DNA of 64,000 nucleotides from a virus. Its lineage: Duplodnaviria > Caudoviricetes. The notes below the pieces were generated by a model that did not search any database, was not told where the DNA came from, and was given only the letters and a program-made list of their open reading frames with translations. How positions within the stretch are numbered: the first letter of the stretch is position 1; every line of letters begins with the position of its first letter. Shown one piece after another: positions 1 through 64,000 of this stretch. The position numbers were made by a program, and so were the translations under genes. The stretch lies in IMG/VR virus record IMGVR_UViG_3300037297_000386; one strand, written 5' to 3'.

Positions 1-1827
1 AATTCTAATACTTGATGAATTTGTTAGTTCATCGGACACCAATAATATTTCTTGTGGAACCCGAGAAAAAGTAACACGTTCCCTAGTTACATCACGTTGT
101 CTTGGGGCATTCCTACCGGAAAAAGAAACAGATGTGTTATTAAAGCGATCTAAAGTATATAACTCACCAGTTGTTTCGTTTAAAATTCTAAAGACATCTG
201 TTACGGGGAAATGGTTAGTTTCAATTTTAAAAGAGTCAATTAATTTATTATTAACCCTTTCATTAAGAACCTCAACATGAGATAATACATTATAATCTGT
301 TCCTTCAGCAAATGTATCTTCATAACTAAATGTTATCTTAGCTTCAATTCCAGAAATATTTCTAGTAGATCTTATTGCTATTTCATCTCTATCACTATTA
401 AATGTATAATCCAAATCTTCGGAAAATATTTCACGATATGTATAGTTAGCAACAGGAGCGTTTTCACCAGTACCAGAATTATGTTCATCTTCACCATATA
501 CATACACTTCACCAGTGTTATGGTTTATTGTATATTCCCCAACTTTTGATGGCAATCTAGTTATATCGTAAGGTAATTCTTTTTTGAAGGCTGGGTGTAC
601 AGTTGTAAATGCAAGCTTCCCATTAGATGACTGTGTGTTGAGAAATTCTACAGAATTTGTGGAAGCTATTTCATCCAATTGTGTAACTATTGGAGCATGG
701 TTAAGCGAAAATTTGTTTATAACTGGAGGCGTAGCTTCACGTACAACATTTTTCATTCGTGTAAATAAAATAGATTCTGTGTCCACATCGCGTCCTAATT
801 TTTTATATATATATGATATATATATTTCATCCCCAGATCTTGGGATTAAAAATCCGCCTTCCGATCCAGTAACTGAGCTTAATGATAGTTCTATTTCATT
901 ATCATCAAAATTTACATTACTAGATGCAGAATTTGTATCATACCTATTGTTTTTCAATGTATACCCAAATCTTTCTATATCATACTCAATATATTCTCCA
1001 TCTCTAAATAGGGAAACCGAAATAACCTGAATAACTGGTAAATTTGATACCTTGATATTGAGTCCATTAAAATGATTTGTAATATCTATATCATCAGTAA
1101 TTTTTTCATTTATAACATCAATAGACTGTAAACTTATGGGATCGGATGTAACGGTCGACACTATTGAGTTTACTATTGTAGAACTCCTAATTTTAAAAGA
1201 TTGAGATCTATTCGCATTAAACTCAATATATGTGATTTTGTTGGACCCAGTAGGCGTTCTAGCAACACGAAGTATTTCAAAGGCGCCACCATTATCTAAT
1301 TTGTCTATTGGACCATCATCTCTTTCTTTTAATTCATCTGTCACTAGAACAGATAAATAATTACCTGAACGTACAGTTTCTATAGAATCTCTTGCTTTTT
1401 GTAATTCGTCAGCAGTAGATGAAATTAAATCTCTAACTAGCGTTGTTTCTCCTGTCTCATACAAAGTAGAAACATCATTAAACATTGCATCTCTAATATC
1501 ATTTTGTTCTTCCCCAGGACTATTAAAAAAGAATGAATTTCTGTTACCATCCTCAGTAATTATTTCTCCATTAACTGTTTGAAAAGGAGTAGTATTGGTA
1601 CTACTAAATGTTATTTTATATTGAACGTTTGGGAACAATGGTCGAAATGTTATTTTTACTATATCATTTTCAACGCTAACAGATTTTATCTCTGGGTTGT
1701 TAATGCTATCAATTCCAGACACAATAGATATATTATTGACACCGATATTTGTGTCTACATCATCGTTAAATAGTATCTGTATACTTGATACCGTCAGTTC
1801 AAGTGTACGCACATAAGCAAAAGCCAT
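1..1827 (-). CDS. Baseplate wedge-type structural protein, runs off the window edge (not in the ORF track)
   Basis: ATG at 1827, one base after the TAA of the upstream gene. Translates MAFAYVRTLELTVSSIQILFNDDVDTNIGV..., and the same frame is open at both ends checked (last codons ...LTNSSSIRI at base 1). Lies directly downstream of the J-like gene, where wedge genes usually sit. Confidence 0.7.
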   Translation of the reverse strand, partial: MAFAYVRTLELTVSSIQILFNDDVDTNIGVNNISIVSGIDSINNPEIKSVSVENDIVKITFRPLFPNVQYKITFSSTNTTPFQTVNGEIITEDGNRNSFFFNSPGEEQNDIRDAMFNDVSTLYETGETTLVRDLISSTADELQKARDSIETVRSGNYLSVLVTDELKERDDGPIDKLDNGGAFEILRVARTPTGSNKITYIEFNANRSQSFKIRSSTIVNSIVSTVTSDPISLQSIDVINEKITDDIDITNHFNGLNIKVSNLPVIQVISVSLFRDGEYIEYDIERFGYTLKNNRYDTNSASSNVNFDDNEIELSLSSVTGSEGGFLIPRSGDEIYISYIYKKLGRDVDTESILFTRMKNVVREATPPVINKFSLNHAPIVTQLDEIASTNSVEFLNTQSSNGKLAFTTVHPAFKKELPYDITRLPSKVGEYTINHNTGEVYVYGEDEHNSGTGENAPVANYTYREIFSEDLDYTFNSDRDEIAIRSTRNISGIEAKITFSYEDTFAEGTDYNVLSHVEVLNERVNNKLIDSFKIETNHFPVTDVFRILNETTGELYTLDRFNNTSVSFSGRNAPRQRDVTRERVTFSRVPQEILLVSDELTNSSSIRI

Positions 1828-1828
1828 A

Positions 1829-4800
1829 TTATCGTTCCTCTACCTCTATAGTAACTGTTCCAGCATCTAAATACTGATTTTTTTCTGCAGTAACACTTAA
1901 CAAATTTCCACTGTTTCCGACACTAAAATTAATAATTCTTACGCGATCAATTCCATTAACTGAATACAATTTATTAATAACATCAGACGCATCCACTGTT
2001 GTTCCAAGACTACTAGCTGTCAGAAAACTTGTTACAGCTTCTATAGCATCTTGTACCACTGTTAATGACTGAGTTTGGTATTCTGATAATAACACAATTT
2101 TTGAATATACATTAATAATAACCGGCTCAGCAATTTTCACTAAGACGTCAGCAGTAATAGGCCTGACATTTTCAATAGCATTGGTAGCATCATTTGCCAA
2201 GGTATTATGATTAAATGTAACTGTTATACGTTCATTTTCCTTAGGTGCGGTATAATCATAGCTTACATTATATACTGTATTATTAACAGGTTGATTAAAA
2301 TTTGACACAGTTATATTTCCAGATATACTGCCAGAAGAATCTTTGAATCCTGATGCAAGTGATACTCTGCTTATATCTATAAAATATTTATCAGTAATAT
2401 GTGTTCCATCTTTTGAAAAATATAATTGTTCATAATTATTAGTATAAATATAATAGAATGTTGCTCGAACAATATCTCCAGTATTCAATCTAGCTTCAAC
2501 ATTTTCGGATGTTTGTGGTAAGACTACTTTCGTCTTACTGATAGATGAATTTTCTAGTGACACATCTAAATCATACGAATTATTTTTAAGATAATAATTT
2601 ACTATATCATAATTATTATCTATATAATCTACTTGGCCAGAATTATCTAGTAGTACTCTTTCTAGACTAACTAACTTCATAATCTGAATATTTGACGATA
2701 TTGAGGTTGTATTTAGATCTGTCTTAATTGCTGACTGCAAATCTATTTCGTATCCGGATCCAGATGTTACAACTACTAATGCGTCCGTTACTTTATGTAC
2801 AGTTGTACCTGATATAGTTATTATTCCTTCTGACGGAATTGATGAAACAGCCACTTTAATGTTGGATCCGGCTCGGCGTAGATTGCTAGTGAAATTATTA
2901 TCATCATCAATTAAATTGGATGTTGGCTGTTCCCCACTCACTTCTCCGGCTACTAGAAATTTATTATTATTTTTAGTGAACGGTAAATTACTTAATTCAT
3001 CTTCTGGAACTAGAGTTAATACATTTGCTATGTAATTAACCAAAACACTGGTGCCGAACGATGTCACATTTTCTGGTAATATTATCGTTGTACCAGTAAA
3101 TGTACCTTCATTATACCCATCTGGAGCAAACATGTCAGATGCATTGAATCTAACCTTTACTGTATCACCATCTTCTGCAATTGAATCGGTTGGCAACACA
3201 ATGGCTGATGTGCCAGATAATGTTCCACCTCTAGCATCTGTATTAAACAATTCTGCATTATCTGATATTCGTCTTATGTCGACAACATTTGTTACTGTAT
3301 CATTTGTAGTTACCGTACCATTACTAATATTAGTAATACTAGTATCGAATGAATTTACTGATAATACTTTGAATATTGGGTGTGTAACTGTAATAGCCAA
3401 ATTACCATAGCCATCATCTACAACGGTTGACGGCTCGTTCTTTACTAAATTACCAAAGCCCCAATCAACAGAATCTTGAACCCGGCGAGACTCATTATAG
3501 TTACCTAGGCTATCGAAATCAAACACATTATCAAAGTTTTTAACCCATGTATAATCTACTTGCAATATATCAGTACCAACTGGAAGTGTACTACCGCTGA
3601 TCATAATTTTCCCAGTAGTGTTTAAACCACCTTCTTCACCATCCGGGTTTTGATATTCAACAATATATCTTTCTCCAGTTGTAAGATTTACTATCCTACT
3701 AACATTTCTGATTGGAGTATGACGTAATGTAACATAACTTCTATTAGATGTACTTGTAATAGAATTTTCATTAGTAACTAAATAATCCTGAGTTATGTCC
3801 CTAATTTCACCTACATCCGAAAAATTTAATGAATCTATTCCATTGAAAACACCTTTTGTAACGTTTTCATTATCTAATTCAATATAATCTGATACCCAAT
3901 GTAATTTATCAAAACCAAACGGACTACCACTAAAATTTCCCGTGTCCGTTACAAGTTCATAATTACCATGTTCGCGGCCTTGTTCATCAGTATACTTTTC
4001 TACAAAATTAGCACCCGAAGAACTGCCACTAACGCTAATTATATTATCAATTGGTTGATATGGTAAATCATTAGAAGAAATTAAAGTAACCCGGCGTTGG
4101 GCAGCATTCAGTGTTGTATCTTGCCCTTTTTGTCCTAATATGTAATCATTGGATGGATCGGTTGGATCATTTTTACCACTTTGATCATTAAATATAAATG
4201 AATCTATCTGACTTTCTAAATTACTACCGAGAATATATATATCTACTTTCCCACCACTACCAGGGTCAGATACAACCAAATTCCCATCACTATTTGTTGA
4301 AACTTGTGTGCCATCCCGAATTAATAATGGATCCCCAGGAACTACTATTTCTGAATCTAATATACCAGGAACAATACCAACAGCATTTGTATAACCGAGA
4401 GATGTTCCGGTATTACTGCCAGCAAAAATACTAAGAATACGGGATCTAAATTCATCATCACTCTCAGAATTACTACCTCCACTGAACGAATTTAGATTAG
4501 TTACATTTGAGATAGAATCTATATTATGTGATGTGATAGAGAATCTACCAATATTTCCAGAAGTACCTGCAGTTAGTGATTGAACAGTAATTTCTACAGC
4601 AAATTCATCTGTAATACCAGCAAGTTCAAGATCGGCGCGTAAACGGGTAGCTGTAGCTCTATACACATTAGCATTAGTTGCAGTCATAATTACGTTTTCC
4701 TGGGTAGCAAAATTAACGCCATTACGTGCAGTAACTATAGATCCGCTGGAAATTAGTATATCTACATCCATATTGTTTGTAGTAAATACCACAGTCCCAC

Positions 4801-5059
4801 TAGCGCTACCGCCACTAATGCGAGAGACACTATAGTTAGATGCCAATTTGTTTAGATCTGTCCCAGATATAGAAAATATTGATGATAAATTTGATATAGT
4901 TCTAAGTTGTGAATATAAATTAGCGATTTGTTGGGATGGTGTGTCCACAAAAACATCACGCGATACCGTTCCAGGTTTTGTATCTAGCTCAGGTTGTACA
5001 AGTCGCAAATATTCTATAGCTGATATAACCAAATCGTTAAAAGATTTAAAAATAGCCAT
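1829..5059 (-). CDS. Baseplate J / T4 gp6-like wedge protein with large inserted domains (1076 aa)
   Basis: J-like N-terminus (ELDTKPGTV.RD; ASGTVVF; TAGTSGN; FSGGSNSESDDEFRSR) and C-terminus (LGTTVDASDVINKLYSVNGIDRV). Follows the gp25-like gene. Confidence 0.85.
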   Translation of the reverse strand: MAIFKSFNDLVISAIEYLRLVQPELDTKPGTVSRDVFVDTPSQQIANLYSQLRTISNLSSIFSISGTDLNKLASNYSVSRISGGSASGTVVFTTNNMDVDILISSGSIVTARNGVNFATQENVIMTATNANVYRATATRLRADLELAGITDEFAVEITVQSLTAGTSGNIGRFSITSHNIDSISNVTNLNSFSGGSNSESDDEFRSRILSIFAGSNTGTSLGYTNAVGIVPGILDSEIVVPGDPLLIRDGTQVSTNSDGNLVVSDPGSGGKVDIYILGSNLESQIDSFIFNDQSGKNDPTDPSNDYILGQKGQDTTLNAAQRRVTLISSNDLPYQPIDNIISVSGSSSGANFVEKYTDEQGREHGNYELVTDTGNFSGSPFGFDKLHWVSDYIELDNENVTKGVFNGIDSLNFSDVGEIRDITQDYLVTNENSITSTSNRSYVTLRHTPIRNVSRIVNLTTGERYIVEYQNPDGEEGGLNTTGKIMISGSTLPVGTDILQVDYTWVKNFDNVFDFDSLGNYNESRRVQDSVDWGFGNLVKNEPSTVVDDGYGNLAITVTHPIFKVLSVNSFDTSITNISNGTVTTNDTVTNVVDIRRISDNAELFNTDARGGTLSGTSAIVLPTDSIAEDGDTVKVRFNASDMFAPDGYNEGTFTGTTIILPENVTSFGTSVLVNYIANVLTLVPEDELSNLPFTKNNNKFLVAGEVSGEQPTSNLIDDDNNFTSNLRRAGSNIKVAVSSIPSEGIITISGTTVHKVTDALVVVTSGSGYEIDLQSAIKTDLNTTSISSNIQIMKLVSLERVLLDNSGQVDYIDNNYDIVNYYLKNNSYDLDVSLENSSISKTKVVLPQTSENVEARLNTGDIVRATFYYIYTNNYEQLYFSKDGTHITDKYFIDISRVSLASGFKDSSGSISGNITVSNFNQPVNNTVYNVSYDYTAPKENERITVTFNHNTLANDATNAIENVRPITADVLVKIAEPVIINVYSKIVLLSEYQTQSLTVVQDAIEAVTSFLTASSLGTTVDASDVINKLYSVNGIDRVRIINFSVGNSGNLLSVTAEKNQYLDAGTVTIEVEER

Positions 5060-5072
5060 TGCGTGTCTCCAA

Positions 5073-5501
5073 TTATAATTCTAATGAAAATATTTCTTCT
5101 ATTTTTGTTAATCGTCTGGAATATACCTCAACCCTTATCTTTATCTGTCGTGGATCGCTTGGATCTCGATATACATCAATATTTCCTATACTATTTATAA
5201 GTTCAGCCAAACTAACCTTTTGAGTTGTTTGTTGTTGCTGTTGTAATTTTTTTAATTTATCTAAACTCTGAAATATACTAGTGCGTATATCATTTAAAAT
5301 TATATTATCTGGCAAATTTTTACCTATTATATTGTCTGATAATACGCATCCATACCATGGATGAAATCTGTTTGACCCAAGTAATGTTATTAATATCTTT
5401 AAAATATCTTGTCTGAGCTTATCTGTGTCTTGAACAGTTTTTATACTACCATCGGATATAATTTTCAAATCACCATTAATAAGTGCCAAATCGAATGACA
5501 T
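5073..5501 (-). CDS. Baseplate wedge subunit, gp25/GPW-like
   Basis: 142 aa with DL...GDL, KLRQDILKILIT.LGS..FHPWYG and a terminal DPRQIKIRVEV strand. Directly upstream of the J-like gene. Confidence 0.85.
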   Translation of the reverse strand: MSFDLALINGDLKIISDGSIKTVQDTDKLRQDILKILITLLGSNRFHPWYGCVLSDNIIGKNLPDNIILNDIRTSIFQSLDKLKKLQQQQQTTQKVSLAELINSIGNIDVYRDPSDPRQIKIRVEVYSRRLTKIEEIFSLEL

Positions 5502-6824
5502 TTATTGTTCTCCTTCTGAATATCTATTACGTACTTTGTCTTCATGTTTAATAGTTTTTATGTATCCAGATAATTCATCAAATATTTTAGTAATTTCAGT
5601 TTGTAATTTATTAATTGACTCACTTAAGCCTTTAGCATTTGTTACAGCAGGAAGATTTTGTCCTTTTATATCTTTCAATCTGTCTTGCGATTTTTTATTC
5701 AACAAACCCGTCAAATATGTTGAGTCTAATTCAAAAAGTGCAATTATTGTAACTAATATATCAATTCCAGAGATTCCACTAAATGTTCCGAACATAAGAT
5801 CCATAGATCTAAATATTTCTTTAATTTCCAAGTGAACCTTATCTTGCTGAATATTAAGATTGCGTCTCTGTTTCTTGGTCCTATTTTGGGGAACTAACAT
5901 TTCAAGGAATAAATCAACCAAACCTTCCCCTTGTAAATTACGAGTATCAAGGTTTATATTGTCGTCGAACTGAAATAAAGATAAAACAGAATTTTGAAAA
6001 CTTTCTTTTATTGTTTGTTGATTTATTCTGTAATCTAATAGTCCAATTTGTTCATCAATACTTTGCATACTTAGGTTTTGCTGCGCAATATTAGGAACGT
6101 TAGGAATAACAACTTTTCCACTTAATCCTCTTAAATAATTTATCTTTTGAACAGTTCTTTCAAATGTATGAGAGACAGTATACAAGGTTTTGCGCAACCT
6201 TATCGATGCATTATTGCTTAGGTCTCCTAATGCAATATTTTGAAAAGCAGCACTTGTGTTGACCTGTTTAGAACTATCAATAGAATTTTCCCCTTTCAAT
6301 TTAAAATATAATATTGATTCTATGAATGGTTTTTTATATTTTATCATCTCATGCTTTAAATCTCTATTCGACATAAAAGCTCCGCCAACTCGTCTACTCT
6401 GTGGAAATATATTTATTCTACCATCCACAATCATAGGAAATAATACTCCACGATATCTATAATTGCTTTCATTTTTTGATAAACTAGATTTAATATTTTG
6501 TCTATTTAAATCTAAAAAGTTATTAATTTCTTCATTTGTCGCCTTTCTATCGAATAATCCGATACGTTCATCTAAATCAGCCTTATATGAAATAAAATTC
6601 AAATTATTGATATTTCCATTGTTAAATTCATCTGTTTTTCCATCAATCCAATCTCGTTCATTTTCTGGAATGACAGTCGGAAGGCCAAGAGCCCTATAAA
6701 AAGCATTAATTCTAGATTCATTTGGTTTAGTACCTGACTTACCAAATGACCTTAACGAATCTATATAACGAATAGCTCGAACAGAAAAGTTTTCAAAGTT
6801 GAAATCATTATTTTGATTAGACAT
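5502..6824 (-). CDS. Hypothetical baseplate-region protein (440 aa)
   Basis: Long ORF translationally coupled (TAATG) to the upstream gene, between the spike module and gp25. Confidence 0.65.
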   Translation of the reverse strand: MSNQNNDFNFENFSVRAIRYIDSLRSFGKSGTKPNESRINAFYRALGLPTVIPENERDWIDGKTDEFNNGNINNLNFISYKADLDERIGLFDRKATNEEINNFLDLNRQNIKSSLSKNESNYRYRGVLFPMIVDGRINIFPQSRRVGGAFMSNRDLKHEMIKYKKPFIESILYFKLKGENSIDSSKQVNTSAAFQNIALGDLSNNASIRLRKTLYTVSHTFERTVQKINYLRGLSGKVVIPNVPNIAQQNLSMQSIDEQIGLLDYRINQQTIKESFQNSVLSLFQFDDNINLDTRNLQGEGLVDLFLEMLVPQNRTKKQRRNLNIQQDKVHLEIKEIFRSMDLMFGTFSGISGIDILVTIIALFELDSTYLTGLLNKKSQDRLKDIKGQNLPAVTNAKGLSESINKLQTEITKIFDELSGYIKTIKHEDKVRNRYSEGEQ

Positions 6825-8785
6825 TATCTATTTCCAGGCTCCCTCTCATTAATTATGCCAGAGCTCACTTTCCTGTTATGAGATGGTCTAGATATAGTAC
6901 GTCGTTTAGGCATTATAGCATCAGCAACAAACTTGACGCGTTCAGTCTTAATCGATTCATTTTCACCGTCAAAATTAGTTATAAAATCCGTGTTTACTTT
7001 AGCTGTTATATTGGCTATTCCAGGGAATGGAGATATTAATTCAGCAGTTATCATACCGGTATTGTTATCTCTATACTGGTTTTGTAAAGTACCAAAATCA
7101 GTAAATATTTCAACGCTTATATCTGAACCAGTAGGTAAATTCTGAGCGACAGCAACGCCACCCGCTTCTCTTGGTACTATTTGTATAAGCGCTTTATCAA
7201 TACCACCAGCTTTTACTATATGTTTATCAACCTCAAATGTACTTGTTATTTTATCGGTAATCCTAGATAATAATATGTTTAATCTATCGGTCATCTTTCC
7301 CACAACAGCAAATAATAAATTCACCATTTCATCTCCTAATTCTTCAATGATTGGTATATCATCTAATGATGGGTCTTCGACCAATGATTGTACTCTTTTT
7401 AAATTATTATTTAATTTATCTGACATATCTGTATATATTTCAGGAATATCTCCAAGCTCAGGGTATTTCGACAATCCAGATATCTCTAAATTATCGAATC
7501 GCTGTTGTATATTGTTTTTCACGCGCAATACGTCTGGATGACAACCAACAGCAATAATATTTCTGCCAACTAATTGTTCATAATTTGGTTCAATACAATA
7601 ATCCACTATGCCACGATAAGATGTTAAATTTACATTATTTACTAATACTTTTCCTTTACTTGTAATAGATGCTATTGGTACGACAATACTGCCAATTGGT
7701 TCTGTTGGTGTTGTCGATGTTACACAATATTTTTGTCCACGTCTACCAAGAATTCTTAATCTAAAATGAGCAGCGTCATATTTTGATCCTACTGGTACAG
7801 CCTCATCTATTGGCTCATCTAATTGTGGATTAAGCTGAGATTTTAAATCTTGTAAATAGGGTCTAAGTTTTTTTATATTACTATGCCCAGTTATTGGAAC
7901 TAATTGCCAGCACCACAATGGTGGTGCATCACCAAAAAAGGTAGGTGTTAGCACGGCTCTACCACTCGGTGGATTTGCGATTTCTGGTGGACATTGTGAA
8001 TTATTACAACACGAAGTATCTTCAATAGTTTGGTCAAAAGATGGTGTTCCTTGTGTCATTACGGGTAATTTCTTACTAGATGTTTTCCCACTCCCACACG
8101 GAAATCCAGATACTAATCCTAAAATTAAAAATACTAGGTCAAGCAATGGTTTTGCTACAGATAGAATACCTATCCTATTCAAGAAATCAATTAACAAAGC
8201 GGCAAGTTTTTGTTTACCAGCATTAGCTTTAGCTTCATTACCAGAAGAAAATGCCTCTACAACCATTCTTATATTTTTGATTACTAACTGGATTGTTGGT
8301 ACTATTTCAGTCAATATAAAATACACCATAGCCAATATTAATTTAATTGTACTAGCAATAATTACTGCTCCAGCAATTGGCGGAAACAATGAAATGAATG
8401 GTGGTATCCATTTGGTGAATAGCCTAATAACGGCCGGAATTACACAAAATGGATTCATCAAGCAACACAAAATCTCTATTATACCTCGTATCACCCCAAG
8501 AATTGGCAATAATAATCCATAGGCCGAAATAACTGGTCCTAAAGATGTCAACAAACTACTTATTACCCATCCCATAGTAGGCGTAGATGCTGGATTTGAC
8601 ATACTACGAATTGTAGTTCCGCCAGGACAATTATACTGTGTTAATGATTCATCACTTTTGGCTACTCCATCTGTCGGTTGAGCAGACGAATCGTAGGGAG
8701 CATTAAAGTTAGGACCAGCCATATTTAAAATGGTTGCTATTATTTGTAATGCTGTTGGATCATCGATAAAATGAAAATCTCCCAT
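6824..8785 (-). CDS. Baseplate-region protein with long hydrophobic helical N-terminus and C-terminal Ig-like domain
   Basis: ATG at 8785 with AAGGAG 7 nt upstream (the track start at TTG 8791 is too close to the SD). Residues ~75-230 are strongly hydrophobic. C-terminal TDFGTL...TAELIS..PGIANITAKVN resembles invasin-type Ig domains. Confidence 0.65.
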   Translation of the reverse strand: MGDFHFIDDPTALQIIATILNMAGPNFNAPYDSSAQPTDGVAKSDESLTQYNCPGGTTIRSMSNPASTPTMGWVISSLLTSLGPVISAYGLLLPILGVIRGIIEILCCLMNPFCVIPAVIRLFTKWIPPFISLFPPIAGAVIIASTIKLILAMVYFILTEIVPTIQLVIKNIRMVVEAFSSGNEAKANAGKQKLAALLIDFLNRIGILSVAKPLLDLVFLILGLVSGFPCGSGKTSSKKLPVMTQGTPSFDQTIEDTSCCNNSQCPPEIANPPSGRAVLTPTFFGDAPPLWCWQLVPITGHSNIKKLRPYLQDLKSQLNPQLDEPIDEAVPVGSKYDAAHFRLRILGRRGQKYCVTSTTPTEPIGSIVVPIASITSKGKVLVNNVNLTSYRGIVDYCIEPNYEQLVGRNIIAVGCHPDVLRVKNNIQQRFDNLEISGLSKYPELGDIPEIYTDMSDKLNNNLKRVQSLVEDPSLDDIPIIEELGDEMVNLLFAVVGKMTDRLNILLSRITDKITSTFEVDKHIVKAGGIDKALIQIVPREAGGVAVAQNLPTGSDISVEIFTDFGTLQNQYRDNNTGMITAELISPFPGIANITAKVNTDFITNFDGENESIKTERVKFVADAIMPKRRTISRPSHNRKVSSGIINEREPGNR

Positions 8786-8796
8786 ATACAATCTCC

Positions 8797-10770
8797 TTAC
8801 ATGTGATCAGGTATTCCATTACGCAATACCATTCGTTCAAATCCTGTTGCAGAACGTGTTCCATCAACGGATGAATCAAAAGATCCATAATTCCAAATTA
8901 ATTCTCCTGCTAATGTTAATAATCCGCCGGCCCCAAGAGTCAAGTTTCCGCTAGACGATAATAACATATTCCCTTGAACATCTATAGTCATACCATCTTC
9001 ATCAATAATTATTTTTTGGCTTGGTTTGTTTTTCCCAGTGTTCAAATGTATTTCAAGTCTACCAGGATTATTGTTGTTACCAATTTGCATAAGAACGTCC
9101 CCATCCGATTGATGTATGAGGCTCCTTCCTCTATTATCAGTGCCATAACAAGATATTACTGCCCCTTCCAAGTCTAATACAAGAGATTTTTTGTCTGCCG
9201 AATCTGATCCTATAGATATTTCGGCACTACCATCTAAATTAGTGTGCAAACTTTTTCCGCCCGCATTGGCCTGATTAGATCCAATTTTATTATTTATAGA
9301 TGATGTCATACGATCTCCAGAACTTTTCCATTTTCCTTCGGAAAATATCAATGAAGCAATTGTCATTAAATCATGATAAGCTGTCCCAGCAGTAGTAATA
9401 TTACTATCGTTTATTGTAGTTGGTGAATATTCTGAATTTAAAATTTGTTGTGTTTTTTGTCCAAACGGAATAGCACGAATATCAATAAAATCTTCGTCTT
9501 TAAAACTTCCGCTATTCCGATCCGATTCTATGGCATTCCCATCTTTATCGGACGAAACAGAGTTTAAATATCTAGCTAACAAAGGTATATTTCCGGTATT
9601 AGAAGAGGCCGGGATATTAATTTTTGTCAAACCTTCACCATCAACATCAATACTCCAGCGACTGTGTTCTCGCCCATATTCTGAGATATTATCTATAGTT
9701 CTAGGTGGTTCATTGCCATCTATTTCTTTTCTTGAATTAATTTCAAAATGATATTTTATAGATCTTCGCATATATCTATATAAATTTTGCAATGATTTTG
9801 TTGTACCATTTTTTGTATCAAGTGTATTAACATCAGGTATATTAATGATATTACGATTAATATCCAATACATTACCATAAATATCTACTACAGTACCAAG
9901 TACATGCTCTGCAAGATGGTTATAATTGAACATGTTAAGGTTTAACACGTCTGTTCTTCGATTAGATCTGTCACCATTAACAACTACTAGATTTTCTGTA
10001 CCATCGGTATTCTCCATTGTAATCATGGCCTTAGCTTCCGATGTAATATTTCTAACACCAAAACTATTGGCATATTCATATATTATGCTACGTTTTTCTA
10101 CAAGAGCAGGATTACGTATAAAATCTCTAATTATTGTTGTAGTTCGATTCTGCACTTCATCTGTCGGGGATCGACCTATAGGACTTAACAAATCATCATA
10201 CAGATCGCCAGATAAAAAATTTAATATACTAGTGTCAAACTCATATTCTGTCTTATTTTTATCTCTTTTTATTATTCCATCAATTGATCTACCAGCTTCT
10301 GTAAATTCATATTTATTATTGGACCTTGAAAACAATGCCTTAGCTGAAGTAGATAATTCTAAATCACCTTCATCATCTCCAGATCTAGCATCTAAGATAA
10401 TATTACCATACGATGGTAAATCTATAAAAGATCCGGAACGACTAGAACGAATCATTAATTCGCCTTCTTCTAATTCAGGAATAGGTTGTTGATAAAATGG
10501 AACATCTTGGACGCCGTCCATATTGTAATAAGTAGTTCGCCATGGCAAATAAGATACAATAAACTTTTCTTCGCTTGGACCAGTTCCTATTAACACTAAA
10601 GTTCCAATTTCAATACCTTGTAGAAAACCCCCACCATTACTGATATATGGGTAGGATATTGGACATCGTATTGTTTTCTCTCCAGTATTACCGAGATAAT
10701 CACATTGTACAAATGTACGTGTAACACTACGAACCATTGCCACACGTAAGCTTAATATAGGAACTCCCAT
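8797..10770 (-). CDS. Baseplate central spike, gp5/gpV/VgrG-like
   Basis: N-terminal OB-fold-like segment (GGGFLQGIEIGTLVLIG) and C-terminal short beta repeats (KIIIDEDGMTIDVQGNMLLSSSGNLTLGAGG). Follows the hub gene. ATG at 10770 with a GGAG SD. Confidence 0.65.
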   Translation of the reverse strand: MGVPILSLRVAMVRSVTRTFVQCDYLGNTGEKTIRCPISYPYISNGGGFLQGIEIGTLVLIGTGPSEEKFIVSYLPWRTTYYNMDGVQDVPFYQQPIPELEEGELMIRSSRSGSFIDLPSYGNIILDARSGDDEGDLELSTSAKALFSRSNNKYEFTEAGRSIDGIIKRDKNKTEYEFDTSILNFLSGDLYDDLLSPIGRSPTDEVQNRTTTIIRDFIRNPALVEKRSIIYEYANSFGVRNITSEAKAMITMENTDGTENLVVVNGDRSNRRTDVLNLNMFNYNHLAEHVLGTVVDIYGNVLDINRNIINIPDVNTLDTKNGTTKSLQNLYRYMRRSIKYHFEINSRKEIDGNEPPRTIDNISEYGREHSRWSIDVDGEGLTKINIPASSNTGNIPLLARYLNSVSSDKDGNAIESDRNSGSFKDEDFIDIRAIPFGQKTQQILNSEYSPTTINDSNITTAGTAYHDLMTIASLIFSEGKWKSSGDRMTSSINNKIGSNQANAGGKSLHTNLDGSAEISIGSDSADKKSLVLDLEGAVISCYGTDNRGRSLIHQSDGDVLMQIGNNNNPGRLEIHLNTGKNKPSQKIIIDEDGMTIDVQGNMLLSSSGNLTLGAGGLLTLAGELIWNYGSFDSSVDGTRSATGFERMVLRNGIPDHM

Positions 10771-10782
10771 AAATATCTCCAA

Positions 10783-13700
10783 TTATTCCAACATTAATAC
10801 TATTTCTATTATATTAGTTGGATCTCTATCATCCTCTGGTAGAGCGTTATATACTTCTTCACTTGGTATTCTAAATCTTTCTAAATCTTCACCCTCAAGT
10901 TCTTTAGATAAATTAACCGGCTCTACCGGCTTCTTACCTTCTTCTTGAGTATTTTTAACAATATGGTTATATATTTGGTTATTTTCTAGCTTTTTGTATT
11001 GATTACCAATTACAATATATCTTGATCTATCATCTCTTTCAAATTTAAGCCATCTCCCAACTGGTTGGCCAAACCATGTAACAACAGCATCCATACGTTT
11101 TTGGACTTTATCTATATTGGCTTCATCTAAACACCACCCGCGTATTTCTATTTTTGGAAATATATCTTTATCATTCGATACAATATAATTATGCGCTGTA
11201 AGTAAAGAGCGCTTTAATTCACGTATATTGAATCTTGCGAACCTACTAGATAACATAGATTTATGTTCATCATCACTTTCTTCGTTCTCAAAAATTACCA
11301 TACCTAAATGAACTCCAAGGTCAATACTAGAGGTCTCCCTGGACATTATTACTTTGTTAAACCTTTTTTGATTCCGGATTAATGACTCCCCTATAATATC
11401 AAACGGAGTAGGTATATATTCTCCAAGAGGATGCCCATATCTTAAGTCTAATGTTGTTGTGAAATTACCACTACTATAATCAAAACTATGTGATACATTA
11501 TTTACATAGAATAATAAATCTTTTGCGTTTATGTAAACAACATCTCCGAGCTGATAATATTCATTTCCATATAATGTAATACGCCCTCGTAATATATCCT
11601 TGCGAGCGCGAGATAACAAGAATAAGGCATAAGGAGCACATTGGCTTTGGGCATCTTTTAAAAACGGTTTGTTTTGTGTAGGTAAGGAACGATAACCGTA
11701 TTGTCTCCACATATCAAAATCGGTTGCTCCAGCCCATATATTAGGCATATTTTTGGTTAGAGATCCTGGAGATCCAACTAAATTATGTTGCCCAGTAACA
11801 TCTGCTCTACAAGTAGCATTCTGTTCATCTTCAGTAAATTCGAAACTTATAATTTGATCATCATATATTATAAATCTGCTAGCTGATCCGGGGCCTAAAA
11901 AGTCTGTATAATCGTCCTCTATCAAATTACCAAATGGAGCCAACAATTCATTTAATGAATCTTGTGAAGCTGGCGAGAAATCAGCAAAATTGATTTCATA
12001 TGCCTTTCCTTGGGCATCCAGTTTATCTTTTAAATCACTAAGTTGTTGTTTTCTGCTTAACAACATCTTAATTTCATTAGCAAGTTTTAATCTCATAGAA
12101 TTGACATTGGGCGTCGCTGGATTATTGTACTTTTCAACTTCTAATTCAACCTGATCTTCATTTTGAAATTTCCCTTTAAATCCCGTCTTCAGTTCTAGAC
12201 TATTAGATAATTTGATTATTTCTTTGGATATTGATTTCGAATCTATGTTTGTAGACGATGTTAAATATTGCCCACGCACAATTTGGTCACTAGCTGATTC
12301 ACTCTTTACAGTGCTTAATAAAACATCGGTATCTTGGTATTCAGAACCAAGATTCAATAAATATGCTTTTATCCTTATCTCGATATCAACTATATCTATT
12401 TCTTCTCTGGTAGTTATTTCTCTACTTTTGAACAATTGTTTTAAAAAATCTGGATACAATTGTACTCCTTTTCTGTCGTTCAACATAAACATTTTCAATA
12501 TTAATGAAAGAGGAATCTTGTTATACTGTTGTGGTCTAAATCTTAAATGTCCTTGCGAATCACAGTAGAATTCCATATTCAATGTTTCCGCAACGGTCCT
12601 ACAAATTTCAATTGGATGCTTAAACTCACTATTAAATAAACTGAATGGTTGATTTTGTAATCCTACCACAAATGCCTGTATATTAGCGTTAGTATCATAT
12701 TCATCTGATACAATTAATAAATTTTTATCTTCATTAAATTTACATGCATACTGCGACCGGACCTGTAAAAATTTATTTTTAAGCCTAACATTTTTATTTT
12801 GCTCCGCATGAGCACTAGTTTCTATACCGCTCGACAAAGAAGCTAAATTAAAAACTACATCATCTACATCCCTTATTATACCTTGTTCTTTAGCACTTTT
12901 TAGGTTCTTATAAATAAATTCTTCTTCCGAATCTATTTGTTCAACAAGGTTGTCTCTATATGTCTCCCACGCTTTTTGGCTTCTTTGCCTATCCTGTTCG
13001 TCAATATCATTGCTTAATCGATTGGTCTCTTTATCATGAATACTTCTATTTATACTTAAAAGATAGTCTTGTGCTTTAGCTAACTCTTTTCTCAAACGTT
13101 CTATTTCTGAATAACTTTTTTGTATTGTCCCACGTAAAGCTAGTTGTTTGGTAAAAGCCATACCATCTGTTACAATTTCTCTGAATGGTTCAAAGTTTCC
13201 TAATGCTTTATTTGTTGACCTCGTTATATCAAAAAAAGAATGAAAAAAACTTGGGCTAGCATTAGAACCGGTTGCTTTGAATGTCCCAACAGTATTGGCG
13301 GCTTTATAAAATCTTTCAGCGCTATGTGGATATCCAGTGACTAGAAGACTTATTATATCAGCAGCATCTAGTCCAGCAAATGGATTTTCTACTACAGTCA
13401 ATCCAACATACCTTTTAAGTGCCTTATTATCATCTTCACTCCCTTGTAAAGATTTATCTAAATTGGCATCAATAGTTGCAACCATAGTTCCTGGTTTCCA
13501 CTTGTATATCATTCCAGGCGCATGTTTCCAAATCGGTGTAAGCCCACTTTCTATTTTTGCATAATCTTGTTCCCAATTATTCAGAGAAACTAATTTACAT
13601 TTATTGGTACCGGATTTGAATCTTAATCTTGCTACATTTGCAGTTTCAGATGTTTCACTTTCCTTTTCCGATGCCATAACTGCAGAATTACCTGGTAATG

Positions 13701-15558
13701 GTTCTGGTTTTTCTGATATTAGTCCAGTTGCGGGATCTATTTTATACGAAAATGCTGTAAGAGGATCTTCTAATAATCCTTGTGGTTGGCTTAGACTTGG
13801 TTTGATATTAACTCTGGATAAATTTAACCATCTAGCATTACTTTTACCAGAAACATTTGTAATGTATACTCCACTACCAGCATCATATCGTTCGTTAACT
13901 GATGTAACTAATCCGCCAAATACATGCATTCCAGCATTACGCATAAAACTTCCAGTTCTAATAGTTCTATAAAAATCTACATCTAATCCAAGGTCATCTA
14001 ATCCAAATTGTCGCATTTCTTCTATAAGTACAGCATCTGTTGCATTTGGATCATTGGCGGCATTTTTAATAAAAGCTGATCCATTCAACAAATGACTAAG
14101 AGGCCCAACAACTTCTCCATGTTTATATGTATTACCACGAATATATATGTGTAAGCCATCCATTGCTTGTATAATTGATTTACCAAGATAATGTAATCGT
14201 AAATTACGTCTAGCGTGTTTTACATGTTCGTTAGAATTTAATTCCATTAAATCATTATTAAGATGTTCGACAGCTGCCGAATATTCGCCTAATAACTTAA
14301 AAATTTCACCAACAAGCTCTCTTTCCTCTACAGTAAGTTGTTGTTCAACTGGAAAGTCTATCATAGATAGTACTAACTGATCTCTATTATAAGATGGTTT
14401 TGCTAAAGATGTTGTATATGCAACAACCTTATTTTGTGCATAGGATGTTGGACTTATCTCAAAAATTATTTCCGATATATTCGAAGAACCTATAATACTT
14501 TTATTCGTGCCAAGGAGCTCCGCAATTCTATTTTCTCTGATATCACGAAGAATTTTTTCTTTATTACGTGCTTGTTCTAATATAGTCTGTGGCCCTTTTA
14601 ATGATACCCAATTTCCAGAACTATCTGTATTTTTCATACTTTCTATTTCTGAATGAGCTGAAGATAATGACATCTCTATATCATCAGTAGTAATTTTCAT
14701 TAGGTTGTATGGATCCTGTATGCTAAAACTTACTTGGCCCTCAATATTATCGAAGCCTAATGACGTAGACAAGTTATTAAACATAGTTAATTCTATCACA
14801 CCGCTACCACGACCGATGTTAAAAATATCTAATTGATCTGGGTCTATTACCCAGTTTGTATTTACAGCTTGTTTTAATTTATTCTGTTTTTGACAGATTT
14901 CTCTTAAAGCGTCAACAATCGGAGAAATTTTTGTCGTATTATTTTTTAAATCATTTAATTGAGTAATTATTTGTTCATTAAAAGATATATTATTTGGGTC
15001 AATAGAAATTGCAGTAGCAGCATCTTTTTCAAGATTGTATAGTCTATCTTCTATGAATTCGTCTAACAAGTCAATAATTTGTTCTATCCTAATTGCATCT
15101 AAGTCGGCATCTTCAGATACGAGTTTAGAAACTTTTGTCAAAGCTTCATAAGAGGCAAGTTGATTACACTTTTTTTCAAATAATATTTTTGTTGCACGTA
15201 AATATAATTTTTCTCCTTTATCCATAAACCGTGTATCATTTTCATCAGCTAGTCCCCAAAAAGCGCGCTTTTTAATGTATATAGTTGCATGCGGTTCCTG
15301 AGAGGAGATTCTTCGTTGTTTTATATCATCAACATTATCTATTGTAGACCCAACATACGATGTACCAGGGACATTTTCAAAACCATCGTCAATATGTACC
15401 TTTTCTAATATTGGCGCTGGAGGAGGCCAATTATCTGGACTGTATAATCCTTGGTTTAGTGTATTTACCAGATCATCAAATTTTTTACTAATCTCTGATA
15501 AAAAACCATAATATGAATTTTCTACAATTCCAGCATCACCACCAAAAACGATTGCCAT
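10783..15558 (-). CDS. Baseplate hub protein, gp27/gpD-like with large insertions (1591 aa)
   Basis: Hub-type motifs MEFYCDSQGHLRFRP and GRITLYGNEYYQLGDVVYI...FYVNNVSHSFDY...FTTTLDL. Sits between the tube initiator and the spike. Confidence 0.75.
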   Translation of the reverse strand: MAIVFGGDAGIVENSYYGFLSEISKKFDDLVNTLNQGLYSPDNWPPPAPILEKVHIDDGFENVPGTSYVGSTIDNVDDIKQRRISSQEPHATIYIKKRAFWGLADENDTRFMDKGEKLYLRATKILFEKKCNQLASYEALTKVSKLVSEDADLDAIRIEQIIDLLDEFIEDRLYNLEKDAATAISIDPNNISFNEQIITQLNDLKNNTTKISPIVDALREICQKQNKLKQAVNTNWVIDPDQLDIFNIGRGSGVIELTMFNNLSTSLGFDNIEGQVSFSIQDPYNLMKITTDDIEMSLSSAHSEIESMKNTDSSGNWVSLKGPQTILEQARNKEKILRDIRENRIAELLGTNKSIIGSSNISEIIFEISPTSYAQNKVVAYTTSLAKPSYNRDQLVLSMIDFPVEQQLTVEERELVGEIFKLLGEYSAAVEHLNNDLMELNSNEHVKHARRNLRLHYLGKSIIQAMDGLHIYIRGNTYKHGEVVGPLSHLLNGSAFIKNAANDPNATDAVLIEEMRQFGLDDLGLDVDFYRTIRTGSFMRNAGMHVFGGLVTSVNERYDAGSGVYITNVSGKSNARWLNLSRVNIKPSLSQPQGLLEDPLTAFSYKIDPATGLISEKPEPLPGNSAVMASEKESETSETANVARLRFKSGTNKCKLVSLNNWEQDYAKIESGLTPIWKHAPGMIYKWKPGTMVATIDANLDKSLQGSEDDNKALKRYVGLTVVENPFAGLDAADIISLLVTGYPHSAERFYKAANTVGTFKATGSNASPSFFHSFFDITRSTNKALGNFEPFREIVTDGMAFTKQLALRGTIQKSYSEIERLRKELAKAQDYLLSINRSIHDKETNRLSNDIDEQDRQRSQKAWETYRDNLVEQIDSEEEFIYKNLKSAKEQGIIRDVDDVVFNLASLSSGIETSAHAEQNKNVRLKNKFLQVRSQYACKFNEDKNLLIVSDEYDTNANIQAFVVGLQNQPFSLFNSEFKHPIEICRTVAETLNMEFYCDSQGHLRFRPQQYNKIPLSLILKMFMLNDRKGVQLYPDFLKQLFKSREITTREEIDIVDIEIRIKAYLLNLGSEYQDTDVLLSTVKSESASDQIVRGQYLTSSTNIDSKSISKEIIKLSNSLELKTGFKGKFQNEDQVELEVEKYNNPATPNVNSMRLKLANEIKMLLSRKQQLSDLKDKLDAQGKAYEINFADFSPASQDSLNELLAPFGNLIEDDYTDFLGPGSASRFIIYDDQIISFEFTEDEQNATCRADVTGQHNLVGSPGSLTKNMPNIWAGATDFDMWRQYGYRSLPTQNKPFLKDAQSQCAPYALFLLSRARKDILRGRITLYGNEYYQLGDVVYINAKDLLFYVNNVSHSFDYSSGNFTTTLDLRYGHPLGEYIPTPFDIIGESLIRNQKRFNKVIMSRETSSIDLGVHLGMVIFENEESDDEHKSMLSSRFARFNIRELKRSLLTAHNYIVSNDKDIFPKIEIRGWCLDEANIDKVQKRMDAVVTWFGQPVGRWLKFERDDRSRYIVIGNQYKKLENNQIYNHIVKNTQEEGKKPVEPVNLSKELEGEDLERFRIPSEEVYNALPEDDRDPTNIIEIVLMLE

Positions 15559-15569
15559 GATTATTCCTT

Positions 15570-16691
15570 TTATAACATATTAGCTATAGTAGAAGCAGAA
15601 TCTGTTCCTAGTTCAGATCCTCCAAAACTTAGTGGAGCTGATTCTGGGTGGAACTGTGGCGGGTTTTGTGCTTGTTCTGGTAACCCGACCGCACTTCTAA
15701 TTGAATTTCCAACGGCATTTAAAACACCAGATGCTAATTGAGCTCCAGGACTATCAGCCAGTGGCTCTTTATGCCAAGCCATAAAGTTTTCCCTCGTTCC
15801 TCTAATTTCTGTAACTACAAAAGTTATATTATAGTCAAACAAACCAAGTTTCGCTGTGCTCTCGGTCATAGTAAAATCAGTAAAAAATCCTTTATATTGT
15901 ATGCCTTGATAAAATAGCAAAATACTTAGTGCTAATGAAGCCAAAGAGGGACGTAAAATAAAAGAACTATTACGCAAATCATTAGCAAAATGCGATACTA
16001 CTGCTGAAGCATTATCAATAGTCAACCCATCAGAAATTAAATCGGTCAGTGAATTTATTTGAGTTGCCGCTATCAGTTCGAAAGCTCGATTTTCTGCCCT
16101 ATATATATCTCTTAATACTTGAATTCCCTTTATACCAGAAGATCCGGTAGTCCCAGATATAGTAAGTCTGGTTAAATTATCTCCCCAATATTGTACCACA
16201 AAACCACCTTTCGTACGTGTATGGTTTATTTGTTTACTTTCAGCAACAACAAAATTTTGTGGATTTATATACATTTGAACAGAACTTCCATTTGGCAATC
16301 TCCATGTCATTATCTGTTTATCCCTATTAGTAACACCTGATGCTGATCTATAATTTGGAGATTCTTCAAAATAATTTAAGAAAGATCCAATATCTTCTCG
16401 GACCTGTTCATGCCACTTTTTATTATCATCATTGGAAGTTGCCTTTTTTGTTCCATTATGCGTGCGTATTATATTATCTAATTTCTTTTTATCAATCGAA
16501 GATAACTCGTTACTATATGTAATAGATATATTGTCTCCATTCCTAGATGCAGAAACAAAATTAGCAACAATATTACCATACGACACTCTAGCAACACTAC
16601 TAGATCTGATCTCAACGTTTAAAGTACCTAAGTGCACTTTTTTATTTGGAAAATTAGTTGATATACTATATACATATGATTTGTAAGCCAT
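15570..16691 (-). CDS. Tail tube initiator-like protein with N-terminal extension
   Basis: MYINPQNF...KQINHTRTKGGFVVQYWGD.L..LTISGTTG and YKGFFTDFTMTES...LFDYNITF fit a tube-fold initiator. Immediately downstream of the tape measure gene. Confidence 0.7.
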   Translation of the reverse strand: MAYKSYVYSISTNFPNKKVHLGTLNVEIRSSSVARVSYGNIVANFVSASRNGDNISITYSNELSSIDKKKLDNIIRTHNGTKKATSNDDNKKWHEQVREDIGSFLNYFEESPNYRSASGVTNRDKQIMTWRLPNGSSVQMYINPQNFVVAESKQINHTRTKGGFVVQYWGDNLTRLTISGTTGSSGIKGIQVLRDIYRAENRAFELIAATQINSLTDLISDGLTIDNASAVVSHFANDLRNSSFILRPSLASLALSILLFYQGIQYKGFFTDFTMTESTAKLGLFDYNITFVVTEIRGTRENFMAWHKEPLADSPGAQLASGVLNAVGNSIRSAVGLPEQAQNPPQFHPESAPLSFGGSELGTDSASTIANML

Positions 16692-16703
16692 CGAAACCTC
16701 TTA

Positions 16704-19226
16704 TTAATCTATTATTTCTCCAGTCACCCTCTTAGCTACTTCAGCCATTCTTGCTTCATCCACTTCTATAGTTACAGTTTGCCTATCTGGCACGACTTTA
16801 AGTACAATCTTTTTTTCTATTGTTTCTGGTGTTTGGGTAATATTCTCTTTAGAAACATTTTTAATTTCGCGAGCAGCTTGTTGGGCCTCTTCCACTTGAA
16901 TGCGTGCCGGACGCCTAGCAACATGTCGTAGTTGCTCTTCCATATTATTAGCAATATTCCTATTATACATAGACAATTGTTTCTCAATTACATCATCTAT
17001 TCTTGGCTGTTTCAAAATATCTTGAGTTGGGACAGTTCGTCTTTCTAATGTAGCCATTTTCGGCATACGTCGATTAATGGTTGGAGGAAGATTATATTTT
17101 GTATATTGATTAACGTCGCCAACTTCAGATAAATTTATCCTCTTTTGTCTAGCCATGCCTTGTAATTGTTGTTCTGACTGTCTCAGTGTGACAAGTTTTG
17201 CGGCTTGGGCTTGCGTAAGATTTCCTGTCTGTTTAATCTCTTGCAGTTTGCTAATTTCTTGTGTAATTGCTTTAATAGTATTTTGTATATCTTTTTTAAC
17301 GAATCTTGTATTTATTTCTTGCCCAGCAGCCATTCGTGTAACCACATTAGGCCGTCCGCGCATTTCTTTAAAACCTCCTGGACCACCAGCAATAGTAACA
17401 TCACGCTTTCTAGCTAATTCTCCCATTAATTGATTAACAAATAACAAACCAGATTCTTTGCCTATTCTTATAATATCTGGTTCTTCTTTCATTCTAGTTC
17501 TTCTTCCAGTTAATCTTTCAACTTTTCCAGATATATCTGTTGAGCTAATATCTGTTATAAATTCTTTAATACCGCGCAATCCGCTAATATCTCCAGTAGC
17601 CATTTTAGTTGTAGCACGTTGGGCAGATCTAACAACTCTTCGGGCACCAGAAGATTTCATTAGATTATTTATAACATTTGCTATTTGTTTTCCTTGTGTG
17701 TGAATAGCAGCTTCTACTTTGAGTGTAGCATTTACCATATCATTGGTGGTAGCTTTTCTAGTATCCTCACCACTTTTTGTTAATTCATTAAGACGTTCTT
17801 TAGCGTTCTCAACACCTTCAATTCCATTTTCATCTATTTTTTGAAGTATTTCTATCATTTGGTTAGCTTCAGCGGTTGAGGAACCAGTCATTTGTTCTAA
17901 TAATTGACGTTGAATCATGAATTGGTTTTCTAGTGCCGGATTTTCTAAAACTTGTTCTCTAGTTAACATCTGTCCGCCAGTAAATTCTTTTATAGTATTG
18001 ATAAGTTTTTCTGACATTTCTGCCATTCCTTCCGGACCCTTTTCCATCAATGCTTCCATTTGCAATGCTGCACCAATAGCTGTGCCACCACCGCCACCAC
18101 CCATCCCAGCAGTTAGACCAATTAATGCTCTCATTTCAACTTGCATATCTCTAATACCTTGCATATATCTATTAAATAATGGTTCTACTAACCCTTTTCT
18201 TCCTTCACCAAGAGCATCTGAAAATGCCTTAAAGGTAGGAGTTACCGATGCAACAGTTCCTCCCCACAATTTCATATTATCAGTAGCACCCATAATAAGA
18301 TCAGCAACCTTGGAAAATTGCATACCAGAATTTTCAGCCGCTTGATCAATTTGCCCGAATATTAGAGCCGCAGTTTCAACAGATTCTCCTAGGTTCAAAT
18401 GTGCATTGGCCAACATATCAGCAGCTTTCGTAGCTTCCATTCCTCTGGCAGTACTAGCTAGAATAGCAATATTAGCTAGATTCATAGCTGAATGCATCTT
18501 ATTAGTACCATCTCTTAAATTTTCGATTCCAGTAAATGTATCTCTAGCCGAAAATGCCTGTTTAAGTGTTTCGCCAACTTCTAAAACATCCTTGCGCAAA
18601 GTATTAGTAGTTACCATTGTTTGGCCAAATTGTGTTTGTATATCTTCTACACTTCCTTGTGCGTCTCTAAATCCTTCGCCTATACCCATACTTGCCTGCA
18701 ATGCATACTTGTGAACATCGATTAAACTTTGTTGCAATTTAGAAAATACTTTTGTTCTAGTATCAATTCCTCCTAGTACTTTTTCTATCCCTATTAACAC
18801 ACCAAGAGCTGTACCAGAACCCAATATTCGGTTAAATTCATCAGCATGGTTTGATATACCCTTAAATGTCTTTTCAATTAATCTACCCATTGGCCCAGTA
18901 TTTTTAATAACATTCTGTAAACCACTTTCTACGGCAGTAAAACCAGGTGAATTTCTCATACTATCTAGTGTTCTTTTGAATCGATTAGCCCCGCGTTGAG
19001 CTTGTCTAAAGGCTTGATCAGTTCCTGGGGGTAATGGTAACTTAACATCTGGAGACTCAACTAACCTACCAAGCATTTGTGAATATTGCCCAGCAGATTC
19101 GCGCAAATTTATTGCTGCCTCTTTAATTCTAGATGTTTGATCAGCTAATTGCTCTGCACTTGCTTCAGGAATATTTATATTTACATTAATATCCTGCATA
19201 GTATTTGGCGCATTTTCATCAGCCAT
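16704..19226 (-). CDS. Tape measure protein (840 aa)
   Basis: Ala/Gly/Gln/Met-rich helical protein with a TMP-like core (AADMLANA..LGE..ETAA..FGQI..AAENSGM), directly after the chaperone pair. Confidence 0.8.
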   Translation of the reverse strand: MADENAPNTMQDINVNINIPEASAEQLADQTSRIKEAAINLRESAGQYSQMLGRLVESPDVKLPLPPGTDQAFRQAQRGANRFKRTLDSMRNSPGFTAVESGLQNVIKNTGPMGRLIEKTFKGISNHADEFNRILGSGTALGVLIGIEKVLGGIDTRTKVFSKLQQSLIDVHKYALQASMGIGEGFRDAQGSVEDIQTQFGQTMVTTNTLRKDVLEVGETLKQAFSARDTFTGIENLRDGTNKMHSAMNLANIAILASTARGMEATKAADMLANAHLNLGESVETAALIFGQIDQAAENSGMQFSKVADLIMGATDNMKLWGGTVASVTPTFKAFSDALGEGRKGLVEPLFNRYMQGIRDMQVEMRALIGLTAGMGGGGGGTAIGAALQMEALMEKGPEGMAEMSEKLINTIKEFTGGQMLTREQVLENPALENQFMIQRQLLEQMTGSSTAEANQMIEILQKIDENGIEGVENAKERLNELTKSGEDTRKATTNDMVNATLKVEAAIHTQGKQIANVINNLMKSSGARRVVRSAQRATTKMATGDISGLRGIKEFITDISSTDISGKVERLTGRRTRMKEEPDIIRIGKESGLLFVNQLMGELARKRDVTIAGGPGGFKEMRGRPNVVTRMAAGQEINTRFVKKDIQNTIKAITQEISKLQEIKQTGNLTQAQAAKLVTLRQSEQQLQGMARQKRINLSEVGDVNQYTKYNLPPTINRRMPKMATLERRTVPTQDILKQPRIDDVIEKQLSMYNRNIANNMEEQLRHVARRPARIQVEEAQQAAREIKNVSKENITQTPETIEKKIVLKVVPDRQTVTIEVDEARMAEVAKRVTGEIID

Positions 19227-19229
19227 AAT

Positions 19230-19637
19230 TTACTCCAGATTGAGATTTAACCAAAATTCATAATCTACAAATTTTCTTGGGTGTTCAGATTTTGATTTAT
19301 TCACTTTATAATTATCTGATCGTCTAATAGTAGATTTTGGATCTATATTATGCGTCTCCGAATTTTTACGCTTTTCTTTAGGAAGATTAATTTGTCTGCC
19401 AAAGAAATACTCAATACCAGCAACAAATTCATCATGAGGAACTTCTACTGATTCTTCACGCGCTTCTCTAATTTTACGTACAGCCTCGGGCTCCATAAAA
19501 CTAGCATGATATTCTATAAAGTCTCGGTATTGATTGTATTTCTCTTCTTCATCTTCGAAAAAATTATGATAATACCACATCCATTGAGCGGTATTGATCT
19601 CATTAAATTGTTCGTGGTCTACCGGCACATTCCACAT
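19230..19637 (-). CDS. Tail assembly chaperone, T (frameshift-extension) portion
   Basis: The frame stays open upstream to the slippery site at 19688 (KKLVKEPWHRLRWKLCKMWNVPVD), i.e. the -1 frame of the G gene. Confidence 0.7.
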   Translation of the reverse strand: MWNVPVDHEQFNEINTAQWMWYYHNFFEDEEEKYNQYRDFIEYHASFMEPEAVRKIREAREESVEVPHDEFVAGIEYFFGRQINLPKEKRKNSETHNIDPKSTIRRSDNYKVNKSKSEHPRKFVDYEFWLNLNLE

Positions 19638-19654
19638 TTTGCAAAGTTTCCAAC

Positions 19655-19688
19655 GGAGCCTGTGCCAAGGCTCCTTTACAAGTTTTTT
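19655..19688 (-). promoter_or_regulatory. Programmed -1 ribosomal frameshift signal: A AAA AAC slippery heptamer plus downstream hairpin
   Basis: Minus strand reads CTA AAA AAC TTG TAA A GGAGCC TTGGCACA GGCTCC: heptamer at 19688-19682, 7-nt spacer, 6-bp GC-rich stem. A -1 shift enters the 19230-19637 frame. Confidence 0.8.
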
Positions 19689-20248
19689 AGTTCTTCATCA
19701 TTTTTAGATATTTCTTCTTCTTCGCCAGTTAATTTTTCATATGCTTCATATAATTTGCTAACCACAGAAATTTGTAGATTATCAATTATAGAAGTTCGTT
19801 TATGAAAATCGCTTTCAAACTCACCATCAATATCTATATCATCAAGAAACATACCATCTATTTTCTTAACTGCATTTGCAAGTGTAAGAATTCTCAAAGT
19901 AAATAAATCTGCCGCATCCGAGAAATTGTACATCATCTTGACTATCTGATTATTTTCCCGATTCGTTAGAGTACTCACTTCAAATTTTATATTATCTATT
20001 TCCACTTCTTCTGTTAATCTTCCTATAAATATCAGTTTTTCTAGTGTTTTTGAAACTGGCTTTTTTGGAGGAAGAGGGAACCCTATTTCGGTTTTTTGTG
20101 GTTGTACAGGTGCTTCAAATTGCGCCATGCGTTCATCAATAGACGAAACAGATGGTTGTGTTGCATCATCAACAACATACGTATGTGGTTTAGTCTGTCT
20201 CGGCTCTTCTCTTGTCGTATTCATATCTTGATGTCTAAGTGTAGCCAT
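19676..20248 (-). CDS. Tail assembly chaperone G (190 aa)
   Basis: Between tube and tape measure, AAGGAG SD, acidic helical C-terminus (LQISVVSKLYEAYEKL). Confidence 0.75.
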   Translation of the reverse strand: MATLRHQDMNTTREEPRQTKPHTYVVDDATQPSVSSIDERMAQFEAPVQPQKTEIGFPLPPKKPVSKTLEKLIFIGRLTEEVEIDNIKFEVSTLTNRENNQIVKMMYNFSDAADLFTLRILTLANAVKKIDGMFLDDIDIDGEFESDFHKRTSIIDNLQISVVSKLYEAYEKLTGEEEEISKNDEELKNL

Positions 20249-20396
20249 GAACTTTCTCCTTTATAAAATTATTTTTCAATAATCCATTTTTATTATTTAC
20301 TATTTTTTATTCAAATATTTTTTTGTTTTCACATAATAAGTGATGCCATTATAGAATTTTGACAATTTTCTTTTTAAAGATATCTATAAAATTAAT

Positions 20397-20427
20397 ACAC
20401 AACGCCTGTGTTGTGACAGGCGCGTGT
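20397..20427 (-). terminator. Stem-loop downstream of the tail tube gene, possible terminator or processing site
   Basis: CGCCTGT/ACAGGCG 7-bp stem (20403-20422) extended by ACAC/GTGT. The U-tract is poor. Confidence 0.35.
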
Positions 20428-20498
20428 TTTGTGTTAATGTACCAATGGATAAAATCAAACGGAGGGAGCTTACTCATTTTGAACTTTATATAGAATTA

Positions 20499-21152
20499 CT
20501 ATGTCGATGGGTATTCAACAGCTTCTTCGCCTTCGAATAGAGAATTAACCAATCCTGCAGCATCAAGAGAGCCACGGCGATTTCCATAATTAACATCAGC
20601 CTCTATGCCGGCATTATCAGTCTGCCGTTCAACTGGACGCAATGAGCCATCTCGCCCGATTTGTACTAGATAAGCAGTTTCACACCATATAGTTGCAGAT
20701 TCAGTGATAATATAATTGTCAGCAGCATATGGCGTTTCGTATCTAGTAAACCAACAATTTTTATAAGTCGATACAACCTTATTGCTGTCATCATCCGGCG
20801 CGTTTGGATCTGTGCCGCTGATATCAATAACATCTATGTCAAATGGGACCCTCTGGGCTGCAATAAATCTAAATCCTCGTGAAAATGATTCAGGTAAGCG
20901 TAATTGGTCAAATACAATTCGATTAGCAGTTAATTCATACGTTGTTGCCGCATTTGGAACAATTTCAATTATACCGTCTGTGCCAATTTCTGGTATACGG
21001 TATAACGGTCTATTTTGAGCGACAGACAAGTTTTGTAGAGCACCTACTGGCGAATTATAAACCTTTATAATAATTTGTGTTGAAAGGCCCGAATTAGTAC
21101 GATTTCCGGCATTTATGAAGGTTCCGGTGTTTGGGAAACCATTATCAGTCAT
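20499..21152 (-). CDS. Tail tube protein
   Basis: VGALQNLSVAQNR.L.RIPEIGTDGIIEIVPN...ELTANRIVFD and YKNCWFTRYETPY.ADNYIITESATIWCE. Downstream of the sheath. Likely ATG at 21152 overlapping the upstream TGA (ATGA). Confidence 0.85.
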   Translation of the reverse strand: MTDNGFPNTGTFINAGNRTNSGLSTQIIIKVYNSPVGALQNLSVAQNRPLYRIPEIGTDGIIEIVPNAATTYELTANRIVFDQLRLPESFSRGFRFIAAQRVPFDIDVIDISGTDPNAPDDDSNKVVSTYKNCWFTRYETPYAADNYIITESATIWCETAYLVQIGRDGSLRPVERQTDNAGIEADVNYGNRRGSLDAAGLVNSLFEGEEAVEYPST

Positions 21153-21973
21153 TTCTTGGTACACTCCTGTAATTTATATTTTTTATATCTTTCATATTTT
21201 CTATCTAAACGAGTTTGTTCTGTTGAACCAGCATACAGCCAATCTAGAATTGAATAAGTTTGTAGACCAGAATATTCTAAATTGTGTTTGTTTCCAAGGC
21301 ATTTAATTTTTGGATTACCAGTAATGTTTTCTTTTTCAATTATACTTTTAAGCCATTTTATTATATATTTAGATCCAGAAACTATGTGTATTCTTGGTTT
21401 ATTACTATGTTTGTGCCAACCTATAGAACCATCACCATCAATATATCCACGAATATAATGATTAATCATATTATCAGGAATATTTGGAGGTTGTAAAACA
21501 AATGTTTTGTTTGGTACAATGTTAAATTTTTCAGCAACATCTTTGACAATTTTATTAGACACAATTGACATAGTTACATATTTAAATGTTTTTATTCCTC
21601 TTAATCTAGATCTTTCCCATAACATTGTATCCCGATTTACAAATCTGCATAGTTTTTCTAAATGTCTATAATCAGAATATTGCAATTCAACATGGATCAT
21701 GTTTTTAGAAACATTGCCATCTGCCGCTATAAAACCTGCCCAATAACATGATTCTTTTGTAAATTTATTAAAAGAATCATGGTTTACAAAATGGCGCATA
21801 TTTTTTCTTATACCAAGTTTTCTTAATCTGTCTAACACGGTCCAACGGGAAATATTGAATTTTTCGCCTATTTCTTTCATAGTAAGATTATCTACCAAAT
21901 ATAATCTTACTATTTCTTTGTTATCAATATTGTATCCTTTGCAACCGACCTTATTAAGATTTCTTCTATCCAT
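21149..21973 (-). CDS. Free-standing LAGLIDADG homing endonuclease with N-terminal HTH
   Basis: Two motifs, YWAGFIAADG and YIRGYIDGDG, plus an HTH-like MKEIGEKFNISRWTV. Inserted between sheath and tube. Confidence 0.85.
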   Translation of the reverse strand: MDRRNLNKVGCKGYNIDNKEIVRLYLVDNLTMKEIGEKFNISRWTVLDRLRKLGIRKNMRHFVNHDSFNKFTKESCYWAGFIAADGNVSKNMIHVELQYSDYRHLEKLCRFVNRDTMLWERSRLRGIKTFKYVTMSIVSNKIVKDVAEKFNIVPNKTFVLQPPNIPDNMINHYIRGYIDGDGSIGWHKHSNKPRIHIVSGSKYIIKWLKSIIEKENITGNPKIKCLGNKHNLEYSGLQTYSILDWLYAGSTEQTRLDRKYERYKKYKLQECTKK

Positions 21974-21989
21974 TTTATTCTATTGATTT

Positions 21990-24557
21990 TTATAACAATC
22001 CTACCGAAACATCGATAAAAATCCAATTCACAGGATAGTTAGGAGAAACCTCAACGGAAACATTAAATTGCCTTGGATCCACGTCATCGCGGCCAACGTT
22101 CAAATTCCTGAATGTAGTTAATATTCCTTGTGCAATCAGAGCCTGCAAAGCCTTAGTTACCATTGCAGCAATTGAAGCAACTAATGTTGGATCTTCTGGT
22201 TGACCGATAAATCCTTGAAGAACATTTCGTAATACTTTAGCAGTTCTATCTCGAATAAATACAATTGATAACTCTTCTTCTTCTGCCAGACCACTAGATG
22301 TAGTTGTCTTACCATGTAACATTTTACCGCCACCAACTATTGGCTGTACTACTATAACTCCATTGTCACCAAGTTCATTTAATTCAATTGGTCGTAAGAT
22401 CTTACTACGTAAAATCACAAATCCTGTCAAATTTTTCTTGGTTAGGGGCTGTGCAACATTCGGTTCTGATGCTAACAATCCACCAGCAGCAGCTGCCATG
22501 TAGAATCCAGGTATTGTAGTACGAGTACCACTAATTACTCTAATGATTTCATCTGGCCAGAAATATGCACATCTAAAAGTATGGCCATAATTGGTACTAA
22601 CGTCAAAATTTTGTAAATCTTCAATATTATTTGCTAATACTTCTTCAGCGTCGTCACCCTGTATGCCTTCAACAACGCCAATATCCTCAACCGCTACTAG
22701 TTCTCTGCCAGCTAAAGCCGCATTTGTAACACCAGGTTGAGCACCTATCAATGCCACTCGTTCATATTTATTTGCTGTATTACTCATCAAAATACAATGT
22801 GATACTGTAGCCTGTTGGATAGCACTATAACAACAATTTGGTAGCGGCACTACCATCTGAACATCAATTGCTTCAAGTGATTCAAGTGCAGCAGCCCAAT
22901 TATTGTCGTAAAAGTCAGCATCATCTTGATCAATATAACTAATTTTTAGACCATCTCGTTGCCTGATTGTTCCATTAGTATATAAATCACCAGTTAGTAA
23001 CAATCTAGCTGACTGATCAGCATCATCTACCAGTTCCCACCTAAGGTCAGTTAATGAAGCAGTCCACCCAGAGAACCCAGTTTTTGTAACTGTAATGATC
23101 GAGTCGTCACCAGCTCCATCACCAACTGCAGTAATAGTATATTCTCCGGCTACATCACTAGCATCATTTCCATATCTATCGCGACTCAAAATTCTTAATT
23201 TTTTAAGAGTATCAACTTCTCCAGCCTCTATATTATAAGCCGCAAAAGATGCCGAGTCGGCTTGAAAAGTGTATTGACCAGCAACAGTTATACCATCGTG
23301 CCCTTCGTCTTCAACTTGGCCATCTAAAATAACTGTGTAACTATACGTATAATTCGGATTATCTATGAAACCATTAAATGGATCAGATGTAATACCGGAA
23401 TTAAAAAATTCTACTTTAGTTGGAAATATTTGAGTTTCTGTGTTACTATCATCTCTATCTATCACAAAAATATTAACAACTGTATCTGTATCAGGTATAC
23501 CGCCATCAATAGTGTACCTAAAAGCATCTATGTCACTTGAAGACAGTGGGATTCCAACTGGAGGAAAACCCTCTGTCGAGGTTGACAATGGATTATCAGA
23601 CTCTAAGAGTACCTCAGTAGTTCTTCTCGGAATAGGAGGTTTTGTTTGTAATGCAAGAATACCAAAGGCACCGTTCTCAAAAGCCATTTCAGCGCCAAGA
23701 GACAAAGTATTCGTAGCAGATGGAGTACCATGTTTTGCATAAAGTTTATTCGAATCTACGAAAAATTGTGGATCCAATAAATCTTCATTGGCTATGTATC
23801 TAGCTTCCAACAGGTCTCCTTCAGATAAAACGCGACTTGAAACTCTAACAGTGAAACGGTCGCCACGTTCGAAGGCTACTGATCCCTCAGTAATTGCAAC
23901 TCTTAGGATTCCGTTGTCGCGAACTTCACCATCACTAATAAAAACGACTGGGGCCCCATAGGCATCAACTGGTTGGCCTGATTCTGACCCTGTAGCCGTA
24001 AATACAGTGACTCCTGGGACTGGGTCACCGTAAGCATCTCGTATTACACTCGTGGCTCTAAATGTCCATGTTTCGGTCGGAGCATTGGCATCAATGAGTT
24101 CAATAGTAGACATAGACCCATCACCAACATTTGACGTACCAGGAGGAGCATACATACCACCCTGGTCAACAAGAGAGGCTCGTTGTAATTCTAAACGACC
24201 AGTGGATGGTTCTAAACGATAGTCATATCTATTATCGAAAGGATCAGTATCTATCGTATCTTCAAATCCAGTCAATGGAATGCCATTTAAATATACCGAT
24301 GTTCTTTTAGATACTAGATTGATTTTAGATAGTTCAAAATGTCTTCCATCGGAGGCACTGGATCCAGAGAAATCTGGGTTTACACCGTCAGCACCATCGC
24401 CCTCAGCGCTGAGAACTACCGTTTCTTCACGTTCTCCTAGTCCTATAATAGCTAAAATACGTAAGCCTCCTGGTATCGATATACCACGTCTGAAAGTGCG
24501 CACACGTGAAAAGACTCCTATTTGTGAATAGCCAGCGAGTCCAGGGATATTTGCCAT
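21990..24557 (-). CDS. Contractile tail sheath protein (855 aa)
   Basis: N-terminal PG..GY.Q.GVFSR and C-terminal sheath domain (ELNELGDNGVIVV...GKTT...EELSIVFIRD...DPRQFNVSVEVSPNYPVNWIFI). Confidence 0.9.
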   Translation of the reverse strand: MANIPGLAGYSQIGVFSRVRTFRRGISIPGGLRILAIIGLGEREETVVLSAEGDGADGVNPDFSGSSASDGRHFELSKINLVSKRTSVYLNGIPLTGFEDTIDTDPFDNRYDYRLEPSTGRLELQRASLVDQGGMYAPPGTSNVGDGSMSTIELIDANAPTETWTFRATSVIRDAYGDPVPGVTVFTATGSESGQPVDAYGAPVVFISDGEVRDNGILRVAITEGSVAFERGDRFTVRVSSRVLSEGDLLEARYIANEDLLDPQFFVDSNKLYAKHGTPSATNTLSLGAEMAFENGAFGILALQTKPPIPRRTTEVLLESDNPLSTSTEGFPPVGIPLSSSDIDAFRYTIDGGIPDTDTVVNIFVIDRDDSNTETQIFPTKVEFFNSGITSDPFNGFIDNPNYTYSYTVILDGQVEDEGHDGITVAGQYTFQADSASFAAYNIEAGEVDTLKKLRILSRDRYGNDASDVAGEYTITAVGDGAGDDSIITVTKTGFSGWTASLTDLRWELVDDADQSARLLLTGDLYTNGTIRQRDGLKISYIDQDDADFYDNNWAAALESLEAIDVQMVVPLPNCCYSAIQQATVSHCILMSNTANKYERVALIGAQPGVTNAALAGRELVAVEDIGVVEGIQGDDAEEVLANNIEDLQNFDVSTNYGHTFRCAYFWPDEIIRVISGTRTTIPGFYMAAAAGGLLASEPNVAQPLTKKNLTGFVILRSKILRPIELNELGDNGVIVVQPIVGGGKMLHGKTTTSSGLAEEEELSIVFIRDRTAKVLRNVLQGFIGQPEDPTLVASIAAMVTKALQALIAQGILTTFRNLNVGRDDVDPRQFNVSVEVSPNYPVNWIFIDVSVGLL

Positions 24558-24572
24558 CGTTCAATTCTCCTA

Positions 24573-25496
24573 TTAATAGCTTATTTTTGATCCTTTTTTA
24601 AAATTATCTGTTGCCCATAATGGCTGTAAATTAGTATAATGACATGCCTCAAGAAATTGTTTTCTATCCGTCAAATCAAAACTCGCTAACGGACGAATAT
24701 GATCTATATGCCAACCGCCAAATCCATAATTTTCCCAAGTCATTCCATATTGAAATTTGGTTTCTAGATATTGTTTTAGATCTGCTATCGAACAACCCAA
24801 ATCTCGGACTGCTGATCCAGATTTTTGATTATTTCGTATAGCATCGCCTAATCTTGTCCGTAATCTGCATGCCAATTTATATTGTATATCGGTTCTTTCT
24901 CTATTATTACGATATTTACAAGCCCGAGATAAAATTTTAAGCTTATTTTTCTTATAATATTTTTTATTTCGTTCTATTATTTTTTCTTTATTATTGACAC
25001 GATATTGTCTGTCTCGTTCTATTATTTTTTCTTTATTATTACAGCGATATTCACTTTTTTGGGCATTTATTTTATTTCTATTTTTGGATCTATATATTTT
25101 TTGATTGATATTTATTTTTTCTTTATTTCTAATATAATATGCTCTTCTACTATTCTTAGAATTCTCATTTTTAGATATCTTATTATTTATTATATTAGTA
25201 CAAGTTTTACATTCAGACCTGTATTTCTTAGTATCTTCTCTAAAATAAAACTCAAATATAGGTTTTATTTCATCGCATTTTCGACACTGTTTACTTCCAG
25301 ACTCTACTTCTTCTCTATATTTCTGTAATTTTTGTTTCCTTTTAGCTCTTCTTTCATCTATATTTATACAATATTCTTTATGACGTATATTATCACATTT
25401 TTTACAACAATTACGATATTTACTTGTGTCCTTCCGAAAAGAGAAATCTAATAATGTTTTTATTTTACCACATTTTATACATTTCTTACTATCCAT
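24573..25496 (-). CDS. HNH-family endonuclease with N-terminal CxxC modules
   Basis: Two KxCxKC...F..RKD...CKxC modules, a basic coiled linker and C-terminal WHIDHIRPL...HYTNLQPLWA.DN.KK. Paralog of 53467-54351. Confidence 0.85.
   Translation of the reverse strand: MDSKKCIKCGKIKTLLDFSFRKDTSKYRNCCKKCDNIRHKEYCINIDERRAKRKQKLQKYREEVESGSKQCRKCDEIKPIFEFYFREDTKKYRSECKTCTNIINNKISKNENSKNSRRAYYIRNKEKININQKIYRSKNRNKINAQKSEYRCNNKEKIIERDRQYRVNNKEKIIERNKKYYKKNKLKILSRACKYRNNRERTDIQYKLACRLRTRLGDAIRNNQKSGSAVRDLGCSIADLKQYLETKFQYGMTWENYGFGGWHIDHIRPLASFDLTDRKQFLEACHYTNLQPLWATDNFKKGSKISY
24969..25040. repeat. 45-bp-period tandem duplication inside the HNH gene
   Basis: TCGTTCTATTATTTTTTCTTTATTATT is identical at 24969-24995 and 25014-25040, encoding NNKEKIIER twice. 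Confidence 0.85.
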
Positions 25497-25561
25497 TAAA
25501 TAAACCTCTATCTACACCTAATATGTAAATATTGATAGATTTTATACATTATTTGATAGGT

Positions 25562-26338
25562 TTATATTATATCAGCCATGGTAATCTGTTCATTAACAGT
25601 CAAAGCATCAGATGTTTCTCCATCTATTGTCCCAAATGCCAAACATACACCAATCCGCTCCACAATATTACTAATTGGTATATGCACTTTCCATTCACTT
25701 CTCGTATCCAAATTGACTGAAACCATATATAAATAATCATTAGCATATGGTTCTTCAATCTCACCAGATGTAGAAAGAGATTTTATAAATAGCCCTGCCC
25801 TTTGTAAATCCATGCGTTTTGTACCCATAAGAGTTACTTGAACAATATCAGCTATTTCTTCACGATCTATTTCATTCTCTGATACAATTTTAACTTCAAA
25901 TGTCTGATCCCAAGCTCCGACAAGTGTATGATAAGCAGGAGTATAAATAACAGAACTGTTGCCATAACCATCTGTAATTATTTCTTTTCTATTAATAACA
26001 CCTAATAAATTTTGGTTAAATGAAATAGGAACATATCTACTACCAGTATTTTTAACAATAATAGATGGATTAAATTTTATATCATATCTGTATGTACTTC
26101 CTATAAAAATTCGCGTAGTTTCTTCATCATCTAATCCGGCATTAGGATCAAGGCCTAAATGATAAGGAGTCTTGGGAAACCCAAAAACAGAGGAAACATA
26201 CTTATACTCTCTATCTTGTGAAAAAATTTCACGAAGTGTATCGATTAAAATACTTTTACCATGAAATATTCCAGTTTGTTGTACAACATGTTGTAAATTA
26301 AAAATATCAGATATTGCACGATGTGAAACAAGTGTCAT
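25562..26338 (-). CDS. Probable tail completion/terminator protein
   Basis: 258 aa upstream of the sheath. The pattern PSIIV...GAWDQTFEVKIVSEN..DREEIAD..YLYMVSVNLDTRSEW fits the tail-terminator fold. Assigned mainly by synteny. Confidence 0.55.
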   Translation of the reverse strand: MTLVSHRAISDIFNLQHVVQQTGIFHGKSILIDTLREIFSQDREYKYVSSVFGFPKTPYHLGLDPNAGLDDEETTRIFIGSTYRYDIKFNPSIIVKNTGSRYVPISFNQNLLGVINRKEIITDGYGNSSVIYTPAYHTLVGAWDQTFEVKIVSENEIDREEIADIVQVTLMGTKRMDLQRAGLFIKSLSTSGEIEEPYANDYLYMVSVNLDTRSEWKVHIPISNIVERIGVCLAFGTIDGETSDALTVNEQITMADII

Positions 26339-26352
26339 ATTTTCCTCAACAA

Positions 26353-26952
26353 TTATGTTATTTCTAATTCAGTTTGGCCATCTGGAAGTTTTTCTGGAAC
26401 TTCAAAATTAATATTTTGAGGAAGCAATTTCTTTCCATTAATTTCTCCTTCAAATAAAGCAACATATCTACCGGAAGGTAATTGGCTCATCCAATGCCCA
26501 GCCCTATTTGTTTTTGTTTGTTTTATCAATTTATCTTTTTCATCGTATATTTTTACTGATGCATTGGCTAATGGAACCGCACTTTCTCCTTTTGCAATTT
26601 TTAATTTTCCTTTTACCATAATACTTTTTGATTTTTTTAAAACAGGCCTATTTGTTTTATTTTTTATGCGATTATCTTTTAATTTTGCCGCGTCAACTGG
26701 TTCAAAATTAAAATTTTGAAATCCAGATTTTTGTTTTATTTTGTCTATCTTTTTATTTACATCAGATATACCAGGTGCTGTGGCTCGGGCCCACCCATCT
26801 AAAGGCGTATTGGTTGCTTTCTCAACCAACTCGGCCAAATTTGTACTATTTATAATAGTTTTTATATTATTATCCATTACATCTAATCTTTTTTCTAAAT
26901 TCACCAAATGAGATAATATTTCTTCTAACATATCAATTCCAGATCTTGTCAT
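26353..26952 (-). CDS. Protein with N-terminal coiled coil and C-terminal prealbumin-like beta-sandwich
   Basis: PLANASVKIYD...QTKTNRAGHW...LPSGRY resembles carboxypeptidase-regulatory/CnaB-type domains. Confidence 0.55.
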   Translation of the reverse strand: MTRSGIDMLEEILSHLVNLEKRLDVMDNNIKTIINSTNLAELVEKATNTPLDGWARATAPGISDVNKKIDKIKQKSGFQNFNFEPVDAAKLKDNRIKNKTNRPVLKKSKSIMVKGKLKIAKGESAVPLANASVKIYDEKDKLIKQTKTNRAGHWMSQLPSGRYVALFEGEINGKKLLPQNINFEVPEKLPDGQTELEIT

Positions 26953-26970
26953 TTCTTACTCTCCATAATA

Positions 26971-29900
26971 TTAATATCTAAATCTTATAGTAACCCCATA
27001 AACTCTAATATTATCCATACTTGTTGGATTCACGTAAAAATGTGTAATCCGAACATAATATCTAAAAGCGTTATGGTTAATAACCTCTGTTAAACCGCTA
27101 ATTTCTCCGGCGCCACCCGTTATATGGGCATATCCGAAATAACCACTAACATTCATTTCATTAGAACCAACTGTAGTTCCTATTACTTCGGATTCAAATT
27201 CGGATTCAAGTAATTTTCTCTTTATTATTTCTGCATTAAAATATTCACTGCCAGATTGTGGAGCGTTTCTTCCTTGTACTTGTATTCCAGTCAATGTTGA
27301 GCCATTCGGTATATTAGATATAGGAAAATATAAATATCGTGTATATATGCCAGAATTATCTGATATAGTCCAATAGTCTCTCGTACCATCCATTCTCCAC
27401 TGTGCTTCATATCCATCATATCCTGGGACCGCTGACGAAGCTGGTAAGCCAACAGCATCAGGTAAACCACGGTTTATTCCTATAGTATTATTGTTTGTAT
27501 AAAGTGATAATTGAGAAATGGTTGGCCCAATTTGCAAGCTACTAGCACTATACGTAGACGTATCTGGTAAACTATTTCCAATAAACATACATCCTGATAC
27601 TTCAACATTCGGCATTCTAATTGGGGCACCAGTTAAATTAGTCGTAATTATAGAATTATTTGTGATAGTGACATTTGTTACTTTGTTGGCCGCATATATA
27701 CCATGTGTCCCTTGACCTTCTAAAATATTTCCTGTTATTGTTGTACTGTCCATATTTTGTTCCATATTAATAAACACAGTATCAGCGGTTGCTTTACTAT
27801 CATTCTTTAATCTATTGCCAGAAACAATATGATAATTACCATTCAAATTAATAAGAACTGACATGGTTGTTCCTTCAATAGTATTACCAATTATTTTCAT
27901 TCCTTCGTTAGCCGTGCTTTTATTAGATATACCAACTGAATTCTCATTTACCATATCCATAATAGAATTATTCACAATATCAATGTAACTGGATTCAGCA
28001 TAAATACCATAATTGAAAGAATAATCAGTTGATGGGTCGGGCGTACTAAAATGATTGGTAGAAATTTTACTGCGTTCGCCTTTCCAATAAATTCCATAAT
28101 TTCCTGGGCCAATTAATTTATTGTCTGATATATTTGCCCTATGTGCATTACCATATATATATCTAGCATTAGTATTTCCGATTCTATCTAATGTATTACC
28201 AATGATTGACGCCAATGTAGAAGTATTCTTAACGTAAATACCATAACGAGCCTCACTGTTGATCAACATGTTATTTTCTATGTTAATAGAATCAACACTA
28301 TCGTCTATCCAAACAAGAGCTGTATTGTCATAATTTGAATCATAAACTATCGAGTTCGATATAGTATTACCATGCAACATCGCATGTTCGACATCTTCTA
28401 TGTAAATGCCATATACAAAGCTGTCTCGCAATTTAATGTTATTTATATAATTATTAAATAATGAAAGATATGATATTTTATTACCAGTTGCTGATTCACT
28501 TATAACCCTAATTCCATTAGATATTCGATTTTCTTCCCCACTATCTAGTTCCCCAGTTATAGTATTATTATTAATTCTTAATGTCTCTATACTTTCGCCT
28601 ATATCTACATAAATACCACGAATATCTGTATTATTTACATCAAGTGCCTTGATAGTGTTCCTGGTTATTTGTATATTATTGGATGATCGAACAGATGTTC
28701 CAACTTTTATCCCGTTAGAAACTCCAATTCCAGAAACATTAGTAATATTATTATTATCAATTATCATATTATTACATCCAGTATCACATATTATACCAGA
28801 ATAAATATTATCAATTTTGTTATTAATGATACTTACATTGTCTGATGCGTTTATTGTGATACCTATATCATAACTATTGGTCGATATTGTATCGCCAAAT
28901 CTAAACAGACATCTTTCGATATTAACATTTGAACCATCAATCAATATAAGTGATCCCTGCAAACCAACAGTAGCGCTTAGAATTTCGATATTTTCGAGAT
29001 TATTATTTCCCTCTAGAGTAATAAAATTATCACCATGTTCTAACTCATTTATTATTTGACTTTTCCCGTTTCCACCAAATGGTACATTTCCAATAATAGA
29101 AACACCATTTGGTACGACTAATGGATTTTTAGGATAGACTGGATTTATTATTCGTATTATTAACTTTTCTTTATTTGGATAATGGTTCGCATACAACAAT
29201 GCGCCTTCAAGACTTCTAAAGTTTCCAATTACATTATTTGTTTCATCAACTATGATATCTATTTTATCATCTAGATTGTTGGTAAATTTTCTAATATCTA
29301 CCACATTTTCAATATTACCATTATTTACGGTTATTTGATACAATGGCAATATTTTACCAAATGTTGCATCGGCATTATATCCATCAGTCAGTATTTCACC
29401 AAGTTCATCACTTAATACTTGTATAGATCCAAAATCATTTATTCCAACTATTCGTATAGAATTGTTTAATATTATTCCTTCTGAATCTTGCACATTTACT
29501 ATAACTTTTTGAGTCTCTATTGCTAAACGAACCCCATTGACATAGGCAATTCCACCACGCAACGGTAAAGCTGCCATATCAGTAACAGAATCATAATATG
29601 GAATATCAAGAAGATCGAAACCACGTACAATACCATTAGAGCGCAACTCAGATGTTGGCCTTTGACTGAATATCTCGATAAAGTCATCTCTTATTTCATT
29701 CGAACTAATATTACCAAATAAACGATTATCTATTATATTTGTAATCGAATGGGTACCATCAAAATGTACAGTAGCTAATAAAAAGGCCTCATCTGGTGGA
29801 ATAGACTCACTTATAGTTGCAATTTCTAATCCCCCTGGTATATTTCCTGGAATGATTTTAAAAAGCATATAATCTAGACCGTTTGGATGATATAATTTAA

Positions 29901-32040
29901 AACTACCTATAAAATTTTCATGTATCCTTACAGTTTCTCCAGAGACAGTATCATCTACAATATTAAAATCTACAAAATCACCGTCCAGGGTTACTAATAT
30001 CATTACATCGCCAATTGGAAATGAATCAGATATATTTATAATCTGAACGCCCGAGCCAAGTGTAGTTCCGTAGATTAATTTTTGATGAACAAATGTCTCC
30101 CCACCAGCACTAATAAGAACTTGTACTAGCCCCATATCAGTTTCTGTACTTTCTAGTATATCTAATGGAATATTAGAAGATGATACTCTAACATTAAAAG
30201 TTGTAGGATTATTAGGAGAATCAATTTTTTCTTTACTAAATAATGACACACTTGTTGAATTAGATGAAAGAACGACATAACTACCATTAGTATCTAATGT
30301 TGGGTGCCCAGTAATATGTAAAATCGACCCGGGCCCAATACCATATCTGATTGGATTCACAAGTAATCCATTTTTCCATAACATAAATGTACTTGATTCG
30401 CTAGTTATACTAGCGTATCCATCGAAGGTGTCAGATAATCCGGTCAGAGAAACGCCATTAATTGAATATTTGGTATTATTATTTCCATAAATCTTCTGAT
30501 CGACGATATTAGCACCATAGGCATCAAATCCTAATGGATAATTACCAGTATAACCATCAACTATTTCAAGTGTGTAATCTGGACCAATCCAATTGTGTGC
30601 AATAGCTAACTCATTTCCTATCCTAAATGCTGTAATTGGAAAATGGTACCCTAAATCAGGGTCACTCACATAGGCATTAATTCTTTCTGCTACAGAGCTA
30701 GAATCCACTGGATCTGCTTGACCAGTCCCCAATCGTTCTTGATGTAACCCAGGAATTATTATTTCTCTATAAAGAGAATTACCCATACCCACTTTAATAG
30801 CAATTTCATATCCATCGGAATTCAAAATAGATCCATTAAATCCTATACTCGTAGCTCTGGCAGAGCAAGGATTCATAATAGAAATCGTATCTACAATATT
30901 TTCATTACCAATTGAAGTACAAGCTAATGGGGCATATTCGCTAGAAATTGCTGATGGTTTGTATATGTTTACAACAACATTATCTCCATAGGATCTACTT
31001 TCAGAAAAAATGTGAAACACAAGTAATTCATCATTATCTAATTGTGGTAAATTACCAAGTGTTTTAGAACTGGTTAATGGGCCAATAGCACTAATTTGAT
31101 ATGTTCCACTATCAATTATACCACTTTGTTGGACAATTTCCAAAATATCGCCAGCTTCTACCCCTAAAGTAGCAAACGATGTTATATTAGGGATCTTAAT
31201 AACACTAGTCCCTTCAGTATAAGAGGCCCCAGATATAGTGTCAACCAAGCGACGATTAGAATTATAATAATTGCCAGAATTAATTTCTTTTAAAATTCCA
31301 TTCGAATGAAATTCGTCAATATGAGCAACACCAAGAGCCCCAGCACTTGCATCCATACTGTCTAATGCTTCTTGCACATTTATTGATGTTCTGTCTATGC
31401 TAACAAAATCGGTTGTATCAATGCCAATTTCAGATGCAATATGTTTAAATTGAGACGGTATGTTGCTATTAATATGCGGTACTATAGTATCGTTGCCAGA
31501 GATAATAATACCGGATAATTCGTTTATAGCATCTCCTATAGTAGTAGCTTCAAGTCCAGCAACGCCAATACTACTACCAACGTTTATTTTTATATTATAC
31601 CCATCATGATAATAGCCGCGCCCCAATGTGTGAATATTTAACATAGATGTTGAGCTAGACAAACCGGAAGATATGCCATTGAGATCAGTACGCATAGAAT
31701 CGACAAGATTTTTTAAATATGTCGTTCCATAATCTAATGCTAATTTTGATTCTTGTATACCAGCGGTTGCACCGATGTGTTTATTTAAAACAGGTAATGT
31801 TAGTAGTCCAATATTTTCAAGAGATGACGGTTTTATTCGCCCATTGGGATCTATTGATACATTAACTCTATCCACAAAAGATGAACGATTGCCTTGTGGA
31901 TTTAATCCGACCGTTTTTTGAATAATAAAAATCGCATCTCGCAGAGAATTAATAACATCGCCACTAATTTCACTGACATTTTGGTTAATGCGCGGTATTT
32001 CTAGATCACTATCTAATTCTAATGGATACGAAGTGCTCAT
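26971..32040 (-). CDS. Tail fibre/tailspike with C-terminal parallel beta-helix (1689 aa)
   Basis: N-terminal YP..LDSD.EIPR...INSLRDAI..I...G.NPQG anchor domain shared with the next gene. The C-terminal third is rich in I..N.I beta-helix repeats. Confidence 0.75.
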   Translation of the reverse strand: MSTSYPLELDSDLEIPRINQNVSEISGDVINSLRDAIFIIQKTVGLNPQGNRSSFVDRVNVSIDPNGRIKPSSLENIGLLTLPVLNKHIGATAGIQESKLALDYGTTYLKNLVDSMRTDLNGISSGLSSSTSMLNIHTLGRGYYHDGYNIKINVGSSIGVAGLEATTIGDAINELSGIIISGNDTIVPHINSNIPSQFKHIASEIGIDTTDFVSIDRTSINVQEALDSMDASAGALGVAHIDEFHSNGILKEINSGNYYNSNRRLVDTISGASYTEGTSVIKIPNITSFATLGVEAGDILEIVQQSGIIDSGTYQISAIGPLTSSKTLGNLPQLDNDELLVFHIFSESRSYGDNVVVNIYKPSAISSEYAPLACTSIGNENIVDTISIMNPCSARATSIGFNGSILNSDGYEIAIKVGMGNSLYREIIIPGLHQERLGTGQADPVDSSSVAERINAYVSDPDLGYHFPITAFRIGNELAIAHNWIGPDYTLEIVDGYTGNYPLGFDAYGANIVDQKIYGNNNTKYSINGVSLTGLSDTFDGYASITSESSTFMLWKNGLLVNPIRYGIGPGSILHITGHPTLDTNGSYVVLSSNSTSVSLFSKEKIDSPNNPTTFNVRVSSSNIPLDILESTETDMGLVQVLISAGGETFVHQKLIYGTTLGSGVQIINISDSFPIGDVMILVTLDGDFVDFNIVDDTVSGETVRIHENFIGSFKLYHPNGLDYMLFKIIPGNIPGGLEIATISESIPPDEAFLLATVHFDGTHSITNIIDNRLFGNISSNEIRDDFIEIFSQRPTSELRSNGIVRGFDLLDIPYYDSVTDMAALPLRGGIAYVNGVRLAIETQKVIVNVQDSEGIILNNSIRIVGINDFGSIQVLSDELGEILTDGYNADATFGKILPLYQITVNNGNIENVVDIRKFTNNLDDKIDIIVDETNNVIGNFRSLEGALLYANHYPNKEKLIIRIINPVYPKNPLVVPNGVSIIGNVPFGGNGKSQIINELEHGDNFITLEGNNNLENIEILSATVGLQGSLILIDGSNVNIERCLFRFGDTISTNSYDIGITINASDNVSIINNKIDNIYSGIICDTGCNNMIIDNNNITNVSGIGVSNGIKVGTSVRSSNNIQITRNTIKALDVNNTDIRGIYVDIGESIETLRINNNTITGELDSGEENRISNGIRVISESATGNKISYLSLFNNYINNIKLRDSFVYGIYIEDVEHAMLHGNTISNSIVYDSNYDNTALVWIDDSVDSINIENNMLINSEARYGIYVKNTSTLASIIGNTLDRIGNTNARYIYGNAHRANISDNKLIGPGNYGIYWKGERSKISTNHFSTPDPSTDYSFNYGIYAESSYIDIVNNSIMDMVNENSVGISNKSTANEGMKIIGNTIEGTTMSVLINLNGNYHIVSGNRLKNDSKATADTVFINMEQNMDSTTITGNILEGQGTHGIYAANKVTNVTITNNSIITTNLTGAPIRMPNVEVSGCMFIGNSLPDTSTYSASSLQIGPTISQLSLYTNNNTIGINRGLPDAVGLPASSAVPGYDGYEAQWRMDGTRDYWTISDNSGIYTRYLYFPISNIPNGSTLTGIQVQGRNAPQSGSEYFNAEIIKRKLLESEFESEVIGTTVGSNEMNVSGYFGYAHITGGAGEISGLTEVINHNAFRYYVRITHFYVNPTSMDNIRVYGVTIRFRY

Positions 32041-32085
32041 CTGGCTGCCTCATTAATTTTTTCTAAAAATCCAAATTTCATTGTA

Positions 32086-35000
32086 CTAAAATATTTCTCC
32101 CACAGTTGCTGCTATCGAAGTTGAATCTCCGTCTATTTCATTAATTGCTCCTGCTATACTATAACTTGAGGTTACTATTCTTACATTGTCGAATCTTATT
32201 GTTGGTTCCGGATCAGATCCTGGTCCACCATCAACATAATTAGAGTTAACTATCCTAACACGCGGAACTACATCGAACATAATATTTTCTGGGAGCCCAA
32301 GCTCAGATACTGGAATAGATACAACATATCGTTCTGTTTGAGATTTGGATGGAAGAACTCCAGTATAAATAGTCTTGACCGTAGCATACGCTTCTGAAAC
32401 AGTCAAATTTTCCATTCCTCTTTCAGTTGCTATCCCAACGTCGATATACACAGTGTCGCTGACACCAAATGGACCATTGATACCAGTCTTGATTCCTGTA
32501 TAAATTAATTCAATAAATACATTTAAATGGGTCAGACCAATGGCCCTAAAAATTGTAGTTTGCATGGTATCTGGATCACTAAATTCAAACCTTCTAGTAG
32601 TAATTATGGCACTACCGGCCCCAAACCCTCTAGCTGATAATGGTGTCTCATATTGACCTGGTATATAAGAAAATCCATTGTTAGATCCCATCTCAATACT
32701 AGCTAAATAACCATCAATACCACCAGATGCTTCAGTTACGGTAAATCCCCATGAACTGCCTTGCACTGTATTACGAATCTGTGTTACTTTTTGTTCTAAA
32801 TTAGCTTTCAAATCTACAATCTTTTTGTCCAACTTGTTAATCATTAAACGACGGTCTATAAAATATCCATCTATTGATGACCCATTTGCTTCGAATTGTC
32901 CTATTATAGCGACACCCCTATCGTCACCATACCCATCTCCGGATGTAAGTTCTTCAAATGTAAATCCAGAATCATACTCAGTCTTTATTATATAATTACC
33001 GTGATGGTCAAGTAGCAACAATTTTTGTGATGCACTAAGATCGTCTACTTCTACATCCTTCGTACTAACCTCTACAATTCTACCGTCTACTAAAGCCCGG
33101 CCGCCACGAATTTTAAGATAATTATCACCATGCGAAATATACTCAAATCCACGTATAATACCATTATTTCTTAATTCTTTCGTAATGTCTTCTATTGGAA
33201 CTGGATTAAGAGTATCTTCTGATATGTTATTAATACTAGTTCCAAGAGGACGATGATCTATAGCATATTTTAAGGTTTCAATGCTCCAATTCCCAGAATA
33301 ATGAACCGATGCTATATGTAATTTATCATCGGTACCCCCAAAAGCAAACACACTCATTGTCTCACGTGAGCTAGATGGAATACCAGTAACTTCAAATAAG
33401 GCACTATTAATATTATCTGGTGCATATGCTTTAAGTTCGCCTAGAAAACCAGATGGTATATTGGACGCAGTTCCACGATCGCCATTCTCATACAAATAAA
33501 TTTTAGTGGCATCACTTATCTGCCATTCCACTTCCGATGTCGGGAAATCTTTACTGATAACCTTAATGTCTACTCCAGATATTGGATGGTATTGTACTCT
33601 AAGAGACTTAGTAATTATGCCATATCCGTCGCCATCTGGTTCTATAAAAATATCAAAAATTTCACCATTAGCGCTATTTTCGAAATTAACAGCATCTGCC
33701 GGTATTTCAATATCAAATTCTCCCAAAGCAATGTCCGAACTTAGTACAATCGATTCATCGTTTGGAAATCCAAGAATGTAATGCGTACCATTATAATCTG
33801 AACTCGTACTGTGATTTGTAATATTGCATAAAAGGCGGCCCTCATTTCCTATAATAATTCCTAATTCGGATAAATCACCTAATCCAAGAGATAAAGTATT
33901 TAATGGTTTAGTGTTATGTACATAATGACGTTTTACAAGCGACTTTATATCAAATATTTTTTGCCCACCTATATAGGCTCCATTAACATCTTTAGTCCAT
34001 TCAAATACGGTACCAGTAACAGATCCAAACCCAAGAGCTGTCGCTGCAGAAAATTGCACAGAATCTAATACCTGGATCGTAAACTCCTTTCCTGGCATAG
34101 TATGTGCAATAGTAAGATGTCCACCAGTATTATAGGCCGAAATCGGATAATGCTCTTCGCACCCCTGCGCTTTTGTATTAATTGCATTAACGACTTCATT
34201 TAAATCATCAGTCGGTATAATAGCTTGTAGATTGACATCCAAATAAGATCTACCAATTCCGCCAGCCTGAATCCTTAAGTATTGAGCAGACCCAATGCTT
34301 AGCGCATGTAAATCTAAATTCTTACTGGTTACTCTGGCAACATTTGGCCGCATTACCTGAAAAATATTAGTTGCTTTACTTGTTTCAGTTTGAAATATAG
34401 TGCCAGCTAAAGTGGTTTCTTTTAAATTTCCTTGATCACCTTGCTCTCCTCTGTCATTTAATATAACACCCGTAGTATGTCCCTTATCTTGATGGTCTTC
34501 GGTAACAGTGGATCCCAAATTATCTAATTCTATCAGAGCGCTTTGTACATCATTAGCAGAAAAATTTATAAATTCATTATTAGTAGAGATACCATAAGCT
34601 TTATGAGCGCCAATAGAAGATTGTTCATGTGATGTAAATGCGTTATTCAATACATTTATAATTGTTTCAACATCTTCACTACTTCTTATTGGCTGTGTTA
34701 AGTCTATATGATAACCGTCGTGTTTATATCCAGTTCCGCCGAAATGTTTAGTGAATTGATTAATCAATATATTAAAAGTCGTTCTTAATGTGTTTATATC
34801 AACAATATTAGAAGAAATTTTCCCATTCAAAGTTGCAGTCGGATAATCTAAATCCAATTTTACTTCCTCAATGGCCGCACCTGCTGATATATGAGCGTTT
34901 GTTATTGGAAGAGTTACCAATCCACGTTCTTGTAAAGCAGATAATTTAATACGACCATTCGCATCAATAGACTCATTAATTCTAGTTACTAAATCTTCCA

Positions 35001-35157
35001 TATTACCTTGCGGATTTACACCTATCGTATCCTCTATTGAAAATATAGCGTCACGCAAAGAATTAATTGATTCGGCACCTATTTCGGTAATATTGTTTTC
35101 TACTCTTGGGATTTCAACATCCGAGTCAATTGTACCAGGATAACTGCTTCTACCCAT
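32086..35157 (-). CDS. Tail fibre/baseplate appendage protein, paralog of 26971-32040 (1023 aa)
   Basis: Shares the N-terminal ~110 aa, the HDGY motif, the H[FY]PI.A...L.IAH module and ELR.NGI.RGF...RGG.A.V.G with the neighbour. Confidence 0.7.
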   Translation of the reverse strand: MGRSSYPGTIDSDVEIPRVENNITEIGAESINSLRDAIFSIEDTIGVNPQGNMEDLVTRINESIDANGRIKLSALQERGLVTLPITNAHISAGAAIEEVKLDLDYPTATLNGKISSNIVDINTLRTTFNILINQFTKHFGGTGYKHDGYHIDLTQPIRSSEDVETIINVLNNAFTSHEQSSIGAHKAYGISTNNEFINFSANDVQSALIELDNLGSTVTEDHQDKGHTTGVILNDRGEQGDQGNLKETTLAGTIFQTETSKATNIFQVMRPNVARVTSKNLDLHALSIGSAQYLRIQAGGIGRSYLDVNLQAIIPTDDLNEVVNAINTKAQGCEEHYPISAYNTGGHLTIAHTMPGKEFTIQVLDSVQFSAATALGFGSVTGTVFEWTKDVNGAYIGGQKIFDIKSLVKRHYVHNTKPLNTLSLGLGDLSELGIIIGNEGRLLCNITNHSTSSDYNGTHYILGFPNDESIVLSSDIALGEFDIEIPADAVNFENSANGEIFDIFIEPDGDGYGIITKSLRVQYHPISGVDIKVISKDFPTSEVEWQISDATKIYLYENGDRGTASNIPSGFLGELKAYAPDNINSALFEVTGIPSSSRETMSVFAFGGTDDKLHIASVHYSGNWSIETLKYAIDHRPLGTSINNISEDTLNPVPIEDITKELRNNGIIRGFEYISHGDNYLKIRGGRALVDGRIVEVSTKDVEVDDLSASQKLLLLDHHGNYIIKTEYDSGFTFEELTSGDGYGDDRGVAIIGQFEANGSSIDGYFIDRRLMINKLDKKIVDLKANLEQKVTQIRNTVQGSSWGFTVTEASGGIDGYLASIEMGSNNGFSYIPGQYETPLSARGFGAGSAIITTRRFEFSDPDTMQTTIFRAIGLTHLNVFIELIYTGIKTGINGPFGVSDTVYIDVGIATERGMENLTVSEAYATVKTIYTGVLPSKSQTERYVVSIPVSELGLPENIMFDVVPRVRIVNSNYVDGGPGSDPEPTIRFDNVRIVTSSYSIAGAINEIDGDSTSIAATVGEIF

Positions 35158-35166
35158 CTACTTGTT

Positions 35167-35198
35167 CCGATCCTTTTTTGTTAATTTTTACTAATAAC
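35167..35198 (-). repeat. 32-bp copy of the putative IS607-like right end, 29/32 identical to 36240-36271
   Basis: Minus strand GTTATTAGTAAAAATTAACAAAAAAGGATCGG versus GTTGTTGGTGAAAATTAACAAAAAAGGATCGG. Confidence 0.8.
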
Positions 35199-35234
35199 AG
35201 TTGCACAAAATCGTATTTTTAATAAAAATATATG

Positions 35235-36233
35235 CTATTGGTGCAAATAAAATACCAAACCAGTATTAAATAAGTATTGATTAAAAGCTTTAGTAAAAGG
35301 CGTTCCAACAGATAATATTGCTCCTATATTTAAGTCTAGGTCAAATACTTTTGGATTAAAAGAAATACCAACATGCTGTGCTAAATTATCAACATCATTA
35401 AAACTTAATGATGTGTAAGTATGTACGCCTAGCCATTTCCATTCAAAAAATTGTAATCCGAGTCCGAAATTGGTATTACAGTTTGGTAATATATTAATTG
35501 CCCCTATTGCGGTTACACGTAGTTTAAATAGGTCCTTCCAACTAGATTCTGGATTTATAGTTGGACTGTTGTAATATTGAAATTCAGAATCTACTATTTT
35601 AGCTTTAGCATTAGGAATGGGTTTGTATTCACCTTCTTTATTCTTAAACATTTCCCTCAATATTAATCGACGTGTTTGTAAAAAACCTTCTTCTTGTTGC
35701 CAAATTTCACCATATATTTTAAATATTTGTTCACTTCTAAAGATTTCATTATTTTTTTGAAATATATTTGGATCCTCTAATCGGAATCGCTTAAGCGTGT
35801 CTTCCCAGTTATAACTTATAATGCAATTTCCCAAATCATCTAAACTATCACATTGTACAATATTTACCTCGGTTGTCCCACCATCTATTTTTTGTCTTAA
35901 TCTTGCTATAGTTATATCACGACTTTTGATCTGAAGGTCGTGCTTTTTCTTAAATTCTTCAAAATTTTTATCTACTTCTTGTTTATCCCTTTTAAGCTGT
36001 TCAATAAGATCGTGTTGTGTTACCAGTTTAGATCGCGATATTCCAAGTCCTATATTTAATTCTTGCAATTCTCTTTCATTATCAGTTAGCTTTCCTTGTA
36101 ATTGTCTATTATAGGTTTGTAATCTTTCATTTTCTTTCATTTGACAGCTTCTCATAAAAAATCCGCCGGAAACTAACAAACTTATTAAAACCCAAAGAAA
36201 ATATTTATTTCCCAATATTATTAAAGCTTTCAT
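35235..36233 (-). CDS. Membrane-anchored coiled-coil protein with C-terminal amphipathic beta-strands (spanin-like candidate)
   Basis: N-terminal TM helix (FLWVLISLLVSGGFF) followed by RSC, then a ~100-aa coiled coil and alternating beta-strands ending NTGLVFYLHQ. Confidence 0.55.
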   Translation of the reverse strand: MKALIILGNKYFLWVLISLLVSGGFFMRSCQMKENERLQTYNRQLQGKLTDNERELQELNIGLGISRSKLVTQHDLIEQLKRDKQEVDKNFEEFKKKHDLQIKSRDITIARLRQKIDGGTTEVNIVQCDSLDDLGNCIISYNWEDTLKRFRLEDPNIFQKNNEIFRSEQIFKIYGEIWQQEEGFLQTRRLILREMFKNKEGEYKPIPNAKAKIVDSEFQYYNSPTINPESSWKDLFKLRVTAIGAINILPNCNTNFGLGLQFFEWKWLGVHTYTSLSFNDVDNLAQHVGISFNPKVFDLDLNIGAILSVGTPFTKAFNQYLFNTGLVFYLHQ

Positions 36234-36239
36234 AATCTA

Positions 36240-36346
36240 CCGATCCTTTTTTGTTAATTTTCACCAACAACGCTACTGTTTAAGCAAGGTGAATCTCTCA
36301 ATGCCCTAAGTAAAATTCCTAGAGCTCCGTTTATATCTCGATCCAT
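36240..36346 (-). pseudogene. tnpB: 3'-terminal relic of a tnpB gene (IS607-associated type) plus putative transposon right end
   Basis: Mini-ORF 36346-36254 reads MDRDINGALGILLRALRDSPCLNSSVVGEN, matching the TnpB RuvC-III motif DRDxNGAxxI. It is followed by ...AAAAAAGGATCGG, and its last 32 bp recur at 35167-35198. Confidence 0.7.
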
Positions 36347-36366
36347 TTTCTTACCTCTCATATATA

Positions 36367-39300
36367 TTAAGTCGCTGCAGATGTCATGTTTGAACCAAAT
36401 GTTGTTCCTGTATTTGCGCTGGAACTATTACCCCATCCTATAGCATGGTTCGTGAAATTAATACCACTATAAGAACTAAACCAATTCAGTGCTATCATTG
36501 GATCGGATGTACCATTTAATGCCGGACAATCGTAATCACCTGCTGCAGATAATGATAAAGTTAAAGCTCCAGTCATAGAATTGGCTATTATCATGCAGCT
36601 ATCCATTTCTGTACCTGGACCAGTATAAATAGTAATATACCCCGGTCCAGAGTTACCAGTGATAGCAATTCTAGTATGTTCATTAGCAACCCCACTAGAT
36701 CCGAGAGCTAGCCCGGTTTGAAACACATTACCAGAAAAAGTGCTATGTATAAAATTGTCCGCGGTACCATCTCCTGTTTTTGCAAAATGTATAAGACCTT
36801 TACAATTATTTCCTTGAAATGCAACACGAGTAATACATGCCGTATCAGTTCCAGTATCTGTGACTGTTAATGAACTATTGAAAGAGTTACCATTGCAAGC
36901 AACATCGATCCATTTGCCTGATGTAAAAGTGCTATTGAAAATATTGTTTCCAATACTTGATTCAGTAATCGTATTACTACCAGCTGAAGCGGTACTATTA
37001 AATGTGTTTCCAGAACAAGAAACATCGGTCCAAGAGCTTGAATTAAAAGCCGCATTAAACACATTGGATGTTACACTTACAACATTCAAGTCATCCACGC
37101 TCAGTGTTGATGCTATCTGATTTCCAGTAACTATACATCGAACAAGATCACCATCAATTGTCACAGTATCGTCAAATTGATTACAAGAAATTGTACAATC
37201 CTGCAATGAAGTTGAAGTAGCATCAAAATTTACAACACTAGAAAATATATTATCTGTAATAACACAATCATTCAATACCCCAGTAAAATCTATATTATCT
37301 ACATAATTGCTTGAAAAGGTTGTACTAACGAGTGATGATAAAAAGTCTAATGCATCAGTTGATCCGCTAAAATTATTACCAGTTATGTTGGAGTTATAAA
37401 CAGCGCCCGTTATATCAACAGTATCTTCGAATTTATTATTATTTATAACTGAATAATAAATTTCCTCTAAAGAAGTATTATTACCGTTACCATATATCAT
37501 ATTATCAGATATTAATGAATCATATATACGATCAGCAATTTGAATGGCCCCATAGATATTATTCGAAGATATGGTCGATCTAACTATGGAATTATCACTT
37601 GAATATGTAAATGATAAAGTCTGATATAATTGATTGTCAGAAAACACACTATCTGTAAATGTCCCAGATAAAGTTATTGATATATACCCACTAATTCCAG
37701 ACATTATATTATTTTCTATAATACTTTTACTTACATTCCCTGAAATTGTTACATTATCTGAGAATACATTTCCGTTTAATACACAATTTGTTAAAGAATT
37801 TAACCCAACTGTAGAATCAACAATATTATTTCCCACAGTACTATTTGATAAAGGAGCAGCAGAAGCTGATATTATATTAAATTTATTACCAACAATAGAC
37901 AGCCTTTCTTTAGCACTTGCAGACAATGTGAATGTTCCATTAACATAGTTAGAAATTATATCAGCATAATCACAATCACCATTCATATTAAGATTGTTGC
38001 ATCGATTATTACTAATTACACAACCAGAAGATGCTGTTCCTCCCACAGCACCAGAAAATACCAAATCGGACGAATCATCTACAATATTATTATTAATAAC
38101 ACAAGAATCTAATGAATTTGAAAATGTTACAGTAGATGCTGAATGATTAGAGCTAAATGATGAATCTGATAATGTACCACTTATAGTGGATACTCCAACA
38201 ATATTATTATTATCAATTAGTGCATCGGTGATCGCTCCATCAATTGTAAATGTAGAATTAATAGTATTATTAATTATATTAGAACTAGACACATATCCAT
38301 CTTCAATACTATCATCGATCTCAAATGTTCCATTTACGATATTAGAGACACAAGTAGAATTTTGTGATAATCCACTTAATGTCAGATTTCCATCCCCATC
38401 CGATCCAATCATATTACTAGACATAACGGTACCACTTAATGTGCCTATAGTAACATTGTCTTTCATGACATTATTACTTATGGAACATCCGGCTAATGAT
38501 CCACTTATAGATATATCACTACCAAAAGAATTGTCAGAAATAACAGAGTTTTGATACGTTACTATGGTTCTACCACTTGGTCCAAGATTAAAATAACTAC
38601 CGATTCTATTTGAATTAAATATAGTATTATTAAATAAATTTCCACTCGTAGTTGTATTAAGATCTGTACCAATTGATAAATAACCGTCAAATTGATTATT
38701 AGATATAACTGAATCCAATACGTATGTAGAATAACTGGCCGAATCAACTCCAAGACATCCTAATCCGCTAGCAAATATATTATTACAAAAAGTTGAATCT
38801 AATAACAAGTAATGCCCTGACGAATCTTCATTCACATCCATAGTAACAGCACCAATTATAGTATTACCGTCAAAATGTGATTTTTCAAAAATTTTATCTC
38901 CGGATTGAATAACAAATGCGTTAGAGCTAGAATTAGTCAAAGTATTATAACCAAATGTAGAGTTTAAAAATATTGCGTTTGTTCCGGAATTGGTAAAACT
39001 GACCGCTCCATCAATTTCAGTATTTGTTATAGACGAATTATTTAACAATGTTCCGGCCAATGAAGGCATTGTGAACCCTGCATCTAGAACAGAGTTATCA
39101 ATCGAAGAAGATATCATAGATGTAACTTCAACAGAACTAGAAACAAATTTACAATCACTAATTTCTGTGCCTGTAATAGCACCGAATACTATTTTTTGTG
39201 AGGGTTCAGAAAATAGCAAATTACCAGAAAATGTTACATCACTACAATCACCAACTGAAATATCTGCAGTTGTTGAAGTTGATCTAAATATATTATTAGA

Positions 39301-42300
39301 ACAAGCGACATTAGTTAAATCACCTATAATTAGAGCTGCGTATGGTGCGAGATCATACCCATCAGAATCAACCACATTACCTATAATAGATGTATAACTG
39401 GTCGTACTTAGATTAAAAACTCTAGCGTTATTGTTATTTAATGTAGAGTGATTTCCTAAAGTTCCAGATATTATTAGGTCACCACTACAAGAGTTTCCAT
39501 TAATACATGACGAAGATACTGAACCAGATATACTAATTCCCCCGATTCCAGTATTTGTAAAATCACGTAGTATTGTATTATTCGATATACTTGAATTATT
39601 TATTGAACCAGTTATTTGTATAACATGTCCAGTTATAGATGCATTTCCAATTGTATTAGAGTCTATCTTAGTAGAAGTAACAGATCCGGCACCAAATGTG
39701 CCAGCAACCATGAGTCCAGTAATTGTTGACTTTGTTATATCACCCACAGATGTAACATTTCCTCTCACAGTGTTATTTCCAAACACAGAGTTAGACACGG
39801 ACGTTGACACATTCAAATTATTTTCTATTTCATTGTTTGAAAATACAGTATTACTCCACGTTGTTGACGATATACCAGATGATCCTAGGATACTATTGGA
39901 ATCGATTGTACTATTGCTAATTGCCACAATAGTAAGGTCACCTTCTAGGCGATTGTTGCATATTTTTGATTCATCACAAGAATCATGTAATTCGATTTTA
40001 CCAGAAGATGTGTTTTCAGAAATTATAGAGTTATCAATTGTGCCAGCAAAATCAAATCCTGTTGACCCAGCCATATTTGATGTAATACTTGTTTCATCCA
40101 AATCACCATTTAAATCTATCGCTCCTAATACGGCATTATTGGATATCATGGCGTTTGTAATATTACCATTTAATATTAAGTCAGACGAAACATGATTACC
40201 AGATATTTGTATTTTATTTCCAGTAGCAGCAGCAATTGCAACATTTCCACCAGTTACCCAGTTGTTTTTAATAGATAGATCATTAAAATTACTATCTGAA
40301 TCTAAAGTACCGCCTATGTTAATAGATCCAGCAACCAGTTTGTTTCCAGATACAGATAAATCTTCGAATGTATAATCATTAGCATCAGTCGTAGATTCCA
40401 TTACAATGATTGACCCAGTTGTATCAAACACATTATTTTCTATAGTACATCCTTGTAAAGTAAATCCACTACTATTTGCTATCATATCATGTAAGGTAAT
40501 ATTACTACTGCCCATCATTACATTATCTTTTATTACAATTATATCTGAACTGCTACCATCAGCCGAATCTCCTGCATATATATCGTAAAACAAATCGATA
40601 TGATTAACTCTATTATTCGATATAGAAATATTGTGCAATTTGTGAGAATACCAATATATTCCTTTCGATCCGACGAATGTGTTTCCAGTTAATTCAATAC
40701 CTTTAGTGTCCGTATCTAAGTATACACGTTCATTAAAAACCATGTCGCCATGCATTATATTGTTAGAGAAAATGCAAGCACTTAAATAGATACCAACATA
40801 GGCGTCATCCCCAAAATTAATTGAGTCAACTATGGTAGTATCAGCATCACCAATCATATTATTTGTAACTTTTAAGTCAGAATATGTAATATTGCCTCCC
40901 GCAGAATTGGCAGATGTGGCAAAATTAATTGACGAAGTTACAGAGTTATTATCAATGATAAGATTTTTGATATTATGTTGCCCAAATCCATGCAATGATC
41001 CAGATATATCTAAATCGTCATGGAATTTGTTATCAGATATATTAACATTATTAATTTCCCAATCTGATGTTGTATCATCAGCTTTAAAAAGTGCTTTACC
41101 GAAACAAATATTACCAACGAAATTAAAATCACTAACTGAATTATATATACCAAAGGAATTAATAATATTATTGTTGAATTGAGAATCCACAATATACCCA
41201 TCTAGGTGGATATCATTAAACACATTGTCTTTAATTATTGATCCAGATAAACCATTAATATATATATTCCTAAATTCTGAATTATTACAAATACGCACAT
41301 TTTCTAAAATTGTGTCTATATCTAATCCTATATCAGCTGTTAGTGCTATATTATTTTCTGTAATATGGATCTCTCGTATATTTTCTAATATACCTCCATC
41401 TGAAATACCGCTTTCAAAATATATTGCATATCCATCAACAGCCGATTCTGAAATTTTAAAATTGTTAGAAGTTATATTGATATTATCTATAGACACACTT
41501 GGAGTAACTGAAAGCCCGTCGATGATATAATTTCCTATATAAACTGGTCGATCGAATGATGGTGAATCGAAGATATTACTATATATATCGATATTTTTAT
41601 ATGTTGTGTTAATATGCTTGGGAGCAAATCCAATACCATAAGCATCATGTGTGGCCCACAATTCATTGTTTTTAATTTTTATATTCTGAATTGTTTGAGA
41701 GGCAGAAGTTGTTGTTATTTCTATAGCGGCCCGTTTTTCAGTTGATCCATTAGTTTTTATAGTGAGCCCACTAATTGACGCATCGCTTCCTTGCACTGAA
41801 AATGCGGGCAAACTATTCGGACGAGTTATTTCAGCTCGCTTACTTAAACCAATCACTTTGACATTCGAGGGTATATTAACAGTATCAGTATATACATAAT
41901 CTCCCTCTTTAAGATATACTGTCCCTCCATACGGTGATAATGAATCAACCGCCATCTGCATAACGGTACTTGTTTGACCATAATATGTTCCAAAACTATT
42001 AATACCATCACCAACTGTTACTATATTAACATCATCATTATCTATTAAAGTCGGACCTGTATATTGATAAAAAGTTGCGAACATAGTTAAGCGTCCTTCA
42101 TCTTCTGGACGCTCATATCCATCTATATCTCCGTATACTCCGAATGGATTCATTATACTATTAATGCCATTTAGCGGAGCACCAGTAAATCTTATTATAC
42201 CATTAGCATAATCTACAGTCCACCTTGCATTATTACCAATGCCATATTCAGCTGTTGGATCAGCGGTAATCGGAATAGAACCATACCCATCATAGGCATC

Positions 42301-42792
42301 CAAACTAGATCCGGTTGGAGATGACAAATCTGTCACAGAATGGGCTGGAAATAGCGCTAACTCAAAACCACGAAAATTAGGATCGGCATGAGCGGCATTT
42401 GTTTTACCTATTGATAAATCAGGTGGAACTATATGTTTTACACGTACAAATTCTATATCCTCTGGATTATCTGATGCAGGCGTAGAATGGACTGCAACAA
42501 AAGTCTGGATAGATGATAGCCCAGACATGCCAGATGTAGCTAAAGAATGTAAACGAATTTTTTGACGTCTGGATGCTACTGCGCCGTTTGGCCAATCACC
42601 ATATTCCGGAGATGTAAACAAAGTATCGGATGTAGGGGTTTCACTAAATATATCATTCCGTAGAATTATTTCCGAATTACCAAATGGCTCTTCAACATAT
42701 GATTTATCCGACCCTAAAGTATTAGCCTTTCGTTGCTCACACTTATCGGCTCCGGCAATTTTTTCTTGGTCTAAGTTTGTAAAAGTTGCCAT
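36367..42792 (-). CDS. Very long parallel beta-helix tailspike/fibre (2141 aa)
   Basis: Pectate-lyase-like cap (MQMAVDSLSPYGGTVYLKEGDY...VNIPSNVKVIG) followed by ~1800 aa of N/S/I/D-rich beta-helix repeats. Confidence 0.8.
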   Translation of the reverse strand: MATFTNLDQEKIAGADKCEQRKANTLGSDKSYVEEPFGNSEIILRNDIFSETPTSDTLFTSPEYGDWPNGAVASRRQKIRLHSLATSGMSGLSSIQTFVAVHSTPASDNPEDIEFVRVKHIVPPDLSIGKTNAAHADPNFRGFELALFPAHSVTDLSSPTGSSLDAYDGYGSIPITADPTAEYGIGNNARWTVDYANGIIRFTGAPLNGINSIMNPFGVYGDIDGYERPEDEGRLTMFATFYQYTGPTLIDNDDVNIVTVGDGINSFGTYYGQTSTVMQMAVDSLSPYGGTVYLKEGDYVYTDTVNIPSNVKVIGLSKRAEITRPNSLPAFSVQGSDASISGLTIKTNGSTEKRAAIEITTTSASQTIQNIKIKNNELWATHDAYGIGFAPKHINTTYKNIDIYSNIFDSPSFDRPVYIGNYIIDGLSVTPSVSIDNINITSNNFKISESAVDGYAIYFESGISDGGILENIREIHITENNIALTADIGLDIDTILENVRICNNSEFRNIYINGLSGSIIKDNVFNDIHLDGYIVDSQFNNNIINSFGIYNSVSDFNFVGNICFGKALFKADDTTSDWEINNVNISDNKFHDDLDISGSLHGFGQHNIKNLIIDNNSVTSSINFATSANSAGGNITYSDLKVTNNMIGDADTTIVDSINFGDDAYVGIYLSACIFSNNIMHGDMVFNERVYLDTDTKGIELTGNTFVGSKGIYWYSHKLHNISISNNRVNHIDLFYDIYAGDSADGSSSDIIVIKDNVMMGSSNITLHDMIANSSGFTLQGCTIENNVFDTTGSIIVMESTTDANDYTFEDLSVSGNKLVAGSINIGGTLDSDSNFNDLSIKNNWVTGGNVAIAAATGNKIQISGNHVSSDLILNGNITNAMISNNAVLGAIDLNGDLDETSITSNMAGSTGFDFAGTIDNSIISENTSSGKIELHDSCDESKICNNRLEGDLTIVAISNSTIDSNSILGSSGISSTTWSNTVFSNNEIENNLNVSTSVSNSVFGNNTVRGNVTSVGDITKSTITGLMVAGTFGAGSVTSTKIDSNTIGNASITGHVIQITGSINNSSISNNTILRDFTNTGIGGISISGSVSSSCINGNSCSGDLIISGTLGNHSTLNNNNARVFNLSTTSYTSIIGNVVDSDGYDLAPYAALIIGDLTNVACSNNIFRSTSTTADISVGDCSDVTFSGNLLFSEPSQKIVFGAITGTEISDCKFVSSSVEVTSMISSSIDNSVLDAGFTMPSLAGTLLNNSSITNTEIDGAVSFTNSGTNAIFLNSTFGYNTLTNSSSNAFVIQSGDKIFEKSHFDGNTIIGAVTMDVNEDSSGHYLLLDSTFCNNIFASGLGCLGVDSASYSTYVLDSVISNNQFDGYLSIGTDLNTTTSGNLFNNTIFNSNRIGSYFNLGPSGRTIVTYQNSVISDNSFGSDISISGSLAGCSISNNVMKDNVTIGTLSGTVMSSNMIGSDGDGNLTLSGLSQNSTCVSNIVNGTFEIDDSIEDGYVSSSNIINNTINSTFTIDGAITDALIDNNNIVGVSTISGTLSDSSFSSNHSASTVTFSNSLDSCVINNNIVDDSSDLVFSGAVGGTASSGCVISNNRCNNLNMNGDCDYADIISNYVNGTFTLSASAKERLSIVGNKFNIISASAAPLSNSTVGNNIVDSTVGLNSLTNCVLNGNVFSDNVTISGNVSKSIIENNIMSGISGYISITLSGTFTDSVFSDNQLYQTLSFTYSSDNSIVRSTISSNNIYGAIQIADRIYDSLISDNMIYGNGNNTSLEEIYYSVINNNKFEDTVDITGAVYNSNITGNNFSGSTDALDFLSSLVSTTFSSNYVDNIDFTGVLNDCVITDNIFSSVVNFDATSTSLQDCTISCNQFDDTVTIDGDLVRCIVTGNQIASTLSVDDLNVVSVTSNVFNAAFNSSSWTDVSCSGNTFNSTASAGSNTITESSIGNNIFNSTFTSGKWIDVACNGNSFNSSLTVTDTGTDTACITRVAFQGNNCKGLIHFAKTGDGTADNFIHSTFSGNVFQTGLALGSSGVANEHTRIAITGNSGPGYITIYTGPGTEMDSCMIIANSMTGALTLSLSAAGDYDCPALNGTSDPMIALNWFSSYSGINFTNHAIGWGNSSSANTGTTFGSNMTSAAT

Positions 42793-42806
42793 TTAAAATC
42801 TGCTCC

Positions 42807-45512
42807 TTACGGTAATAGTTGTAACATCGTCAAAATTTTCTGTTTAGAAATTTCTCGCTGTGCCAATGTAGACCCAAAATAAGTTACTTTAACGGCAATG
42901 GCATAATTATATGTATTATTAGAATCTTCAAATATAGCATCAGCAGTGTTTCTAGGACCAAACGTAAAAGGTACAGTAAAATCTCCTGAGTTACCGGTAA
43001 CTTCTCCATACAAAGCCCCATATCCGTCACTTTGCCCTGGTCCATAATATTGCCCGGTCTCGAACAAACGACTAATATCTAACCATTCTGTACTATTGGT
43101 CCCAGTTCCTGGAATTTTAACTTCAATTCTTCCGAATCTGTTCTGATTATTATGCTGTATATCCCAGAATGATATAGGTGATTCTCCATTACTAACGACT
43201 CTCAATTTCCCACTATTTATGGGATATCCCAGTGTAAATAATCTTCTATAAGACAAATCCCCTGTTTTGGTTGAATAATCCATGCTTGCTAAATCAACTT
43301 GATATGGACGTATTCGATGTCTGACATTATAATAATCAGTTTGTGGGTAAATTAGTCCTGGTATATTATATTCTGTATCGGTAAATCTACCACCAACTTG
43401 TAGACTATCTATTGGTAATGGTGACTGATAATCAAAAGAAGATAAATCATCATATCCATCTATAATCATAGTTTTTGTAAAACTTACTGAATCGGCCATG
43501 CGTTTAGATTCATCAGTGAAATACTCTGTGGTATTGGTTGATCTGGTAATAGAATGGCTATTTACTAATATACGATGAATAGATTCTGCACCAAATGCTG
43601 TGTATCCGTCTCCTGGCCCAAATGGATCATTCATTGTACCACTTATATAAGTATGAGTACTAAATCGATCTGACGCAGGATAAAGGCGACGACTTTCATT
43701 TGTAGCTGTTCCATTGATTAAAGTAGTATCATCTACTATATAATATGTTTGGTCACCAAAAGATGGAAGATTACTAGATGACCATTTCATATATCCGTCA
43801 TCAAGCAATTCTGTTACAGCAACGTTAGCCCCCCAGTATCCATCACTAATTCCATTCGGAAAATTGAGTACATTGGTTTCAAATGTCAAAATGTCATTAT
43901 ATTTATACGTTTTATTAAAAACATTATTATCACTTCTCAATTCGAATTCAAATAAATCATCTGCACCATTATAGTATTTTATACCTGATCTCATCGTTGT
44001 CCCATCTATTGATGGGGTATCAGACACAGGGCGCAAATTGATTAATTCTATCCCAGGTCTAGTTGGGCTACTATCAACGTATACATTAGAAAATCTTATC
44101 GGAGAATGGCCATCGTGATCATCTATTACCCATGTAGTATCTGTTGAACTATATAGATCAGTAGAAGCTGGATTACCTGTATAACTAGCGGTTGAATTTT
44201 CTTTAAAATGTAATATCCTATAGCTTGATATATTATCATTAGCTTCAACTTCAGTAATATCATTCGGTGATGATAAAGCTCCGCCAACAACATCATCATT
44301 GGAAATTGGTATTAAATATTTAGCAATCTGTAAACGTGTAAAATCATTTTCAAAATTATCATATGGTTGTTCTCCATCAGAATTTTCGTTTACTGATGAA
44401 TAATCTTTTTTTACTGGATATCTATCATATAATGTTATCGTATCAAAATTTTCTAACGTAGGGGTATAAACTTTTTGTCCTGTTGTACGAGTTGTGTTAT
44501 CAAATGCAGTACCCAAATCCAATACAGCAACTGGGAAAAAGTCGGACACTCCACGCAGTTTTCGTTGTAGTACTAGAGTTCCACGATCTGCCGGAAATAC
44601 CATTCCACCTATCATAGATTGTAATCGGCTGTTGCCAGATATATTGGTTGCCGTTCTTGTAATATATCGCGTAAACTTGAATCCCTCCGATGGAAGAGAA
44701 TAGTATCCATGTACAGATTCAAGGCCATAAATTTCGAAATGTTCTATCAATTCAACACCTTCACCTGGATTTACCAAAGATGTATTATTTCTGGTAACCC
44801 TTATTCTTTTATTCGTATCACTAGAGGTTAAGATCAAAACCTCACCCTGTCCGAGTTCCCATGTAGCATTTCTGACTACAACAGAATTTCCAAATGTAGA
44901 GTCGCCAGGGGCCATCCAGGATAAAGTACTAATACTGGAAGCATGTGCCATCTTTAAATAACCATCGCCATCCGGTGTATTTATACTAACTTCAAAAACA
45001 TGAATACCGCGAATACCAGGATCAACAGAAGACGGTTGAGTTCGTTTTTGAATGGTATCACTAGAAGAAATGTTAAATATAAATTTTGTTCCATATCCAT
45101 CGTAACTTGTTGGAATTCCATCATTGGGAACTTTACTATTATCTTCTCCAATATTGTCTGGTTGTGGCGGTAATAAAGATGACAATTCTTCTAGAGCTTC
45201 CTCTACATCATCGCCAAAGTAATGATCTTCTTCATCTAAGATAGAAATAGCACTTGCATCATGAGCATCTTCGGTGTCAGCAAGATGTGCTAATATAAGA
45301 GCTTTAGCATCTCCAATATTATCAAGCCGCGAAGCGACTGTTGCAAAAGTTCCACTGGGTTGCACTCCTAATTCATATTCGATTTTAATTATCGCATCGC
45401 GCAATCTATTTACATCTGCTGCAACTATTTCATGCACACCATCACGACGCAAAGGCATAGTACCATAGCTGTCTAAATGCTCAGGATATACCGAATATGA
45501 TTCGTTTGCCAT
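42807..45512 (-). CDS. Virion appendage/collar protein (901 aa)
   Basis: N-terminus YP..LD...VNRLRDAI.KIE.ELG.QP.G is related to the anchor domain of the two fibre genes. HLADTEDAHDASAIS is a fibre-type His motif. Confidence 0.65.
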   Translation of the reverse strand: MANESYSVYPEHLDSYGTMPLRRDGVHEIVAADVNRLRDAIIKIEYELGVQPSGTFATVASRLDNIGDAKALILAHLADTEDAHDASAISILDEEDHYFGDDVEEALEELSSLLPPQPDNIGEDNSKVPNDGIPTSYDGYGTKFIFNISSSDTIQKRTQPSSVDPGIRGIHVFEVSINTPDGDGYLKMAHASSISTLSWMAPGDSTFGNSVVVRNATWELGQGEVLILTSSDTNKRIRVTRNNTSLVNPGEGVELIEHFEIYGLESVHGYYSLPSEGFKFTRYITRTATNISGNSRLQSMIGGMVFPADRGTLVLQRKLRGVSDFFPVAVLDLGTAFDNTTRTTGQKVYTPTLENFDTITLYDRYPVKKDYSSVNENSDGEQPYDNFENDFTRLQIAKYLIPISNDDVVGGALSSPNDITEVEANDNISSYRILHFKENSTASYTGNPASTDLYSSTDTTWVIDDHDGHSPIRFSNVYVDSSPTRPGIELINLRPVSDTPSIDGTTMRSGIKYYNGADDLFEFELRSDNNVFNKTYKYNDILTFETNVLNFPNGISDGYWGANVAVTELLDDGYMKWSSSNLPSFGDQTYYIVDDTTLINGTATNESRRLYPASDRFSTHTYISGTMNDPFGPGDGYTAFGAESIHRILVNSHSITRSTNTTEYFTDESKRMADSVSFTKTMIIDGYDDLSSFDYQSPLPIDSLQVGGRFTDTEYNIPGLIYPQTDYYNVRHRIRPYQVDLASMDYSTKTGDLSYRRLFTLGYPINSGKLRVVSNGESPISFWDIQHNNQNRFGRIEVKIPGTGTNSTEWLDISRLFETGQYYGPGQSDGYGALYGEVTGNSGDFTVPFTFGPRNTADAIFEDSNNTYNYAIAVKVTYFGSTLAQREISKQKILTMLQLLP

Positions 45513-45541
45513 TTATTATCTCCAGATAAACATATTTACCG

Positions 45542-46921
45542 TTATATTAACGTTTCTATTGGAAATTGGTAGACTACGTCCGTTTTGTCAAGTCTTTTAA
45601 TTCTAAATGATTGTTTTCCAGTTTTTCCAAAAAATAATTTATTTCTGACTACATCTAAACATTCATAACGAAACTCTTCCGTACCATCTTCATTAAACCT
45701 AATTATAATAGATCTATCTTTAATTGTAGGTACATTAATGGTCCAACAATTTGGAATTTCTACTGATTGCCTGGCTCCTTGAGCAGCCATTAATTCCAAA
45801 TCATCTGTATAAGGAGGTATTCTAGCTAAAATAAAACCTTGCGTATTTTGGCTGTATTCTGAGATTGGTCTCGGATTAACATATCTATCATAACCACCAT
45901 CAAACCCAACATTAAAACAGTATGGGCATCTTGTGCGAGGATGTTCTCTTCTCAATCCTTGACATCTACAGCGCTTTCCAGTCCATTTTCGTTTTAATAA
46001 AATTACTGTTTCACCAGTAACCTGTAACATAGCATCCAATCTTGCTAGATTACGATCTTGAAAAAACAGACCTCTTCCGTTATCAAACTCTCCACCTACA
46101 TAGCTTTTAACACATTCTCCACTAAAAGTAGCTTGTAAACTTGGTCTATGATAACTATTATAATCATAACTTGGGAAATCTAATGTATTTTGATCAGATA
46201 CGGATAAGTCTGTTGTCAACAAATCCTGTGATTTTGATCTATATCCATCTTCATCTACATTATATTCACCAATAGCCTCTGTATTACGGGGTGTTCCGTA
46301 TGATTGGTGCCAGGCAGCAGTTTCTTGAAAAATTACAGTATTTTGCTCTTCAACGCCATGCCATAATTTTACTTCGGTTCCTGCAAGATGTGTATCTATA
46401 TATGTAATATAAGCACCCCGTTGTATGTCTTCAACTATAAATGCCGTATCTGTTTTTGTGCTATATTGTAAAATTTCAGTATCAATTAATAGGAACCCTT
46501 TGTTTGGATAACCTTGTGTACTACCAACTTCTACTGTTGCTCCGTATGCATCAATATCTTCCTGTAATATGACAGTATTAGGATATTGATATACATTATT
46601 ACTAATTTGATCTAGATCTTCTATGTCGAACTCTTCTATATCAAACTCAGTCGCTCTAACGGCAAAATAGTATAAATTGCCTGGGTCAACGTTGATCACC
46701 GCCTGTTTATCTCTCGTTATAGCCTGAGGCCAATTATCAAAAACTCCAAAACGAGTGTCAGAATAATATATATTATAATGTATTATGTTGGAAACGTTAT
46801 TTGGAGTTGCTTGGCCCCATGTGAGCTTTAGACCCATCCCGTTGCCAACATCCTCTACAACTCTAAGGCCAACATAAAAATCCCATGTAGGTTTTGGTCT
46901 GCATCCAACCGAACTTGTCAC
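45542..46921 (-). CDS. Head-closure/neck protein with N-terminal FN3-like domain and CxC...CxxC motif
   Basis: LTWGQATP...HYNIYY...YYFAVRA (FN3-like). C-terminal GETVILLKRKWTGKRCRC...CPYCF..GF.GGY and P.IKDR..II...EFRY fit head-closure proteins. Confidence 0.6.
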   Translation of the reverse strand: MTSSVGCRPKPTWDFYVGLRVVEDVGNGMGLKLTWGQATPNNVSNIIHYNIYYSDTRFGVFDNWPQAITRDKQAVINVDPGNLYYFAVRATEFDIEEFDIEDLDQISNNVYQYPNTVILQEDIDAYGATVEVGSTQGYPNKGFLLIDTEILQYSTKTDTAFIVEDIQRGAYITYIDTHLAGTEVKLWHGVEEQNTVIFQETAAWHQSYGTPRNTEAIGEYNVDEDGYRSKSQDLLTTDLSVSDQNTLDFPSYDYNSYHRPSLQATFSGECVKSYVGGEFDNGRGLFFQDRNLARLDAMLQVTGETVILLKRKWTGKRCRCQGLRREHPRTRCPYCFNVGFDGGYDRYVNPRPISEYSQNTQGFILARIPPYTDDLELMAAQGARQSVEIPNCWTINVPTIKDRSIIIRFNEDGTEEFRYECLDVVRNKLFFGKTGKQSFRIKRLDKTDVVYQFPIETLI

Positions 46922-46933
46922 AATAGGTCCTCG

Positions 46934-47455
46934 TTACTCTTCCATCAGCTCTTTTTTCTTCTTATCACGTTCCGTACCCACCAAATCATGATGGTCCAAC
47001 AGTTTTTCTACATAATCATCTGCTTCCTTTTCAGATTCTTCCCTCTTTTTAAAATTTATTTGAGTTTTAAATGCTTCTTCTTCTGTATCTAGGTCTAAAT
47101 AATCCTTATTTTTATTGTGTTTGCAATTTTGTCCAGTTGATTGTTGTAAATAGTGAACCAACTCATGAATTAAATAATGTGTAGGATCTTTAACATCGCT
47201 ATCATCATCTAACATTTTTTCATTTAAAAATATTTCTCTATTTTTTGTTTTAGCTGATACATCTAAATCGCAGAATTGTACAGAAACATCATCTATGTCA
47301 TCTATTGGGACATCATATTCTTTAAATTTTTTTATAATAGCAGGGTCTTGTTTGGCTTGTTCTTTCATTTCAATTATAAGTTTTTCAATATCTGGGTCCG
47401 ACCTGCTACTTATCTTTTTCAGTGTCAGATGCCTCATAGACAGCTTTTTCATCAT
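46934..47455 (-). CDS. Small zincin-type metallopeptidase (HExxH)
   Basis: THYLIHELVHYLQ plus downstream TEEEAF as a candidate third zinc ligand. Confidence 0.65.
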   Translation of the reverse strand: MMKKLSMRHLTLKKISSRSDPDIEKLIIEMKEQAKQDPAIIKKFKEYDVPIDDIDDVSVQFCDLDVSAKTKNREIFLNEKMLDDDSDVKDPTHYLIHELVHYLQQSTGQNCKHNKNKDYLDLDTEEEAFKTQINFKKREESEKEADDYVEKLLDHHDLVGTERDKKKKELMEE

Positions 47456-47642
47456 CTCCCTCTTTTGACATCGAAGATTTCATCATATTCTGTAATTTTA
47501 AACTTTGGTTAAGAACAGCAATTCGTTGTTTAGCAGCAGCAATAGCTGTAGCAAGTCCTAACAGTTCTAATTCTACTTCTTCCTCTGTCGATGGATTACT
47601 GTATCCAACATATTTAATTGACAAACTTTCTAGTTTTTTCAT
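47406..47642 (-). CDS. Hypothetical protein (78 aa)
   Basis: AAGGAG SD before the ATG. Helical composition. Confidence 0.55.
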   Translation of the reverse strand: MKKLESLSIKYVGYSNPSTEEEVELELLGLATAIAAAKQRIAVLNQSLKLQNMMKSSMSKEGDDEKAVYEASDTEKDK

Positions 47643-47654
47643 TTACTTTCTCCT

Positions 47655-48137
47655 TTAGGGTGCTGGCGATGGTACGTCTCCTGTTAACATTTTAATAATA
47701 AGAATTACAAGAGCTATAACTCCTGGAGCAACAACACCAGCTACTTTTAATTTTGCTAGCATTCGTTCACGCCTAAATTCTTTTTCTGTTTTTTGCTCCT
47801 GATCACGTAAAAGTTTTTCATTGTTTATAGCATCTCTTAATTCTTTAATAGATTTATGTACATCATCAGCAAATTTATCAAAATTATTTTCCATATCTTC
47901 TAATGATTTTTCCATTAAAGCTAGACGCGTAATCATAGAACCTTTACCATTTCCTTCGCGTACAATATGTGACAACGACTCAACACTACTGCTTAATGAA
48001 TCTAATTTTACTTTAACTAATACCAAAGAAGAAGCATTATCTTTTATATCACCTAACAAATTTTGCATCAAATTTGTAGCAGATTCTAAACTTTTAGCTA
48101 ATTCTTCGGCCAGCTTGTTATTTTCTGAAACAGTCAT
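47655..48137 (-). CDS. Coiled-coil protein with C-terminal transmembrane helix (holin/XhlA-like architecture)
   Basis: ATG at 48137 with GGAG SD. Heptad-rich body and C-terminal VAGVVAPGVIALVILIIKML. Confidence 0.55.
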   Translation of the reverse strand: MTVSENNKLAEELAKSLESATNLMQNLLGDIKDNASSLVLVKVKLDSLSSSVESLSHIVREGNGKGSMITRLALMEKSLEDMENNFDKFADDVHKSIKELRDAINNEKLLRDQEQKTEKEFRRERMLAKLKVAGVVAPGVIALVILIIKMLTGDVPSPAP

Positions 48138-48291
48138 CGAGTTCTCCAGCCAAACAAACAATCTCTTCACATTGCTTTTTTGTCTTATATATCTCTTCTG
48201 GAATTCTTGCTTTTAGTGTCCGATTTAATTGATCAACGTAAGCCTTAAGTATCATCAAAAATTTTTCAAAATTTTTATCATTAGTATCCAT
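48118..48291 (-). CDS. Small hypothetical protein (~57 aa)
   Basis: ATG at 48291 with GAGGT SD (MDTNDKNFEKF...). Overlaps the start of the next gene. Confidence 0.45.
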   Translation of the reverse strand: MDTNDKNFEKFLMILKAYVDQLNRTLKARIPEEIYKTKKQCEEIVCLAGELDDCFRK

Positions 48292-48570
48292 TTTTATTCG
48301 AACCTCATGTTTATTTGCCCTATCCATTACCCATTTGATACATAAGATGTTTCCATCCAATAACTACCAGTATAAACTAATGTTAATGCTCTACAAACAG
48401 ACACAGTGTGCCCAGCATTCAACACCAAATCATTAAGCTGTATCAGCTCCTAAGTTTAATGCTTCTGTTCTTGCATATGTTCTGTTATCTGTCCCAGAGC
48501 TTAGTTGCAGTGGGCGTGGATATATCTATCTCCAAGTTTCATGCGAGAAACTTTTTCCAGTTAATATCCA

Positions 48571-48810
48571 TCAGTCTGGTGTCCAGGTTCCTGCAAAACT
48601 AAAGGTCGCTGTTATCGCTGTTGTTGTCTCACCCATTACTAAGCTAACAACAGTCCCAACTTCAACTTCTCCCGAGCCAGGAGTTAATCCTAACTCATCT
48701 TCCGCAGCTGACATAAGAAAGCTCTTTACTTTGTCCCAAAAATCTTCGACATTTGGATTTGTATTGTTAACTTCTGTTGATACTGTTACTGATACAACTT
48801 GTGTTGACAT
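48571..48810 (-). CDS. Small acidic, Thr/Val-rich probable virion protein
   Basis: AAGGAG SD. Composition typical of structural proteins. Confidence 0.6.
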   Translation of the reverse strand: MSTQVVSVTVSTEVNNTNPNVEDFWDKVKSFLMSAAEDELGLTPGSGEVEVGTVVSLVMGETTTAITATFSFAGTWTPD

Positions 48811-48835
48811 TTGTTTCTCCCTTCCCCTTTTTTAT

Positions 48836-50068
48836 TTAAGGACTCCAGTACAAAATACCAATCGTACATTCGCCTGCAGAAACCGAAGTCCAGTCATTAT
48901 CAACTGTTATGGTGACAGTTACTGTTTTAGCTGCATCGTGCCATTTCGTTCCGCTAGGGTCACCCATATCTACGCCCGAAGCATTAGAAGTATATACATC
49001 TGGTGTGCCTGTATTGTATCTATCTACAACTGTACCATCACCTACTTGTATCGTTGCTGTAGAGTTAACTCCACCAGTAAAGCCAGTAAGTGTATGAAGA
49101 ATACACGCAACGACCACTGCGCCATCAGGTATTTGTTCATCTAAGTCTAATGTTCCTACAACTCCTCCACCGTCTGTAAAATCATCGTAGGCTATTGTTT
49201 GATTCACACAGCCAAGACCTGCGCCGTTGCCACCTAAAGCGAGGCGGTTCCAGGTCCACCGCGAATCTTGAGTGCTATCTGTTGCTGGATTTTCGCTTGA
49301 CTTCAATATAATCGTAGGGTCATCTGGTACAGAATAACCATAATTATATTCGTAATACGTCTGACTTCCGACAAGTAAGTGATTCGAACTAGGATGTAGG
49401 AAGAATCCGCCTGGATATGGTGAATATTCTGTAGAAAGGACAAGCCACATTCCCTCAGGACCAACGTATAGTAACTTATTTCTGGTCATGGTTAAATGAT
49501 TATAGAAACCTGTAGCGCTATAGAAAAGGGCATAATCATCAAAACTTGCAACCCCATCAACTTCTAACTTTCCGCCAATAAGTACATCTTCAGTAGTAAG
49601 TGAACGACTTGTAACCGCAGATTTTCCAAGGTTTAATGGTCCTGCGCCGTCAAAAATACGTCCATCTATTCTTAGATTTAATGCACCAGCACTTTCATCA
49701 GTAAGAGTTAACTGACCATCAGTAGTAGTATCAAAGATTACTCCTTGGTCGCCAGCGCTGTTGGATATTATTAGTTTACCTTCGGAATCGGATGTAAGCC
49801 ATGTATCATGTAATTTAACACCAGTCCCGCCAATCTCTAATCTGTTTGTTTCACGGTTCCACTTTAGGTCATTGTCACCAGCTATAGTGGGAGTGCCTGT
49901 GAAGAAAGCAACGTAACCATCGGCACCATAACCAGATATATTGCCATAACCATCTAAACCTTTTAATATATCCTGTATTGCCTCAGAATGTTGACTGTAA
50001 TGTTCAGACACTGTTGTATCTAAAACATTACTAGAAGATCCTGTAACAATTTTAATAAATCCAGACAT
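48836..50068 (-). CDS. Probable virion decoration/fibre protein (410 aa)
   Basis: GGAG SD, Gly/Thr-rich. C-terminal IPDGAVVV...TGF.G...ATIQVGD domain resembles decoration-type beta-sandwiches. Confidence 0.6.
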   Translation of the reverse strand: MSGFIKIVTGSSSNVLDTTVSEHYSQHSEAIQDILKGLDGYGNISGYGADGYVAFFTGTPTIAGDNDLKWNRETNRLEIGGTGVKLHDTWLTSDSEGKLIISNSAGDQGVIFDTTTDGQLTLTDESAGALNLRIDGRIFDGAGPLNLGKSAVTSRSLTTEDVLIGGKLEVDGVASFDDYALFYSATGFYNHLTMTRNKLLYVGPEGMWLVLSTEYSPYPGGFFLHPSSNHLLVGSQTYYEYNYGYSVPDDPTIILKSSENPATDSTQDSRWTWNRLALGGNGAGLGCVNQTIAYDDFTDGGGVVGTLDLDEQIPDGAVVVACILHTLTGFTGGVNSTATIQVGDGTVVDRYNTGTPDVYTSNASGVDMGDPSGTKWHDAAKTVTVTITVDNDWTSVSAGECTIGILYWSP

Positions 50069-50080
50069 TGTATTTCTCCA

Positions 50081-50368
50081 TTATCCCCATACTTCCACTC
50101 TTACAATGCAACTTGTGCCGTTAGAAGAAAGTCTCAACCATATTTTACACTCATGTCTATTATCAAACACAATTCCCGCCGATGGAAGATCAGGATCTAA
50201 TGTACCATGTACATTAACACCATCAAAACTATATTCTATAATTCTACCAGATGTAGTATTCTCATTTAACAAAGCTATACCAGCACTATTAAAACCCCAA
50301 GATAATTCGACATCTTCGAACCACACGGATGAGACTGTCACTCTTTCAAAAAAGTTATATTTACTCAT
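50081..50368 (-). CDS. Small probable virion beta-sandwich protein
   Basis: ATG at 50368 with GGAG SD. IEYSFDG..VHG.L.P...FDNR..KIWLR. Confidence 0.6.
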   Translation of the reverse strand: MSKYNFFERVTVSSVWFEDVELSWGFNSAGIALLNENTTSGRIIEYSFDGVNVHGTLDPDLPSAGIVFDNRHECKIWLRLSSNGTSCIVRVEVWG

Positions 50369-50477
50369 CAAGCTCTCCAAACACTATATTATATTTTCTA
50401 TTTAATTTTATAGTCTCGTCTTAATATAGGAAATTAGCTGTAGATTTTTCGACCAAATTTCCTCCGTACTCAAGAAT

Positions 50478-50606
50478 ATATAGTTCCCTAAAATATGGTC
50501 ATTTGTGACCAATAAGTTCTTGGGTAGAGGAGACTATAGGCTTCCTCCTTGAAACATTCCAATAGAAATCTTTCCTATTCCGATGTTCCAATCGTTGCTT
50601 CTGGCT
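50478..50606 (-). repeat. 129-bp structured element, copy 2 (inverted relative to 54667-54795); candidate TnpB omegaRNA scaffold/IS end
   Basis: 121/129 nt identical to the reverse complement of 54667-54795. Contains stems TTGGAACA/TGTTTCAA, GAGGA/TCCTC and TGGTCA-CAAA-TGACCA. Confidence 0.85.
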
Positions 50607-50678
50607 GATTACAAATTATTTATAGAAACCATAAATACTTAATATTACTCATAATATTCTCCTCAAATGTTTTTTCGA

Positions 50679-51530
50679 TTATGACAAGTTAATTGTTTGG
50701 CTTGAATATTTATTATAAATCTTCATAAATCTATCATACTTTCTTTCTAAAAATAAATCAGAATCATTATATAATATATTAAATAAATTTATATTCTTAA
50801 CTATTCCATTAACGGCCACATGGTATATTTTAGAACCATTTCTGTTTATATTATATACTTTGGCATCTATCCCTATCTTATTATATAACGACAATAAATC
50901 GTATGAAAAACCATTGCTTGTTGTAAATATAGTAGTTCGCGGCTTTTTTACTTGAACTGTTCCGTCGCCATCTATAACCCCTCGAAGAAAATCACCAATA
51001 CAGTTATCTGGAATCTTTGGGCACCTAAGTGTTTTAGTCTTTCTTAAAGTCATATTCAAGTTCATTAAATCTTTACATATTTCTTGATTTCTAATAACCA
51101 AACGTGACATATTTTTATTCTCATATATTATATAATTACTGTTCATCTTGTCATTTATTTTTTCAAGTATATATTTATCATCATGTTTAAGTCCCAATGA
51201 TAATATATAATAATCCCTATTCTTACGTTTTGATATACATCCATCAGTTAACAAAAGTCCCAGTATATATGCATTTTCTCTGGTCACAGCGGAAAAATAT
51301 TTAGAGTTAATATTATATTTTTTTGTTTTCCCTGTATTAGATTTCTTATGTAAATAACTTATTATGCTTTCATCTCTCCGTATTTTTAATACTTTATTAC
51401 CATATTGATATATTGCACTCCACTTTCTTCCTAACATTTTTTCTGCTTCTAATGGCATAACTGAAGCAAAATGGCTTTTCATATACTTGGTTTCGTCTTC
51501 AGACCATTTACGTTTCATTAACAGCCACAT
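50679..51530 (-). CDS. Free-standing LAGLIDADG homing endonuclease
   Basis: YILGLLLTDG and FLRGVIDGDG motifs, C-terminal LERKY. The start may be ATG 51518. Confidence 0.85.
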   Translation of the reverse strand: MWLLMKRKWSEDETKYMKSHFASVMPLEAEKMLGRKWSAIYQYGNKVLKIRRDESIISYLHKKSNTGKTKKYNINSKYFSAVTRENAYILGLLLTDGCISKRKNRDYYILSLGLKHDDKYILEKINDKMNSNYIIYENKNMSRLVIRNQEICKDLMNLNMTLRKTKTLRCPKIPDNCIGDFLRGVIDGDGTVQVKKPRTTIFTTSNGFSYDLLSLYNKIGIDAKVYNINRNGSKIYHVAVNGIVKNINLFNILYNDSDLFLERKYDRFMKIYNKYSSQTINLS

Positions 51531-51540
51531 CCTAATATTA

Positions 51541-52425
51541 TCATATTATCCGACGTTCTCTCAAATGTCGGAGGCGCAAATATGCTGGACTTATTGCTGT
51601 AACGCGAAATGTGCCGAGACCAAGAGGGTTTGGTTTAAGTGAACATTTTATCATTTTCAATTTTTCTTTATAATCCTGCAGTTGTGTACTATATTGCGTA
51701 TTTAATATTTCAGACACAGCTGGCGGCTGATAGGTTACGCCATTGTCTGTTATATTAAACTCCCGACCTTTTTCAATAAGCGCCTGAGCGGCAAGGGCCA
51801 ACAAAACAGCACCTTGTACAACTACTTCAGCAAATATTTCGTATATTTGTGGATCAGAAAATTTAAATTGACTAAAATGAGGATATTGGTTGAAACTCGA
51901 TAGACTATTTACTAAAAAACAAATAAGTTCAGTGTCCGTAAATATAGAACAGGGTACATCAACATATTCATTACCGTCTCTTACTTTTCGGGTTCCATCA
52001 TTTTTGACTCTACATTTTACCATTTTCAAAAGTATATTAATCCCATAAACTTCTTCTTTAGTAAAATTCCATGGCACCGGATCTCCAGGTGAAAAAATTG
52101 GTAAATCACTTTCTATAACATCACCAGAAGATATAACCATAAATTCGAAAGTATTCTCTACCTCAGTACCACCAATCTCAGCGACCCACCTGTGATACCA
52201 ATATCCATCCGGCGCATTCTCTGGAATATCATAATTTAAATAATATAATCCATCTTGGTTATCTGAAATCAAACCAACGCCAATATTAGACAACCTTCTT
52301 TGTATTGTTTCAGTAGAATCGTAAATCTCCACCTGAGGTGTATCATCAGCATTAACTGGGTTACCAACTGAATCTACAAATCTCACGTAAAGATCTACAT
52401 CTCTACCACGAATTCCGATGGCCAT
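51541..52425 (-). CDS. Probable head-tail adaptor/neck protein
   Basis: N-terminal beta-sandwich plus C-terminal helical region (EF.ITDNGVTYQPP.VSE.L). Located between head and neck genes; synteny-based call. Confidence 0.5.
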   Translation of the reverse strand: MAIGIRGRDVDLYVRFVDSVGNPVNADDTPQVEIYDSTETIQRRLSNIGVGLISDNQDGLYYLNYDIPENAPDGYWYHRWVAEIGGTEVENTFEFMVISSGDVIESDLPIFSPGDPVPWNFTKEEVYGINILLKMVKCRVKNDGTRKVRDGNEYVDVPCSIFTDTELICFLVNSLSSFNQYPHFSQFKFSDPQIYEIFAEVVVQGAVLLALAAQALIEKGREFNITDNGVTYQPPAVSEILNTQYSTQLQDYKEKLKMIKCSLKPNPLGLGTFRVTAISPAYLRLRHLRERRII

Positions 52426-52447
52426 ACAATGTGCCTCCAGCTAGAAT

Positions 52448-53221
52448 TTATTTTTCTTTGCTAGATTTTGGTCTTTTTATAACAACATTTTTATTTTCTT
52501 TTGGTTTATCTTCCTCTCTAATTTCCATAATCACTGAACCATCTTGCGTCTTAACTGCAACTTCATCAACAGATTTTATTTCTTCCTGTACTTCTTGATG
52601 ATTTTTATTATCCGCAATATCGGGGTCGATCACTGTAAACGGCTTTTCTGCAGTTACTACTGAAGATTTTGCAATAGGCCCAATAGGATTTACCATTGCT
52701 TCACGCGTGACTTTCATTACTACCTGTGACTGTTGAGATGTTCCATATTCGATCTCTGGTTTTAAAACAGCATCATCTTTTAATTTTTCTTCTTTTTCCG
52801 ATTTTGTGTTTGTCACTACGGAACCGTTTTCTTGTTTTTCATGTATAACCGGATTAAGATCACCTATACCATAATCAGCAAAATCAAAAACATCATCTTC
52901 ATTCCCACCATCAAAATTTGTCTCGATTACCACAGAGGTCTTAGTTTTTTTTGCATGAACAGTACCATCACTTTGTTTAATACGATTCAAATCTGGCGGA
53001 ACAGGATTAACTTGTTTACGCACAACATGTAATGTGTTAGAATCAAGTCGTCTACGCAAAGATCCATTTTTTATAGACAGATTGACTTGTGCAACAGTTA
53101 TATATGGATTAACCTTATACACATTAACAGTTTTTCCGGCTCGAACTTTAACACCCAAATCACTCAAACTAACATCCGAAGTACCTGGATTGCGCAACCA
53201 TAATTCTTTATTGTCTATCAT
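52448..53221 (-). CDS. Hypothetical protein (257 aa)
   Basis: Compact N-terminal domain and low-complexity acidic C-terminus. Confidence 0.6.
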   Translation of the reverse strand: MIDNKELWLRNPGTSDVSLSDLGVKVRAGKTVNVYKVNPYITVAQVNLSIKNGSLRRRLDSNTLHVVRKQVNPVPPDLNRIKQSDGTVHAKKTKTSVVIETNFDGGNEDDVFDFADYGIGDLNPVIHEKQENGSVVTNTKSEKEEKLKDDAVLKPEIEYGTSQQSQVVMKVTREAMVNPIGPIAKSSVVTAEKPFTVIDPDIADNKNHQEVQEEIKSVDEVAVKTQDGSVIMEIREEDKPKENKNVVIKRPKSSKEK

Positions 53222-53224
53222 ATC

Positions 53225-53470
53225 TTACTCCTTACTTTCTAATACTTCACCTAAAACTTTCACATTGACGGCTTGTGGCCCCTTATGGTTTTCTCCTAAT
53301 TCGAAAGATACTGGTTGCCCTGGTTTTAATGTTTTAAAGCCAGGCATATCAATATTTGTCCAATGTACAAACAAATCTTTTTCACCATTATCTCTTACTA
53401 CATATCCATAACCTCTACGGTGATCAAACCAAGCTACAAGCCCAGTTAAATCATTGCTTAATTCTGTCAT
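53225..53470 (-). CDS. cspA: Cold-shock domain protein
   Basis: G.V.WFD..RGYGY (RNP1), DLFVHWTNI (RNP2), GFKTLKPGQ.V.FE, KGPQA.NV. Confidence 0.9.
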   Translation of the reverse strand: MTELSNDLTGLVAWFDHRRGYGYVVRDNGEKDLFVHWTNIDMPGFKTLKPGQPVSFELGENHKGPQAVNVKVLGEVLESKE

Positions 53471-54351
53471 TTCTTATCTCCTTCTCTCGGGCATTTTGCC
53501 CACTTTTTTAAGTTATCTTCGGCCCACAATGGCTGAAGGTTTGTGTAATTACAGACTTTCTTAACATGCTCTCTATTAGTTAAGTCAAAACTAGATAGTG
53601 GAATAATATGATCTATATGCCACCTTCCATAATTATCCCAGGTCATGCCAATCTCGAATTTCTTTTCAAGATATAATTTTAATTCTTTTATAGAACATCC
53701 AAGATCTGCAACGGCTGAACCAGCACGATATCCTTTTTTAACTGCTTGATAGAACCTAGTTCTAAGTTTTTTCCTGATTTGTGCTGTTATACTGTTTTTT
53801 ATATACCGTTGCTCACGTGCTATTATTTCGTCTCTATTTTCTTTATACCGTTGTCTTTTTTCAGATAATATGCGTTCCTTATTTCTTTCATACCAATTCT
53901 TTTTTCTTTTAGCACATGCTTCTTTGTTTTTCTCGACATACTCTTTTTGTTTTATGGTCAATCTTGCCTTATTTTTCTCTCGATATTTTTTACTACCATT
54001 TTTTATAGATTCTTTGTTGTTTTCCCTATATTTTTTACAGCGGTCCTTATTCTTAGTGTGCCATTCAGCACTTTCTTTGCGTCTGCAATACTTACAACGG
54101 CTCTTTAACCCATCTTTAGTATTTTTACATCTACCAAAATTATCAACATCCAAAATTTTCATACATCTGCGACATTGTTTTTTATCATCTGAGTCTTGAT
54201 ATTCTATTTTGTTTGGGCCTTCTTTTTTCCATTTTTTAATATAATCGCGATGGCAATTTTTACATTGATTTCTAAGACCACTCGGACTGTCTTTTCGTCG
54301 ATAAAATCTAGAAAAATCTTTTAATTCTCCGCATTTACTACATTTCTTCAT
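53467..54351 (-). CDS. HNH-family endonuclease, paralog of 24573-25496
   Basis: KKCSKC and KQCRRC modules, WHIDHIIPL...NYTNLQPLWAEDNLKK. Confidence 0.85.
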   Translation of the reverse strand: MKKCSKCGELKDFSRFYRRKDSPSGLRNQCKNCHRDYIKKWKKEGPNKIEYQDSDDKKQCRRCMKILDVDNFGRCKNTKDGLKSRCKYCRRKESAEWHTKNKDRCKKYRENNKESIKNGSKKYREKNKARLTIKQKEYVEKNKEACAKRKKNWYERNKERILSEKRQRYKENRDEIIAREQRYIKNSITAQIRKKLRTRFYQAVKKGYRAGSAVADLGCSIKELKLYLEKKFEIGMTWDNYGRWHIDHIIPLSSFDLTNREHVKKVCNYTNLQPLWAEDNLKKWAKCPREGDKK

Positions 54352-54603
54352 GATTTTCCTCTTTATTAGAAAAATAGACCAATCCCTACATCTTAAATCA
54401 AAATATTAATAGAATTCTTAGATATTTCGACAGGTAGCATCCTTTCATCCTCCGATGCTAGCTCTAAAAGGATTGAAATAGCGCTTTTGATCGTTGAATA
54501 TCCGACTGACCAGAAATTATATAATCAGCACTACCGCTAAATTTGCTTATTATTTTGGCACGCTTTTTACGCACAAATGATCCCTCCATTTTAAGGTACA
54601 CTA

Positions 54604-54795
54604 ATGCCGAAGTGCGATTCGGATTATAACGCTGCCTGTAATATCGCTACGCCGTTGATGGCTATTAGCCAGAAGCAACGATTGGAACACAAAAATAGAA
54701 AAGGCTTTTATTGGAATGTTTCAAGGAGGAAGCCTATAGTCTCCTCTACCCAAGAACTTATTGGTCACAAATGACCATATTTTAGGGAACTATAT
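54604..54795 (+). pseudogene. tnpB: 3'-terminal relic of a tnpB/Cas12f-like gene overlapping copy 1 of the 129-bp element
   Basis: ORF 54604-54774 reads MPKCDSDYNAACNIATPLMAISQKQRLEHKNRKGFYW..., and DxDYNAAxNIA is the RuvC-III motif. 54667-54795 is repeated at 50478-50606. Confidence 0.65.
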
Positions 54796-54809
54796 TGGTG
54801 ATTTTTAGC

Positions 54810-55205
54810 TTAGATTGCAGCTAAATAAGAAATTAAATAAGAAGTTCTTAGAGATGAAATATCTCCATGCTCTGTATTGGTGGGCTCTAATAAAACTGTT
54901 CTTGCCGTAGGTATGCCAGTATAAGAATAATTTGACCGATGCGAATGATAGCGATCTTGGTTAGATAACCTATTTAAAAAATAAGTTAATTCTATATGAT
55001 TAAGTTTGCTATTAATTATTATATCGTCGCGCTGTTTGCATATATTAGCAGGTTTATGTTTCAATGAAGCAATAACTATTGGCACATAATTATCACACAA
55101 ACAACTATTTTTGTCTCTAACTATTTTAAATCCTTGAAAAAAATATAATTTTCCTAGGCCGTATTTCTTTTTAATCTTTTTTATAAGTTTATTTTTATAT
55201 TTCAT
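54810..55205 (-). CDS. Small paralog family member 6
   Basis: IKKKYGLGKLYF ... LRTSYLISYLAAI. Confidence 0.65.
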   Translation of the reverse strand: MKYKNKLIKKIKKKYGLGKLYFFQGFKIVRDKNSCLCDNYVPIVIASLKHKPANICKQRDDIIINSKLNHIELTYFLNRLSNQDRYHSHRSNYSYTGIPTARTVLLEPTNTEHGDISSLRTSYLISYLAAI

Positions 55206-55210
55206 AAAAT

Positions 55211-55579
55211 TTAAATACCAGATAAATTTATTACTAATAGGTCATGCCTTAAATCATTCAAATTATTATAGTTTTTCCCTAAATCTGAAAAATATATTTT
55301 TTCTTTACCTTTAGACAAATTTTTAAGAACCATGTTTAAATTATGCGAATTTAGATTGTTATCAGTAATATTCTTTGTTGTACTGCACACTAAACTGCAT
55401 AATAAATCATTAAATCCGGATAAAGATCCATATCCATCAAATCCAAGATATTTGTATGTAAAATACAAATTTTCTACTCCATAATGTCTTTTTATACCAT
55501 CACATACTGCTTCGTTGACTTCATCGATCGTAAAATTACCATTTGCTATACCATTTCTAATGTCTTCTAAACTATCCAT
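55211..55579 (-). CDS. Small paralog family member 5
   Basis: IKRHYGVENLYF ... KIYFSDLGKNYNNLNDLRHDLLVINLSGI. Confidence 0.7.
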   Translation of the reverse strand: MDSLEDIRNGIANGNFTIDEVNEAVCDGIKRHYGVENLYFTYKYLGFDGYGSLSGFNDLLCSLVCSTTKNITDNNLNSHNLNMVLKNLSKGKEKIYFSDLGKNYNNLNDLRHDLLVINLSGI

Positions 55580-55892
55580 TATATTCCCCTAACCCAGATA
55601 AATAATAAGATAATGCATCATGTTTTAGATTATCAAGATTTCCATAAAATTTACCTGTATCTATAAAATATATTTTCTTACCTGCCGGCTTTTCATCAAG
55701 TTCTTCTATAACCATTTCTAACTCGGTCCCATCAAGTACAAAACTACGCCAAATCATTTGACCATCTTTTGATTTAAATATATCTTGATGATCACAATTA
55801 CAAATGCAACATACATATAGATCTTTGTCATAAAGTCCAAACAACTTGTAAAAATGTAAAAAATAAATACCATATTTATCTTTAACTTTCAT
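55572..55892 (-). CDS. Small paralog family member 4
   Basis: VKDKYGIYF ... KIYFIDTGKFYGNLDNLKHDALSYYLSGL. Confidence 0.7.
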   Translation of the reverse strand: MKVKDKYGIYFLHFYKLFGLYDKDLYVCCICNCDHQDIFKSKDGQMIWRSFVLDGTELEMVIEELDEKPAGKKIYFIDTGKFYGNLDNLKHDALSYYLSGLGEYNG

Positions 55893-55896
55893 TTCT

Positions 55897-56232
55897 TTAC
55901 ACTATTCTTGTTGAAAGTCCGGCTATATCGGCAATAAAATAGTCCTTTTTAAGATCTTCATAATCTGTAATTTTATATCTTTTACCAGTTTCTGCAAAAC
56001 ATACTCCTTGTTTCAAAAATGTCCTATATATATCACACTCATCAGAAAATTTTCCACGATACAAGTGGTCTATATAATCAATTAACATCATATCATTAGC
56101 TGGGCAAAATGATTGAATACTATAAAAACCAACTGAATTATCTAATGTTATAAAGATTTCAGCTTTGCCATTAATACCGACTTCAAAAAAATTTACATTT
56201 GGTAATTCTTTGATTATATCCCAACGCTTCAT
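55897..56232 (-). CDS. Small paralog family member 3
   Basis: VCFAETGKRY...EDLKKDYFIADIAGL. Confidence 0.65.
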   Translation of the reverse strand: MKRWDIIKELPNVNFFEVGINGKAEIFITLDNSVGFYSIQSFCPANDMMLIDYIDHLYRGKFSDECDIYRTFLKQGVCFAETGKRYKITDYEDLKKDYFIADIAGLSTRIV

Positions 56233-56585
56233 TTTATTCCTGATAATTTTTTAATTAACACAAATTCTTTTATTTCATCCAAATTGTCCATACTTTTATT
56301 ATTATAAATAATTCTACAAGTTCCTGTTGATAATCCATATAAATATTCAGCAAGTTCGTCGAGATTTAATAAACGTCTATGAATTCTAAAAATATTATTT
56401 AATTTACCTAATTGGCCGGGGCCTTTTTCGTCACAATAAATTCGTCCAGTACTATCCTTCCAAAAATACATACCATCAACGCCATACACTCTTTTTAGTT
56501 CATCTTTTAGACGCGGTATGAGCCTGTGTAAACCACGATCTGCTATAAGCTTAGCCATTTCTTCTATAACTTTATTCGAATTCAC
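56229..56585 (-). CDS. Small paralog family member 2
   Basis: LKRVYGVDGMYF ... NLDEIKEFVLIKKLSGIK. Confidence 0.7.
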   Translation of the reverse strand: MNSNKVIEEMAKLIADRGLHRLIPRLKDELKRVYGVDGMYFWKDSTGRIYCDEKGPGQLGKLNNIFRIHRRLLNLDELAEYLYGLSTGTCRIIYNNKSMDNLDEIKEFVLIKKLSGIK

Positions 56586-56857
56586 AGTCCAGCCAACTTT
56601 ATTATTAAATAATGTCTTTTTAATTCATCGATACCAATACATAATTTACTGGCATCTTTGAAGTAAACAGATCCTTGTTGCATACTAAGTGCTTTTAATA
56701 TCCAATCTAAATCAATCATTTTAATATTATCATCAAAATCTGGTCTATTACCTATGTATTCGCATTCTATGACTTTTTTAGAAGCATCAAAGGACATACA
56801 TTCGAGACCATAAGCTTTTTTAAGTTGATATTTAGGTGTCATCTGTTGATTTTTCAT
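56582..56857 (-). CDS. Small paralog family member 1
   Basis: LKKAYGLECMSF ... VYFKDASK...DELKRHYLIIKLAGL. Confidence 0.7.
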   Translation of the reverse strand: MKNQQMTPKYQLKKAYGLECMSFDASKKVIECEYIGNRPDFDDNIKMIDLDWILKALSMQQGSVYFKDASKLCIGIDELKRHYLIIKLAGL

Positions 56858-59046
56858 TATATTATTTTGTAAAAATTAATTGGTTCTAATTTAGGTGTCT
56901 TATTTTTTGTAAAATGTGATTTTCTAGTTACCAAGTTCCACGAATCTACCAAACGGAATCCCTCTTCTTTTACTATATTATTTATATCATTGTGTATTTT
57001 CGTCATTTTTTTATTAGCAAAGTTTCCAGCATTAACAGCAAAAACGCCATTCTTTGCTAATGATCTCTTTATGTATTTTACAGTAATTCTCCAATAATTG
57101 TTAAGCCAATCTTCATAATCGGGGAATTTGTTATAACTTTGGGTATCTTCGTCAGTATAAATTTCATGATCATAATATGGAGGACTACTGAATGCAAAAT
57201 TTATATCGCAATCTGGTATAAAATTTTCCGATGGAACATTATATATATCAGCATTAATATTAAAATCATCGCACATTTTAATTAAACATTTATAAGTTTC
57301 AGTATTTGGGTCAGTTCCTATATATTTAGCTTTTACTCCGCTTGCATAAAATCCTAATAGTCTACCACCATATCCAGCACTATAGTCATAAACAATATCA
57401 CCGTCTTTGACCCAATGGGAATAAATTTCTTTGGCAACAGATGCTTTAAAAACAGATCCAGTTGCAGCCAACCCAGATGATTTTGCTCCTTGTGCTATCA
57501 TGGCTGGATGTATATTAAAATATTCAACACCATTTTTGTTTTTTATTCCGCTAATCCTATTTGTTATTATTTGTTCTAAGCTGTTTTTGTTAGTTATACA
57601 GTTATAAACGGATGGTTTTTTCTTAGTAGATAGTTTTAAAATGTTAGCAAAATAGCTTTTACATAATTTAGCACCAGCGTTATTATTGTTTGATAATTGT
57701 TTATTAGCTAGATCTAAACAGGAAGCGTTCAATAAGGCTTTCAAATCTTTTTTGATTATTTCTGTTTCCAATACTATATTAGAAAAATCATAATTAGAAA
57801 ATAATTCTAATAAATAATGTTTTATTTTATTTCTTGTTGTATTATTGGTCTTGCGTATAAATTCACTGGTTAATTTTTGTCCATTCCATACTACCACATC
57901 ATGAAAATGTTTAGGTTTATATATAATAATATCATGAACAGATTTTTTAATATTTCTATCAAATTTGACTATTTTTATATTAAAATTGTTGTTTTTGTAA
58001 TATTCTATTTTCTCGTTATCATCAGAATAAGAGTTAGTACGATTTTTACCCATTCCACCTGCTTCAATCCAAATTTTATGTTTGCCTGTACGAACCAAAA
58101 AATCACAAGACCAGTTTCTATTTTCACATATAGGAACCTCATATTTATAATCATCTATTATATATTTATTTTTAAATTCTAGAAGACAGTTTGCAACATT
58201 GGCTTCAAATTTAGACCTATAAATATTTCCATCATTTCCTACAACCGAAACGCTATTTCTCCACTGATTTTGTGCTGTATAATTAAATCCTAGAAATTTT
58301 AAAGCTTTTAAATAAGTCCCAAATCTGCCAGCATAAGTTTCTGCAGAAAATTTTCCATAATCTGCCATATCTTTATAATTAGGAACATGGCCTAATTCAT
58401 CTCTAAGGCGTATAATTTCATTTTTAAGATCTTCTTTTGGTATATTTTTAAGTGTTTGTGGTTCAAGTCCGCAAATTTCTAGCGTTTTATTCCAACTATC
58501 ACTATTAGATATTTTGTGACATGCTGTGACCCAAGAGCAAGTAGTAGAATATTCAGCAAAATCTGAAATAGTAGGAATTTTACCAAGTATTTTACTAACC
58601 CTTATTATATCTTTTATTATTTCTTCTTTAATATAGAGCATATTTAAATTATATGTATTATCCAAATTACACGAACCAACAGCAATACTAAATTTTCCAA
58701 AGGCTCTTTTATAAGCTCCAATAGGATACTTACCATGTTTACTAATTTCTGTCTGTGAAGGAACATGCCCTATATCTTTGTATACTCTTAATAATTCATC
58801 TAACAATTCTTGTTTAGAATATTTCATATCGGATCCAGATTTATTGGCATCTAGTTCGGCCTTTGTTTGTGCATTTTTTAGCTTACCAAATCTTTTTCTA
58901 TACAAGTGTACCCTTTTCGTTAAAAAACACCCATATTTTTTCATATCAGAACTACTGGGTGTTCTATTTAATTTAGTTGCGAGCTTTTTTAAAGCATCTA
59001 TTAATTGTTTATCAGTAATGGTTTTTGGATTAAAACTTTTTGTCAT
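56857..59046 (-). CDS. Fusion: four homing-endonuclease-associated repeats + PD-(D/E)XK-like nuclease + amino-DNA methyltransferase (729 aa)
   Basis: Four ~55-aa repeats (EL..L...G..P......G.......FG). Nuclease-like YRSKFEA.VA...YEV...CDFL...WIE. MTase motif I (YDYSAGYGGRL) and motif IV (FSSPPYY). Confidence 0.75.
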   Translation of the reverse strand: MTKSFNPKTITDKQLIDALKKLATKLNRTPSSSDMKKYGCFLTKRVHLYRKRFGKLKNAQTKAELDANKSGSDMKYSKQELLDELLRVYKDIGHVPSQTEISKHGKYPIGAYKRAFGKFSIAVGSCNLDNTYNLNMLYIKEEIIKDIIRVSKILGKIPTISDFAEYSTTCSWVTACHKISNSDSWNKTLEICGLEPQTLKNIPKEDLKNEIIRLRDELGHVPNYKDMADYGKFSAETYAGRFGTYLKALKFLGFNYTAQNQWRNSVSVVGNDGNIYRSKFEANVANCLLEFKNKYIIDDYKYEVPICENRNWSCDFLVRTGKHKIWIEAGGMGKNRTNSYSDDNEKIEYYKNNNFNIKIVKFDRNIKKSVHDIIIYKPKHFHDVVVWNGQKLTSEFIRKTNNTTRNKIKHYLLELFSNYDFSNIVLETEIIKKDLKALLNASCLDLANKQLSNNNNAGAKLCKSYFANILKLSTKKKPSVYNCITNKNSLEQIITNRISGIKNKNGVEYFNIHPAMIAQGAKSSGLAATGSVFKASVAKEIYSHWVKDGDIVYDYSAGYGGRLLGFYASGVKAKYIGTDPNTETYKCLIKMCDDFNINADIYNVPSENFIPDCDINFAFSSPPYYDHEIYTDEDTQSYNKFPDYEDWLNNYWRITVKYIKRSLAKNGVFAVNAGNFANKKMTKIHNDINNIVKEEGFRLVDSWNLVTRKSHFTKNKTPKLEPINFYKII

Positions 59047-59153
59047 ACTATCCTCTCTATATCAAGCCGGCCAGTCTCTTTCTAGCTGGACGGGTTATCA
59101 CTATAATACACAAAAATACACAAAATAAATTAGTAGAAGTGTGTGAAATATCC

Positions 59154-59181
59154 AAAAAAAGAGGGCCCTTTTTGGGCCCTC
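59154..59181 (-). terminator. Intrinsic terminator after the major capsid gene
   Basis: Minus strand GAGGGCCC-AAAAA-GGGCCCTC-TTTTTTT: 8-bp perfect stem plus U7. Confidence 0.9.
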
Positions 59182-59221
59182 AATTTATTCTAAGTAATCA
59201 ATTTTACTTAACTTTTAGTTC

Positions 59222-59758
59222 TTAACCAACGGCTACATCTTTACGACCAACTGATACACCGCGTGGATTTACAATCCCGATACCAATGATCTCGTTGACT
59301 ACCCAGCCTAATTTCAGCTGCTTCGGCTCGTCGGCTGGTAGAACTTCGATGTCTTGACGAACTGGCATTACACCAACAAATTCTGGATCAGCTACACCGA
59401 AAACAGTACCAGTTGGAACAACCTTACTAACGATAAGGTCGGCACCCCATAGATGTGCGAAAAGACCAGTCTGAAGAATTTCGCGCTGAGTGACCATATC
59501 TAGCTCACCGCCAGTTCCTGCAGACTGTCCACCACCGGAACCCCAGTTTAGAATATCATTAAATTCAACAATATTCATTAGGAACTTGGTTGTAACAAGG
59601 TCCCATCGATCTACCTGAACTTTGATTTCTGAAAGATCACGCTTTAGTAACCCAGCATCAGCAATATCCTGAGCGGTATTTTCGCCACCAAGATTTGAGT
59701 CACCAGCATAATCCAAAGCTGAGAAAATGTTAGCATCTTCTTGTGCTTGAATTTCTTG
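59222..59758 (-). CDS. Major capsid protein, exon 3 (178 aa + stop)
   Basis: QEIQAQEDANIF...LWGADLIVSKVVP.G..FG.ADPEFVG.MPVRQDIEV...LGWVV.E.IGIGIVNPRGV, an HK97-fold-type C-terminus. Begins right after intron-terminal AACAAATTG. Confidence 0.85.
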   Translation of the reverse strand, partial: QEIQAQEDANIFSALDYAGDSNLGGENTAQDIADAGLLKRDLSEIKVQVDRWDLVTTKFLMNIVEFNDILNWGSGGGQSAGTGGELDMVTQREILQTGLFAHLWGADLIVSKVVPTGTVFGVADPEFVGVMPVRQDIEVLPADEPKQLKLGWVVNEIIGIGIVNPRGVSVGRKDVAVG

Positions 59759-60935
59759 CAATTTGTTAATAGTTTTTATAAACTTACCAAATCATTTCTG
59801 TTTGGTTCTACACCTTTCGGTATAGTTCAGACTGTATCATCATCTTCTTTAGAAGAGCTTGGCATATCAGTCGTTGAGAATTGGAGTAATTTATATTTCA
59901 TACAATCTATAACATATGGTTTTATAAGTTTTGTAAGCTTAATGCCATTTTTTTTATTAAATGATAAATAATAATATTTTTTATTCCTATTATTATATTC
60001 ACATACTTTAGAACTTATATTAAAATTTACATATATGGCGTTTTGTAACCTATAGTTTTCTTCTTTTGTGAATCCCTCTGTAGATAATTTCATATCATAC
60101 TTTCTGGTATGTCCATCATCCATATACCAAATTGCCATCGCATAGGCCGAAAGCATATTTGATATATTCTTTTTTATAACCTTTTTTGTATTATCATAAA
60201 ATAATTTATGTAAATAATTTAATTCATGATGACAGATAGTAGTTAAATTGTATGTGACAGAATTCCTTGAATTCTGTTGTACATTCTGTCGTATCTTGTT
60301 CACAAAATTATTAAGCACCTGTTTTTTATAATGCAAGTATGGTAATTGTTTTTTACAATGATTAACAACAAATCTTTTTGTCTTACCATTATCTATATGT
60401 CCATCACCAAGCAAAGAACCAATTATAAACTCTTTCTGTTTTCGTGTGAATGGAATTTTGCGTAAATGATAATATTTTCTTTCTACACTTCTTATCGGTT
60501 TTATTCCATATTCTCTAAACCATCTATAAATTGTTCTTTCTCCGACTCCATAATATTCTGCTAAAACCTTTATTCCTTTGTGTGTAGTTTCATATGCATG
60601 TATCAATTCGCTCTTACAAGGTATTTTCCTTTTGCACACATATCCTCTTGATTCTATACCAAATTTTTTGAACCACTTTCTAACAGTTTTAACGCTCACT
60701 CCATAATAATCACCAATTTGTTGCATTGTTTTCATCTGATTATTGTACAAATCACACAGATTTTCTTTTGTAGGCACTTTGGATTACTCCTTTTCTGCTG
60801 ATTGCCCGTATCATTTAATTATTTTTAACTTAGTTTGATTGTAAATTATATTTCAATATAAATTATTTATGACTAAGTATAATTAACATTCGGGGTTTCC
60901 AGCATATAGCCAAGTTTAGAGCCCGCCGGAAATTA
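59759..60935 (-). ncRNA. Group I self-splicing intron B (1177 nt) in the capsid gene, carrying a LAGLIDADG ORF
   Basis: P1 GCCCGU|...GCGGGC with a U.G pair at the splice site; P AUGCUGGAAA; Q AAUCAGCAG; P3 CUUGGC/GCCAAG; R UCAACGACUG; S GAUACAGUC; P9 GAAA tetraloop; terminal G at 59759. Confidence 0.9.
59827..60777 (-). CDS. Intron-encoded LAGLIDADG endonuclease with two N-terminal HTH repeats
   Basis: FIIGSLLGDG and AIWYMDDG. GTG start with an AAGGAG SD just after Q. Its 3' end overlaps P7/P8/S. Confidence 0.85.
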   Translation of the reverse strand: MPTKENLCDLYNNQMKTMQQIGDYYGVSVKTVRKWFKKFGIESRGYVCKRKIPCKSELIHAYETTHKGIKVLAEYYGVGERTIYRWFREYGIKPIRSVERKYYHLRKIPFTRKQKEFIIGSLLGDGHIDNGKTKRFVVNHCKKQLPYLHYKKQVLNNFVNKIRQNVQQNSRNSVTYNLTTICHHELNYLHKLFYDNTKKVIKKNISNMLSAYAMAIWYMDDGHTRKYDMKLSTEGFTKEENYRLQNAIYVNFNISSKVCEYNNRNKKYYYLSFNKKNGIKLTKLIKPYVIDCMKYKLLQFSTTDMPSSSKEDDDTV

Positions 60936-61144
60936 ACGGGCTTTTTGCTGAGCACGGTCAATTACATTAAATCGACGCCTTTTAACTTCAGCAATACGAA
61001 CGGTCGGGTTAGAAACAACCTCGAATTCTGGAACACTTACACGATCTGAAAATGCACGTGATTCAGGAGCAGAACCGTTACTAGAAATAACAACGGCTGC
61101 CACATCGATATCTCTATCGTAGACAGGTAAAGCACCTTGTGGTA
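60936..61144 (-). CDS. Major capsid protein, exon 2 (209 nt; not in the ORF track)
   Basis: TA CCA CAA GGT... reads (L)PQGALPVYDRDIDVAAVVISSNGSAPESRAFSDRVSVPEFEVVSNPTVRIAEVKRRRFNVIDRAQQKAR, in phase with both neighbouring exons. Confidence 0.9.
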
Positions 61145-62191
61145 CAATTTGTTACTCATCGTTAAGATGGGCCGAATCATCTCTGTTCGGCTCTACATAT
61201 CTCTATGTAGTTCAGACTATATCATCACCTCTTTTTGAGGGTTTAGCATTTAGTCGTTGAGGGACGGCAAAATTTTATACATAAAATCTTTCAGTATATA
61301 TTGCCTAACCAAGTTAGATAACAATTGTGAGTTTCTCTTGTTGATTGATATATAATAGTATTCTTTCTGGTTTCTATTATATTTTGCAATTTTAGATCTC
61401 ACATTAAATTTTGATTTCAGCATACTCTGTAAAATCAACTGTTCTTTGTACGAGAAACTATCAGTCGAAAGCCTTATGTTACACCTATTGTTTAGTGTTC
61501 CGTCATCCATTATCCAATATGCTAAAGATCTTTCAGTTACATAATTGGATAGCTCTTGACGAATTACTTTTTTGTTATTTTCATAAAACAAGTGTCTAAA
61601 GAATCTGAAATCATTATGTACTACTGTGACAAAAGAATACATTACAGAATTTTTTCTTTTATCTTCCTTCTTGTTTATAGAATTAACTAAATTCCCAAGA
61701 ATTGCCTTCTTGTGTAACACCAATGATTTTTGTTTTTCGCAATGTCCTATTTGAAGCCTACAACTTTTGTTCTTTCTTCCATGTTCACCAACAAATCCAT
61801 CGCCAAGAAGAGTTCCAACAACCATCTCTTTTTGCTCTTTTGTAAGTGGGACTTTCTTAATTAGTTCATATTTTCTTTGTTTCGGATTAGCATCAATATT
61901 TAGAATATAGAACCATCGATTAATAGTCTTTCGACTAACCTGATATATCTCTGCTATTTCGTAAGTTGTAAGTCTTCTATCAACATAAAGTTTTATCAAC
62001 TCGTTTCTGCTTGGTCTCTTCATTCTACCTTCCCTGCTGATTGTCTGCGTATCAAAAGTTTTAACTTAGGTACTGTTTTAGATTATCTTCTGTGAGTAAT
62101 CTGTATTTTCCTAAGTATTTCGATCTTCCAGACTTCCCAGCATACAGCCAAATTTTTCCTAAAATATTGCTATTTTAGGCCGCTACCGTTA
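61145..62191 (-). ncRNA. Group I self-splicing intron A (1047 nt) in the capsid gene, carrying a LAGLIDADG ORF
   Basis: P1 CCGU|UA-ACGG-UAGCGG; P10 GGUA pairs with exon UACC; P2 with GCAA loop; P AUGCUGGGAA; Q AAUCAGCAG; R UCAACGACUA; S GAUAUAGUC; P9 GAGA loop; terminal G at 61145. Confidence 0.9.
61250..62023 (-). CDS. Intron-encoded LAGLIDADG endonuclease with N-terminal HTH
   Basis: MVVGTLLGDG and AYWIMDDG. Starts just after Q and its stop codon lies in the R element. Confidence 0.85.
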   Translation of the reverse strand: MKRPSRNELIKLYVDRRLTTYEIAEIYQVSRKTINRWFYILNIDANPKQRKYELIKKVPLTKEQKEMVVGTLLGDGFVGEHGRKNKSCRLQIGHCEKQKSLVLHKKAILGNLVNSINKKEDKRKNSVMYSFVTVVHNDFRFFRHLFYENNKKVIRQELSNYVTERSLAYWIMDDGTLNNRCNIRLSTDSFSYKEQLILQSMLKSKFNVRSKIAKYNRNQKEYYYISINKRNSQLLSNLVRQYILKDFMYKILPSLND

Positions 62192-62471
62192 ACGGATCCA
62201 CAACTAGAACTCTACGTCCAACGCCTTGATAATCTAAGTTTCTACGAATTGGATTAGCCATAGCTTGGCCTAATGCAACCTTACCTTCCGTGGTCATTAG
62301 AGCCCTACGAATTAGCTCATCTTTTTGCTCTTCTGTAAAAGAAGGCTGGCCAGCAAGACCCTGACTGGCCGATTGGTTATTCTGAATAATACTAGCATAC
62401 TTTACGATTTGTGCTAATGCATCGCGATCGCTAGCAGCATTCAGCTCACCATGGGTATTAAACAATGACAT
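62192..62471 (-). CDS. Major capsid protein, exon 1 (280 nt)
   Basis: AGGAGG SD. MSLFNTHGELNA...GKVALGQAMANPIRRNLDYQGVGRRVLVVDP. The in-frame stop at 62175 lies inside intron A. Confidence 0.9.
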
Positions 62472-62509
62472 GATTTTATGTCCTCCTGATATTATTTTTT
62501 TGCTATAAT

Positions 62510-63328
62510 TTATACAGCATTAATCTTTTCAAAGTCGGTATTACCGACAGGTTCACGAATTTGAAAATCGTTACACAATTTGTATCTCATGCTTTCTATA
62601 ACATAGAATCTTATTATATCTTGCATCTTTTTGGTTTCCTTAGAACTCAACCAAAGTCTATGAGTATTTTTATATGATACTATATTAGCATTTAAACTAA
62701 AATTATTCTTAAGCATCTTCATTAATTTAACATGTTCATCTCGTGTAAAACAATCTGTACACATGTAGGTGCTTTTATTTCTTAAAGAATATGTTCCATC
62801 CTCCATGAACCAAACAGCTAACGATATTTTTTCTGTAAATATATGGTCTATAGAATCTGGCACAATTTTCTTTCCGCTAGCATTATAAAAAGTTTTTCTA
62901 AAATAGTTTAATTCAGGAACAGATAAGGTGCTAAAATTATAAAATACATAACTTTTGTCATATTTTTTATTATAAGCGACTTGTTTGCTAATATTAGATC
63001 CCAAATCATCAAATATATCTTTAATCCAATGTATATAATCTTTCTGCTTTATAGAATGACTTGTCTTATAACTAGAAGTTCTATTATTACATTTTGTTAT
63101 GTGCCCGTCGCCAAGTAAAGACCCGATTAAAAAATTTCTTTGATAATCATTTAATTGTCTGTTTTCAACTATATCTCTTTTTTTCTGAAATCTGGTTTTT
63201 ATATCAAATTTCTTGAGTGCCTTACACACCGTACTTCTATGAACGCCCATTTCTTTAGCTATTTCATATGTACTTTTCAATTGGTCAACATATAGCTTTT
63301 GTATAAATTCTTTATTAATTTTTTCCAT
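62510..63328 (-). CDS. Free-standing LAGLIDADG endonuclease with N-terminal HTH
   Basis: FLIGSLLGDG, AVWFMEDG, YVIESMRYKL. Same subfamily as the intron ORFs. Confidence 0.85.
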   Translation of the reverse strand: MEKINKEFIQKLYVDQLKSTYEIAKEMGVHRSTVCKALKKFDIKTRFQKKRDIVENRQLNDYQRNFLIGSLLGDGHITKCNNRTSSYKTSHSIKQKDYIHWIKDIFDDLGSNISKQVAYNKKYDKSYVFYNFSTLSVPELNYFRKTFYNASGKKIVPDSIDHIFTEKISLAVWFMEDGTYSLRNKSTYMCTDCFTRDEHVKLMKMLKNNFSLNANIVSYKNTHRLWLSSKETKKMQDIIRFYVIESMRYKLCNDFQIREPVGNTDFEKINAV

Positions 63329-63345
63329 ATAACTCTTGGTTACAA

Positions 63346-64000
63346 TTAATTTAAAACAGACAATTTATATCTCATGCTTTCTATAATATAAGGCATTACT
63401 ATTTCTGATATTTCTTTTGATTCTTTTACATTAAAATATAAATTATATCGGCTATCTTTTATTCTAGATATTTTTGTATTAATTCCAAGTTTCGCTTTTA
63501 TCATAGATCTTAAAATTTCATGATCTTCTAAAGAAAAACAATTAGTACATAATATTATTTTGTTGGCTGCCTTTTTAAATGTACCGTCATCCATCAACCA
63601 TATAGCCATAGAAAAATCATCTAAATATTTCTCTATCTCTGGATTTATGTATTTTATATTATCTTTATAAAATAAATTTCTAAAATGCATGAATTCTGGA
63701 TGAGAATAAGATTTAAAACCACATGTAAAATGTGTTTTATTTTCTAAGACGGCTTTATTAAATGTTATATCACCAACATAACCAGACAATATTTCTCTTT
63801 TCCACTTAACATATTCAAATTGTTTTGTACTATGTCTAACTTCAAATCTTGCTGCTTTATTACTATTATTTAATGATATATGCCCGTCTCCAAGCAATGA
63901 GCCTACAATAAACTTTTTAATATCGTTAGTGAAACAAGTTTTAAATCTTTCTAAACATAATTTTGTATAGCCTGGAGCAATTCTTGATATATTATGTTTA
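63346..64000 (-). CDS. LAGLIDADG endonuclease, 5'-truncated by the window edge
   Basis: The frame is open to base 64000 (...FIVGSLLGDG...AIWLMDDG...YIIESMRYKL). Confidence 0.85.
   Translation of the reverse strand, partial: KHNISRIAPGYTKLCLERFKTCFTNDIKKFIVGSLLGDGHISLNNSNKAARFEVRHSTKQFEYVKWKREILSGYVGDITFNKAVLENKTHFTCGFKSYSHPEFMHFRNLFYKDNIKYINPEIEKYLDDFSMAIWLMDDGTFKKAANKIILCTNCFSLEDHEILRSMIKAKLGINTKISRIKDSRYNLYFNVKESKEISEIVMPYIIESMRYKLSVLN

Follow-up and report, generated by a model that had tools for sequence, protein, structure and literature searches.

Landthaler and Shub are said to have described, in 1999, three group I introns in orf142 of Staphylococcus phage Twort. This gene encodes the tail tube, making Twort a case of three introns in one structural gene (PMC11878797), and LAGLIDADG genes in phage introns are known, if rare (PMC11878797, PMC12880540). 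Group I introns have also been described in the capsid genes of lactococcal phage Tuc2009 and mycobacteriophage LittleE, where they lie in the gene for the major capsid subunit of a tailed phage and are spliced in late expression (PMC3706429). Among jumbo phages, the available text of the respective reports places introns in essential genes of AR9, MarsHill-like phages, Jug phages and PhiPA3, with splicing in the Jug phages checked by metatranscriptomes and with the intron endonuclease of PhiPA3 acting in phage-phage competition (10.1101/2020.12.14.422802; PMC12880540; PMC11620839). The interrupted genes named in that text are those for RNA polymerase, terL, nrdD, DNA polymerase, gyrase and prohead protease, the capsid gene not being among them.

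Here, we analysed a stretch of 64,000 nt (the window) from an uncultured giant (jumbo) wetland phage, kin of Bacillus phage G, and confirmed that the major capsid gene of this phage is split by two related group I introns. As in Twort orf142, a large phage has several related group I introns within a single late structural gene that is highly expressed and that therefore needs several splicing events; unlike in Twort, the host gene is the capsid gene and not the tail tube gene, and both introns carry LAGLIDADG genes. The exon-end U, the intron-end G and an ORF resembling a LAGLIDADG endonuclease are shared with LittleE, but Tuc2009 and LittleE have a single intron and the LittleE ORF is antisense (PMC3706429), whereas here two introns of one family hold sense-strand ORFs in loop L6, in a jumbo phage, with seven insertion sites across relatives. 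The combination of group I introns and homing endonucleases in core genes is one for which the available reports on AR9, MarsHill-like phages, Jug phages and PhiPA3 give many examples; in the Jug phages, however, HNH endonucleases dominate according to that text (505 HNH vs 17 LAGLIDADG), in contrast to the LAGLIDADG genes found here. An earlier, sequence-only reading of this DNA had presented structural-gene introns with LAGLIDADG ORFs as a novelty: they are present, but given Tuc2009, LittleE and Twort they are not unprecedented, and it is well supported that the locus adds another case to a known phenomenon, introns having already been described in the capsid and tail genes of phages. The capsid gene of G-like jumbo phages joins a short list of intron-holding phage structural genes.

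Exons of the capsid gene and its intronless homologs

All features given here and below lie on the minus strand. Exon 1 (62192..62471, 280 nt) starts with an ATG at 62471, behind a Shine-Dalgarno AGGAGG read from the sequence (62482-62487), ends with the T of a split codon T|TA and maps to nt 1-280 of intronless homologs. Exon 2 (60936..61144, 209 nt, residues 94-163) is delimited by homologs and an RNA contig, and exon 3 (59222..59758, 537 nt including the stop codon) by homologs and a match to PDB 6wkk. A GC-rich hairpin with a T run, also read from the sequence, lies 3' of the gene (59154..59181) and is a likely intrinsic terminator. Joining 62471-62192, 61144-60936 and 59758-59222 (280 + 209 + 537 = 1026 nt) yields an uninterrupted protein of 341 aa plus stop; retranslation agrees with the three-exon join as it had been proposed.

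The proposed capsid identity was likewise borne out. When aligned with gp27, the major capsid protein of phage G (PDB 6wkk), the spliced product shows 53% identity over 288 aa without a gap at junction 1 or junction 2, and VVDP|LPQGALPVYD is the same in both proteins across junction 1. Exon 3 alone matches the 6wkk entry ‘Gp27 major capsid protein’ with an E value of 9e-41, and homology to this experimentally identified capsid subunit (HK97-fold, phage G gp27 family) is full-length. Furthermore, the gene lies within the virion module, with strand and order as expected. The upstream 221-aa gene was considered as a decoration gene and dropped, since its sequence does not resemble that of gp26, the decoration protein of phage G.

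We took 80 of 401 related capsid loci into a survey of relatives. Among the 80 loci examined, 65 IMG/VR loci hold a contiguous uninterrupted gene covering residues 1-341, and identity to the spliced product reaches 92%. By blastn, exons 1, 2 and 3 map to nt 1-280, 281-489 and 490-1026 of the intronless genes, which cross both predicted junctions without a gap, at the protein and the nucleotide level and at the predicted positions. As a result of this mapping, the ends of intron 2 are fixed independently of splice rules, and the ends set by homologs alone still obey U|...G|. Exons 1 and 2 are intact, with 75-82% nucleotide identity to the eight closest intronless genes, while a Megablast search of the locus against GenBank phages returned no match.

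For phages of this kind, automatic annotation can be expected to give a truncated or missing capsid gene. Exon 2 has no start codon at its 5' end: its frame offers only a GTG that lies 41 nt inside the exon, and the mechanical ORF list holds only a 56-aa GTG fragment for it.

Two introns of one ribozyme family

Intron 1 (61145..62191, 1047 nt) splits the codon of Leu94 after its first position. Its internal guide GGTA-GCGG (62180..62187) pairs with both exons, GCGG forming a 4-bp P1 with the exon 1 end CCGT, with a U.G pair at the splice site, and GGTA a 4-bp P10 with the exon 2 start TACC. The 5' core (62032..62179) comprises the P2 hairpin, the P3 5' strand, P4, P5, P5a-c, P4' and the P6 5' strand, and the 3' core (61145..61263) P6', P7, P3', P8, P7', P9, P9.1, P9.2 and the terminal G at 61145. 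Every core element is kept, including the bulged P7 pocket and the terminal G, and when the ORF-deleted intron is folded without constraints P2, P4-P6, P7, P8, P9, P9.1 and P9.2 appear. The S/P9 region matches unannotated stretches of Twort/K-like staphylococcal phages at 92% over 39 nt; blastn of the 5' domain against GenBank phages gave no match.

Intron 2 (59759..60935, 1177 nt) separates Arg163 from Gln164 in phase 0, opens with an in-frame TAA and is without P2. In its internal guide (60920..60934), GCGGGCT (60920-60926) forms P1 with the exon 2 end AGCCCGT, again with U.G at the splice site, and AATTTC (60929-60934) pairs with GAAATT in exon 3 in a 6-bp P10. The 3' core (59759..59893) holds P6a'/P6', P7 (GACTG/CAGTC), P3', P8, P9, P9.1, P9.2 and the terminal G at 59759.

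The kinship of the two introns, as described in the sequence-only reading, held in every particular. Both terminate in AACAAATTG, and both carry P (TATGCTGG), Q (AATCAGCAG), R (TCAACGACT), S (AGTCTGAAC) and the P9.1 loop CAGARATGA, elements that occur together nowhere else in the 162-kb contig; the exact Q, R and S motifs co-occur only in the two introns, and no further copies of the family were found in the contig. At each junction the upstream exon ends in T and the intron in G, with the P1 U.G pair, in line with the U|...G rule. The compensatory difference in P7 (GACTA/TAGTC vs GACTG/CAGTC) was confirmed in the sequence.

The group I identity that had been assigned to the inserts is borne out by a complete core in each, with the 5' splice-site U.G, P10, P3-P9.2, a bulged G-binding site in P7 and the terminal G, and by covariation across 16 related introns. 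The covariation set consists of 16 curated homologous introns at 7 sites, with pair counts from RNAalifold and scripts; L049 was left out, L070 is a duplicate of L066, and the intron boundaries in L024 and L062 were set by reading the sequence. All 16 curated introns show the exon-end U, the intron-end G and guide pairing with both exons, and in these as in the window introns P1 is 4-9 bp long and anchored on the final U of the exon. Guide and exon covary at the 7 sites, contiguous P1+P10 pairing averaging 10.2 bp with the cognate exons vs 4.0 +/- 2.2 bp with exons of other sites. P10 adjoins P1 in 12/16 introns and is weak (2 bp) in L024_M70. Across the 16 introns many double changes occur in P5, P5a, P8, P9 and P9.1, P3 retains 5 bp through six different sequence pairs, P6 retains 4/4 bp in every intron through four variants, and no change is seen in P4 or in four of the five P7 pairs. 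These compensatory changes support the core P3-P8, including the P3/P7 pseudoknot. P7 follows the pattern R = CA(A/G)(C/A)GACU and S = AGUC(U/C), a G-C pair followed by a bulged base; the pair beyond this base is A-U in 10 introns, G-C in 6 and mismatched in none. The pocket presumably resembles C262-G312 / A263 / G264-C311 of Tetrahymena. The ribozyme core is established by this covariation and the exon joins by the intronless homologs.

At gathering score no Rfam family matched anywhere in the window (RF00028 has a gathering score of 50 bits). At relaxed threshold there is a partial match to RF00028 (Intron_gpI) in intron 2 (59810-59856, 18.6 bits), and the same model aligns R-P3'-P8-S-P9 of the family member L016 at 32.9 bits (E 5e-5). 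The matches to Intron_gpI most likely stay partial and below threshold because an ORF of 0.8-0.95 kb in L6 parts the two core halves. In their predicted structures these introns have no P7.1/P7.2 between P7 and P3', in contrast to the Twort ribozyme, which belongs to subgroup IA2; this argues against placing them in IA2.

Proposed splicing of the precursor and other explanations

The prediction that RNA would cross junction 2 as GCCCGT|CAAGAAAT was met exactly in a wetland metatranscriptome: a 258-nt contig joins 59758 to 60936 without a mismatch, skipping exactly 1177 nt. This is direct evidence at the RNA level for excision of intron 2, from contigs assembled for a different sample than the one that gave the DNA. 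The DNA run that holds the whole locus contains no 59758-60936 joint. There is a small chance that the RNA joint derives from an intronless DNA variant with identical exons carried into the RNA library. RNA contigs cover exon 2 from 60936 to 61138; around junction 1 they end at 62236 and 61138, with sparse cover that leaves the predicted GATCCGT|TACCACAA unspanned.

We are highly confident that the best explanation is a single capsid precursor with two mobile group I introns of one family, spliced to a message for 341 aa. The gene would be transcribed as one precursor holding both introns, each of which would fold into a ribozyme whose guide pairs both with the end of the upstream exon, where a U.G wobble marks the cut site, and with the first bases of the downstream exon. 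External guanosine would then attack the 5' splice site, after which the intron's terminal G would dock in the P7 pocket and the exons would be ligated, giving a reading frame of 1026 nt for an HK97-type capsid protein of 341 aa. We infer that intron 1 splices as well and that both introns do so without the help of proteins. Late in infection the phage must make very large quantities of capsid protein, so that two obligatory splices in its mRNA would imply fast and efficient ribozymes.

The RNA data leave room for a reading in which only intron 2 splices, intron 1 having decayed so that the capsid gene is broken and the lineage defective or dying. No RNA contig bridges 62192/61144, and the P1 and P10 of intron 1 are short (4 + 4 bp). 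We regard this as very improbable: the gap at junction 1 reflects sparse contig cover and is not a negative result, exons 1 and 2 are as well preserved as described above, and intron 1 retains, besides its entire core, an intact 257-aa endonuclease frame. Moreover, an intron homologous to intron 1, with an identical guide sequence, occupies this site in four other phages among the 80 of 401 loci examined.

It would also be conceivable that the inserts are free-standing endonuclease genes and that three separately translated capsid pieces assemble without splicing, for which the split nrdA of phage Aeh1 is a precedent. Two free-standing LAGLIDADG genes do adjoin the locus, and exon 2 overlaps the 56-aa GTG ORF. 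The start codons speak against such pieces, however, since exon 2 offers only its internal GTG and the frame of exon 3 has no ATG or GTG, its sole start being a TTG that lies barely within intron 2 and lacks a purine-rich ribosome-binding sequence in the preceding ten bases. Junction 1 splits a codon, the flanks of the ORFs form a covarying ribozyme core, and the RNA contig has the exact join of exon 2 to exon 3, all of which makes separate translation extremely improbable.

LAGLIDADG genes are known also from inteins and a few group II introns (PMC3706429, citing Toor and Zimmerly 2002), but the sequence rejects both identities, to which we give next to no credence: the host frame runs into a stop in each insert (TAA as the first codon of intron 2, and a stop after five codons of intron 1) and the ORFs have starts of their own, so that the inserts cannot be inteins, while for group II introns the ends are not GUGYG...AY, a reverse transcriptase is absent, Rfam gave no group II family and the P/Q/R/S core is that of group I.

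Endonucleases and a possible spread of the introns among relatives

In the preferred reading, of two spliced group I introns in one precursor, the introns would be mobile by virtue of the proteins encoded in L6. The LAGLIDADG ORFs that had been noticed in both introns match PF03161 LAGLIDADG_2 with E values of 1e-36 and 5e-38 (126-131 bits vs a cut-off of 25), and both also match phrog_11023 and I-SceI (E 1e-16). The intron 1 ORF (61250..62023, 257 aa) encodes a double-motif, I-SceI-like LAGLIDADG_2 protein with one N-terminal helix-turn-helix (HTH), and its 3' end overlaps P6' and the P7 5' strand. The intron 2 ORF (59827..60777, 316 aa, GTG start) encodes a LAGLIDADG_2 protein with two N-terminal HTH motifs; it runs through P6', P7, P3' and P8 and stops within the S element. 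Each chain has two LAGLIDADG motifs, LLGDG and MDDG, and in the intron 1 protein, which matches I-SceI over residues 39-252 (E 2e-16), LLGDG and IMDDG lie in one chain. Like I-SceI, from the group I intron of the yeast mitochondrial LSU rRNA (PDB 1r7m), these are intron-encoded proteins, presumably monomeric, with two motifs; unlike I-SceI, they add one or two N-terminal HTH motifs and would have their targets in the capsid gene. Such an endonuclease would presumably cut intronless capsid alleles of co-infecting relatives, and repair of the cut allele would copy the intron in, that is, lead to homing. Intronless alleles are common among related loci (80 of 401 examined). Across phages the intron endonucleases group by insertion site, with 60-72% identity within a site and ~30-40% between sites, as expected for site-specific homing.

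Two free-standing LAGLIDADG_2 genes lie just upstream of the capsid gene. The nearer one (62510..63328, 272 aa) ends 38 nt before the capsid ATG, and no intron core was found around it; the other (63346..64000) runs past the window edge and has a 262-aa frame in the contig.

Among related phages, too, the capsid gene is a hot spot for introns. In the 80 of 401 loci examined it is also split in 11, with seven sites in all; one relative has three introns in the gene and one a micro-exon of 16 nt. Two introns within the capsid gene of L024 share 96% identity in their 5' domains and 62% in their 3' domains. One possible reading, which we put forward tentatively, is that one intron family has spread to at least seven sites in the capsid gene by change of guide and LAGLIDADG gene, with introns recombining, up to three introns per gene and exons down to 16 nt, and that the locus is a co-infection battleground. 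By analogy with the intron endonuclease of PhiPA3, co-infecting relatives might cut each other's capsid gene. If this were true, the capsid locus would be more than a site of passive parasitism, and the free-standing LAGLIDADG genes would be part of the battle.

The related loci constitute a natural series, with one ribozyme family at seven sites, matching guides and own endonuclease lineages. It would lend itself to studying how group I introns switch target sites, and whether endonucleases directed against a structural gene decide the outcome of mixed infections. The curated set omits L049, whose capsid gene has an interruption near residue 75 but lacks ~4-7 residues relative to homologs, which leaves its 3' boundary ambiguous.

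The insertion sites lie in modestly better-conserved stretches of the gene, with a nucleotide conservation of 0.80-0.85 vs a gene average of 0.76, and rank in the top 8-37% of 24-nt windows.

The capsid gene and its intronless relatives

The sequence-only reading had joined three minus-strand segments, 62471-62192 (280 nt), 61144-60936 (209 nt) and 59758-59222 (537 nt), into one capsid gene, and the sum is indeed 1026 nt, translating into 341 residues without a stop. Exon 3 alone finds gp27, the major head protein of Bacillus phage G, as its top GenBank phage match, and it matches PDB entry 6wkk, 'Gp27 major capsid protein', with an E-value of 9e-41. The spliced product is 53% identical to gp27 over 288 residues and both junctions (marked here by slashes) are free of gaps: VVDP/LPQGALPVYD across junction 1 is the same in both proteins, and at junction 2, between Arg163 and Gln164, NVIDRAQQKAR/QEI of the spliced product aligns with NVIDRAQQRAK/ADI of gp27.

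A scan of IMG/VR for related capsid loci found 401, of which 80 were kept. In 65 of these 80 the capsid gene is uninterrupted, a single ~1.0-kb frame covering residues 1-341 with up to 92% identity, while a split gene occurs in 11 further loci. Aligned at the nucleotide level with the intronless genes, as had been proposed, the three exons fall on positions 1-280, 281-489 and 490-1026. This comparison leaves no freedom for the boundaries of intron 2 (59759-60935), which even so have U as the last exon base and G as the last intron base. A TA repeat permits three placements of intron 1 (61145-62191), and the one originally chosen is the only one giving U/...G/; it puts junction 1 within the codon for Leu94 (T/TA). 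In phage G itself the capsid gene is unsplit, although at least one other gene is annotated as split: the endolysin gene gp23 (a two-piece join, record 19865-21534).

The window spans bases 87692-151691, on the reverse strand, of an IMG/VR virus contig that is 162,416 bases long and has an estimated completeness of ~40%; the G+C content of the window is 28-39%. All its long ORFs lie on the minus strand and some encode proteins of 1,000-2,100 residues, as one would expect of a jumbo-phage virion module.

Evidence for excision of intron 2 in RNA

RNA evidence for excision was obtained for intron 2 only. In one wetland metatranscriptomic run, which contains 30% of the words sampled from the locus, an RNA contig of 258 nt runs without mismatch from 61138 to 60936 and then from 59758 to 59704. 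What it skips is precisely intron 2 (1177 nt), the joint is unambiguous, and the contig contains the predicted junction GCCCGT/CAAGAAAT. The remaining RNA contigs provide coverage of exon 3 and partial coverage of exon 1 and of the intron 2 ORF; none extends to junction 1. This RNA evidence consists of assembled contigs from a sample other than the DNA source, and carry-over of DNA from an intronless variant is, formally, still an alternative origin of the joint; the same joint was absent from the DNA run containing the whole locus, a wetland metagenome.

A 176-nt sequence in the RNA run X2 (record 8) matches window 62137-62172 alone, in the conserved P3-P4 of intron 1, with three mismatches, and the sequence on both sides is unlike intron 1. 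It probably represents a related intron of another phage in the same metatranscriptome.

A family of group I introns at seven sites

Rfam gave no match in the window at the gathering threshold, and the sole match at relaxed settings was partial (18.6 bits, in intron 2), so the case for introns was built from relatives. We curated 16 introns, including the two of the window, with boundaries set against intronless genes. They are spread over seven sites of the capsid gene: Met70, Ile75 and Ile166 (phase 2), Pro93/Leu94 (phase 1, window intron 1), and Arg76/Arg77, Arg77/Asn78 and Arg163/Gln164 (between codons, the last being window intron 2). The preceding exon base is U and the last intron base G in all 16. 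The Rfam Intron_gpI model aligns with R-P3'-P8-S-P9 of one family member, L016 (32.9 bits, E 5e-5).

All 16 introns have, close to the 5' end, a guide that base-pairs with the final 4-9 bases of the exon, a G facing the terminal U; in 12/16 the adjacent part of the guide also pairs with the start of the following exon. Contiguous P1+P10 pairing averages 10.2 bp for cognate exons, versus 4.0 +/- 2.2 bp for guides set against the exons of other sites. The proposed P1 U.G pairs are present in both window introns: GGUA-GCGG of intron 1 faces UACC and CCGU, and in intron 2 GCGGGCU faces AGCCCGU and AAUUUC faces GAAAUU. At the intron 2 site of the related phage locus L024, the exon reads GAGAUU and the guide AAUCUC, a compensatory change.

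In the 3' domains RNAalifold recovers P7, P8, P9 and P9.1, and 18 of the 25 pairs show double changes; in the 5' domains it recovers P4, which is invariant, together with P5 and P5a, and 9 of the 18 pairs are doubly changed. P3 and P6, which bridge the ORF, were checked by script: the 5 bp of P3 are maintained through six different sequence pairs, and P6 has its full 4 bp in each of the 16 introns, in four variants (AGAA/UUCU in window intron 2, AGGA/UCCU in the majority). P7 consists of a G-C pair, a bulged base and then A-U (10 introns) or G-C (6), without a mismatch in any of the 16, the layout of the guanosine pocket of Tetrahymena. Folded without its ORF and without constraints, intron 1 forms P2, P4-P6, P7, P8, P9, P9.1 and P9.2; P3, which makes a pseudoknot with P7, cannot appear in such a fold. 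Intron 2 has no P2. The features said to be common to the window introns (P, Q, R and S, the loop CAGARAUGA and the 3' end AACAAAUUG) all hold, as does the difference in P7 (GACUA/UAGUC in one intron, GACUG/CAGUC in the other). The original observation is confirmed and its interpretation supported, and we consider it very likely that both inserts are group I introns.

Matches to the S/P9 segment of intron 1 also occur in unannotated gaps of Twort/K-like staphylococcal phages and of further phages in which introns are known. One of these, in Staphylococcus phage SapYZU04 (record 56243-57687), falls in a gap of 1.4 kb that separates a 123-aa 'capsid protein' ORF from the ORF that follows, directly past the tail sheath gene; it looks like an unannotated intron of the Twort orf142 type in the tail tube gene.

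The window introns are related, but neither is a recent copy of the other: their 5' domains share 59% identity and their 3' domains 70%. L024 (L024:2300-6000) has three introns, at Met70, Pro93/Leu94 and Arg163/Gln164; the second and third are 96% identical in their 5' domains and 62% in their 3' domains, a contrast suggestive of recombination among introns within a single gene. In another related locus, L062 (1097-3499), two introns lie 16 nt apart, and the micro-exon between them, GGCGAATCCCATCCGT (L062:2308-2323), is paired by the guides of both.

Phage capsid-gene introns are already known from Tuc2009 and LittleE (PMC3706429), the Twort tail tube gene contains three related introns in one structural gene (PMC11878797), and jumbo phages rich in introns and endonucleases include AR9, MarsHill and the Jug phages (10.1101/2020.12.14.422802; PMC12880540); this kind of finding is therefore not new. 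We found no earlier description in the literature of an intron hot spot in the phage-G-like capsid family, with its seven sites, the three introns of L024, the closely spaced pair of L062 and the putative recombination.

In 11/16 introns TAA directly follows the splice-site U, which at phase-0 sites creates an instant in-frame stop; the Arg77 introns have AAA TAA. This initial TAA may block ribosome entry into the ribozyme.

Endonuclease genes in and around the capsid gene

Both intron ORFs (61250-62023 in intron 1, 59827-60777 in intron 2) match PF03161 LAGLIDADG_2 (E 1e-36 and 5e-38) and have N-terminal helix-turn-helix motifs. Each contains two LAGLIDADG motifs, so monomeric enzymes are expected. 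The intron 1 ORF matches I-SceI (E 2e-16), and its relatives occur in only nine GenBank phage records; the intron 2 ORF, together with one free-standing ORF, matches phrog_11023. The ORFs start just past P6 and extend into the 3' core, ending inside R (intron 1) and S (intron 2). As their ribosome-binding sites are located in P6/P6a, ribozyme folding and ORF translation would presumably compete. Across phages the endonucleases cluster by insertion site, with identities of 60-63% at Pro93, 60% at Arg163, 72% at Arg77 and 61-65% at Arg76/Ile75, versus ~30-40% between sites, a grouping that fits site-specific homing. For the PhiPA3 intron endonuclease, a competitive role has been described (PMC11620839).

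Two further minus-strand LAGLIDADG_2 genes, at 62510-63328, directly upstream of the capsid gene, and at 63346-64000, continuing to contig base 87558, occupy the spacer between an upstream 221-aa gene and the capsid gene, which measures 1703 nt in the window versus ~70-280 nt in most relatives. They are free-standing, since a search for an intron core around them found none. The four LAGLIDADG genes lie within 4.9 kb and share only 29-36% pairwise identity. In a distant relative, the uncultured 485-kb phage LR745208.1, a LAGLIDADG relative of the intron 1 ORF (record 394469-395131) also sits beside the capsid gene, ~1.3 kb downstream. Directly after the likely capsid terminator of the window, a 729-aa minus-strand ORF (56857-59046) contains four 'homing endonuclease associated' HNH_repeat units (PF18780) and, in its C-terminal part, an SPPY motif and a weak match (E 4e-6) to phrog_498, a family of phage DNA methyltransferases. 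This ORF may be one more gene next to the capsid gene that is mobile or linked to nucleases.
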